Assembly: GCA_001179505.1 (NCBI GenBank)
Contig: CDMY01000204.1
Span: forward strand, 62,001 to 126,000
Reading direction: 5' to 3'
Length of the DNA: 64,000 bases
DNA from: Vitrella brassicaformis CCMP3155
Lineage: Eukaryota > Protista > Chromerida
The notes below the pieces were generated by a model, which did not search any database, was not told the origin of the DNA, and saw only the letters and a program-made list of their open reading frames with translations. Position numbers and translations under genes: made by a program. Positions 1-64,000 of this stretch are shown piece after piece (position 1 is the stretch's first letter; the number at the start of each line of letters is the position of its first letter).

Positions 1-65
1 GGCGGCACAGTTGCAACGGTGGGTGTGCGATATTCTATACAATTGTCACGCGACCTCTATACTGC

Positions 66-656
66 TTGCGCAGGGAGCTGGGATGTATCGCTAGGCATAT
101 TTGCCGTCCAGAGCCCGTTAGCGCAGACGAGTGGCAGAAAGAGCTCCTTCAGCATAAGTATGCTTTGGATCTCCCTGGCATCGGCCCCTGGTCAGCCCGG
201 CTGCGCCTCTTGCTGCTAGCTGGATCCGTGATCTTTCAGCAAACACGCAGCTTTGAGGCTGCTCAGGTAAAATGGGCACTGAGCACCGTGGTAGGCTTGT
301 CTCAACTCACTGTTCCTGTGGTCATTCAGTTTTACGACCTACTGCTCAAGAGAAATGGTGTGCTCCACCAATTCAGTACGTCGAAGGAATTGGTGGAAAG
401 GGTGAAGTGGTTTCGGCAGCATGACCAAGTGGCGAGGAGGATTGCATTGGCGGGTCATACATTTGCATGGCACTGTTTGACGCGAGAGGGCATACGGCAG
501 TTCTTGATGACCTGGTTGAGGCGTCTTGGTCGCATTAGTAAGCGGCAATCGCCGGCAAGAAGACAGACAGACAGCAGCTGCCACACTGACGAGGCTATCT
601 CCCTCATGGATCATGAGACAGGAGTCCTTGATGACGTGTTACAGAGATGTGTCTGA
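66..656 (+). CDS. Glycosyltransferase family 90 (CAP10/KDELC-like), 3' part of a gene that starts upstream of the window
   Basis: The translation KYALDLPGIGPWSARLRLLLLAGSVIF...FYDLL...ELVERVKWFRQHDQVARRIALAGHTFAWHCL matches the GT90 C-terminal pattern (KY.I.IDG..aYRL.YLL...SV...; L.EK..WA..HD..A..IA..G..FA). A small in-frame intron is likely at about 268-328. Confidence 0.78.
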   Translation: MRRELGCIARHICRPEPVSADEWQKELLQHKYALDLPGIGPWSARLRLLLLAGSVIFQQTRSFEAAQVKWALSTVVGLSQLTVPVVIQFYDLLLKRNGVLHQFSTSKELVERVKWFRQHDQVARRIALAGHTFAWHCLTREGIRQFLMTWLRRLGRISKRQSPARRQTDSSCHTDEAISLMDHETGVLDDVLQRCV

Positions 657-994
657 CATACATGATTTGGTCGTGTCTGTACGTAACTCTATTTGTTGGA
701 CGGGACTGCATACAACCCGCTATTTCGAAGCGACAGACACAATGCTGTGTGGTGCTTGTCTACTGTACATTGCATATCTCAGTCTCAAAGGGGAGATCCC
801 GTCAGTAGTCTTCCGGTGAAACATTCGACTCCCTCCCTCTGTGAGCCTCCCGGGCGCGCTACGTTGGCGCCAGCAGATGGCGAAGCCCGAGATCTTGCGG
901 ATCATGCAGCGGCAAGCTGTCAACTCAGCGCGGTGGCTCTCACAGAATGATTTCGTACTCGAAGGCACACGTCTCGGTTCAATGAATACACGTG

Positions 995-1916
995 TCACTT
1001 CGTGAATGCCATGCACAGGCGCAAAAGAACTGCAAAGAGACGCTTCTGTCTCACTACACGGAACTTCGTCTCATTCCGGAAGAAAGGGGCAACGACCTCT
1101 TTGATCCGATCCCTGACCGGCATCGGGACGTTGCAGTTCTGCACCATGTCGTCCGCAAACATCGTCTCAACATGACCTTCCTCAGCATCATGAGAAGAAG
1201 ATCCTCTCAGTGCATTTTGATGACCCCCTTCCTCACCGGTGTCTGACGGGCCCGGCACCTCTCGGGCTGAGCTGCGCAGGTCGTAGTGGCGTTGTCCGTC
1301 CCGCTGCTGCTTCTTCGCCAGCCGCTGCTGCATTGCCTGTGCCCGGCACTCGAGCGCGGCGAGGAGAGCATCAAAGGATGAATATTTCAGACGCAGGACG
1401 GCCGCCACGTCGGCAAATCTGTACAGCTTCATACAAGGGAAGTTTCTGGATATCGGGTTTGCCCTGTAGAGAGAAGAAATCAATGATGGGCCTGCAACGT
1501 GGGAGAATGGAAAACATGACCTTTCCTCGAATGTGAGCCCCCTGAGTTCCTCTGGAGTGGCGCCTAGCCGCATCGCCTCCGTCTTGGCGAGGAAGTGACG
1601 GTACCGACGGCACACATAACACAGCGCCACCTGGAATTGGGTGAACCACTCACAGGGCACCACACGGCCACACTCATCGCATCTGACACATTGCAGATAG
1701 AAACAGACCAGAAACATCAAGTCGACAGTCTTCTGGCAAGAGCGAGACAGGCCACCTGCAGGTGTTTTTCCCGTCGCCTGTCTTCAAGATGCTCTGGTTG
1801 GCCATTCTGCTGACCAGCAGGAGGCGTGCCACCTTTCCATGGTAGTTCGCGAACTCCAGTCTTAGAGAGGTGGACTGGAACTCGCCGCCTGTCATCGGTG
1901 CCTCAGAGAGATCCAC
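995..1916 (-). CDS. XPA: XPA/Rad14-like nucleotide-excision-repair protein (spliced)
   Basis: C4 zinc finger CDEC-x16-CYVC is followed by LAKTEA. Removing a 57-nt GT-AG intron (1464-1520) gives FEERANPISRNFPCMKLY, which aligns with human XPA LITKTEA...KKNPHHSQWGDMKLY. An upstream exon (about 1757-1916) joins in frame through an intron at about 1683-1756. Confidence 0.75.
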
Positions 1917-2132
1917 GCCCCTCTCAGTTTGAAAGCCATCGATGATGCTACAGAAACTAAAGGGGTACTGAGAGAAGACAGATGCTACGTCAAAACGGCG
2001 TTACTTTTCTGGCTGACCAATCACCTGGTGGTGGACATGCGTCAATCGGTCGTCGACTAGCTTGTCGCCAGTGATTGGACACGATAGTCTGCACCAATGA
2101 CACACTATTTCATGTTGAGTATATCGCAGCAC

Positions 2133-2843
2133 TTACACTTCCTGTGTGTGGGGGGATCCGAAGGCCTCTTCTCTAAAGCGCTGGATCTGCTCCGACACGG
2201 CAGACCGACATGCACGCCGAATGTCGGCAGGGGAAGTGGCGCAGAATTCGTCCTGGCCGTGTGCCCGTCTCTGCCTCTTTGAGGCACCAGGTGCTCCGTC
2301 CTTGACCACTGGCGTCGCCAGCTGCCTCGCCACTTCCGCTATGTCTTCCTCCGGCAAACGCAGCGATTGCAACGCGTCCGGTGGCAAAGAGCAGTAATAT
2401 ACGCTGTCCATGCACCTCAGGTGAAAGTGCCGCCTCTCATCGAGTCTGCGGCTCTGTCCTCTCCAGCAATAGGATCTCACAAACGTGAGGCGCAGCTCTC
2501 CACGGCCAATGGCTGCGTCACAATGGCAGCACCGCGTCGCACAGGTCGGTGCTCGAAGGCCGATGATGCGTGTTCGCAGGTATCTCTTGGCAGCTGAGCC
2601 GCACAGCTTAATGCCGTACTGATAATCTGGCGACAGATCGGACGCCCGGCACACACTCGTTGTCGTTGTGGCTCCGTCCACGATATGATGACAGAGCCAC
2701 CCTTGGCCAGGCAAAAAATGCGACACCCAGGCCTTGCTGGTGGGGCTCTTTCCGATGACCTTGTCGCCTTCTTCCGGCAGAAATATTTCCACTTTTCTCA
2801 TTGTGAAGGTCCCTTTATAGAGACGTGTTGCCGTTTTTTGCAT
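2133..2843 (-). CDS. Protein with a PARP-type zinc finger (zf-PARP)
   Basis: APTCATRCCHCDAAIGRGELRL...HFHLRCM...SLRLPEEDIAEV follows the zf-PARP pattern CxxC-x-I-x-ELR...H-x2-C...L.xED. Confidence 0.65.
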   Translation of the reverse strand: MQKTATRLYKGTFTMRKVEIFLPEEGDKVIGKSPTSKAWVSHFLPGQGWLCHHIVDGATTTTSVCRASDLSPDYQYGIKLCGSAAKRYLRTRIIGLRAPTCATRCCHCDAAIGRGELRLTFVRSYCWRGQSRRLDERRHFHLRCMDSVYYCSLPPDALQSLRLPEEDIAEVARQLATPVVKDGAPGASKRQRRAHGQDEFCATSPADIRRACRSAVSEQIQRFREEAFGSPHTQEV

Positions 2844-2884
2844 GGGACATTATTTTTGCCTTGCATTTTGTTTCTCTCACTCCT

Positions 2885-3008
2885 CTTCCCCTTCGACCTG
2901 ACCCTCGACTCAGAGGACGCGCGCCCCTCAGAGGACCTGTCTGTCCGTCTCGCCCGGCTGCTGCAGAAGGAGTGCGAGGGCGCCACGGTCAGCTTGTCGG
3001 AGCTCTAA
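2885..3008 (+). pseudogene. Inverted partial copy of the SIM/MIU exon
   Basis: It reads PFDLTLDSEDARPSEDLSVRLARLLQKE*, similar at DNA and protein level to the minus-strand exon at 3330-3425. No start codon is evident. Confidence 0.5.
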
Positions 3009-3250
3009 GCGAGGCTCAACTGTGACTTTTTTCCCTCCCGGAGCTCTGACGCTCAGAAGAGCAATGTGATTCGGGCGGAGGAAGACATTCTGCCTCCGCC
3101 TTCCGCCTCAATAGCTTCCTACTGAGACGGCATTGGGTGCTCAGAGCAACATTTTTCGTGCGCTTTGAGGGGAAGACACTAATGGCAGGCGTCACTAATA
3201 TATACATATCTCAGTTTGAAAAGCCAGACAGAATAAAGCCCTGCACCCAC

Positions 3251-3707
3251 CCCATTCGTCCACCCCATCTCGGTCATCCATCAGTGAACCATCCCAGTCT
3301 CCATCGGCCATGTCCTTTGCCTGCAGCTTCCAGGCCACCTCCTCGTCCCGCAGCTCCCGGGCGAGACGGGCATCCAGGACCTCTGCCTGGCGGGCGTCCT
3401 CTGACTCGTCGGTCAGGTCGATGACGGGATTCGCTGGGGTTGACATCGCTAAGCACTCTCCGATGGGAGATCTGCAATAAAAACATACAGGCAGGGACAG
3501 AGAATGAAAGGAAATCTGAGGGATCTGTTCCCGCCAGTTGCTGTTACGAACGGCACGACGAGACGCCTACCTTGTGGTTCGTATGGCAACAATTCTCTGG
3601 GGTAGGGACGCAAGCTGTGAAACACGAAATGTTGGTTGGATATTATGACAAATGGCGTGCGAGCCGCCGGTGGCTCGGCTTCCTGAGATTCTCCTGACGA
3701 CACCCAT
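3251..3707 (-). CDS. Exon(s) encoding a SUMO-interacting motif plus a ubiquitin-binding MIU-like helix; possibly the 5' part of the zf-PARP gene
   Basis: MSTPANPVIDLTDESED (VIDLT SIM with acidic tail) is followed by DARLARELRDEEVAWKLQ (D..LA..L..EE). A clean GT-AG intron at 3472-3570 joins an upstream ATG (3707) in frame. Confidence 0.45.
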
Positions 3708-4441
3708 TTGCGTGGAGGCAGAGTGGGTCACAGATGCGGTTCACCCTCACGGAGGAAATTTCCCTCATTGCATGCACAAACCACCCGCCATCACAGTGAC
3801 AACTCCCTAAATTCCCTCTCGATATGAAAAAAGTTCATCGCCTGCTCTCACAGCCTCAGACTCGCTATGCTCGTTTCCTTCATTTCTCCCCCTCCCTCTG
3901 CTTGGTCTCTCCACACCATCTCGTCTCCCCTAACCGGCAGTCTGTATGTCTGCCACAGCTGACGTACGACCTCCGTCTTGCTTGGAACCTCGGGAGGGAC
4001 ACCCGTCCCCCTCGCGCGCTCGATGACCTCAACGAGGGCATTCCGGTAGGCGAGTGCCTCCCAAAGGGTGCGTGCGATGCACGCGACACTCCTAAACCCC
4101 TTTTGTCCCGATGGGAAACAGCTACACTCAACACAGGCAACCCAACCACAGTGTTCTGCGTCCAGTCAGTCACCCTTTTCTCCTGTCCGTGTCTCACCGT
4201 GGCGGGTTTGGTCCTTTCCCTCGTCCCTTGTTTCTTCACCGATGCGGCCACACGAAACGCCGGGGCCGCTCCACTCCTGTGCATTACCGACAGGCCAAGC
4301 TTTTTGCTTCCTCCGACCTCCACCAACCGCCTGATGATGCCCCTCGCTATCTGCTCGACTCTCTCGGGAGGGTGAATCGCATCTGTGACCCACTCTGCCT
4401 ACACGCAAATGGGTGTCGTCAGAAGAATCTCAGGAAGCCGA
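3675..4441. repeat. 74-bp inverted repeat (arms 3675-3748 and 4368-4441)
   Basis: Direct comparison of the arms gives 71/74 identity in inverted orientation. Confidence 0.9.
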
Positions 4442-5680
4442 CCCCCTCCGCCTTTCCGCTGTCCATTCTGTGGTGGCTGATTGTCAGGTGGGTCAGGGCC
4501 GGGGGAGGGAGGGGGAGTTGCGACTTCCTTCGCATACTGAGCGACGAACTCCTCATACCACTCTGGATCCGACATTTCGGAGACTAGCGTTCGCCCGCGC
4601 GTTGCGCGGGCTTCTAGGAGACCCGCTTGCTTAAGTGGTTTAACGAAACACCTGTCCCTAAGCCCGACGCTCACTGTCACATCAGGACACAAGCAGCATG
4701 CACTCAAACAAACCATTGCACAAGGCGCTTTCTCCAAACCCCGCGACCCCCCCGCTGCTGACCCGTGGCTTCGGTCAGTAGGCATGGCACGACCCCCCTG
4801 AAGGCACGACGTAGGTCACGTAACATTTTTTTCGGCGCCAGGTTGGCGCGTCGCGGTTGTATCGGCCAGCGAGTGGCGCGTCGCGGTTCTATCAGAGGCC
4901 CGAAAAACCCATAATTTTGCGATTGCGTCGCGCTTTTATCAGTGTGTGTGTCTGGAGACTGACTGACCGATGGCTGGATGGATCAATGCATGGATGTGTG
5001 TGTGTGTGTGTGTGTCTGGTTGGCTGGCAGACTGACTGACCGACGGCTGGACATACACACGGATGTGAGGCTCTTTTAATCAATTACTGCTGTCTCGTTC
5101 AATCGACATCCTTCCGACATCGAAAAATACGGCGCTTGTGCTTCGCGCGAGTCGCTCATGAAGAAGGGCATGTGAACGTCACGGACAATCATGACCTTAC
5201 CCTGACCTTACCGTAACACTCTCCGTTACTGACCCGCATATCGACCGCCTGCGCGATTCGAATCCGCGCGCCGCGCGGGAGGCCGGCCTCCCGTCTTTGC
5301 TGAGCTGGCAGCAGCGGTTTCAGAGTTGGCCATCTGCGAGCTTTTTGTAACGCACATTTGCGGTCCTTTCTCGCCAACCGCGCCGCCCCAGGCTGCGACG
5401 CCAGAGCACAGGCAATGGCACGAAATCGCGCATCTTTTAACCCGAGAAAACCACCCCACTCTTTTCAAACCAATCATAGTACAAGTGAGATCCGCACCGG
5501 TATGATCTGTTTCACGGTCAGTATTCACAATCCGCAAGCTTCTGTGTGAGGGAGTGATACTGTGCGTGACAAAAACACTGCCGCCGGCAGAAGAATTCCA
5601 TTTATTTTCTGTGTCTGACTGTTTGTATTGCAGATCTCTTTCGGCTTCCGTCTCGGATTCCCTCCGCCTCTTACCCTCCG

Positions 5681-5836
5681 ATGTCAGGCTCATCTTCTGA
5701 TCCCTTCGACCTGACCCTCGAGTCAGATAACGCGGGCCTCACAGAACACCACGAAAGTGTCAATAAGCTACAAAGCGACCGAGCCCTACATCGTGTCACC
5801 AGAATCGACTCTCTTGTCGTCATTGCCCCCTCGTAA
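5681..5836 (+). CDS. Short ORF, third copy of the SIM module (MSGSSSDPFDLTLESDNAG...); possibly a pseudogene
   Basis: It has the same acceptor context (attgcag|atctc) and ATGTCA start as the 3446 minus-strand exon, and shares the GACCTGACC..GAGTCAGA core. Confidence 0.35.
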   Translation: MSGSSSDPFDLTLESDNAGLTEHHESVNKLQSDRALHRVTRIDSLVVIAPS

Positions 5837-7529
5837 AGAGTCGTCTTCTTCATCATCGCCCATGTACCTTTCCTGAATCGACCCGTACCTGCATGCAGCC
5901 CCCAGAAAGCGGTGACAGCTTATGTGGACCGCTCTGCATCCAGGAGCGCGTCTTTTGTGCATACCTGTCCTCGGCCCCGTCATCATCATTCTTCAAGGCC
6001 ACAGAAAAGAGTTTAGTCACATCAGGCGTGCTGCCAAAGGCATACCTGGCAGACATTCACATGTGAACACATACATATCCCATCCACGGAGCAGATACAG
6101 AAGGCGCAGGTGTCCTCTCTCTGTCTGTGTGCGTGTGCCTCTCTCCCCCGTCGCTCACCCATTGCCCTTGTCAATTCTCTGCAGGAGCGAAAGGACGCTG
6201 TCTTTGTCTTGAATGTCCAACGGCACCAAACTCACCATGCTGAGGGATGGATGGATGGATGGACGGATCACACAGACAGGACAGGCACGCTCTCCACATT
6301 ACTCATACATGTTCACCTGAAGTCTTCTACCACTTCGCCCAGCATCTCCGTGAACTTGGCGAACCGAGCCTGCACTCACGGCAGAGGCACCCGTCATGTA
6401 CTCATCTTTAGAATACACAGATCGATCGGCGCCTACACACCCAGATAGATACGTACATTGAATGGGTGGCTCTTGGGCATGCCCTCAGAGAGCAGCCGCT
6501 TCAAGTCATCGGCCTCAGCGTAGTAGTCTAACGGAAAATCTGATCGACGAGAAAGAAAGGAGATCACATAGTGCCACCTAATGTGAGTGGTGTCTTTGTC
6601 GTTGCTCTCGCACACCCATATGTTCCTTGTGGATGCGCAAGAGGTCGACTTTGGAGAGCACATTGACGTGCGGTAACTCCAGCAAGAGCATCGACGACAG
6701 GCACAAAAGCAGACCGCTAATGTACTGACCGAACCATGCAACATTGGAAAATCGTATCCTCTCCTCTGTCCATCCACATCTCGCTCACTTTGTGAGCCTC
6801 GGTGCACATCATGCTGTCGATAAGATGCACCGCCGTCAGCTGAAGGCAATCAACGCAGTGACAAGAAGCGACGGATGAAAAGGATAATCGATATGATTCC
6901 GTGTTCATGGACCAGATCCTTGTCCACCCACCCTGCAGTCAATCTTGCCCAGCTTCTCCAATATGTTGCGCATCGTGCCTTCGTGCGTATACAGTTCGAC
7001 CTGCACACACATCCACACGGGGACAGGACCTCCGTGCACACACGCCGCATTATCTGGCAGCCCAATCTCTTCTCGACGGACCTGTCCCGGACAATCGAAC
7101 AGGACGTAGGTATCTAAAAGAAGCATGTGCGTTAACGCGCCACACTTGATTCAACCAGGGTGAGTCGCGACAACAGCTGAACCTGGGTGCTTCCTCAGTT
7201 CCGCCTCCAGCCAGTCAAAGTTGACCAACAGGTACTCCATGCAGTAGAGCAAACCTGCACGCTCAGTGACACTCGTGTCTGACCGTGTTCTCATCTCCCA
7301 TCGTCTCACCTCCGTTGGGTCCGAGTTTGTGCTCCTGCATGACTTGTTCGGCGCTGACGAGTGTCCTGACGTCAATGGTGACGTCGTACGGCAACTCGCC
7401 GTCATTGGCGGGGTCCAGGTTGACCACAACATGCGGCCTGCTCAGCGCGCGGCACATCTGCTGCATGGCGTTGCAGTAGGTGGACTTGCCGCTCCCGGGC
7501 GGACCTATCACCCACTGGCCGAACCACAT
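5786..7529 (-). CDS. GPN2: GPN-loop GTPase 2 (multi-exon)
   Basis: Motifs present in order: [79 protein letters not shown]...IDKGNGYAFG and IQERY. Confidence 0.95.
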
Positions 7530-8145
7530 ATCGCAATTCCGGACTTTCGAGAAAAGGGAACTGACCTCAATCTTGGATTTGATGACACCTGTCCCTAACG
7601 CTTTTTGCCCATCGTGCCTGTCTCTCCTGTCAGATCCTGCTGCTCTGTCGGCATCGATTGAGAAAGAAAGACAAAAAATAATATGTCTTCCAGTCGCATG
7701 AAAAACTCATGCGACTGAACGCACCCACTGGCCCTATTGCCTTCCTCTTCCTTTCGGTAACTCAGTAAGCCAGACTAAATGTCTTTCCGGTCGCTTGCAG
7801 TGAGACACCCATTCAAGGCGCATGACATTAGCAACACAGAGTCAGCCGGTACCATCCACCCGTAATTCACATAAGACACAGGTAGGGGAACGCGAGAGCA
7901 AGGACAATGCTCGCAACGCACACTGTAAGCAAGTTGCTGGTCAAAAGGCACTGCACACGTGACCAATGAGCAAAAAAGACTGCCAGATTCACCCACCCGC
8001 TCATCCAGACAATAGCAACCACCTCGTCCAAACAATAGAAACCACAGCGTAGTTCAGCCCATGTCTCTACCCCTTCGTAACCGCCTGCCGTCATTCCCTC
8101 ACCTGTGCAGCCCATTGGGGTGCCCCGGAGCCCCCTCCGGGCTAG

Positions 8146-11100
8146 CTATACGCTCCCCGCCGCCCCGTTACTGTCTGGCTTCATGGCGGTGACCACCGGC
8201 TGGTGGTGTATCGTCTTGACGTCCTCGATCCGCACATCGATCAGCTCCTCTCCTTCCTGCTCCATCGATGCGGGCCGCTGACCGCCCAGCTGCATCGGAC
8301 CGCGAGCCGCGCCACTGGGCTGCCCAACAACACCCTGACATGCGCGACGAGTCAAACACAAGCTTCTGCCAACGGTCCTTGTTGTCTGTGTGAACTCGAC
8401 CGACCTGTTTCTGCTGAGCGATCGTGGATGCCGAGTTGGCCTCTGCGGACGCAGCAGTGCCGGGCTGCATGGGGGCGCCAGAGGGGATGAGGTTGGCGCT
8501 CGAACCGGCGATGGATGCCGTGATATCAAACGACAGGTATCGCTGGATCTTCTTCTCCTCCGCGCAGCCCGTCACGCTCACGTGCGCCAACACGTCCAGC
8601 GATGGCAGCATCTCGTCTATCGCACGCTTCAACTGAGCAATTCATCGACAACAGCCCACCCCCCAAACATGCCCACAAGCAGAGACACCCAGACAGACAT
8701 AGGTACACACGCGCACATCTGCCTGTCTTGCAGTGCGTGGGTACGTCGTGAGGGTCTGCGCACTGCACGGCCATGACCATTTCCTCTGTCTCCATGATCT
8801 CATCGATGTCTTTCTTCATCTCGGCCGTCTTGCGGAATGCGAAGCGGCGCCGTTTTGAAGGCCCCTTGTGCTGCTGATAGTTGGACAGGCTGTCCACATA
8901 CAGCACCAGGATGTGCTTGTCGATGCGCGCCGCAAGCAGATTGTAACCCTTGGTCTTAGCGCATTCGACCAACTGCATGCAAGTGAACAGACACGCACCA
9001 GGGAATGCCAATCGAGTTGAGAGCGAGGGCGGCTGGCTGGCGTGCTGACTCTGGGTATGATGGCGGAGTTTGTAACGTTGGTCTTGAGCTTCACCGAAAC
9101 CTGTATGCCCGCCCCGAACACATGGATGGAGAGGATGGAAGGACGCGCCGCACAGACGGATCTGACTGATGATTTCTGTTGTTGTATGCTGACCTTGACC
9201 ATCGATGCTGGCACGTCGGTGAGCACCATGGGGTCGTGCTCCACCTCACCCGTCGGACCCAGGTGGGCGGGATCCAAACCTACACAACACAGCATTGATC
9301 ACCAATCCGGCCATCCATCGAGGGCGCATCTCTCGAGTGCTGTGTTGCAGTCCTCGAACCCTCGATGAAGACGCTGCCATGCTTGTCATAGTGACCCAGG
9401 CAGTTATACAACTAATCCCAAACAGACAGACATATGAATCAACCCTATCTGTATACGTATGCCTGCTGCAGTGTGTGCCCTGGTGTAATGTTTCACCGCT
9501 TTCTTGATTTCTCCGATCTTGACGTTGGATATTTGCGATACAGAGGCTGCTTCCTCGAGGGTGGACATGCGCTGAGGGAACACGCCCACCCTGCTCTCAC
9601 CCAACTCCTGTGGCAACAACAGCAGCTCGCGTATTGTGTGCATGTGCACCTCAGGCTGCGCCTGCGCGAGTCTGCTGGCTGGTTACTTGTGCCATGAGAA
9701 TGCTGACAAGCGTCTTATCAATCTGCTCAATGTTGGCCTGACGGACCTGCAATCAAACAACACCCGCAACAAACCACACGACACGCAGGTGATCGAAACA
9801 TGAATGCATATGCATTTCTGCGCTCGCGCTCGTCAGGCGCAGTCGTGTGTGCCCGGGTCAACCTACCACTATGTTCTGCTCGATCAGGGCAAGCGCAAAC
9901 TGGTTTATTAGATCTGGAGAACACATATGTTTGAACGAAAGGGGCTGCACTGCAGGGCATGAGCCGTCTGGTCTGCAGGGCATGAGCTCACCGACGTGGT
10001 GACCACAGATGATGTTGATCTTGATGAAGGGGAACATGAATGGACGCTGCTCAGCCGGGTGGAACACAACCTGCCGTGACACGCACACATGACATACGCT
10101 CATGATTCATGGCTAGAACCGCTGAAGCTCAAACGTCCGCTGCATCTGCTATGTATACACCAGTGCTGACTGACCCGTGCGTCCCTCGATTCGATGGCCT
10201 CCAAGATGGAGTGGTGGATCTCGTCAAGCTTCTCATCGTCCACCATCTGGCCCTTGACGCGCGGACGCACCACATATGTGCTGAACGAACATCCAGTCAA
10301 AAAGTGTACATCAATGCCGTACAGACACCCTCTGCCAGCAGCGCACCTGACGTCGACTCGCCCATCTGTGGCCATCTTGACGGATACGATGTCCAGACCC
10401 ACCTATTCAAGCACGTGACGCCACACAGAAAGGATAGTGCTTAGGGGTCTCGGCACTGAGACTGGTCCATCTGTAGCTGTAAGCCACCTACCTCGTGCAG
10501 CAGGCCCGTGATCTCGTGGACCACTCCCGGTTTGTGGCGTCCGGCGAACTGGATGCGGAAACACGTCGCAAAGTACTCTGACAGTACATTCTGCCAGAAA
10601 AGAATAACACGGACGGCAATGGAGGAATGAGGTTCGCCCACGCTGTGCGCGTCTTTATGAGCACCGACCGGGGACGATTTCCCTGATGGCGCGACGATCT
10701 TCTTCGAGGGGTCGATCTGACGACAACCGAAATACGATGCGCGATGTTTCCTTCCGATGTATCTGGGCACCTTTTTCTTCTTCTGTTGTTGGGTGAGGAC
10801 GTATTTGAACGCGAATGGGGTGATGATGGTGGCCCACAGCAGCCCCCATATCACATACGCAAAAACCTGCAAAGTGTGGCGGCAACCAAGATAGGCAACC
10901 AACATCGCGGCAAGAGAGGTTCCTCTTCGTCGGCTTGACAGACCTCTTTGCTCATGAGCCCCAACTGATGAGCGCTTTGTGCGACCAGGAAGGCAAACTC
11001 CGCTCGTCCCACCATGGCCCAACCTGTTGACATGCAGAGAGACTGCATGTGGCAGGCCGAGATCGATCCCTCCTGTCTGTGCTACCGATGATCCATCTCG

Positions 11101-12526
11101 GCTGTCCCATGTGCAGGCCCGCGAGGATTTTGCCGCCAATGCAGGGCAGTAGGCCAATCACGAGACCCTATATGCCGGCCATCGATGGATACCAGACACA
11201 CGTTGAGCAGCGAATAGATGAGCAATATAGGTGCGTTCATACGCCACGTCTGCACTCACCTTCCAGAAGGCATCTACAGTGAACAGGGAGTCGACTGGGA
11301 TGGCAAACCCCACCGTGGCCGCGAAAAAGAGTCGAAGCAGCCAGTTCACGCCGCGCTTCGTCTGACGTTTCCATATCTGCATGCACCAAAGACATCATGG
11401 AGCGCAAGAATGCCCTTCCCCTGTTGGCATCCCACGTTGCCGAGCCGAGCTCACCTACCGTGTGGGATCTGGGCACCATAGTGAATGACATGCCGGCGAC
11501 GAAGCAGCCCAGAAGATGACTTCCAATGAGGTCCGCTAAGTAGCCGTAGAGGCAGAGCGTGACGAACATGATGAAGAACTGCACTTGGTCGCGTGGCTGG
11601 AACGAGGCCTTCTGGTCGATCGGGATCTTGGCCAGCAGCCACGTCATTACTGGCGGGAAGACGAACATGGCGATGGCGGCGCCGCCGACCAGCATGAGCA
11701 CAGCGTAGAGGAATGTCAGCCCCACAATCTGGCCGATGTTGCCTCCCTCCTGCCCCAGCTGTTGCAGAATGATGAAGGCGATGAGCGAGAAGACGTCGTC
11801 GACGAACGCGGCCGTGACGATGGCCTGGCCGTAGTCAGTTCCAAGCTGCTTGGTCTCGGTGAGCAGCTTGATGGATATGCCCACCGATGTTGGCGCCAGA
11901 GCGATGCCAGCCGACACGCCATCCTCCTCGATGCTGACCGACTCTTTGTGCGGCAGGATATAGCCCACGAAGATGGCGCCCATGGCAAGGGGCAGGCAAG
12001 TGCCGATGACGGCCACGATGAAGGCCCCTACACCGACTTTGCGCACCCTCTCGAAGTCAAAGTGCATGCCCGACTCGAAAATGACGAGCGAGACGCCGAT
12101 TGTGCCCAGCAGTTCGAAAATGGACGGCTCCGAACCGCAGTGATGATGCTCCTCCTCCTTGCACTTGTCGTAGCATTTCTCTCGCTCCTTTTCACCTGCC
12201 GCGCCCGTCAGCGAGCAGTGATCCTTAGCGAATTTGGCCATCCACTGGTCCTCGTACTTGGTGGCCTCCTCAGTCCCCTCTAGGATCTTCAGGATGGCCG
12301 AGTCGCTTTTAATCTCGGTGCAGAAGTACTCGTAATGGGCTACACAGTTGCCGTACTCGTTGGGTAAGACCCACCCATTGGCGACGCTTGGCCCTGCGAC
12401 CATGCCGACGGCGATTTCTGCAAGGATAGTGCTGACACCCATCATCTTGCTGAGCTTGGAACCCATCCATATCAGAGCCAGGAAGCCTGTGGTCTTGAGA
12501 ATCGCCTGGAAGCCGCCGCCCGCCAT
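8146..12526 (-). CDS. CPA2-family (NapA/KefB-like) cation/H+ antiporter with C-terminal ACT domain(s), multi-exon
   Basis: Transporter motifs: AEIAVGMVAGP, IGVSLVIFESGMHFD, ALAPTSVGIS, IVTAAFVDDVFSL, LLGCFVAGM, FFAATVGF, GKILAG and AMVGRAEFAFLVA. Downstream exons give the ACT-like FRIQFAGRHKPGVVHEITGLLHEVGLDIVSVKM. Joining the distal exons (8146-10100) to this gene is inference. Confidence 0.85.
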
Positions 12527-12762
12527 TTTCAAGGTGGAGGTGGACCGTCACGCGGGAACAGGCCAGAAGAGAGGGCGCAAGAGAGTCAGGCCAGGAGTCA
12601 GGAGCAGGTTGTCGGGCTGCAGAGAGTATTAGTCGTGGGCCGACCGTCGTTTTGGGGTAGAGCGTCATCCTCTCCAAACCGACCCCTTCATTGGGGCCGG
12701 AAACCAACTGGGGGGGCAGACTGAGTATCCCTTCCCCCCCTACCGCACGTAGACAGACCCGC

Positions 12763-15700
12763 ATGGCCTCTTTGATAGCCTGCCTCATAGCAGGTGGGCA
12801 TGAACAACATGAACACTTCATGCGGTATTTGTGGATCATGCTACGCCTTCGTTGTGCTCTTTCCTGTCATTGTGCCCTTTCGCTAGGCTTATGCCTGTTG
12901 TGGCCTTGTGAGGGCTCCAGTAACTATGGCCAGCCTACTTTCCCACAAGAATGGATTTGCCCGCTTCGCTCATGCTCGTGCTATTACATCGTTCCTGGGG
13001 GCAAGGAAGAGAAATTTGAGACTGCCGAGGAAAGCTGCGATGCGACGTATCCATCATCGGACCGTCACGGTGACTTGGTGGGTGTGAACACACATTCCAC
13101 CTTTTGTGTGCTGCATGCATGGGCGTACGTATGCCGCGCAGCTGATTTTGGACTCTTTCCATGAGGCCCAGTTGATTGCAGAAGAGTTGGCTGGCCAGGG
13201 CCAGGAGGGACAGAAGTTCTGGATAGGATTCAAGCGAGTAAGCACACGAGGCACGACAGCACATGTGACCCCTTTCCCTTTTCCCCTGGTGCCTTCAGAA
13301 TGGGGGTCCAAACGAGGCCCCAGCTATTCTCCCTGACATAGGAGGAACCAAAGCAGGTCACTCTTAATGGGCTCGTCGCTCAATCCCCACTCAATGGTGC
13401 ACACAGATACAGGCACCAATTTCTTTGTACCCAATTCTCAGATCGCCAAGGCTGGTATCCGACTGGAGGTTGGAATTGGACGGCTTCTGCAGAAAATCTG
13501 TGGGACATCGTGTGGAGGTATCAATAGTCTGTCCCCGGACTTCGGACACCGACATACGAGACAGGATGTGGCTGATGCCTGTGTGTGCGACCCTTAGGCC
13601 GAAACACCCTTGGGGCAATTCAAACGGTCGGTGTTTTAGCACGGATGCAGATGCAAACGTTACGGTGCTCCTGAAGACGGTGCGCGTCATGTGCTTTAAT
13701 GTCAGACCGTGCGCAGATCGAACTTCGACATGCGAGCCGTGAGGAGCCGTGGAAAATGTGTCTTTCGGCGCAGTATCATCGGGACGATGACATTCGAGCA
13801 ATCGTATGCAACAACAAATAGCGTTGCTTCAACAGCAATCGTGCTCGCAGAGTCGCAGTATGCTGTGCTATCTTTTATATTGCGAGAAGAAGCTCAACAG
13901 CTGCAGTAAACAAAAGAGGAAATAGATCAATCGTTCTCATAACACGTCTGTCTCCCCTATACAGCCGAGGACCCAACGGTGATGATCACAACTGCCACAA
14001 GCTTCCCCGACTCTACTGAGGAATACGTCGACGTCATCTCACCTTCTCAGAGGACATCACCGATCTCACATTCAGCAATTTCTCCGACTTGGCGAGCTGG
14101 CAGACGGTTGGCGGGGTGAAAGCAGCTATCGAGGGCATAAACCAAACGAGCGGCAACGTGATAGTGGAAAGGTTGTGGGCGGTTCAGCCGGGCTGGGTTA
14201 CGCTGCAGGTGCCAAGCGATGCCTTCACCCGCACCAGCGACGGGCGGCCAAGTACCACATCAAACACGCTGATCGCCTACTCGGGTACGCATCACAGGAG
14301 GGCACCACAGCAGCATGCGTGGCGTGTGCGTGGGCATCGTTGTGTGTCTGCCAGGCTGTAACACGTTTTGGGGCGAACAAAATCTACTGCTGAGATCGAG
14401 AGTACTACAGCTTATTCGTGGTGGCATTGCGGTCGACTTTGTCGCGAGAACAACTTATGCGAGATGTATGTCTTCGACGCCCAGAAAGCGGGTGACAACA
14501 ATCCATCTCTAACCGACTGCCTGCTCTACGGAGACACTGACCCTGCGGACACCCCCGCCGCAAACATGATTAGCAGCTCCAGATCATGCGCCGTTAACAC
14601 GGGTATTGGCAGCTGGAAGGGGCCAATGGCCATCTATGAGACGAGACTTATTTATTGTCATTGTCTTCCCTCCTTATTCAGACACGCTACCACCTGAAAT
14701 ACACTTCGTGCGAAAAATCGACGGGGACGGGGACGAGATCGTGTCTGGTGGCGCCATATTCTTCAACTATGACTACGAACCCCTTCAGCTCCTTACAGAG
14801 GTCCACTTTACCGATCTAGTTATGAACGCAGACGTCAGTGATTTCGAGATCAAATGGGAAAACGCCACGACAAATGGAGTGGTGGCCTTGGGAAATGTGC
14901 TCTGGGAGAGGATATTGGAGAAATCCCCAGCACCCTGGGACCAAGCGCTGGCGGAGATGCCATCCAAGAAATACAGATTCCAGGTTGGAAGCAAGAGACG
15001 CAGTGCTCCGTCAGCAGCTGTCATACTAATTTTCTCGTTACTGCCCTGGACAGTTTTCGCTCACATTTGACAGTTCCCCGTGGGCCACCGAGGCCAACGT
15101 GACCATCACATTACAGGGATCCTCTGACATCGTCGACTACTCGTCGAACCCCATCAGCTTGCCGACCGAGCCCATCACCTTCATAATCAGACGTCGACGT
15201 AAGAGACAGACACACAGACAGACAGTGGCGGCAAGTAGAAACTTGTCGAGCGATAGCTGGCCGCTCTCTGTCTCCTGTTGCACAGCGTGTGACACGATGA
15301 AAAGACTTAACGACACCGCTCTCGCAGGGGGCGATCTGATTCGCTACTCGCTCATTGGAATGACGTTTGAGACTTGCGCGGTGGAGTGTCGTGAGCTGGC
15401 AGAGTGCGAGGGGTTCACATTCGACAAGGTTCAGAACAAGTGCTTCCTCAAGTGGGGCAGCCTCCTCGAGTTCGGGGCCAAGGGATGGGAGGTACTCGCA
15501 TCACAGCCCGACGACGACTCGGCATACTTCGACTGCTCTTGTACAGGAGACTGCTTTGGTAGGCAACATACACATCAGATCGGCAGTGCGTGGCTGTCAT
15601 GTCCCCAATGGATCGATGTTACTGATTGCGCCCCTTTGCCTCGCCCGCCCGCAGATGTACATCTCGAGGTCTGCGGTGACTCTCTCGTCGTACGCAACGA

Positions 15701-18700
15701 GGCTTGTGACGATGGCAATACGGCAGCGGGGGACGGGTGCTCAGCTACATGCCAGATTGAACCTGGGTGGATGTGCCCCACACCCGGAGATCCTTGCGTA
15801 CCGATATGCGGTGACGGTCAATTGACCGGCAACCAGACTTGTGACGATGGCAATACAGACAGCGGTAACAAGCAATCACAGACAGACAGACATCATGTGA
15901 CGTGTACATAATAGCATACACAGACAGACATTCCTGCCATGCGCGCCCGGATGCAAGTATGTATGTCTGTATGTATGTCTCTGTCCTACCCTTGCCTCCT
16001 GTCTGTAGGTGACGGATGTAACAGCGCTTGTATGCTAGAAGACGGGTGGACATGCCCCAGCCCTGGATCCGTGTGTAGTCGTAAACATCCCCAGCCGCAC
16101 ATGGACATGACAGAGACAGCAGCGGACTGTATGACTTCGGATGTGTGGATGTTTGTCAGCCATCTGTGGGGATGGCCAAGTAAAGGGCTCCGAACAGTGT
16201 GACGATGGCGATACAGACAGCGGTGTGTGTCCGGCACGTGCTTTCCTTACATGGCCTGCCTGTTACGAGCTGTTGTTCCTGGCTGGCTGGTGATGCAGGT
16301 GATGGATGCGACAGCATGTGTCAGATTGAACCTGGATGGACTTGCCCTATCGTCGGATCCCCCTGCCGTGAGCACAAGGCTCTCTTGTGAACTCTCTGCC
16401 ATCCTGCTTCTCGCCTCAGTTCTCATTACGACTACGACGACTACGACAACAGGGTCTCCGCCGACGACAGCCCCCCTGCCACCAGCCACCTCGGCTGCGC
16501 CATCTCCAACCACTACCGCGCCGCCCCCCACCACACATCAGCCGACGACTAGTGCTGCAATATTCACAAGTCAGCAGCATCGCTGTCTGCCCGCTTGACT
16601 TGTTGTTAGTCAGTCAGCTGGCTGGCCTGGCTTGTCTGCCTGTGTTTATGTCCTTCTGATTGTGTTGCCTGCTGATACGTGCAGGCGAGGCACCTGTAGC
16701 GACGAGTGTCCCACCCACAACCTCAGCCCCTTCTGTCCCACCAGTGACCACAAGTGAGTGAGAAAAGCCCCCGAGAGCCGCGATCGGCTGGCTATTGCTT
16801 GCGAGAATGTGTGTATTAGCTTGTGCGCCTCCGGTTGTCGCCACGCCGGTGGACGTGGACGATGTCACAAAGGACTTGGAGCATCTCAAAGTGACTGGCC
16901 CTAACCGAGACACGGGACAGCTGCATCGGTCCATGTATGTCTCATGTGCACGCGCGTCTCTTTCACTTGATGCAGGACCCCGATGCAGTTGACGTGTCGG
17001 ATGCAGAGGACACCATCGGTGGTCTGCTGGGCAGCGAGGGCGAGGAACCACCCATACCACCGCCCGTCGAGTCGACTGAGGACTTCAGCTCTCGGCTCCT
17101 CAAAGCCATTAATGTCGCCAAAGTGGCCCGCAAAGACGACATGGCCGGGCTGGCAAAGCCCAATGCGACACAGGAAGAGACCAAGGCACGAAGGAAAGCC
17201 GTCGTGAAGGCACTCATGCGCAACCTGCAAAAGGTAGATGACGAGACACACGGGTGTGGACAGCACCCAATTTCTCTGTCCTGTGTGTGGCTGGTCAGGC
17301 TGCTGTCGATCGGTCGACGAAGTTGAGTGATGTGTCGAGCAGCCCGGCTGAAGTGCTGTTGTCCGCCGTCACGCTGGTCACCACCGTCGAGACGGCCGAT
17401 GAGACAGGTATTCAGCAGAACAAAGATTGATACACATAATCATACGACACGCTGTCTTGTGTGTACAGAGAACGACGACATGGACACGGCCGAGGCTGGA
17501 GTCGCGACATTCAAGGCTCTCGTGAACGTCTCGGCGGACACCATCTCCCAGCCCGACGACACTCTCGCCAATGCCGTCAAGGAAGTGCAGGGCCTTCAGT
17601 ACTATCTCGATGGGGCGGCCGGCCTCCTCAGACAGCTCAACAAAACAGCAAAGGCGAACCGACACCTTCGGCGGCTGACACCGGCTGCCAAGGAGAGCTA
17701 TCACACGTTGTCATCCGATGTCATCGGGACCACGGCCCAGCTCGCCGACAGCCTCGCCACACGTGCAGCCGCACACTCAAACGACACGGCCGAAGTGGCG
17801 GGCGCCAAGACCCGGCTGAAGGTTGTCCGCACAGACACGGCCAGTGGGGCCACACTCACGATCAGGGACACCAATGTAGCTGTGGACATGCCGTCATTGC
17901 CATCCATCCCGCCGGCCGTGTGTGCCGATGGCGGCGGGCTGCGCGAGAGTGTGCAGATGACCTTCTGGGCCGACGACCCATATGCATATGCCGCTCAGGA
18001 GGAGGTGCCAATGGCCAACCTGACCGCTAACGACACTCTGAGGAACGCAGCGCAGGGCACTTTGGCTGTGTCGGCCCGACAGTGCGGCAGCGACCTGCAG
18101 CTGACGGCGGGTGACGTGAAGCAAGAGCCCTTCCGGCTGTTCATTCCTCGCCCCTCAGCAGACAGCGTGCCGGCGGCTGGCAATGTCTCTATCAATGGGA
18201 CGGAGAGTGCGTATCGTGTGGACGTGGTGTGTGGCTTCTGGAACACATCGACGCACCAGTGGGACACACAAGGTCAGCTACCCACGTGTGGCGCACGGAT
18301 CAATCGGTCGACCAATGAAGAAATGGGTGTGTTTTGTGTAGGTTGTGATGTGAATGTGGCTGTGTCGAATGAGACGACCCTCTGCTGCGTGTGCACCCAC
18401 CTCACACAGTTCGCGAGCCTCTTCAAGAGCGTGATCCGAGAGAGCAACGTCGACAGTGCACTGACCGAGACGTCTATCAAGAGCATGGCTGACCCAAACG
18501 CGTGGGTGAAGAATGTCGCGGGGGCGTTCGTGGTGGTTATGATAGGTATGGACATATATCACCAGCAATGCCTCTTGTCATCCTTCCTTACAGACATCCC
18601 TCAATCTGTATGCAGGCATACACGTGGTGTGTTTAGCAGTCTCCCTGTTAGTCGACTGCAGGAACCCGTTGAGCGACCGAAAACCAAATAGCACGCACGC

Positions 18701-21700
18701 ATGGTTGTGTGAATGCGGTCACTCTGTCTTATGTGTGTTGGTCGTATGTTCAGGGTGACGGATCAAATCCTAATCGACCTTTGGTCTGCCATTTGCATTG
18801 CAATGCATCCATCCTGTCTGTCTGTCTGTCCATTAATCCATTCAGGATGACAGACGTTTTGCTTGATTTGAGGCATCGAGGTCGCAGGAGGCTGCGCGAG
18901 AGCATGCGGCAGTGTTACGGGCGTTGTTATCATCCCTGGTTGTGCGACTTCCTCATCTGTCGCATCATTGGCGGCCTCTACATGCACTGCCGCAGACGCG
19001 AACCCACGCTGCACCTCCAAGAGCTACGCACGATCAGGTCGATAGTTGCAGACAAGCCAAGTATGACAGATACACTTATCTTGACTCATACACACATCTG
19101 TCAGGGCTGTCCGCTCTGACCTGAATGCGGAGAAAGACACTCCATCTTTATCGAGTGTTCTCGAGCCAGGATCTCGGTCACGCCTCCACAGCGACATGAG
19201 CGCGAGCACCGGACGATCGGCGTTCAGGCCACGACTGATGCGCTCGATGTCAAGGTGACGCACTAGCTAGGCAGCTCTCATTCTGACTGCCGGCTGTCCC
19301 AATCTCTTATTGTGCATGTGCACAGGCTTTCCCGCCAGCTATCACGCCAGTTGTCGGTATCCGAACAGTTATCACCAGGGGAAAGGGGGTCACGTTCATA
19401 GGGCATCCTGACTTACCTCCCTTTTTTTATTCGGATGCATTGATCTGTGTTCAAAGGTGCTCTTCGGATCCCATACACCCCGAGCCCCTGAAAGAACCCC
19501 CACAGATGAGTATCGACGCCGCTTGTCCCGCAGGATATTGCCGCTGCACGACTTCATCAAGTCGAGCTACCGCAGACATCGGGCTAGCGTGACCAGCGAG
19601 GCCGCAGTGACTGACGCAGACGCAACACCGGCCAAATCTTTCCTCCCGCTGAAATACTCACGGACGAAATCCAATGTGCACTTGCACTTCCTGACGTTGG
19701 AGAAGGAGGCAACACCCGCACCGGCCGCTATCGACGGCACTATCGCGGGTCCCGCACAGCTGGAGGAGACGGGACAGCCCGCCAACCATGACAAGCAAGA
19801 GGCGGAACAAGAGCAACAGCAGCAGCAGGTGCCGATGCCGGATGCTGACCCCAGCGCAGCCCGCAAGCGCATCAAGAAGAGCGTGTCACTTGCGCTCAGC
19901 GGTGGATCAGAGGAGGAGGATCAGCCTGAGGACGATCGCTCGCCCCTCGTCTCGGCTACTCCAGCCGCTGTGTGGCCACCACACAACCTGTCGGCCACGG
20001 CGGCGGCGCAAGACCACCCTAAGGCTGACAAGGGATTCCCCAAGGGCAGATGGACCAGCATCCTGAGTTTCGCATCCTCCAGGCGTCCCAGCACTCCACA
20101 AAAGGAACCCATCACTCTGATCAAGTAGGTGTGTATGGGGGTACTCACGCATTGTCCCTTTGACCATCTGTCTGCTGCTTCTTTACACACACATAGGAGT
20201 GGAGTACTAAGGGAAGCTTTGCGCAAACGGTTGCAGCGCGAGCTGCAGCGGCAAATGGCGGCTGCTGTGCTCATCCAAAGGACTTATAGACGCAAGTGGA
20301 AGCCGAAGATAGAGACCACCAGACACCCCATAAGGGCCATGATGATCGGGAAGGCCAATTGGACGAGGCAGGCTCCACAAGGCAGCTTCTGTACAAGCCG
20401 GGGCCTGAGCTTCATCTCCTCGGCAGGAATGTCTGGCCAGAGGACGCAGGAAGCGCTCACTTACAGCGGCTACGAGGGGCAAGCCACTTCGACGACAGAA
20501 GAAGGCCCGCTGCCATTGCCACCTTCGGAGCCCTCGCATCACCCGGGAGTGGAACAAGCTGGGCCATCATACACCGATCTGCTATCGCCCGTGTCGTTCC
20601 ACTGTTACTCGACTGACTTCTCTCAATCCTCGTCGATGGATGTGCCGACGGAGGAGACGGCTTGGCCGCTGAGTGAGCCGCATGAGACCCCTTTACCTAC
20701 GTGGCAGGGGTCCCGGGGCAGAAAGGGCCGCACCAGCGGGCCCCAACCCCAGCCCAGCGGGCTACCCGACGAGGGCGAGGACGATGGCGTGCCTCTTGAC
20801 ATCGGGGAGAGCATCAAGAGGCCATCTATCAAGAGGCAGGTCACTATAGCCGAGCCCTCCCCTACCGAGCCTGCTCGTCGAAAGAGTGTCACCGAGCTGT
20901 GGGGCGATCTCAACGCTGAAGTAAGCAGCACTTGGAATCGGGGATGAATTGCACGCTGAATTATGAATGTGTGCTGGGCAGGTCGACCTACTAGTAACGC
21001 GTTCGCTGCGGAGAATAGAGTATGTGGAGTGGAGTGCCCCTAAAATGTTCAAAGAGGTCTGTCGACGCGACCATCCCCTCCTGTACGTTCAAAGATGCAC
21101 AACACACAGACAAATGGCAGATGGAAGGCAGTGCGTACACACTCGGTGGGTGGCTGATCACGTGTCTTTATGAAAATGCAGCCGGCTCTTTATCTTGAAT
21201 CCAAGGTACGGGCTGAGAAGGCATCATGGACATGACAGTCGATATGTACTCTCTGGCTCTATGCAGGTATACCGCCGTCCAGCGGACATTCTTCTTCGGC
21301 AGTGTGACGCTAGGTATGACGAATGAGTTGATGCACATACACTGCCCGGCAGCAGTTTTTGTCCGGCGTGAATATTCGCTAACCTCGACTGTTGATGTGT
21401 TTGTTTGACGCAGGTATACTGATGGTGACCGCAATGTTTTTCGATCAGACGACCCAGACCCAGCGGGACACCGAGGTTGTGCTCATGACTTTTGATTCGG
21501 GCAATATCGCCTGGAGGTTGACTATGCGGCAGCTTGCCGTGCTCCTGTGGTGTGTCGTGCTGTCGAAGCCGATGCCAGTGGCCTTATTCTTTTTGTTTCG
21601 GTGCTAAACAAACATAGACGGCACGCGCAGCCTCTGTCTGTCTGTCTGTCTGTCTGTCCGTATGCGTTGTCAGGAAGACTGTACCGTACATCCCCTTCGC

Positions 21701-22742
21701 CCCTCGTGCAAGCCGTGAGTGGTGGACACACAGCCATCCTGGGTCACACTCACGTATCTATCTGCAACTTCTTTTTTCTCGGCCTGTTTGGCGGCTGCTT
21801 ACTGCAGGCGTCGGCTCTCACCCGGCATTCCGCGCAACCCAGAAGTCGGCCGGCTGGCTCCCTCACTTGTCAGACCTCCTCTCGCCCCAGATCTCTGTCA
21901 GGTCCCTAAAACGCGTAGCCGACGTGGCAGGCAGACACTCTGGTGAGTGACATGATGAAACCGACACATCGTCCCCCCATGCACAAGGGACGACAACGTA
22001 GACATGAGTAATGAAGGAATGACTAATGGTCTCCACCATACAGAGGCCACTTCTCGCTCGATGCGAAAATCGCAGTTCTGAAGCGATGGCGAGTTAAGGA
22101 GCGGGTCGGCATTGTGATCGCGCTTCTATACTGGCTGGCGTGCAGCTGCTTCTTGTTGCTATTCGCGTTCTCGGAGCGGCTGGCAGAAGGAACGGAGGGG
22201 CGTAGCAGACACTTGGTGTATCAAGATTTTGTATTGGCCTGCTCGGGTAAATGAGACACAGGTGTGCACAACGCATATGTCATGCATTTTCCTTCTGACC
22301 AGTGGAGGCATTGACGGAGTTCGTCTTCGAGCCGCTGGTCCGGCTGGATACTTTGCATTGAAGGAGAGGTCCGGCAAATGAAACCTTCGTGCTGTCTGCA
22401 GGTGTCTTTCATCGTGCTGTCGCTGCTGTTGATGCTGGTGCTCCGCGTCGATACATTCGATTGGGTGGTGCTGGTGTGTCCCGGTATGTACCCCAAAGGA
22501 CGGTACTGACGAGGCTATCTCCGTCATTGTGTGTGTAGGCTGGTTCGATTTCACATTCGTCCGGGTATGTAACCCAAAAGACGGTACTGACGAGGCTATC
22601 TCCCTCATTGTGTGTGTAGGCTCAGTCACTGCACGAGTTAACTATTCAGCAGCGCGCAATGAGAGACGCATATGGTCTAACCATGGGAGTTGTGGGCTTT
22701 GCCAGGCTGAACATGGGCGCAGAGGCATTTACTGCGTTCTGA
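12763..22742 (+). CDS. Polycystin-1-like surface receptor 1: signal peptide, C-type lectin, Ig-like, PAN/apple x2, Cys-rich DUF4215-type repeats, mucin-like region, GAIN/GPS, TM1, IQ motif, TM2-5; contains apparent frameshifts
   Basis: CTLD exons CYYIV...AEESC...FWIGFKR; PAN domains CGRLCRENNLC and CAVECRELAECEGFTF...CFLK; repeats CGD...CDDGN...GDGC; GPS CGFWNTSTHQW...CCVCTHLTQFA; IQ motif AAVLIQRTYRRKW; terminal TM exons ending EFVFEPLVSFIV...FDWVVLVCPGWFDF...AFTAF* at 22742. Confidence 0.75.
22484..22619 (+). repeat. Two near-identical 55-nt introns (22484-22538 and 22565-22619) flanking a 26-nt exon
   Basis: Both run GTATGTA...TACTGAC...TGTGTAG and are 52/55 identical. Removing both restores the frame CPG-WFDFTFVR-AQSLHEL to the stop at 22742. 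Confidence 0.85.
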
Positions 22743-23439
22743 GGTCTTGATCATTCGTTAAGCTCTTGCACTTCCTTCCTCGGGTTTTGTGGGTCCCTGC
22801 ACAAAGGCGTAGTAAAACAAAATGAATGAGGGCTGGCTGCATAGGGGCGTATGGTCTCTTTTTCCGTCCCTTTTTTTTCATGTATGTATGTATGTATGTC
22901 TCTTTTTCGAAGTATCTTCTTGCACTTCCATCTTCAAGTTCAGATTTGTGGCTGGCTGCACAAAGGCGTATGGCAAATAAGCACCCTCTTTTCCGGATGA
23001 GGGAGCGTGTGTCGCACTTCACCCAACCCCGTCCAGCGACCCTCATCCTGCGACGGCGGGCATGCAATGCGAAAGGGAAGTCTGCGCCGAGGATGTGACT
23101 GCCGGAACAACAACGCACGTGGCTACTCTCTCCGTGGGGAAGCAAAGGAGGGGCTCGCGGGGCTGGGATGTGCCGGGGGCGGGGATCGATCCCTCCTCCC
23201 CTTGAGCCTGTTTGACTCTGCGTGCTCATGGGACTGTATTTATATGAGTGACACGGACACACAGATGAGTGTTCGGTCAATGCAAGTTGACTCTCTTTTG
23301 GCACGTCTCTACGCAGGGATGGCTGCTCGTAGGTCTTCTGTGCCATGATCCTGTGTGGAAATACATCGACTCATAGCGCAACTGCAGATGCAGGGTCCGT
23401 CGGTCTCTCATGAAATGAACTGTGTCAATCGACAAACCC

Positions 23440-23860
23440 TCAATCACGCGACAAACATGCCAGCACCATCCTCAGCGCCCGCCAGGGTATCTTCCAGTAG
23501 CGCCGTCCACCACGCACACACATACTCGCACTACGCGCCAACGCAACAGACAGACGAGCACGAACCCACCCCATCACCTGGCTTAGCTGGCTATACGACT
23601 TGTCTGCCCACGCAGCCTTGGTGCGCAGCTTCTCTACCAGGCGGCTGAAAAAACCATTGGCCTCTCTGCCCCACACACCATCCACCGTGACGCACAAGGG
23701 GGTGAAATGGATGGACTTTTGTCCTGGCACACTTAGCATTGGCCTTGCTCTTGAGGATGGTGGCGGTTGATTGGTTGCGGTAGGAAGACACTTCAGCGTT
23801 TGTAGACACGTCAGCGTTTGTCACGCAGAGGTCAAAGTTGTAAAACGACGTCGGCACGTC
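23440..23860 (-). mobile_element. Degenerate 3' fragment of an RLE-type (CRE-like) non-LTR retrotransposon
   Basis: FDLCVTNADVSSYRNQS...ILKSK and HFTPLCVTVDGVWGREANGFFSRLVEKL...KSYSQVMGWVRARLSVALARSASMCVRG are typical of the restriction-like endonuclease C-terminus. The fragment has a frameshift and an internal 18-bp duplication, and no RT domain is present. Confidence 0.8.
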
Positions 23861-24047
23861 CTAAACCTCTCAAATGTGTGACCACCCGTCCCCAGTGGCT
23901 CCACCTGATAGTGCACAGGTGCGAATATATCAGGCACAGACACCTTCCAAATTTACGGATTGTAGCGGTTCCCCCAAGAGCCCCCAGCTGCAGTGGAGGA
24001 CGGCTCTCATCCCTCGGGCTCTCAGCCCGTCGTAGGCCATCGCAGCA

Positions 24048-27000
24048 ATGGTCTCTTTCACCTTGATACAAGGGACGCTTCTGGCGGCGCTGCTGACGCA
24101 TCTTATCAACGGTAGAGCACGTGGTACTGTGAAGCAACCAACTGGATTGGTGTCTGCGTGTGATCCGAAAGGTGACCTGAAAACGTCCAGCACCGACCCC
24201 GTCAGTCTAACCAGTTCAAGCACTTCGACCACCGCCAGTCCCATCAACGGCCCGGACGGAACCTTCGACAACGCGGCCAGTCCGTGTGTTGCAGGGATAG
24301 CCAATTGCACAATCACCATCGATGGCACAGGTTTTGGAACCGACGACGTCATAATATTGGCGACGGGCGACGACTGCTCTTCCGGGACGGCCGTGAAGAC
24401 AGTCTTCGACAACACTTCTGCTGTCGACTATGCAGACACGCCTTCGGTGTCCTCGGACGACCAACAGACGTACAACTTCAACTCCACACCTCCTCGCCGT
24501 GGGGGAGTTTATCTGCTGTGCTGGTGAGCAACCCAAAAGCGAGCAGGCCACGAGACAGGCGGTCAGTCGGTCAGGCAGGCAGGCAGGCAGCTTTGTCTGG
24601 GGGACGTATCCATTCACTCGTCTGGGCCGAGGGCAGGTGCCAAGGAAGCTCGTGTGATCCGGACGGTGACCTGAGCATGTTCAGCACCGACGCGGGCAAT
24701 CTGACCATCATCGGCCCGAACGGAACCTTCGACAATGCGGACAGTCCGTGTGTTGCAGGGAATGCCAGTTGCACAATCACCATCAATGGCACAGGTGGGC
24801 GGAGGGATGGACTCACTGCGTCCGTGTGTGCGTGGGTGCGCGCGTAGTCAGGGACGGCGGTCTATCTATCTATCTATCTATCTATCTATATGCCTGTTGT
24901 TTCTTTGCGGCCGACCAGCCGATACTCACCCACGCGCTCATACCATTGACTGATTGATTCCCTCATTGCTCAGGTCTCCAAGACCACAACAGCATCGTGT
25001 TGAACACAGGGGCCGACTGCAGCGACACGACGGCTGTGACGACGACAGTCTTCAACGACTCTTCGGCGGTCGATCACCAAGTGGCCTCGGATTCTTCTGG
25101 GACCTACCAGGAATATACCTTTGCAGCCCCTGCGTCGCACGGTGGCGTCTTCCACCTTTGTTGGTCAGTCCAGCCAGCCAGCCAGCCAATCTGTCTGTTT
25201 GTTCGCTTGCATGGTCATCGGCAATTATGCCGTTTCGTTCTGTCTGTCTGTCTGTCTGTCGGCCTGGGTTGTTGGCTTGGTCGACGCAATGCGATGGAAT
25301 GCAGGTGCCAAGGGGGACCGGGGGATGTGTGTGATCCTAACAGCGCCCTGGCCGACTTCAACACCTCTGCGGGCCTACTGACTATCAATGGGCCTCCTGA
25401 ATCCCCTGATCGTCCCCCCGAATCCCCGTGTGTTGCCGGCCAGCTGTGCTCGGTCACACTGACGAACGGCACAGGTAGGGGAATCAAGAAAGGGAGATAG
25501 ATTGATTGGAGGGGCGTGGGTAGGTAGGAAGGTCGATAGAGAGCCCACTAATGCTGGCAGGCAGGCAGACAGGCGAGCGATCGCTGCGTATGGTGCACAC
25601 AATGCGATCGATCGATCGATGCGGCATGCACTCATCCACTCACTGACTGCCTCACTTGTTCACTCAGGTTTTGGAACCGACGACGTCATAATATTGGCGA
25701 CGGGCGACGACTGCTCTTCCGGGACGGCCGCGACGACAGTCTTCGACAACACTTCTGCTGTCGACTATGCAGACACGCCTTCGGTGTCCTCGGACGACCA
25801 ACAGACGTACAACTTCAACTCCACACCTCCTCTCCGTGGGGGAGTTTATCTGCTGTGCTGGTGAGCAACCCAAAAGCGAGCAGGCCACGAGACAGGCGGT
25901 CAGTCAGGCAGGCAGGCAGGCAGGCAGCTTTGTCTGGGGGACGTATTCATTCACTCGTCTGGGCCGAGGGCAGGTGCCAAGGAAGCTCGTGTGATCCGGA
26001 CGGTGACCTGAGCATGTTCAGCACCGACGCGGGCAATCTGACCATCATCGGCCCGGACGGAACCTTCGACAACGCGGACAGTCCGTGTCATGCAGGGATG
26101 CCCAATTGCACAATCACCATCAATGGCACAGGTTGGGACGTATAGCGCTGCAGGGTGGGAGGGGGCCGGATTCACTGGTGGTGTTGCCGGCGCAGGCCTT
26201 GCCGGCGTCTGGGACACACTGGTGCTTTCAAGGTCACGGCGATGTCCACCGGTCGCTGGCACAGTCATCAAGGACTTGTTCGCCGAAGATGGTGATGGTA
26301 CGAAGGCCGATCTGGCCACGGCGGCAGGGGGAGGGACACAATCCGACTATGACTTCGGCACGGCCTTTCGGGGGGGAACCTATCACCTGTGCTGGTAAGA
26401 CATCATGTCTCTTGTACGCCGTCTTCACTCACACCCAGTGACACACTCACTGTCGGCTGGGCAGATAGATAGATCTATAGATAGATACACAGATGGGCCA
26501 TACGACGTGCATCCGTCACAGAGGCACACACATACATGAACACATGTGTGCACACATCTGGTGTCTAAGTGTACATGCGTTTGGCCACATCTCTACATTT
26601 GCATGTATCAATGGATGTGTTTGCAGGTGTACGGGGGCTTCTCGCTGTGATCCCGACACTGCCTTGAGCAACTTCAACACACGTGTGGGCCAACTGGCGA
26701 TCGATGGTGCGCAAGAACGCAAATTTTTGCCACGCTTGCAATGCCTAGTCCCTTACAGGCCCTACAAGCAATTTCCAGGACTTTACGTGCACGCTGGGAG
26801 CTGACGACTGTGTTGTATCTAGCGTGGACATCCATGGTCAACGCCCATCAGACTTCCATGTTGCTATTCTGGATCAAGACTGCTCCGACCCCAAGGCTAC
26901 ATTCGTCGGTGCCAACACCACCTTTATGACGAATCCAGCCGAAGGGCACGGTGCATCATCAGGACAGTATGACTTCCAACTCGGCCTGCAAGTGAATCCG

Positions 27001-30000
27001 AGAGCAAGGACACCCGGAGAGCACCACATCTGTTTCTGCGATGAGGCGGTTCTCGCCTGTACGAATGCAGAGCACTTTGCTGTCCAAGTATGGCAATTTA
27101 TGCTAAGAGGTATGCAACACGGCAGAACTATTGACATTGCAGTTGGGAAACATTTTGTGTTGTTCTGGCTTGAAGGCCCTGACACGAGACTAGTGGACGC
27201 GCGTTGTACAGCCGGCCGAGACTGTTCTGTAAATTCTGTGCAAGGAATTGGTATTCTATCAAAAACTCGAGAGCTTCAATTGGACATGCCTTGGCTTGTA
27301 CAACGCTTTTCTCTGCTCATTTTGTTGGCGCCCAGGTCTGGACGATTCGGATCGAATCATCATCTCGGCGACGGCATGCGAGGCACCGGTACCGGTCAGC
27401 CCTGCACTGTTCAATGGTGGTGATTACGCCCAGGCTGATGCCAACTCGGACGGCGAAGTATTCAGTTTGACCAAAGCCTATCGGGGAATGGACGTTCTGC
27501 TCTGCTGGTACGCGCCTTGGCAGCGACCAGAAAGACATGTCAGAGTTCAGTCGCAGGGGGGTGCTCGGTTGATTGTGCAGGTGCGGAGCCTACAGTGGCT
27601 TGGCATGCGATGCCTCCAATGCGACGACAAGCAACTATACCATATACGTTGGGAATCTGGCTGTCAAAGGTAGCATCAAGATTCGCTTGTATCTCTCCCT
27701 TCATCCTCCGTTTGACAGGGCCGGATGGTCTGTTCGACGACGCTTCATGCGATGCTGGAAGAGATTGTACCATTGTACTGAATGGCACAGGCGCCCTTAC
27801 GACAGGCTTGCCTAGTTGTGTCTCTAGGCGCCCTTTTGGATTGCTACATACTGCCGCTGTGCTGTCATCTGCATGGACGTTTTCAGAGCTTGCCGATGGT
27901 GTTGATACCCTGCTCATCTCTACAGCCGAGTGTAGCCCTGATAGCCCCGCGACTTCGAATCACACTGTCACCGATTTAGTTGATGACGATGGCGACGTTG
28001 ACTTTGCATCACAAGCGGGAGGGACTTTCACTTTTGCATCCGTCCGGTATGGAGGCGTTTTTTCGCTTTGTTGGTGAGCGACAATTAAAGAACAGACACA
28101 AAAGCGTGGCATGTTGCTTGCTGTGCATGATTTTGCGGTTGAAGGTGTACGGATCCTCAGGATATCGAGGCTTGCAATCCAGAAACCAACTTGACCGGTT
28201 TCAATGTCAATGCAGGATTACTCCAGATCAATGGTATGTGAGTTGTGTCGCACTCGACACATCATGCCATCGACTCCCTTGCCAACGCTTTATCTCAGCT
28301 CCAGATCGCAGTTCCAGTACCAAGGCGCATCCACGATGTGTGGTTAGTCTCTCATGCCAAATAGACATTAGCGGGGCAGGTATGATGGACGACTAACCTC
28401 TCCTTCAACTTGTTCTCGTTCATATAATTCTGTGTTGCGAATATTTTTCGTGCCTCCAGGGCTTGAGGATCGTGATACGATTTTGGTGGCACCTGAGGGA
28501 AAAAGATGTGGCGTTGACGTGGTGCCTTTGTACCCTAGGTCAGTGAGGACCTGAGGGGCAGCAGACAACGGACGGACGGGGACATTGCCAGTCACTAGAC
28601 TCTCGTGTCTGTAGAATTTTTGATGACGAAGATCCTCGCATTGACAACGCAAAGGCCGATGCTGGATCCAACGGAGAAGTTTTCTCGTTAGGTCAGATTT
28701 GAGGACGAAAAGGTGTCAGCCCCTTCTCACTTCATCTCCAACATTTCCAGGTCGAGCTGTTTATGGAGCCCAGAATCTGGTTCTCTGCTGGTGAGCTATG
28801 ACAGACTGCTGCTTTTCATTAGCGCATTCGTAACCTTTTTGTGCAGGTGCAAAGGGTCATGGGGGTCGTGTCACCAAATCGGCACGTCCACCAAGAACAA
28901 TGAAAACTTCCCCGTCCATTCCGGGACTGTGACTGTGAAGGGTCCGCGTCTGGCAGCTGACGTCTACACCTGCACGTCGGGCTCCCCTTGCCCAATCGAG
29001 CTTGTGGGTGTGGAGCTTGAACAGGGCGACAAGATCCATTTAATCAAATTACCCAACGTCTGTGGCAGCCAGCTCGAAGCTGTGGGCGGGACCGAAACAA
29101 CAGCACAGGCTAACGGAACCACATACGACATGAACACGAAGCTTCCCGGTGGAATTTACAGAATATGTTGGTGAGTCCATTAGCTCACCAGCTTACCAGA
29201 GCGACCTCCTAATGGTACTATTGACAGGTGTCCAAAAGAAGCGGACTGCACCAGTACGGCCAGCTTCGCGACGCATGTAGGAGACCTGTATGTGGCAGGT
29301 AAGACAGCCACTGGTTTGTGGGTGCATCCATGTCCGCACCCCGTCGTCCCTTTGCCACGAGTTTTATTCCCTGCAGGTCCGGCCTCGTATTGTGATTCGT
29401 TGGTGTCGACGTCCTGTGAGCATGTGCTGTGTGCGGCTGGGACGTTTTGTCCTTCGGCGCCCCTTACGATTGGCGGCTATCAGCTGACTGTGGACGACCG
29501 CCTGCTGCTGACAAAAGGCAGTGTGCCGTGCACAGGCGGTCTGCTGGAAGACATCGACGCCAATCCCTCGCCCAGCCCATCCAGCAGCACATCGCAAAGC
29601 TTCACATTCGGCCTCACTCTCTCGGAAGCGGGCCACTACCACGTGTGCTGGTGCGGCAAGGGATCGGCCGGAGCCTGCGACACGCCGTCAGCCCACCGCG
29701 TGCAAATTGGAACGCTGCACATTACAGGTCAACAGACAGACAGACAGACAGAGAGGGAGCCAATCAGGGCAGGTCAGCCACGGACGGCAGCAAATGAGGC
29801 ACTGCTGATATTGCATTCCAGGCCCAAGTGTGAGCAACTACAACAAACGGTGCAGCCGCGGGTCCAGCTGCACGTATGACGGCATTTCCATCGACTACGA
29901 CGCCACTCAGCAGTACCGCATTGCTGTCATGGACAAGCCATGCTCAGACGATGGTGTCAAGTTCGTCGACGGATTCGAACACAATCCCTCATTGGTGGGC

Positions 30001-33000
30001 GTCAAGGGCACCGACACAGCTGCCAACGTCGCGCCCGTCGACTTCGATATGGGATTCACACTGGCGCCTCCCAGTGAGAAACACCATGTGTGTTTCTGTG
30101 GTAAAGGCAGCAGTTGTGTGGAACCGGGTGACTTTCCCGTCACTGTTGGAAGCATGAAGTTAGAAGGTGTGGTGAAGCCAATGCACTCACATGACATCAG
30201 CTGGCTGGATTCTCACTGTGGTATTCAGGACCTCCAAACGGACAAGTGTTTGGCATTCAATTTGAAGCCCTTATAGATATCGAGGTGGGTCCATTGCACG
30301 TCTCGTCCTTGGCTGCTCTTCTTCGAGTTTCGAATCCGCTGTCCAGCCTTTGGTTCTGGGACCTGCCTTGGCCAATCCGTCCACATTCCTTATCCCCTTT
30401 TACGAGGCGTGTGGCGACTCTGCACACCCGTTCGACAATGCGATTACAGAGCTACCTTCGAAAGGCGACTGTGTGGCCGTGGACACCACGGCAGTCAACA
30501 TCACCGAATTGGTCGGGCCGTCGAACGTCCACTGGGTGGGAAGCGATGTTGCCGACACCGAGGGGGATGGAGGGACAGAGTCCTGGCTCTTCTGCCCTTA
30601 TGGAGGCGGCACCCTCAAAAAGATCGAAACCTACAAAGTACGTGGAGTCCAAGGGGACATCTGAATTGAACGACTACCACCGTATACCATTCTTGTCGTC
30701 TGCAGGTGTGCTTTGTCAACGACATGGCATCCCCGTCGGGTGTGGGCATGACGATCGGTTATGTTAACCTTGTCAAGCGGCTGGACATGTGCGGCGACCG
30801 CTGCCTCCAGTTCTATTACTGTGAAGAGGATCCCGTGACCGACCTTGGCACATGCCGCCCCGTCCTTGGAGACGGCATTAAGACACCGAGTGAAGAATGC
30901 GATGATGGTAAAGTCCTGATGCTAGACAGGGCACTCCACAAGGACACGGTGGTGATTTCGATTGCAGGGAACCTCGACGGAGGTGACGGGTGCAACGGTG
31001 TTGGCGAACTTGAGAAGGGCTTCGTCTGCAAGGAAGTGCCTGTCACAGACATCCAGTTCGACGTCGAAAAGGGCCCCCCCCGTCATCTCAGAGTGCTCCA
31101 TTTCATGCGAAATCAACGACTCAACAACGACCTTCTGCTCCGCATCGGAAAGCCCCCCGATGAGCATCCTTGTCAGGGTAATGACACATGTGCAGACCGA
31201 TGTGAGGAGTCATATAGATCATGAGTTTTGCACTGTAGTGCGTGTCTGGCTGTGACATCCCCCCATCACTGCTGAGTCCCGAATCGTCCCGGCTCTTGCA
31301 GCCAGCATCGGCTGCCGGCAAAATGAGCTTGGACCAGGCGAGACTCAGCTCTGCTTCCCTCTCGGCAGCACTATTATGGTGAGGGGCGGGTTGAAACAAT
31401 GAGTGGGTGGGACCTCTGGTGTGTCTCTTCTCTTCCTGTTTGTTCCTCAGGCCAAGGCCGAGTTCATCGACGGCTACCTGGGCATTCGGATCGAGTTCGA
31501 CCATCCTGTTGCAGTACAGCGGGTCCCCGGGTCGCTCTGGGGAGATTGCAGGGCTGTGCTAGCAACTGACACCCTGCCCCTTCTGGGAGACCAACCAATA
31601 TGGTACATACATCGTAAGGCCTTGCATGCGTTAGGCTCAAAAGGCAGGCCGATCTCTGTGAACACATGTGTATAGTTTCTAGGCGTCAACTCGGTTGTTT
31701 GAGATCCAGCTTGGCTCCAGACCAGTCATCAGACTGTTTCATCCGATCAGCGTCAAGGTACATACAGGGAATGGCTGCGTCTTTGTCTGTCTGCGCTACT
31801 GCTCACTTGCGTGTGTGTTGCTGCCTTCATGCACTGAATGGCTCTGAGCAGGGCGGTGTCCTTCAGCGGCAAGACGCAGTGAAGGCTCTTCCCGCCTGGT
31901 CGTACCCTGCTGCAAGACATTCCATCAGGGTCACAGGGTCGGCCGACAAGGCGCCCTTGCTGCCATCCGTCATCCTCAAGGTATGCCATACCTCCTTCCA
32001 CCAGCATGTTCTAGGGTGCATACTGATGTAGGGGCCAACAACTGTCAGGTACATACACATGGTTCGTCTGTGTCCACACACAAACATACCCCCACACACA
32101 ACCACACATCCTAGCTCCATCCATGGCGTGTTTCATGCCTAGCTCCTGTGTCCCCCTCTACATAATCGCGGAAGAAAGCACAGGCCACGCTGGACGAGCC
32201 TACAAGAGCGTCAGATGGTACGTACGTATGGATGGCTTCATCGTTTCGTGACCCTGCTGATATGTTTGGTGCCTGCAGGAGCTGTGCGGATCCGCTATCG
32301 TTGAGCTGTACGACATCCCTATCATCCTTACTCTCATCGGTCTCTTCGCTCAGCCTCACGGTGCCTGCTGAGACCCTTCACGCGCGCATTGGGGAAATTG
32401 CTCAAGCCAACGGACTGGATCGGGTGGACCTCGGAGTCACACTCACACTCGAGAATTGGATGGGAGAGAGTGCAAGTGGTGAGGAATGGTCTATCTAGAG
32501 GGAAAGTCTGCATCCATGCATGCATCGGTTCGTTCGGCACCCCCTCATTCAGGCACCATATCTACGACTGTCCTCATTGGCCGGCGTGTTCCTATACTTC
32601 TCCCCGTCACCGACCAGCTACTCAGCATAGACCCATCGACCACTTTGATGCTGGAGGTGGCCGTCGCCTCACCGCCGGCAGATGGCCCCTGTGATTCAAG
32701 TGGCGACGACAGGATGGTCGAGTGGCGGAGCCAGCCCCAGGTGACCATTCCCGCCACCACCAACCCCAGAGTCATAACCATGCCTGCGTCTTCGCTTGAA
32801 CCGGGGGGCTTCTACCAATTTACTGCCGATGCCTTCTTCTCATCCACGCCCAGTGAGAGGTACGCACGCCAGGTAGACCCATAGCCACCTGATCAGGTGG
32901 CTATTCAAGCGCCGGATTTTTACAATGCGGTTGTCCCTCAGAGTATCTACAAGATTCGACGTCAACGTGAATGTGGAATCCCCTCCAGTCGTGAGAGTCA

Positions 33001-36000
33001 GCGCGCCTGCAGCAGCTTCTGTCGGGTGCACAGTGGTCCTGGATGGGAGCAAGTCCTATGGCACCACACCAGACGAGCTCACCTACATCTGGTCGTGTGT
33101 CGTTGAGGGCGACAGGCAGGGCCGGGCATGCTTCGCCGAATGGGCGGCGAACCAAGGGCAGTTCTCGGCTATCGAGCTGGTCCGCACGCTGGCCACCGGC
33201 ACTTTAGTCATCACCCTCACCGTGAGCACGTCTGTGGGCATGTCGGCCAGTGAGAGCATCAAGATGTTGGTGTCTGAGGGCGGCGCCCCACCGCCTATCT
33301 CCCTCACACCGCTGCCGCCCCAGGTGTCGTCTCAGCTGCCCATCGACCTCTCGGCCTCCCTCGCACCCACCACTGCCTGCCCTGCCGCCGACGAGTATGT
33401 GGGCGCGGGTGATCAGGTCAAGTGGGTCATCGCTGACAGCCTTATGACAAACCCGACGGCTCTGAACGCAACGATGACGGCTACCACGACAGCTGGAGGC
33501 GTGCAAATGCAGTTGATACTCGGCACCATTCTCCCTGACACACTTTCCCCAGGCGGTGAGTACGTCGTCCGCCTTGTCGTGTCCTCCATGCCTCTCAGTG
33601 ACCAGCGGGCCATCTCTGCCGTCACCTCCACCGACGCCGAAGCTGACCTGTTCATCTTCGATGGGGGTGTGCTGACAGTCAATCGCCCGCCCTTCGGTGG
33701 CATTGTCGATGTTAGTCCTACGGAGGGCGCTGCGCTTCTCGATCAATTCACCCTCACCAGTGGTGGCTGGCAGGACGATGACCTGCCGCTGCAGTACTCA
33801 TTCTACGTCGTCGACGCGCAGGTGCGGCAGGAGGCAAAGAGAGAGAAGACGATTTTATGTCATAGGAGACTGCCGATATCTATTCGATGCAGGCTGCTGA
33901 CGACATCAAGACCCATCAAGACCTGCACATTGTGAACGCAACTCTGAGGCCGTTCGCCCGGTCGAACCGCTTCGTTACAACGTTGCCTGAGGGCTCGTAT
34001 GTCGTCATTGCGACGTGAGTGATTTGGCTGACGGACTGTACGTCTTTTTCGGGAGTTGCATTGCTTCTTCCTCGTGTCGTCTTTGGTTCCGTAGGGTCAA
34101 GGACACGTACGGAGGTCAGGCCATCGCGAAGAGCACGACTGTCACCGTATCGCAGCCAGTGTTTGAACTGGGTAGGTGAGCGGACGCTTGCAGTTGCGAG
34201 CTTCTCATGCCGGCCTGCATTGCATACCTGTGTGTGCAGATCGGCTGGAAGAGCTGCGTGGCATCCTGGAGGGCGCTGACTCGACGTCAGACCCCGCCGC
34301 GACCCTCGCGGGTATCGCACAAATCGCACAGATTCTCTCATCGGACACGGGAACCATTGAGGACGAGACAGAGAGGAGGCTGACGTGGAAAGAGCTCATC
34401 AGAGTCTTCTCCATGGTACGGGGCAGGGGCTGGTGGGCTGCGACCAGCGAGAATGTGTGCGATGCGCATGTATTCATGCAGATGGTGGATGTTTGGAGCA
34501 CAACTCTCGACGAGGCCGCCGTCAAAATGGAGATGTCGACTGCTCTGTACCTTATCGACGGCGCAAGCACGGCCAACGAGCTCGACATTGAGGTGGCAGC
34601 CGAGGGAGCACGAGCCGTCAGGAATGCCGTCCGGATCTCCAGCACCATTGGCGGCGTGACCCTCGATGCCGCCACTGTAGGCGGGGATGTACTCACGGCA
34701 AAGCGCACCTTTCTACCTGTGCTTGCTGGCATGCCCATCAGGACCTTTTGCGGAGCGCAGCGATCCTCATGGCACAGATGGACGACACTCTCTTGAGTGG
34801 GCCGAAGGAGATCGCCAACACGACCGTCGACGCCGTGGCGGACGTCATCAATGATGTCCGGGCGGCCATGACTGATCTTGGAAATATGCTGGGCGACGAT
34901 CTGCAGCTGGGCGCAGAGACCACTGTCGCCACGCCAGACATACGCCTCACAGTCGCCAAGAGGGACGCAAAGGTAGGGAGGCAAGACAGAACGACTCACC
35001 ATAGGGCGAGAGGGGATAATTTGTCCGATGTCTGTTGCTGTCGAGTGCAGTCCCTGTCATCAGAGGGCTACTCATCCGACAGGACGTCCCTGCCGTCTGT
35101 TGATCTGGGGGCGCTCACCATCCCGGATGACGAGGTCAGTTTACTCTGCAGATTGAACCAAGCCAAACTGCGAAAATTCCCCTCTCTTTTCTTCCTTTTT
35201 TTTCATTTTCCTTGACTGATGGACTGCTTGAGCAGATCCTGCGCATACACCTCGTGCATTTCGCCACCAACCCACACAGATACGAACCAGACACACTTGA
35301 GAAAAACGTCAGTCAAGCCGTTATCGCCTTCTCCATCTTGTGAGTGGTCTCCCCCATCTGCCCCTTTTCTGCCTGTCGATCCGTGTGAAAGCGCATTAGG
35401 TGGACTGGACAATGCTGTGTGTGCAATTCTGTGCAGGCGAGAGGACGCCACGCCTCTGAAGCTCATCAACATGTCTCAGCCCTTTGAGTTCTCGGCCCAT
35501 GCGCCGCTGGCCCCTGGTGAGTCCCGGGAGAGGAACGACCCAACCGTATGCCTCTACTGGGATGAGGGTGCTGAGCTGTGGACGTCCGATGGATGTGTCG
35601 CCAACGCAACCCATTCCAATCGGTCTCATATCGTCTGTATGTGCAGCCATCTCACCGGTGAGTCTGCAGGATATGGAGAATCGGGATAGATCATGCAGCG
35701 GCGGATACGCACATGTGATTCTTCCTTAGACTTCTCGGTCGCACGCGAGGACGTCCCGCGCATTGACCTGCTGGAGACAGATGAGTACGGCGCATCCAAC
35801 GTTGGTGAGGCCGTACCGCACGTCCATGTATGTGTGTGTGGGGGTGACTGACAGCTTGACGGCATTGATGTTCAGGTCTGTGGCTGATAATCCTTCTTCT
35901 GCTCATCATGGTATTCATTCTCATCATCGCCTACATGAACGACAGGTATGTCTGCATCACTGTCTCTCTGACTGACAGCCCGGCCAATGTCTTGTGTGTG

Positions 36001-39000
36001 TTGATGGCACTACGACATGAGCGACAAAGCGTTGAAGGCCGTGTGGATGCGCGACAGCACTCTGAGCAAGAAGATCGACCAGTTGGATCGGGACGAACAC
36101 ACATTCGCCTCCAGATGGAACGACTTCATCCTCAATCTCTTCGGCTACCGGCTTGGGCTGTCCGTCAGGCACCTGCAGGAGTGGAGGTGCGTAAGCTCGA
36201 AAGAAAGTATGTATCACTCTGGGCGGCTTGATGCACCTCAGCCCACAACCAACCCACGAGTGTGTATGGTGTGCGGCGGCAGGTGGTGCAAGTCGTACGC
36301 CGACTTCAAGATGACAATGTCTCCTTACCACGGCAAGGAGGCCAGGGAGGCCCGAGCGTCGCGTCGGCCCACGGCCTACACATACACGCAGCAGCCACGG
36401 ATATCCACCGACAGCCTCGCTGACGTCCTCACAGACCCGGCAGCACAGGTGGAACGACAGGCCGGGCCAGACTGATGGATGCATCACACTGTGGTGTACA
36501 CGGCTGACTTTCCTTTTTTGCTTGATACAGATACCTCTCTCAGGGCGCCGCCCCAGCGACCGGCGGCAGACGGCTGTCGGTGTGTGGAAGTCCTCCCTGC
36601 GGCAGGTGGGTACGCAGTGAGCTTCAAGCTGTCATGCCGTGTAATGCCACTCTGTTTGCTTTGCTTCAGGTAGCCCAGTCGCGGCACGAAGAGCAATTCC
36701 ATGGTACATACATGTACCATGGGCATCCATGTCGCACAGCAATATTATATATTCCCTCTTCTTACCTCCTACAGGCATCGTGCGCATCCAGGCTCTCGCG
36801 CGTCTCTTCCTGGGCCGCAAAAGATATCAAGAATACAAGCAATCCAAACAGGTTGTAGGAGAAATGCGGCCCGGATGGTGCAAGGTTGATGAGAACAACC
36901 TCGGTATGAAGACAGCTTTATGACAACGATCTCGTTTCGTTGCAATACCGATGTGGTTGTGTCACATACGCATGTGTCAGTGGTTTGGGGGGGCGCCTAC
37001 CGCGGTCTGGCCGTGGTGAGTGCCGAGTCGGGCGAGAAGACCGTCCTCTTTCTGCCCTGCAGGGTGTTTGTCGGCCCTGAGAATCTCAGCATCCGCCCCT
37101 GGGTCCTCACGCGAACAACAACCCCATTTCTGCAGGGCGAGCCGCACCCGCTGGCTTCCATCAGCGACATTCACATCGCTGAGGCCGCGGCGGTGGCCCA
37201 CGATGGTGATTTGCCCATATCGGTGCGGTCGGTATCGAATGCGGACGAGGAGGGAGAGGAGGGTGCGGGCCAGGAGGCGCAGACCGACGAGCCGAGGGAC
37301 ATCGAGAGGCGAGCGCCCTCGCGCCCCCGGATGTCTGTCATGGTAAGCCGGTCAAGAAGTGCACGTGTCGGACATTAGCTGAGTGCGTCTCTCCTTGTGT
37401 TGTGTCGTGTTGAATGCATAAGGTCCTGGATGTCAAGGACCGTCGTCACCTCGGGCAGCAGGAGGTGACCGTATCGCAAGAGATGGAGGAGGAGCTCCTC
37501 GATGCGGGCGTACTGGTCGAGGACGTCACAGAGAGGGCTCCTCATGAGCTCTCTCTCAAAGTCGTCCGCAGATCGGCACTCGCCCAAGGCGCCGACAGGC
37601 TTGAAGACCTCCGGCTCAGATTTGAAGACCCACAAGTGAGCGCATTGCAACAGTGGCGTACGTAGCCATACCAGGACCGGTAGATGGATCCAGACCATTG
37701 CCTTGGTGTGCTTCGTGATTGTACCTGTGTGATCAATCAGGTGCCCGAGATGATACAATCGTTTGTGGAGGATCGCAAGGCGTCTCTGGCCGCACAAGCC
37801 CAGCCTGGCGCCGCCAAGAGCAAGAAAAGCGTAGCGGTCCTTCCTCTGCCCACCGATGTCAAGGCCATCCCCCGGGCGAGCGTCATGATCAGCACCGACC
37901 AGCAGGACGAGGCCCTCATCCAGAAACAACTCGAGCGGATCATCTTTGTCGAGTGGTCTATGTGGCGGCTCTTCACTTCCCTAATCCGCAGAGAATCGCC
38001 CATCGCAAAGGTAGTACGTGCTTCATTTTGGTGCTGCAACGGTGTCTCCCTGTGTCGGCCAGATGCTGTGTCCCTCGTCGGAGCTCTCTGCAATGCAGAA
38101 GAGTCTCACCGCCTTCTCTTACCTCTTCAGCATCCTCGCAATCGCCTCCATATTCTTTCTGCTCGCAGAAGATGTAAGCAATGCCTCAACCCAGCCACAC
38201 ACAAAAGAGCACGTGAGAGGTGTGTGTAGGCGTCGTCTGGCCGTATCTTCTACTTCAACATCGACGAGGACCCCTTCAGGTTCACCGTTATTGGGCTGCT
38301 GATCTGGATCGCCTCAATCGTGATCGCACTCCCCGTCCGATTCGCACTTATACACGTCTTCAGAAAAAGGGTAAGTCGTTGCTTTCATGCCCACAAATCG
38401 ATCGCGATCGCTGCGGCAATGGGCGGCTTGTGCAGGTGCCCACCCCGGCAGGCTATCCGGAATACAAGGAGTATTCTGCCAAGGTATCCACCCAAGAGAC
38501 CGACCGACCGACAGCACACCATTTGAATGTGTGTCAGCCTGGTTCGGACGTGGTAGCTTTGCAGCGGTGGCGCCGCGCGCCAATGACAGAGGCGGAAAAG
38601 GACTCGACAGTCACGTCATGGCGATTCGTCGAACTAATCGGGTGAGCAGGCACACACACGTGTGTCTCTCTCTGTCCCTGGTGTTTCGATTCTGTGCGTA
38701 TGTGTCCATGTATGTGTGTGTGTGTGTAGGCGGCTGTTCGCGTGTGTGCGCATCATCGTCTGCGTGGGCATTGTCATGAGCTTCACGATAGTGTCGGCTC
38801 CTTCGATCGATGAAATTAGGCAGTGGTTCCTGGGAAGTGTGCTTTATCTGGCGCTATACATGATCGTTTGGCCCGCAGTACAGGTCATCACGCTCTTCAT
38901 CATCCTGCGAAGCGCCCTCGGTACGTATAGGTTGCATCCACCTCCTCTAAGTTGCGCACCTACCTACCTGTGCGTCTGTGTGTTCATGTGTGTGTCAGCG

Positions 39001-39703
39001 TCTGGTGTGTTTGATGGGCTGCTGTCTGCGGTGCCTCGTCTGTATGATTTCTCGGCCCTGCGGCACAGGACGGCCGATGATGTCGAGCAAGACATGATAG
39101 TCTTCGAACGGTGAGCGAGAGGCCTGTCTACCCGCCCGCCCCACGCCGCCGCATACACACACAGAAAACTCCTGAATGGATGTGTGTGTGTCTGCCCACA
39201 CAGGCGCGACACGGCCATGACGGCCCCGGACGTCAAAGAAGAGGAGGAGAAGCCCGGGAAGCCCCGGCAGACGCCACGTGTGAGCCGGATTGTGTCGGTG
39301 TTCCTCAAAGAGGGCCCAAAGCTGTCAGTCTTCCACCCCCCCGACCAGCGGAGGTCCATCCTGCAACAGGAGGCCGTCCAGCGACGCTCCGCTCCCTCTT
39401 CGCACCGCAAGAGGACCAACAGGAGCCTCCGCCCAGCCCCGCAAGTCGCGATTCTCGCTGTTCTGCCCCATCGCTGCGCCCCAGGTGCAGCACGTGCCCC
39501 TCGATGACAGCGCCCGCCCCTCAGTGTTCCAAGGAGAGGAAGAGCAGCAGCGAGCGTCCGTGGTAACGACGGCCAGCCGTGTTCGTGCGGCCTCGTCGCT
39601 GTTCGGCGGCCCCAGGGCAGAAGACGAGGCAAAGCCGCGCCCATCGATCTTCAAACACAAGGATCGCATGTCTGTCGCCCTCACAGAGCCGCAGGCTCCA
39701 TAG
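24048..39703 (+). CDS. Polycystin-1-like surface receptor 2: signal peptide, about 11-12 Cys-containing ~110-aa repeats, DUF4215-type repeat, REJ domain, GAIN/GPS, TM1, IQ motif, TM2-5
   Basis: N-terminal hydrophobic leader; repeated modules ending G(G)xYxLCWC; REJ-like exons (LDGSKSY...LTYIWSC, VNRPPFGGIVDVSPTEGAALLDQFTL...WQDDDLPLQYSF); GPS VCLYWD...WTSDGC...CMCSHLTDF; IQ motif IVRIQALARLFLGRKRY; five hydrophobic segments. Confidence 0.8.
24331..26132 (+). repeat. 465-bp direct repeat (24331-24795 and 25668-26132) including an internal intron
   Basis: The offset is 1337 bp. About 14 mismatches were counted by eye (about 97% identity). Confidence 0.92.
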
Positions 39704-39749
39704 AGGGGAAAGTGAGAGGCAATAAGCCATTGAGTTGTCTCGAGTATAG

Positions 39750-40522
39750 ACCATTTAGGTGTCTTCAGTAGAAGTAGATAGGGAGCGCTTTGTGTGTGGA
39801 GTGTTCGCCTTTATGCTTAGACCCGATGTAGTCGATTGTGTGCCAGCCAGAGGCCGTGTGACATTCATTTCATATGGGGCCATATCTTTCCTTTCTGACG
39901 GACTAGCGCATCGCTCGCCAGTCGATGACGTTCGTTTAGCCCACGGCGGTCGCCCCGCCCCCCGTGTCTCTCTCACTGAGTCTGCACACCACACACGCAG
40001 GGCACTGCAGTGAGCAGACACACACACACACGCACACACCACACGAATGCTGAGGTCACCAAAATTCCCTTCGTCTGTCGAGGGCGTCGCTGCGATGCAC
40101 TCAGTCAGACAGACCGACACTAATGCGAATCGCTCCCGCACTCGCGAGTACCACACCAACTGAGATCATTTCACCTGAGGGGGGCTGGCCGGCAAAACAC
40201 TGCCGGCCCTGCCTTTCTATCACAATCAACGCACGTACGTCACACACACACGTGCGCATCGCTACGATCCCAATCGCCCGGCCGCTCGGTGTCTCACTTG
40301 GCCACACACACCAGCAAGAAAAGGAGAGGACGCAGCCGCACAGTCAGTGTGCTCACACACTGATGGCCGTTGTGTGTCGTCGACCGGGCTGATGAAGAAA
40401 AAAATCAGTGAATGCCCAAAGAGATAGAGGCAGACAGTGACCTCCCCCCTATTCACCCATTGTGTGTGGTGGGACACGTAGTTACATCATAAAGCAAAAA
40501 GATAACACTTCTACACACACGC
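39750..40522 (+). repeat. Left arm of a ~770-bp inverted repeat
   Basis: It is the reverse complement of 44392-45146 at roughly 90% identity. The spurious ORF MRIAPAL(A/T)STTPTEIISPEGGWPAKHC appears at 40123 (+) and 44789 (-). Confidence 0.93.
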
Positions 40523-40983
40523 ATTCAAAAGTACATGTATGCCGACGCACACACCAACAGCAAGGAACAAAACGATAGTAAGAACAACCAAGCACACACA
40601 CACACACACACATACATTCAAGGAAGCCCCTCGGCCCCTCGGTGCCTCACTCAGCCCCTCACTGATTTCGTCATTCGGAGAGTAAGAGAAGATCAGTCAG
40701 TGACCTCCACACGTACCAGTATACCAGAAAGTGAGGAGTGGGTCGGTAAGACAAGCTCGTCCCCGAGAGCATTCCTCTCGGCACCGCCCGTTTTCGCCTG
40801 CCTCTGACTCTGATTGTCGAGCTGACGTTGTGTGAATTGCATGGGCGGCGGCAACAAGTGCGCAGAACTCATCACCACACTCGCCAGCCAACCGGCCAGC
40901 TATGCATGGAGTGAATGGATAGATTGACCTGTCTGTGTGTCTGTGTGTCTATGGATGCAGCAAAAAGAGTCGACATCCGTCCC

Positions 40984-42278
40984 TTAGGTGGACGTCCCAG
41001 CAGCCGCTTCAGGCCCTCCATATCTCCACCGCTTGAGCGACCGCCCGACAGGCTCCTTCTCGCAGATGGACCGGAAGATCCGGGCGGGGTTGTCTGCCGC
41101 CGAACAGGGCTCGTCGCCCCACACGCCGTTCTCAGAGGGCAGGGCGAAGCGGGGCGGGTGCGCCACCGCTATGTAATATGCACACCGCTGATTCTCGTTG
41201 TCCCAATTGTCAGGCTGAACCACCTACAGGAAGGAAGGAAGGAAGGAAGGAAGGAAGCAGCACACAACAAGCTTTGAGTCGCTCTTCGATCAACCACTGC
41301 AATAATCACTCACTTACCCATTGGCTGTACCAAAAGGTCCCTCCAAAGTAGAATGGCGCGTCTGTGCCGTCGATAAACTGCCACGCGGCGGGGTTTGTGC
41401 TGTCCCGTCCGGGAACAAACCCCTACACATACGCACATACACACACACACACATACGTACGTATCCACAGGCGCAGCAAAACAGGAGAGAGGGAGGGTTA
41501 CACTAACAGGCCATGGATACGCATGTGTCGTTCCCCTGCTTACGGGCTTCATTTCGACGCCGATGAACCACTGCGTGTGCTGTGATATGGTCGCCTTCAT
41601 ACTGGCTTCCAACACCAAAGCCTTCAGAGTCGCCATTTCAGCCTGCACACGTTCAAACAAGCAGGCAACACACGGATGATTCGTAATTCCCTCAGCCATC
41701 AGAGCATTTGCCGTCCGTCGGTGGCTCTGTGCGTTGCTTACCTGGTTCCGTGGCATTGCGAGGTGTGCTCCCATGGATTCACAGTGGTTCCTGGCCGAGT
41801 ACCAGTCCATGAGGCGAAAGACACGTAGATAACAACGCCCGCTGGCGAAAATCCATCCGCCCCCCCCGCACTCGCCACTCCCACCACGAGGGGGAACCGC
41901 GGGTGCTGCTTGATGTCCAGGAGGGGCAGGTGCTGGTGCTGGTGCTTGTTCTGGTAGTGGTGGTGGGGGTGCCCAGTGTGGTGGCGGAGGCGCAGGGGCG
42001 GGTGCCGCCGGCGGCCCTGATTTCATCCACCCACAAACATCGCAGACACATCAGCATGAGGCAGGCCGATGATAAAAGGACGAATCAACTCGAGCAAATG
42101 AGAGTCGAGCTCTGCTGGGCTGCCTGCCTGCCTGTACTGTTGGTTGTTGTCTGCCCTATATGACGTGGATAGTCTCATGTATGTCCGTGTGCCTACCTTG
42201 GGCAAGTAGCGGCATCCAGCATATGAGGAGCACGCCCACCAGCGCAGGGATCAGTCCATTGACTCTCCCGCAGGCCAT
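40984..42278 (-). CDS. Secreted C-type lectin-like domain protein with a Pro-rich N-terminus (CTLD-C)
   Basis: Leader MACGRVNGLIPALVGVLLICWMPLLAQ splices in phase to GPPAAPAPAPPPP...; CTLD WIFASGRCY...DWYSARNHCESMGAHLAMP...WFIGV...WQFIDG...WGDEPC...ICEKEP. Confidence 0.8.
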
Positions 42279-42426
42279 CGTCACCCACACGACTCTCGTG
42301 GAAAACTACCCTTCGTACATGGTGGTAAATTCGACGAGCCGTTTGACCAACCGCCGTTGCTACGTTGTACCAACAGGCGCTCCAGAATCGCCCTTTTTCG
42401 CGTCCTTCGTGCGTCGTGTAGAGTAG
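42279..42426. promoter_or_regulatory. Probable bidirectional promoter between the two CTLD genes
   Basis: Only 148 bp separate the two divergent ATGs. The function is inferred from geometry alone. Confidence 0.5.
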
Positions 42427-43947
42427 ATGATGGCCGTCTGTGTGTTTCGTTCCGCGTGGGGTAGCCTCCTCCTCACCCTTGTGCTCCTCGCCTCCCAGGG
42501 ACACGCCGAAAGTAAGTCGTCAACACCTGGCACGCCGCGCGCCGCTGAAAGACGCTCACGTCGCTGAGACACCGTCATCCAGCGTTGTTTTGTGTGCGTC
42601 CCTGTGTGCGTCTCACGTGCAGGTGCCGTGTCGTCAACTGCCCTCCGGCGTGTGAGACGTGAGGCTGAGCTCGCCCCCTCCCCCGGCCTCACGTCTGCCA
42701 ATGTGACCGTCCCGGGGCGGCGACTGGGCATGTGGTGGATGGATCCCATGGCGGTGGAGAAGGATGGCACGGCAGGGTGTGAGGCCGAGTGGACTGCCCT
42801 GGGCGGCAAGTGCTACCGCGTCAACCTCGATAAGATCACCTGGGAGGAGCATCGCCGGGAGTGCCAGGCACACGGGGGAGACCTCGCAATGCCCAAACGA
42901 GGCCACGTGAGTGAGTCAAGGAAGGAGAGGAAAGGGGCAAGGGCCGGCTGGGGTGGTTGGTGGGGTCGGCCACTGATGTGTTGCCTGTGGTGTCTTGTTG
43001 TCTTGTATTGTGCTGTGATGTGCTGTGATGCGGCTGGTGGATGTAGGCGGATCTGGCGGTGTACCAGCGACTGGTGCTCAACATCCCTTCATACGAGGAG
43101 GAAGATCCCCGCCACGACCCGTCCGACCAAGTCTTCTGCGTCGGCGTCCGGATGAAACCGGTACGTCCGTGCGACCCTCAGCCTGACATGTCACACCTCC
43201 CACAGCCAGCCAGCCAGCCATATATCCATTCGTCATCCAGTCACCGATCCCTTTCTGTCTGTTTGTGTATGGGTGTGCACGGCATGGGGCCCCCCCATTG
43301 CTGATTGGTGTTCTTTTGGCAGGACCGCGTAGAGGGCTGTCCCGATCTTGACTGCGGCAATGAGAACTTCACAAATCCTGGCAATGATAGCCGAAAGCTG
43401 GACTCATGGGAGTTTGCCGACGGCAGTGGCGAGGCGCCCTATCTCTTCGGGCTTACCTGGTGGTACAACCACTGGGTGCGGCAGCCAGGTCAGAACCCAT
43501 CCACGAAATAAGCTCATACGATCCCTCGCTGGCTGGTTGACAACCTGTTTTCCCAGACAATTACTTCCCTGGCCAGCGGTGCTCCAAGTACGCCGCCTAT
43601 AAGCTTCCCCTGAGCCACGGCCTACTCCCGGACAAGGGCGTCCTCATGGACACCGAATGCAATCAGTGGGGATTCAGAGGCATCTGCGAGAAGGAACCAG
43701 GTACGTACAGTGCGCAGGAAGCAACAGGGGGCTGACACGCACGCACAGCAAACAGCTCTATGGGTTTACGACCCCGGTCTCTTGTTCTCCTTCTGCTGTG
43801 CTGCCATGCTGGAACATGACTGCAGAGGGCTCCGTTGGTGACGGTAATGGTGGCGGGAGCGGCGGGGAGTCGGAGGATCAGTGGAGGGACGACACCAAGG
43901 CGGTACCTGCACCCCCACCCCCACCCCCGGACACCAACTGGTGGTGA
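42427..43947 (+). CDS. Secreted C-type lectin-like domain protein with a Gly/Pro-rich C-terminus (CTLD-D)
   Basis: Leader MMAVCVFRSAWGSLLLTLVLLASQGHA; CTLD CEAEWTALGGKCY...TWEEHRRECQAHGGDLAMP...CVGVRMKP...WEFADG...MDTEC...ICEKEP. Confidence 0.8.
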
Positions 43948-44391
43948 GAGCCCGGCCCATCTGGATGGATGGCCTGCCTACATACCTCACCCACCGACCA
44001 GCACATGAGCTAGCCCAAGCTAAAGTCTGCTTGCGGCCGCTACAATGCATGCAGACATGGGCTAGCCAGAGCAACGTACGTATTACTAGGGACCGGGGCC
44101 TTCTATTCGGTCAGGTTTGTTTTTCTTTTCCCTTTCCCGAATCATGTGTGCAAGTCTTTAGCTCGTGATGCATACATACGATGATAAATAGCATAGGTAC
44201 GTACGGACATGGGATGCATAGTGGGCCCGGTCATCGCCTTCTGCTGTACACAAGCGCACTCACCGCCAAGTTTTCCTCAATTAATGGATAGATGGATGGA
44301 CTGTCCGGGGGCCATCTGGTCTGTTCGGGCTGCTTTTTCCTCTCCCCTGAAGGAGGGAGGGGGCTGCACGTAAGCTTCGGCGCTTTGTTCT

Positions 44392-45146
44392 TGCGTGTGT
44401 GTAGAAGTGTTATCTTTTTGCTTTGTGTATGTAAGTACGTGTCCCACCACACACAATGGGTGAAGAGGGGAGGTCACTGTCTGCCTCTATCTCTTTGGGC
44501 ATTCGTTGATTTTTTTCTTCATCAGCCCGGTCGACGACACACAACGGCCATCAGTCTGTCAGCACACCGACTGTGCGGCTCCCTCCTCTCCTTTTCTTGC
44601 TGGTGTGTGTGGCCAAGTGAGACACCGAGCGGCCGGGCGATTGGGATCGTAGCGATGCGCACGTGTGTGTGACGTACGTGCGTTGATTGTGATAGAAAGG
44701 CAGGGCCGGCAGTGTTTTGCCGGCCAGCCCCCCTCAGGTGAAATAATCTCAGTTGGTGTGGTACTCGTGAGTGCGGGAGCGATTCGCATTAGTGTCGGCC
44801 TGTCTGACTGAGTGCATCGCAGCGACGCCCTCGACAGACGAAGGGAATTTTGGTGACCTCATCCATGCGTGTGCGTGTGTGTGTGTGTCTGCTCACTGCA
44901 GTGCCCTGTGTGTGTGGTGTGCATACTCAGTGAGAGAGACACGGGGGGGCGGGGCGACGGCTAAATGAACGTCATCGACTGGCGAGTGATGCGCTAGTCC
45001 GTCAGAAACGATATGGCCGCATATGAAATGAATGGCACACGGCCTCTGGCTGACACACAATCGACTACATCGGGTCTAAGCCTAAAGGCGAACACTCCAC
45101 ACACAAACCGCTCCCTATTTACCATTCTACAAAACAACTAAATGGC
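44392..45146 (-). repeat. Right arm of the ~770-bp inverted repeat
   Basis: It is the reverse complement of 39750-40522. Confidence 0.93.
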
Positions 45147-45425
45147 CTAATGCACCCCTCCCTCCTTCTAGACGGAGCCTGTGGCTTTGTGAGGGCGATG
45201 ATGCGATCCTTGTGTTCATCAGAGCTGCGAAAGCCAATGATAGTCCGCTACTTTGATGAGGGAGCCAATGCATATTATGTCCCAGCTCGACAGAAAAGGT
45301 ATCGCAAGTCACAATGCACTTGCAAGAACTACAGGGCCTCGACAAATGGCGACAAAAAGCCTGCACTAACAGGTGCACTCGTCGCCTCACGAACTCAGTA
45401 ATCTCGGATGGTCCTTGTCAGGTCG

Positions 45426-47486
45426 TTACGCGTTCGTCCTCAGTAGGCCGGTCCTCTGTTTCTTCTGTTTCGGCCGCTGTTTGGCAATCCAGAAGGCATT
45501 CCGTCTCCGAATCTCAGAGAAAGGCACGAGGGTCTGCGACAGGAGGGTCTGAGACAGGGAACACGGGCGGGATGAAGCATTCACGACTGTCGTTTGCTCG
45601 AGCATGAACGGCGTCCGTACTTGCAGTGGCGGGTCGACGGGCAGGGCCAGTGATGATAGCACGCCCCTGCCCAGCTGCTCAAGACCATACATAAACCCGT
45701 TCAGCAGTCCAGGAGGCGGCAACAGCAGCAGGTCCAGAAGAGCCTGCGCACGACAGAAGCCCACTCACTATAGACGAAATGGCTCGAGCGCCTCCTTCCT
45801 ACCCGTCCTTCTTTTGTTTGCCGTTCTGAGTAGAGCTCTGCAGCCTTCCGCAGATTACCGTCGCACTGACTGACCGCCTGGTCAAATGCAGCGGCGTCGC
45901 TGAATGCACTATTTGCACCTATTGCAAAAAAGGCACATAGATTCTGTGGCCCTGTCGCCCCGATACCCTTCCTGCACGCATCACCTTGGCCCAACCGCCC
46001 GCCAGTGGAGTGTGCGGCATCACCCATGATAATCACCCGACCCTCCCCGTTGTCCCAGTACGAATCGCACCTCACGATCCCTGAAATGAGCCGCTCCTGG
46101 TTGAGGAATTGCTCACAGGCCGATAAAGGCGCTTTCCCGAACTGTGGAAAAGCGTCAGCGATTATTCGCTGCACTTCTTGTGGTGATGTTGCATTGGCGA
46201 GGGCAGGTGGCCGTTCTTCGCTCCAACTGACCAGTGTGCTGCAAGCACACAAGTACAGTACAGTGCAGAAGATGCAGGAGCAAACTTCGTGAAAGGTAAA
46301 GCTTACCAGCATGTGTTGTGAGGGCCTGGAATAATGAACAAGCCGAATCCGGCGCTGAAAGAAGCCATGGCGTGGATGGCACTCGGTTCGAGAGCTGCAG
46401 GCAATTGTGACGCGAATCAAAGTATATCAAGAGAACACTGTATACTCTGGTTGTGTCGGCTGTTTAAACCTGCTGGCCATGGCACGTGCATCACTCTTCC
46501 CTCCCCACCTGCATTCCAGAGACACAAACAATATATGCACGTGCAACAGATGGCTCTACCCCATACCCAGTATCTCGACATCTTCCTTCATATGCTGTGG
46601 CCAGGCCTCCACCAGCGACGCACGCACAGCGCTTCGGACTCCATCGCACCCTGTGAGACACGACATCCACACGGATGCTGCTGTTAGCTGGCTCACGAGC
46701 GACAGCACGATTGCCACCCGCGAGGAAGTCATACGGGACCGTCGAGTGTTCCTCCCCGTCTGAACCGCGTAGTATCACCCTCCGGTTGGCCAAATCGACC
46801 TTGTCGATTCTCTTGGCAAACATCAACTTAAGGCGTCCATCGGCCACGAATTTCTGCAGTGTATCGAGGAGAGCACTGCAGAGTAATCCCCTGCTAATAA
46901 GCAAGGATGGGGGTGCGCCGCTGCGCTTCTGCCGAATGTTGAGCTTGATCCTCGTGCCGAGATGGACGAAGAACCGATCGGACTCGACTCCTTGGTCCTT
47001 AATTGCGTCCCAAACTGATCCATTATTGGGTCCACTTAGCGTCGTACGAGCCCTAATGTTCAGACCCAAGGAGTACTGCCTGGGACCTGAAAAGAGATGA
47101 CAGGCACCTTTCACATGAGTAGCTGCTGCGCTGCCACATACCGAGGGGCTCTCCTCGTGGATCGCCCCGGCTCTCGATGACCTAAACATGACAATCAGAA
47201 GGTACACGTATAAAGCCATCGGGAACATACCGTGATGTTGAATCCTCTTCGAACAAGAAAATGAGCTAGCGCTAATCCGCATGGGCCACCTCCCGCAATG
47301 ACGATTCTGAAGAAGAATAACGTCAAATCGAATCGATTGTGTGCGTCATATATATTGTCATTCTGACCGGCTGCGTAGTGATGATGACGCGGGGGAGGGA
47401 GAGGTACTGAAGGCACGGACGTCGGCGTGATAAATAGTCAATGACGTGAGGATGACAAACGGGACGACAAGGGAAGATTCTAACAT
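45426..47486 (-). CDS. FAD-dependent monooxygenase, kynurenine 3-monooxygenase-like, with an N-terminal targeting leader
   Basis: Motifs RIVIAGGGPCGLALA (GxGxxG), YSLGLNIRAR, YDFLAGCDG, IMGDAAH...GQGANSAFSDA. The first exon from ATG 47486 splices in frame. Confidence 0.85.
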
Positions 47487-47855
47487 ATATCGTCCCTCGT
47501 GTGGTTAGACCATCCGATGTGATTCGAGAGCAATTGGATGAACGAACGTCCGGTGAAGGTCCGTCGTGGAGCTATTTGTCGTGGAGTGCCGCTCCTGTAG
47601 TCAGGTCAACCGGCGGGCGGTGTGGCATTCGGCAAGAGGGAACTCCTGAACACAAGCAATGTACGTACGTATGCATGGCAGCCACCCGTCATTGTTCTTT
47701 GCTTACCATCACCGACTGGGGGAGGCCGCTCACAACCGTGTCCTTTTTGGTTGACTTACCCTAACTCCGACCGTTATGTTTGTATACGTATTTTGGGCGT
47801 GGAGGAGGACGGCCTCGCGGACTTTTGCCAGAAGGGCGCACGGACTCTTGCCGTC

Positions 47856-50567
47856 ATGTTCACTTTGCTCTGTATCATCTTGGTCATTTTCTGGGCCACT
47901 CCCCATTGTGATGCGCAGGGCTTCGACACCACGCTCTCTCCGTCCTGGGCCACGTCAGAACAGGAAACGCCCCTTCGAGTGAGGCTGTTTGTCGATCCTG
48001 AGAACAAGCTCAAGTATGAGGTGTATTCTGGGCCTCACAAGATTGTGGCCCCGTCGGCTCTCGGGCTCATTCTGGATCACTACGGCCAAGAGGTCCACCT
48101 CGGTGACAATGTGCAAGTGGAGGTATTATCGCCGCCCAGGGAAGCCTCTCAGACATATTCCACCATGGGAGGTCATGCCACTGCAAACAGCCAATACGGT
48201 GAGCTCTATTCGTCTGGACAAAGTCTGGACTTCACCTGTGTGTGTCTTCTTTGGTTCTGTTTTCAGTGGAAGCATCATACAGCGTTCGTCACGTTCCCAC
48301 TGGTTTGACGTACTCTGTTGACTTTCGCGTATCAGCAGCAGGTTCTCCTGGCGTGGCATTTCTTTACGCTTTTCGCGATGACGCCACTGTAGACAAAATT
48401 CGAATCAAGGACGACGGCTCTGAATTCGTCATGGAATTCGGCGACACGGACAATGCATGGATTGTGGAGAGGCGTGACGGCCTCTTTTCCTACATCGGCC
48501 AGTACATGAGTGTACCGGCAGCTTCGCTGTGGTCTCGGAGCTCACAGGGCGGCACAATAGACCGTTACAACACACCCGTGACGATTGAGGATTCTAGCAG
48601 GAGCAGCCCATTCCCCTATATTGTGATCAATGAGGCTAGTCTCTTCGGTTTTGAGGGCTTTCATCTGGTGGCGTTGCCTGGAGGCGTCGGTTTCAAAAGC
48701 GAGCTCGCGAGGGGGCTAGAGTATGCACGTCAGGAGCAGAACTTATGGGGGCCGCTGGAGTTGGAGCTTCCCGTGAAGACGTCTTGGCGAGTGATTCAAC
48801 TGGCTGCAAATCTGGACCAGCTGGCCAATCACAGTAATAATTATGACAGCCTCACCTCAGCCTGTCACAAGTGCGTCAATTTGGATAATTACCTTAGACC
48901 TCGTCAGTGACCTGAATCCTTCGCCGGATGAGCGCAACCCGGGACTCTTCACTGAGACATCCTACATCAAACCAGGCAGGTCGGCTCGCCACAGCGGGCG
49001 CGGAATGTGTCGATTTCCTCTGTGATTGTAGGTCGGTGTGGACGTGCCTCGCGTCTCCTACCTGTGGCCACCCTCTACTCTATGAGCAGGTGGACAGAAA
49101 TAGACATCACGCTCTTTTGCTTAGTGAGTGGGTGCTGTGCCGCACCTTCTGGATTGCGCAGGAATGGGATCAAGTGACGGGAGCGGCAGCGCTAGCCCTG
49201 GAGTACTCGACGGTCGATATCGGTAGGGATGGGGGGACGCTGGAACGGATTCGGTGGCCGTGTGCAGTTCCAATGCGGTTTGTCAGGTTGGGAGGACTGG
49301 CCTGGCCCCTGGGAGAGTGTTAAGAAGCTCACAGCATATGGAGATTCGAAGGGAGTGGGCATCTTTCTGTGGAAGCACCGTGAACAAGTGGACGATCCTG
49401 CCGACAATTACAAAGCCCTTCGTGACTTCCTTGATTTGGTTAAAGACGCTGGTGCTGTGGGTAAGACTGAGATAGACGAATACTCTTTCTTCACGGTCTT
49501 CGTCCTGTGCAGGAGTTAAGTTTGATTTCTTTGACGCGGCCAGCTTCAACACCATTTTGCTGCAAGAGACCATCCTACGTGAAGCTGCCAAAAGAAAGCT
49601 CCTCCTCAACTTTCATGGGATACAGGTGTTTGAGCGAGTCAGTTCAACTGTGGCCGCATTAACCTCTTTGCCCTGTGTTTCTGCTGTGTGTTGCAGAAGG
49701 CTACCGGAGAGTCACGTACGTACCCAAACCTTATAACGCAGGAGGCGATATGGGGCCTGGAGGTGGGCACAGTCGATTGCTGGCATGCAGAGCACACACG
49801 TTTTTTTTCGCACGCCTTCTGTTCAGATCAACCACAACCCAGCAATCTTGGACAAGGTAAAATGAGCATCATGTGTTTGAGCGCACAAGATGTTGCTGAG
49901 AAGATGCTCGACAGGCATAGAAACTCACTTTGTTCTGTCTTTCCATTCTGCTCGGCAAGATTCCGCCCTCCCACAACGCTGCTCTTACCTTCACAAGGTA
50001 TCATTCCCCTATCTGTATCTTTCCCTGGTCCCCGTCATTGCGTACAGGTTTCCAACGGGCGCTGCGGACTATACGCCACTGTCATTGGGTCACATAAGAC
50101 AAGGGACAACTCAGGTGCACCAGGTGGCCCTCCTCGTGACATTTAACTCGCCAATACAGACTTTTGCGGAGGCGCCCCGAGTGATTCTCGAGCAGAAGTT
50201 TACTGACATCATTACCGACATTCCCACGACATGGGATGTCACGAGGGTCCTCCCTCCCTCAAAAATAGGAGACATGACTGTGCTGGCGAGGAAGAAGGGC
50301 GACGATTGGTGGCTTGGCGTGGTCAGCGGTACAGTCGACACACGGGTTGTCTCGTCCATTCCACTCGATTTTCTCGATCCGTCCAAGACCTACTTGGCCT
50401 CGCGTCTGTACACATTGCACTTGAGCAGCGACGGCAAAGATGAGCAAGTCGGTGTCGAGAGGGACCGGAGGATGGGTCCGAGCGAGAGGACACTGACGGA
50501 CATTTTGCTGTGGGGCGAGGGCCACAAAGGAGATGGGCTGGTCGTCAGCTTCCGTCTCGAGCAATAA
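47856..50567 (+). CDS. Secreted glycoside hydrolase family 97, retaining subtype (alpha-galactosidase/glucosidase-like), intron-containing
   Basis: Signal MFTLLCIILVIFWATPHCDA; motifs TSWRVI, SYIKPG, GVGIFLW, GVKFDFF, LNFHGIQKATGESRTYPN, QEAIWGLE, ADYTP, HQVAL, IPTTWDVTRVL and IGDMTVLARKKGDDWWLG. Confidence 0.93.
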
Positions 50568-50799
50568 CCAAATGCGAGACCTTTCTGAATGACCTAGGCT
50601 AAGACTGTCGCGGCCTGCCATAACTGTGTGCGTGTGTGTGTAGTCTTCTCTTTTGTGAATGCTTCCTACAAAGAACAAAACAAACTGACAGACGCTGCGT
50701 CCGTGTGGATATCGAATAAGCGGTCCATATGTGTCCCGTGGCCTGTGCACATACAGGAATTCTCGAAGTGACGAATGAGCCAGTTTTTCGGCTGATTGT

Positions 50800-50833
50800 C
50801 TGACTGACTGACCGACTGACTGACTGACTGACT
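50800..50833. repeat. (GACT)n microsatellite, representative of many GACA/GACT/GGCA/CTAT/GT tracts in introns and intergenic DNA
   Basis: Seen directly in the sequence. Confidence 0.9.
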
Positions 50834-51609
50834 GGCTGTCGGTGTCTGTCGCTGGGTGACACAGTGTGTGTTGCTCGTGCCTGAAGTTCTTGTGTTTGGT
50901 TTGATGCCGATGATTCGGCGGGTCACGGTGAATTCTCTCTGATACGTCGCTTGTCTGAGTGTGTGGATGCCCTCGTTGAGAACTCATACGCTGAGAAGAC
51001 GGTGGTTAAGCTTTATGCTCACCTGAGTCATTCGACGCGCTTGAGGGATGATGTCTCACTTCGTTAACGCTGGAATTTCTCGTTCATTCAATGAGAGCTG
51101 CGTGGTGGCTGGGGAGTCATACACATGCTTGTCTGAGTCCATTGTACACAATGAAAGGCCTGGAAAGTTTCACGCCTGACGTTTATTCATTCAATCTCGA
51201 GTCCTCGCGCTTGACTCATTGATACGCATTCCATCCCGGGCCTTTGATCGACAAGAGGCAATCCATGGTTGGAAGTCAGGGGTTGTGGATGGTGCTCTCC
51301 ATATGGTGCTCTCCATATGCATATGTTGGATAGCCAACTGCAAGACTCAGTGGGTTCTGCCCTCCGCAGTTGACTCAACCACTGGCTAGTCGGTGCTCGG
51401 CTCGGCCCTTCGGGCCTCGCCTTCGCACCACCGCCGATTTTGTGTCCTTCAATTCGTTTCGGCATGCGAGTCATCGGTTTATTCACCCTAGAGCTCTTGC
51501 CTGGCAATTCAGAAGGAATGTCTGCTCTAACGCGTACCATCCCCAACGGTCGTCGCCTCCGAGAGGTGGACCGTGCGTCCCTTTCCGTTGCGTGCTCCGC
51601 CAAAGCGAT

Positions 51610-52589
51610 ATGCGTGCCCTCATTTCGCTCGTCGCTCTTTTCCTCGTATGTGCCACGTGTGCGGATGCAGCTCCACTCAGCAGCTTCACTGTGTACAGCA
51701 GGGAATGGGCCGAAAACACTTGCTCTCTCTCTCCCGACCCATATATAGGGGTTGCCGACGTTGCCACTGGAGAAAAGCAAGAGAATAGAGGGACAATCGG
51801 TTGCAGTGCTGCGCAAAGCATCCGCAGTGTCTATACCACCGGCATCTTTGCGACGGATTGGGAGAGCCTATCTGACGAGCAATTTAAGACCAACATGAAG
51901 GTGAGAGAGTGAAGAACAAAGACGTGAGACACTCCTGTGTCCTGCCCACCTCGCTGCCTGCTGCAGGATGTGACTCGTGAGTTCAAGGAAGACGCATACT
52001 CCAAGGTGAGCTGCTTCGCTTCGTCATGAAGCTGTCTACGGACGTCATGGTGCTCCTCTTGTTGTTTAGTTCGCCACACTGCGTCTTAAAGAATTTCAGT
52101 GGAACCGAATGGGTTCCACTGAAGACAAGAAGGACCGAATGCACATCGGTAAGTTGACGCATGGGTCGAGCAAAAGGAAACCTGTCCTTGCCCGTGGGTG
52201 CCGTGCGGTGCGCGCAGGTGTCTCTGCCCAAGACATCATGAGAGTGCTTCCAGGCAAGGGGACGAGCGGACACGCACTCTTCTTGCGGACGCGTGATGAG
52301 TCTGTGTCTGTGCATTCTCCCAGATGCGGTCAATGTGTATATGGAGCCCACGGGAGGGGGCGCAAACTCGAACATGACCGAGGTCCATTACATCGACATG
52401 AACTATATGAACTATCTTCAGATGTCCGTAGTCCAGCAACTGCAGAAGCGTACTGAGGTGGTCCAGCAGCTGGAGGAACGTGTCGAGGCACTCGAGAATC
52501 AGCTGGCCGACATCCAGGCGGAACAGGAGAACGGCTTCATGACCATGCTCGAGCAGGCCCTCAAGGACTTTAGAGGCGGCCGCGACTGA
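51610..52589 (+). CDS. Small secreted protein with a C-terminal intramolecular chaperone auto-processing (ICA/peptidase S74) domain, copy A
   Basis: Exons 51610-51900, 51967-52005, 52070-52148, 52218-52253 and 52324-52589 splice to signal peptide + passenger + SDEQFKTNMKDV...LRLKEFQW...IGVSAQDIMRVLPDAV...YIDMNYMNYLQMSVVQQL...LEERVEALENQL. Confidence 0.85.
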
Positions 52590-55500
52590 GGACTGGCCTT
52601 GCTGACTTGGCTGGCTCATACATATGAAAGGTGTGCATCGTGCTCTACGCTGTTTGTTGTTGGAGTGTGTGTGTGCGTGACTCTTTTTCGTCTGCTTCCG
52701 TCCTATTCGTTTTTGCAAATGCAACGGAAGGCGACCGCCCTGCTCCCGTGTGCAGAGCGGGCGTGCATTACACGCAAAACACCCTTGTGTGAACGTGTGT
52801 ATGCGCGTCCCATCTGCACTGTCTATCGGTGTTTATGTGTTGCACTTGCTCTCTGGTTGTGTATCTGCATGTGTGTCCGCATGGATGTGATCGTTCATCT
52901 CGCTCGGTAGCCAGTGGTGCTTGCAGGCAATGACCTTGCGAGCTGCACATCTGGAATTGCTTGCACACACACATCTCCCTCAAGAGAGTTCATGTGGTGG
53001 CTGAGTACATGTGCATGTTTCTGTCTGCACAAAGGTCATTTGCCCTTTTACGTCTCACCCCATCTGTCCTCTTGTCACTCGCAGGTAAGTGGCTGTCACG
53101 TGATGCGTGCTCGCGTGTGCATGTCGATAGATGAGCATACAGGTGATTTGTCCTTCTGAACTTGGCGCCTGGTGTGTATGGGTGTCTGTGTGACCTGCCG
53201 TCTCGGGCGGGTACACAAGAGCGGGCACATCACGTGCGCAGACACCACCCCCAAGTCATTTTCACTCCCACACGCCCTTTTGTAATTCGGTGTAATTCTT
53301 TGGACAACAAATGTGGACGAATTTTCATTTTGATTTAGACATTGATTCTGTCGGTGCCTCTCCTGACGGGCCAGCTAAATCCTTCCCAGAACTTTTCTGT
53401 CGCCGCGCAGCCTAAACCATCACCGCCTGGCAAACGCTTCTCAACACATGTGCAGTCCGGCTGGACCAGGGGCACATCGAGCGTGGCCGTGGGTTGGCTG
53501 AACATTGTTGCTGCTTCGATACTGTAATGACGGACGTCCTCTGACCGGTAGTGAGCATACGTATGTCTCGGCAATTTACCACAACGGTCGTCGAGAAATC
53601 TCACACAGCGTGCACTTCCGTTGTGGCACGTACAGTACGGCTCACTGTACCTTTGCAACAGCATTCCTCGTTCACCCGTCCGTCCTTCCCGCCCTTTTCT
53701 CTGCAGCTGCCGTCACGATGCGTGCCCTCATTGTGCTCGTCGCCCTTGCCATCGTGTGCGTCACGCGTGCGGGCGCGGCTGAACTCAGCAGCTTCACCTT
53801 GTTCGACCGAGAGTGGTCTGAGCAGAGTTGCTCTACCTTGCCCCTCGAATCACCCTATCTCGCGGTTGCCGACGTCAACACTGGAGAAGTTCAACCGGAT
53901 GAGGGTGGGCGAGCTCAGAAGGATAGGCAGGCTATCCCTGGGCACGTGAGTCTCATCTTGTGTGTGCGCGTCAGGCTCCATCGGATGTGGCTTTGAGTTC
54001 CGCATTGGCAGCGTGTACGCGACCAACATCTTCAGGACAAACGAGCAGAGCATCTCTGACGAGCAATTCAAGACTGACCTGCAGGTGAGGGGTCGGTCAT
54101 GTCTCATGACGTCCACAAGAAAACACGACACTTCCTGTCTGTCTGGCTGCCTACCTGCTTGCCTGCAGGATATGAGCCCTGAGTTCAGTGAAGAAGTATA
54201 CGACAAGGTGAGTTACTGCACATGAAGGCGTGTTCGACGACACACATTTGGTGTCCGACGTGTCCAGTTCGCCGATCTGCATCTCAAGTTTTTCCCCTGG
54301 GACTCAGAGAAGATCAAGATGCGCTCCGGGGCCGAGGAGGACCACTGGGAGATAGGTGAGTCGGAAAGGAAGGAATGCTCGGCACGTATGTCAAGCAGAG
54401 ACTAAGACGCACTCCCTCTGCCCGTTTGTCTCCAGGAGTAGTAGCCCAAGAGGTTCAGAAGGTGTTTCCAGGTACTCTTGCACACTCTTGCCGACGTGTG
54501 ATGGTCTTCTGTCTCTAATTCTTCCTGTCCTAGATGCCGTGCGCACATACGAGGAGGCCATTAGGGATGGCGCAAACTCCACCACGACCGAGGTCCATTA
54601 CGTCAACATGGACTACATGAGCTACCTGCAGATGACCGTAGTCCAGCAGCTGCAGAAGCGAGTCGAGTCGTTGGAGAAACAGCTGGCCGACATCCAGGCG
54701 GAACAGGAGAACGGCTTCATGACCGTGCTCGAGCAGGCCCTCAAGGACTTTAGAGGCGGCCGCGACTGAGGACTGGCCTTGCTGACTTGGCTGGCTCATA
54801 CATATGAAAGGTGTGCATCGTGCTCTACGCTGTTTGTCGGAGTGTGTGTGTGTGTGTGTGCGTGACTCTTTTTCGTCTGCTTCCGTCCTATTCGTTTTTG
54901 CAAATGCAACGGAAGGCGACCGCCCTGCTCCCGTGTGCAGAGCGGGCGTGCATTACACGCAAAACACCCTTGTGTGAACGTGTGTATGCGCGTCCCATTT
55001 GCACTGTCTATCGGTGTTTATGTGTTGCACTTGCTCTCTGGTGCGATTTGTGTATCTGCATGTGTGTCCGCATGGATGTGATCGTTCATCTCGCTCGGTA
55101 GCCAGTGGTGCTTGCAGGCAATGACCTCGCGAGCTGCACATCTGGAATTGCTTGCACACACACATCTCCCTCAAGAGAGTTCATGTGGTGGCTGAGTACA
55201 TGTACATGTTTCTGTCTGCACAAAGGTCATTTGCCCTTTTACGTCTCACCCCATCTGTCCTCATGTCACTCGCAGGTAAGTGGCTGTCACGTGATGCGTG
55301 CTCGCGTGTGCATGTCGATAGATGAGCATACAGGTGATTTGTCCTTCTGAACTTGGCGCCTGGTGTGTACGGGTGTCTGTGTGACCTGCCGTCTCGGGCG
55401 GGTACACAAGAGCGGGCACATCACGTGCACAGACACCACGCCCAAGTCATTTTCACTCCCACACGCCCTTTTGTAATTCGGTGTAATTCTTTGGACAACA

Positions 55501-55733
55501 GATGTGGACGAATTTTGATTTTGATTTAGACATGGATTCTGCTAAATCCTTCCCAAAACTTTTCTGTCGCCGCGCAGCCTGAACCTCATCACCGGCTGGC
55601 AAACGCTTCTCAACACCACGTGCAGTCCGGCTGGACCAGGGGCACATCAAGCGTGGCCGTGGGTTGGCTGAACATTGTTGCTGCTTCGATACTGTAATGA
55701 CGGACGTCCTCGACCGGTAGTGAGCATACGTAT
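52500..55733 (+). repeat. ~1.06-kb direct repeat (52500-53564 and 54680-55733): 3' end of the ICA CDS plus downstream DNA
   Basis: The offset is about 2180 bp and identity is above 90% by eye. Confidence 0.93.
53718..54769 (+). CDS. Small secreted protein with an ICA/peptidase S74 domain, copy B
   Basis: Exons 53718-53904, 53975-54084, 54169-54207, 54269-54355, 54436-54471 and 54534-54769 give SDEQFKTDLQD...LHLKFFPW...IGVVAQEVQKVFPDAV...YVNMDYMSYLQMTVVQQLQKRVESLEKQL. Confidence 0.88.
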
Positions 55734-56450
55734 TCGGACGGTTCAACGTAAATATGTGTATTCCATCGCCTAAATCCGCGGTGCAAGTTCATTACATGAT
55801 TTATTTATTCATTCATCAGCCCATCATCCACACTATACCTGCACACTCGCAGGGGCACTGAACATGTAAGATAAGACGCGCCTGCCTGCTTGTCTTCTTG
55901 TAGGTGTCTGCCGTGGCAAAATACTGGCGGGCAACCAGACACTGACAAATGACTGACCCAGACGAGCAATGAGACACGAAGGCGCATTGTCACTGAGAGC
56001 GTGTAGAGCGTCTTTGAATGGCTTGTAATGTCATGTCATTATCCATGTCTCCTCCTGCCCAGAGCTAGGATGGAAGAAGGCCAGCGCATCCAGAAAAGAC
56101 CAAAACACACTCATTCAGTATTTGTGTATGATGGCTGTACATGCGTTCAGAGTGTGACAAGCCGCCTCCACGCACGAGAAGTACGCCGAGGGAAAGACGT
56201 GAGCTGACGCTGAGGCAAGGGCCGGTGAAAAGAGGCGGGAAAGAGGGAGGACAAGTCTTGGGAGGGCATGCGGATGATTGGATGAGTGGACACCTGGATG
56301 CCCTCTCCTGCTGCACGAAACTGTCGGGATGTGGATCGTTCTGGAGGGGGATGACCGCTTCTTGGGGCCTTCTGCCGAAGGTCGCGAAAAAGCGAAAAAC
56401 GCGAAAAAGCAAGTACTGGGTCGCGCGCGACCGGCTCCTGTGTCGCTGGG

Positions 56451-56750
56451 NNNNNNNNNNNNNNNNNNNNNNNNNNNNNNNNNNNNNNNNNNNNNNNNNN
56501 NNNNNNNNNNNNNNNNNNNNNNNNNNNNNNNNNNNNNNNNNNNNNNNNNNNNNNNNNNNNNNNNNNNNNNNNNNNNNNNNNNNNNNNNNNNNNNNNNNNN
56601 NNNNNNNNNNNNNNNNNNNNNNNNNNNNNNNNNNNNNNNNNNNNNNNNNNNNNNNNNNNNNNNNNNNNNNNNNNNNNNNNNNNNNNNNNNNNNNNNNNNN
56701 NNNNNNNNNNNNNNNNNNNNNNNNNNNNNNNNNNNNNNNNNNNNNNNNNN
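56451..56750. other. Assembly gap (300 N)
   Basis: Run of N. Confidence 1.
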
Positions 56751-57858
56751 GGGGTAGCTCAGATCCTCCCCGACCAAATAAACAAGAAGCGGGGGTCCAC
56801 TTGTACTCGCCGAGAATCTTGACATGTGAGGCCCCTTGCACGAACATGAACTTTCACAGAGCCAGGCCATAAGGATGGACAGATGGAGAGGGAGGGAGGG
56901 ATGTGTCATCGTTCCAGAAGAATTCCACGGTCTGCGGGTTGCCTGTGCCTGCACACACCAAACCAGACACACAGATACTGCCATGGAGGATGCATGTGCT
57001 GCTGTGGATCTGGCCCTCCAGGATTCTTGACCCCTCCAACAACTAAGACGTGTTACGAGGTGGCATTTTGAGCCGAATGAGAGAATGTGACTCCGTTCTG
57101 CACCAGATTGTCTCACATCGCTTGTTTGATTCCAAAAAGAGTGGGTACCCGTGGTGAGATTCTGTCCCTTTTGGTTGTTAAAAAGGTCTCGGACATTCAT
57201 TTTGTGTGGCCATGGCTGAGATGAGAGACACGACACGAATATAGTCCTTGACACACACCCGCTATCGCACAGTCTCATGCATGCAGTCAAGTGCGACTCA
57301 GTACAGACATGAATATCCCCGTACATCCGGGCTTTCCCCCTTGTTCGATTTTCTTTGTAACATCGAACAAGGGCACGACCGAGAAGTCAAGCTGGCAGAA
57401 CGCCTATGGCATTTGGTTGGCTGTAATACATACGAAAAACATGCACCGCTGAGATGGCCCGCATCGTGCACATATGGACCGAAGATAAAAGGGAAATTCA
57501 CAGAGCATCAACACTGGCTCACTCGAGACGCACTCTTGCATGAACACCTCAAAAATTGGTGGGGGACCTAAAGGAAAGGCCTCACCTCCACCTTTTATAT
57601 AACCAGGACATGATAACCAAGACAAGTGGAAGCAGGCGGTGACAGAAAAGACCATAAGAGCCTTAAATCCGCACAGTCATTCGCAACAAATATACGCATT
57701 TGTGCATCCGCATTGAAAGATGGCCAAAGCAAAGTAATGGAATAGGTAAAAAAATATACAAAGAACCCACCCACGAAAGAGAGCGATCCACGCATGTGCG
57801 ATCCGCACCTAGATGAATGCCCGCATTAACAAATAGACAGAGAATGCAGTCACGTCAG

Positions 57859-58874
57859 TCACGTGCAGGCGGGGGAGGTGACGACGCTCGAGTAGGCCAT
57901 GACGGAGTCGTCATCGGCCAGCGCCACCACCTGGAAAAACAGGCACTGCGAGCGGCCCGCATCGACAGCCACCCAGTGCTCAAACCGCGTCCTCGTCACC
58001 GTTTCAAGATACTCGCCGACATTGTCGGCGACCAACCCCTGCATGACCCGCCACTTGGCCACATTGGTGGCGCCGTTCCAGCTGAAGTGCAGCTGCAACA
58101 GGCCATCCGTGTTGTCGTCGTCGAGCAGTGCGACGGGCTGCCACGTGGGCCGGCCCGTCCAGGGGGCCTTGACGCTCCGATAGCTGTGATAGGGGCCATC
58201 CCACCTCAGACTCACCAACCAGCTTCCGGATGGGCTCGTCTGATCCACACAGGCGTGCAAAGGAGACGGAGGAATCACGACACAGATGCAATAGACGGCA
58301 ATGGATGCAATGCAACTCGTCTCTATTGTCTATGAACGGACATACCTCCGCATAGAATGGGTTGCCGACGACGTTTTCCTCCTGCATTGATGTGAAGACG
58401 CGTGTGCATCGTCGTTGTCTTTTCGTGACAGCGGGTCTGACCTGTATTTGCTGGTCGTTGGGATTGAACTCGTCTGGGACGTCGAAGCCCAAGCACACGG
58501 CTCTGTTGCCGTTGTCGAGGCGGCGGTAGCTGCCCTTGGCGTAGGCGCGCATGCCGCTGTCCCACATGCTCTCGACGCGGGCGACCGTCGGCGTGCCGTC
58601 GCCATCGAATTCCAGCGCGTAGTCCATTGCCCTCGCGTGGGTGTCTCCTGTGCGGACGGCATTGTCGAAGAGCGTGATGATGTCGCCGCCGAGGTCGCGC
58701 GCGTCGTGCTGGGCGGCGAACTGACCATTCGGGTCGCCAACTATCTCGAACGAGCTACGCTTTCCGCCGAGACGCCACAAGACTGCACCAGTGGTCCTGG
58801 ATGAAGAGGAGAGAGAACCATGTGGTAGCAACGGCGCAAGAGGGAGGAAGCAACGACCATTCGTACCTGTCGAT
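57859..58874 (-). CDS. Arylsulfotransferase (ASST, fungal/actinobacterial type), C-terminal part; the 5' part is lost in the gap
   Basis: IDR|TTGAVLWRLGGKRSSF...FAAQHDAR...ITLFDNA...AKGSYRRLDNGNRAVCLG...HSYRSVKAPWTGRP...LHFSWNGATNVAKWRV. Confidence 0.85.
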
Positions 58875-59174
58875 NNNNNNNNNNNNNNNNNNNNNNNNNN
58901 NNNNNNNNNNNNNNNNNNNNNNNNNNNNNNNNNNNNNNNNNNNNNNNNNNNNNNNNNNNNNNNNNNNNNNNNNNNNNNNNNNNNNNNNNNNNNNNNNNNN
59001 NNNNNNNNNNNNNNNNNNNNNNNNNNNNNNNNNNNNNNNNNNNNNNNNNNNNNNNNNNNNNNNNNNNNNNNNNNNNNNNNNNNNNNNNNNNNNNNNNNNN
59101 NNNNNNNNNNNNNNNNNNNNNNNNNNNNNNNNNNNNNNNNNNNNNNNNNNNNNNNNNNNNNNNNNNNNNNNNNN
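58875..59174. other. Assembly gap (300 N)
   Basis: Run of N. Confidence 1.
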
Positions 59175-60148
59175 AGGCAAGGTCAGACAGCAGGGATGTG
59201 CAGCTGCACATAAGCAAGAGGCAAGAGCTACGAACAAAATTTCCCTCTCCCATAATATGGTGCGTCCACCGACACGAAGAGAAGCGGAAGCCGTTAATCT
59301 GGCCAGGGTCAGTCTGGCCAAGTTCGCTGGCCATTCTGGCAGGTGTGCGGCAGGAGATCCTCGGTGCAGGATATGATCCCTAGTGCATGCTTGTGTTTCC
59401 TGGCCGATCGGCCGACTCTGCCGTCTCAATCAATGCGACACACGGAGTTTGTGAGTACAGGTACCTCAACAAAAGAGGACCAAGGCAGCCACGTGTGCGT
59501 CTGTGGGTGTGTGGTGAGGGCGTGGGATGTGGGTTGGTCTTTATGTTCGCGCTTTATGAAGATTGCCGTCCAATGATTTCCGTCGCAAAAATCATCGCGA
59601 GAAAGGGTCGTGCACATCAACGAGACAGAACCCACACCCCTCGTGCCATGCATCTGTACATCACCGCTGGAAGCAACGCAGCGCTCCCTCGCATCAGCCA
59701 CGGGAGCAACAATCACCACATAGAGTCCGAACAACGCTGTGGCGAGTAGAAAGCAGGGCGTACACGTAACCCAAGCGGCAACGGCAACCCCAAACGTGCA
59801 GTAACGTGCAAGGCTACATATTCATCCGCACACGTGCACGCGCGTAAGTCTATCTTACGGGGGGCCCTCCGAAGTACGGTGGCATGGGGAGGTAGGGGAC
59901 GGGGAACGTGGAAGAGGGGCGGTGTGGGTGAGGGATGGGCGGGGGCATCGCCACAGGAGGGTTGGGGGGGGCTGGGGGGACAGGTGCCGCCGTCTTCTTG
60001 CCATCCCTCGTACCTCTCCCTGCTGAGCTGCTATAGGTCGACAGAATCGAATCCACACACATCCTGCAGTAATAACCAACACAGCAGCCCCTATGTGAAC
60101 AAGCTCTTTGTAACACAGCAAGCAGTGTGCTTCCAGCACTTGAAGGAC

Positions 60149-61130
60149 TTAATGGACGTCTGACAGACGGACAGACAGACAGATAGAGTGTGAGTAGTGT
60201 TTTCGATTTGGACCGACATGCTTGTGTGCAAGTGGGCCCACCTGATCGTTCTGCAGAAGGCTCTCGAGCTCTGCCCTCTTTGACTGGTCTATTCCCATGT
60301 CCTGGACAAACTCATCGCCCATCGACAAATATCGAGTCGCCTCGGATATCCTGCATACGCATGCACACTGCATACACACAGTCCATCCCGTGCAAGCCCC
60401 ACCTCGGCTGGCTCCAGTCGACCATTTTGCAGAGCTCGTTGATCTTGCCGCCCTGCATGGCCTGCATCCTCTTGACGGCCTCGATCTTCCGGCGCCAGTC
60501 ACCGATAGTGCTGCAACGCTGCTTGCGACGGTTGGCCGTGACGGACAGCGGAGCATCGGGATAGCCGGATGCCTCTGAGGCATGGGGGGCGCGTGATCCG
60601 TGCTGGATGCCCCCAGACGCCACGCCGTTCAGCAGCTGGACCTGCACAGTGAAATACATTCGGGTGTACGCCTAGCTGTCTGGATCTTCATTAGGTTGTC
60701 ACCGGGTACCTCGTAGAGGAATAGCCTGAGCGAGACGTCTGCGTTTGGATCCTTGATGATTTGCAGCGGCAGCCACTTCATCCTGATGCTCGAGGGGCTG
60801 TCGAAGGGCAGGTGACCGATGCAGTACATGCAGTGCCGGCCAGACGGGGAGCGCTCGATGTAAACATCGAAACAACCTGTGTGGGCAGATAGCATGAGTG
60901 AGTGACGCAACCATTCCTCCCGCTACATCTCCTTCCTGTTCGCTCTGGTGGATACCTGCCCTGAGTCGCGGGAAGTGCTCCTGTATGGTGTTGAAGCAGT
61001 CATGTGCGTAGGCATGGAGCACCTTCATGGAGCTGTGCCGCACGCGGACATGCGCAGCCAGTTTGGACGCCTTCACCGTTGCCGAGTCCTTGCTGTCGGA
61101 AAGCAGGATCAGCTCGAGGATCACCTTCAT
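60149..61130 (-). CDS. Hypothetical multi-exon protein with a CxxC motif weakly resembling the start of a zf-PARP
   Basis: Protein-like exons are linked by GT-AG sites (YIERSPSGRHCMYCIGHLP; IGDWRRKIEAVKRMQAMQGGKINELCK). No family was confidently recognised. Confidence 0.45.
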
Positions 61131-61297
61131 CCCTCTACCTCACCACGGGCACAAGAGAGGTGTGCCCTCATCATCTTTGTTGATTCGCTTTCATCACTTT
61201 TTTGGATTGCGAGCTTCGCCCTTCCCTTAGATTCCTCGTTCTCCAGCCCCAGCCAAAGCAAGAGATCTGCGGCTGAGTGGCTGTCGGGGAGAGAGCC

Positions 61298-64000
<2,703 letters not shown>

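Follow-up and report, generated by a model that had tools for sequence, protein, structure and literature searches.

Small, probably secreted proteins with a tail-fibre-type S74 chaperone domain form a five-gene family in Vitrella brassicaformis

The genome of Vitrella brassicaformis CCMP3155 encodes a family of small proteins in which a short N-terminal passenger is followed by a Peptidase_S74 intramolecular chaperone (ICA) domain. Two of its members, g1 and g2, are tandem paralogues with several introns each, and lie on the (+) strand of the window, the stretch of 64,000 nucleotides that was analysed; all coordinates below refer to this window and strand. This domain (MEROPS S74, Pfam PF13884) has been characterised thoroughly in MYRF and in the tail fibres of phages. 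In the interpretation adopted here, with modest confidence, the members of the mini-family are small secretory-pathway proteins built from a signal peptide, a passenger, an ICA domain and a trimeric coiled coil, in which a self-inflicted cut would free the passenger as a trimer.

Both loci are genuine nuclear genes of Vitrella and are expressed. Gene g1 (51610–52589) has five exons (51610–51900, 51967–52005, 52070–52148, 52218–52253 and 52324–52589) and encodes 236 aa, while g2 (53718–54769) has six (53718–53904, 53975–54084, 54169–54207, 54268–54355, 54436–54471 and 54534–54769) and encodes 231 aa. Both are manual models of the kind proposed in an earlier note on this DNA, and their four (g1) and five (g2) joints are matched exactly by spliced contigs from the public runs X1, X2 and X7. 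Support from these three runs, which represent at least two studies, thus extends to 9 of 9 introns, including one of the GC-AG type, g1 intron 4 (52254–52323), whose joint (52249>52320, with four ambiguous letters) is present in contigs of all three. The homologous intron of g2 (54472–54533) is GT-AG, and another g2 intron (53905–53974) splits the passenger region. X3, a run of the DNA type, matches the genome collinearly across both genes and contains none of the spliced joints. The evidence of expression consists of assembled contigs only, and the RNA type of X1 and X2 is a guess whose sole support is the spliced form itself.

Public annotation covers the pair unevenly. The g2 model is identical, letter for letter, to CEL94073.1 (UniRef A0A0G4EFD7), whereas the public g1 model, CEL94072.1, comprises only residues 96–236 of the manual one (141 aa); lacking exon 1, it has no signal peptide, no passenger and no catalytic dyad. 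The public model of the paralogue on contig C318 (P0003) likewise begins at an internal Met. UniRef names both the g1 and the g2 product “Peptidase S74 domain-containing protein”, so the description of the domain as hidden was overstated, and this label, together with the further S74 genes of the Vitrella genome, limits the surprise of the finding. In the literature searched, no study was found of these proteins, or of a cellular lumenal or secreted use of S74/ICA with a cargo of ~70 residues.

Several kinds of search bear out that the C-terminal two thirds of each protein constitute a genuine Peptidase_S74/ICA domain together with a coiled coil, the domain having been named in the earlier note. 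Against PF13884, for which the curated gathering cut-off is 22 bits, the comparison gives 47.7 bits for g2 (E 1.9e-12; model positions 1–58 of 58, the whole model) and 38.4 bits for the 141-aa public fragment of g1 (E 1.5e-9; model positions 8–57). The matching part is cut by four introns in each gene, spanning residues 88–151 in g1 (51871–52331) and 90–157 in g2 (54055–54544). In g1 it is followed by the distal ICA strands, the long helix or coiled coil, a conserved C-terminal tail and the stop codon (52332–52589), and the profile alignment to the MyRF ICA crystal structure 7DC3 extends through the helix. The motifs L.LK.F.W, IGV(S/V)AQ(D/E)...(L/F)PDAV and HY(I/V)(D/N)M.YM.YL are present in both proteins, as is the long C-terminal helix. 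The domain becomes visible only after splicing, which agrees with its reported absence from the ORF track: Pfam searches of single exons returned no S74 and coiled-coil noise only, and a six-frame family search retrieved g2 exon 5 alone (E 1.1).

Comparisons beyond Pfam point the same way. A profile of the family matched 7DC3 among PDB entries over 100 residues, including the helix (E 0.0032); only this family profile reached 7DC3, as phmmer with the member P0004 alone found no match among PDB sequences. In the ESM Atlas, 10 of 10 Pfam-bearing feature neighbours and 9 of 10 structure rows carry PF13884. A tblastn search with the ICA part retrieved 42 phage records (best E 8e-5), and the annotated ones among the matches listed are mostly tail-fibre genes; identity to the C-termini of Escherichia phage tail fibres is 33% over 118 aa.

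The usual S74 motif is SDxRxK, with Arg at +3. In g1 the putative cleavage and catalytic motif is S88-D-E-Q-F-K93 (51871–51888; Ser codon 51871–51873, Lys codon 51886–51888) and in g2 it is S90-D-E-Q-F-K95 (54055–54072), the two Ser codons lying where they had been placed before. Residue 90 of g2 falls on the first position of PF13884, and positions 1–6 of the model align with the motif in both g2 and P0004, with Ser88/Lys93 of g1 and Ser90/Lys95 of g2 at positions 1 and 6. The F and W of LKEFQW align with Y615 and Y617 of MyRF in the profile alignment. Gln does replace the usual Arg, as had been remarked, and the doubt this cast on activity is softened by mutants of MyRF, in which S587A and K592A abolish cleavage whereas R590A still cleaves in part (PMC8326128); the substitution is therefore not disqualifying. 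Cleavage by the g1 and g2 dyads may be proposed from the presence of these residues.

Both proteins begin with a predicted signal peptide of 20 residues, consistent with the earlier proposal. That of g1 (51610–51669; residues 1–20) ends in ADA before an A and that of g2 (53718–53777; residues 1–20) in AGA before an A. The only hydrophobic segment of each protein is N-terminal, and the residues at −3/−1 are small; in g1, hydrophobicity reaches 2.19 in this segment (KD19) vs a maximum of 0.76 past residue 30. These features indicate that the proteins probably enter the secretory pathway. The passenger of g1 (51670–51870; residues 21–87) has 67 aa, a mass of 7.2 kDa, a pI of 4.3 and two cysteines, Cys38 and Cys65; it consists of a head with a REWxExxC motif and a neck of the form GxIGC...I..VY...IF. 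That of g2 (53778–54054; residues 21–89) has 7.6 kDa and Cys38 and Cys67, so the reported pair of cysteines holds for both genes and the reported length of ~67 aa for g1, the g2 passenger being 69 aa long. No Pfam family was found in the passenger part of g2 or of P0004. Searched alone against the ESM Atlas, the passenger reached a best score of 0.83, under the level that counts, and its nearest clusters, S74-bearing small proteins and tail fibres, serve as no more than a lead.

Plastid targeting was considered as a candidate and rejected: downstream of the signal peptide the chain is acidic and its conservation is that of a passenger, which would be unlike a transit peptide.

The five members of the mini-family all have intact frames and share the positions of their introns (4–5 per gene). 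Their passengers are acidic and 67–81 aa long. Of two invariant Cys, the first lies in a head of ~40 aa and the second in a neck of ~27 aa (GxIGC...I..VY...IF); none of the five departs from the head motifs or lacks either Cys. Four of the five retain Ser and Lys(+5), and these four are otherwise only 44–62% identical. In the exception, the C318 member, Q-D-S-R-G-T stands at the dyad, so that Ser and Lys are lost while the neck, the ICA domain and the C-terminal tail are kept; cleavage is therefore not indispensable to the mini-family. The tail past the coiled coil is conserved across loci, which suggests that this C-terminal part may have a function of its own.

Both genes are under purifying selection, passenger included: between g1 and g2, dN/dS is about 0.34 for the passenger, and the ICA part gives the same value. 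A near-identical tract (95–99%; 52458–53541 vs 54638–55711) covers the last ~130 nt of coding sequence, the 3′ UTR and intergenic DNA, and across the final 46 codons dS falls to 0.14, from about 1.1 upstream, marking the tract as the product of gene conversion or of a recent partial duplication. There is no third tandem copy beyond 55711, where the repeat stops; an assembly gap (56451–56750) comes next. Relatives outside the genome were sought in several ways. An exhaustive search with g1 exon 5 gave four matches, all from Vitrella or identical fragments, with no outside homologue; word-based queries, for which P0004, the g2 product (P0005) and the family alignment were used, recovered nothing but the family itself; a look-up of contigs encoding P0005 yielded no record; and a metagenome scan gave no relative. 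The mini-family may thus provisionally be regarded as confined to Vitrella, such searches being weak for a passenger of 70 aa.

Vitrella also holds many larger S74 paralogues, for example at loci on contigs C185, C332, C429, C55 and C436, and a large S74-capped repeat fibre gene lies on the same contig as g1 and g2 (C204), 16 kb past the window. The neck motif (I/L)GC...SDxRxK is common to the mini-family and to larger paralogues (L003, L004, L005 and L007), while identity between their ICA domains is only 22–33%. At least one other S74 locus of the assembly, L001, is AT-rich and intron-free. Beyond Vitrella, S74 is ubiquitous in fibre genes of the polinton-like viruses of protists (PMC12220804). 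The notion that MYRF represents the sole use of S74 in a eukaryotic setting was accordingly too strong, given these viral fibres and the larger Vitrella paralogues.

The g1 and g2 genes themselves are host genes, not viral ones. In place of the makeup of a viral tail fibre or tailspike, they have a 67–69-aa passenger that belongs to no family, 4–5 spliceosomal introns, a GC content of 53–55% like that of the remainder of the window, and cellular genes (GH97 and arylsulfotransferase-like) on their flanks.

Structure prediction was applied to g2 as a monomer and as a homotrimer. The AF2 monomer, made from a five-row alignment, is poor (pLDDT 51.6) and places a helix at residues 179–228. With this model, VIA-align ranked 7DC3 at the top (Z 5.4; rmsd 4.7 over 121 residues) and 3GW6, the ICA domain of phage K1F endosialidase (endoNF), second (Z 3.6; rmsd 5.6 over 120 residues), with unrelated rows at Z 2.5 or less, and the top three Foldseek hits were chains of 7DC3 (E 0.1). 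Because the monomer model is poor, these fold searches are only supportive and weak in absolute terms. The alignments to both structures begin 19–23 residues upstream of the Ser.

The homotrimer prediction has strong controls. The trimer model has an ipSAE of 0.87 vs 0.01 for the best control; the pass mark was attained by 21 of 30 homo-pairs of solved structure and by none of 23 single chains, although a pass may reflect the predictor's memory of solved ICA trimers. The pLDDT is 80 and the runs share at least 88% of contacts. Its interface comprises residues 176–211, in the coiled-coil region, and residues 57–89 of all three copies. In the neck, the list of contacts contains the inter-chain pairs 73–78, 75–80 and 77–82. 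The offset thus stays at +5 in these ~30 residues ahead of the Ser, a pattern that would fit an intertwined beta stalk.

In the proposed course of events, the ICA domain and coiled coil would gather three chains in the ER lumen, the necks would wind together into a short beta stalk, and the Ser/Lys dyad (S88/K93 in g1, S90/K95 in g2) would cut the L87–S88 or I89–S90 bond. A trimer of roughly 3 x 7.5 kDa, possibly disulfide-locked, would thereby be freed from an ICA trimer of 3 x 17 kDa, and might play a structural or binding role outside the cell or at its surface; adhesin, cyst-wall or toxin-like use of a stable trimer, as the earlier note suggested, would be candidate roles. Several observations count against release by cleavage: a head of 40 aa makes a very small cargo to depend on a chaperone for its folding, and the loss of the dyad in the C318 member, the Gln at +3 and the conserved tail weigh in the same direction. 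A bolder version, possible but doubtful, is that a viral cassette of neck and ICA domain was turned into a secretory device for tiny, covalently or kinetically locked peptide trimers (~3 x 7.5 kDa), which would act at the cell surface or in the wall, or would cap and nucleate larger S74 fibres. Such a device would handle the smallest known natural cargo for an intramolecular chaperone, as a minimal triple-beta stalk with a 40-residue binding tip.

Some of the observations that count against cleavage would suit a permanent trimeric scaffold, in which the cut is slow or does not occur and the working unit is the complete 3 x 24 kDa assembly, a short stalk that displays a small Cys-containing head. 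The C318 member, with its altered dyad but intact neck, ICA domain and tail, would be explained, as would the conservation of the tail between loci and the Gln at the usual Arg position. This arrangement is nevertheless rather unlikely, in that Ser and Lys(+5) are kept in four of five members despite 44–62% identity elsewhere, the two aromatic residues close to the scissile bond are retained, and the Arg is non-essential in MyRF (PMC8326128). Less probable still is that the ICA and coiled-coil part is the functional product, or acts as a cap or regulator that co-assembles with the ICA domains of larger S74 fibres, the passenger being a vestige of a lost fibre. The shared neck motif (L003, L004, L005 and L007), the S74-capped fibre gene 16 kb past the window and an ICA part twice the length of the passenger could be read in this way; however, purifying selection on the passenger equals that on the ICA part (dN/dS 0.34), all five members share its head motifs and its two Cys, and with an ICA identity of only 22–33% the large paralogues would be poor partners in mixed trimers.

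A decaying fibre remnant of a polinton-like or giant virus, or an annotation or assembly artefact, either of them devoid of cellular function, is hardly credible. In its favour, the polinton-like viruses that are integrated in genomes of protists carry S74 fibre genes ubiquitously (PMC12220804), and locus L001 is AT-rich and intron-free. This reading is largely refuted by the spliced contigs in three runs, the dN/dS of 0.34 and the intact frames of five paralogues, and it also conflicts with host-like GC, with 4–5 spliceosomal introns at conserved positions and with the predicted signal peptides. If the favoured self-cutting of secretory-pathway proteins does occur, the family would offer a minimal natural system for chaperone-assisted trimer folding, and would exemplify the domestication of a virus-type fibre module in an alga that has apicomplexan parasites among its relatives.

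Among known systems, phage endoNF and tail fibres share with the Vitrella proteins a match to the whole PF13884 model, a Ser/Lys(+5) pair at its start, a beta part succeeded by a long helix, predicted to trimerise in Vitrella, and, by prediction, beta strands immediately upstream of the Ser. They differ in cargo, which amounts to hundreds to thousands of residues in phage but ~70 aa in Vitrella, where no virion-attachment, receptor-binding or enzymatic domain is found. The Vitrella genes are, moreover, intron-bearing, cellular and eukaryotic, and their products have a predicted signal peptide, Gln at +3 and an extra conserved tail.

MYRF and Dictyostelium MrfA resemble the mini-family in their use of the ICA domain by a eukaryotic cell, and MYRF (7DC3) leads the PDB matches both in the profile search (E 0.0032) and in the structural one (Z 5.4, with the pLDDT 51.6 model), an aromatic pair being kept at its Y615/Y617 positions. 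The contrast with membrane-tethered MYRF that was drawn before is upheld: PF13884 is the sole Pfam family above cut-off, the spliced product gave no match to MYRF_ICA (PF13887), which had been suggested as a second profile, and the Vitrella proteins have no NDT80/PhoG DNA-binding domain, no second hydrophobic segment and hence no transmembrane segment after the ICA domain. Their topology would be lumenal or extracellular rather than cytosolic, and they would release a tiny peptide trimer rather than a transcription factor.

The fibres of polinton-like and giant viruses of protists likewise place an S74 cap in a eukaryotic setting and are a plausible ultimate source of the domain; they are large modular virion fibres of up to 3.9 k aa encoded in viral elements (PMC12220804), whereas the Vitrella products are 231–236-aa proteins of host genes with host GC, introns and predicted signal peptides. 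Closest to home are the larger S74 paralogues of the same genome, which have introns and the same cassette of neck and ICA domain, (I/L)GC ... SDxRxK. Those proteins carry long N-terminal parts, while the mini-family has a head of ~40 aa and an exon structure of its own.

Two tandem paralogous genes, g1 and g2, lie on the same strand within 51610-54769, in a eukaryotic stretch (the window, whose GC content is 53–58%, spans C204:62001-126000) of an assembly of 72.7 Mb and 1064 contigs. As spliced by hand on the + strand, g1 has five exons (51610-51900, 51967-52005, 52070-52148, 52218-52253, 52324-52589) encoding 236 aa, and g2 has six (53718-53904, 53975-54084, 54169-54207, 54268-54355, 54436-54471, 54534-54769) encoding 231 aa. 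Logan contigs from four public sequencing runs were aligned to 51500-54900. Runs X1, X2 and X7, representing at least two studies, contain the four joints of g1 and the five of g2, each exactly where it was modelled; the RNA nature of these runs is the tool's guess, and the evidence is the spliced form itself. Contigs of the fourth run, X3, are collinear with the genome over this interval and represent DNA. The manual splicing of both genes in the earlier note is therefore borne out, as are its Ser codons at 51871 (Ser88, g1) and 54055 (Ser90, g2) and the full set of sequence motifs it listed. The g1 intron at 52254-52323 is of the GC-AG type, confirmed in spliced contigs, and the homologous g2 intron is GT-AG.

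The g2 model matches a public protein letter for letter (CEL94073.1). In contrast, the public version of g1 (CEL94072.1, 141 aa) corresponds to the model from Met96 onward. Exon 1 is left out, despite being joined to exon 2 in the spliced contigs, and with it go the predicted signal peptide, the passenger (the part between signal peptide and Ser) and the Ser/Lys motif. Spliced contigs begin at ~51565-51581 for g1 and ~53643-53656 for g2, with no ATG in them upstream of either modelled start. Since these 5′ ends precede g1 exon 1 and no earlier ATG occurs, the exon belongs to the transcript.

Membership of g1 and g2 in the S74/ICA (intramolecular chaperone) family, as first claimed, is established at the level of sequence. 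Against Pfam PF13884 (cut-off 22 bits), g2 scored 47.7 bits (E 1.9e-12; all 58 model positions covered by residues 90-157), the g1 fragment 38.4 bits (positions 8-57) and the paralogue P0004 46.6 bits. The family profile matches the MyRF ICA crystal structure 7DC3 (E 0.0032) over ~100 residues, extending into the C-terminal helix. A tblastn search with the ICA part of g2 recovered 42 phage records (the best at E 8e-5, with 33% of 118 aa identical), and the annotated ones among the matches listed were mostly tail-fibre genes. In the ESM Atlas, PF13884 was carried by all ten of the nearest Pfam-bearing feature clusters and by nine of ten structure rows, with MYRF-like ones among them. Structural support, from a poor AF2 monomer of g2 (pLDDT 51.6), is weak but specific. 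Chains of 7DC3 were the top three Foldseek matches (E 0.1), and VIA-align placed 7DC3 (Z 5.4, rmsd 4.7 over 121 residues) and endoNF 3GW6 (Z 3.6, rmsd 5.6 over 120 residues) ahead of every unrelated row (≤2.5), with both alignments beginning 19–23 residues upstream of the Ser.

Both genes encode the putative catalytic dyad, Ser plus Lys at +5. At +3, g1 and g2 have Gln, most relatives Arg, and Vitrella paralogues R, K or S. In MyRF, cleavage is abolished by S587A and K592A, while R590A merely lowers its fidelity (PMC8326128); Gln at +3 is therefore no argument against activity. In the profile alignment, MyRF Y615/Y617, an aromatic pair near the scissile bond, align with F/W of LKEFQW (g1) and LKFFPW (g2).

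Modelling three copies of g2 residues 21-231 predicted the homotrimer that the earlier note had proposed, with an ipSAE of 0.87 versus 0.01 for the best control, a partner pLDDT of 80 and at least 88% contact agreement between runs. Of proteins with solved structures, 21 of 30 homo-pairs and none of 23 single chains reach the mark applied; the tool warns that the pass may merely reproduce trimers already solved for the family. The predicted interface takes in the coiled coil at 176-211 together with almost the whole of 57-101. Three inter-chain pairs, 73-78, 75-80 and 77-82, rank among the contacts of highest confidence, and their constant +5 offset is as expected of parallel strands in an intertwined beta stalk. 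These contacts lend support, short of demonstration, to the suggestion that the residues before the Ser form a last beta-helix turn.

The only hydrophobic stretch in either protein is N-terminal, a predicted signal peptide ending ADA|A (g1) or AGA|A (g2). The passenger is small (67 or 69 aa, 7.2–7.6 kDa) and acidic (pI 4.1–4.3), has two Cys and matched no family in a Pfam search. Because dN/dS between g1 and g2 is ~0.34, alike in the passenger and the ICA part, the passenger is not junk.

Five mini-genes at four loci emerged from a six-frame genome search with P0004, extended by local tblastn and manual gene models. Besides g1 and g2 on C204, these are P0004 on contig C520 (215 aa, SDEKYK at the dyad), a gene on the minus strand at G000:C905:1838-4975 and P0003 (CEM02114.1) at G000:C318:61800-64910. 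The C905 gene, returned by none of the protein searches, was modelled by hand (211 aa, SDERSK; exons 2394-2598, 2267-2315, 2098-2173, 1991-2029 and three more down to 1489), with one uncertain splice site, the GTGCAC donor that follows exon 2. P0003 truly begins at an in-frame ATG further upstream, which adds a predicted signal peptide absent from the public model; an assembly gap (N-run) lies within one of its introns. The five share 39–62% identity, intron positions, a predicted signal peptide, an (R/H)(E/Q)WxExxC head motif, a GxIGC...I..(V/I)(Y/F) neck and the ICA domain. In larger Vitrella S74 genes, too, an (I/L)GC ... SDxRxK neck motif precedes the Ser, so neck and ICA domain look like one inherited cassette, on which the mini-family places a very short head.

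At least eight further loci in the Vitrella genome exceed the PF13884 cut-off. The genome's best match (52.8 bits) falls within G000:C484:52316-55474, on the minus strand, in an open frame of 378 aa with N/S/T-rich repeats upstream of an SDISLK ICA domain. The stretch around it is intron-free and has 34% GC, compared with 55% for the host, and may represent a viral insertion (polinton-like or giant virus) or foreign DNA in the assembly.

The g1 and g2 proteins are 58% identical. Over their 5′ two thirds the genes share only ~74% identity, with a dS of ~1.1, whereas a ~1.1-kb tract covering the CDS end, 3′ UTR and intergenic DNA (52458-53541 versus 54638-55711) is 95–99% identical, with a dS of 0.14. 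This contrast points to a conversion tract or recent partial duplication superimposed on an old duplication. The two copies also carry (TG)n runs of unequal length in their 3′ UTRs (52654-52664 versus about 54843). No third copy was seen in the sequence following the pair; a further one may hide in the assembly gap just after it (56451-56750), which holds 300 N. Upstream lies a GH97-family glycoside hydrolase (47622-50567, +; GH97_N, Glyco_hydro_97, GH97_C), and downstream, on the other strand, an arylsulfotransferase-like (PF14269) exon (58004-58831, -). Both are carbohydrate/sulfate enzymes of kinds commoner in bacteria.

On balance, we lean slightly towards a predicted self-cutting system. 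The protein would enter the secretory pathway, three chains would join via the ICA domain and coiled coil, and a self-cut at L87|S88 (g1) or I89|S90 (g2) would set free a tiny acidic trimer with two Cys per passenger. The main rival, a permanent scaffold that forms without cleavage, draws on conservation of the tail beyond the coiled coil and on P0003, a natural paralogue whose dyad is lost (Q-D-S-R-G-T) while neck, ICA domain and C-terminal tail are kept; it is judged rather unlikely. Less likely again is that the ICA part is itself functional, or that mixed trimers form with the big Vitrella fibres. The introns, expression, selection and composition of the genes all but exclude a dead viral remnant.

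An exhaustive phmmer search of 1.84 billion representatives with the last exon of g1 gave four matches, all Vitrella brassicaformis CCMP3155 proteins by exact look-up. UniRef names each a "Peptidase S74 domain-containing protein", so the domain had already been labelled automatically; no mention of it in Vitrella was found in the literature searched. Domain and label are thus already known, and what appears undescribed is a cellular lumenal or secreted context with a cargo of ~70 residues. The ubiquity of S74 caps among polinton-like viruses of protists (PMC12220804) makes viral fibre genes a plausible source of the cassette.
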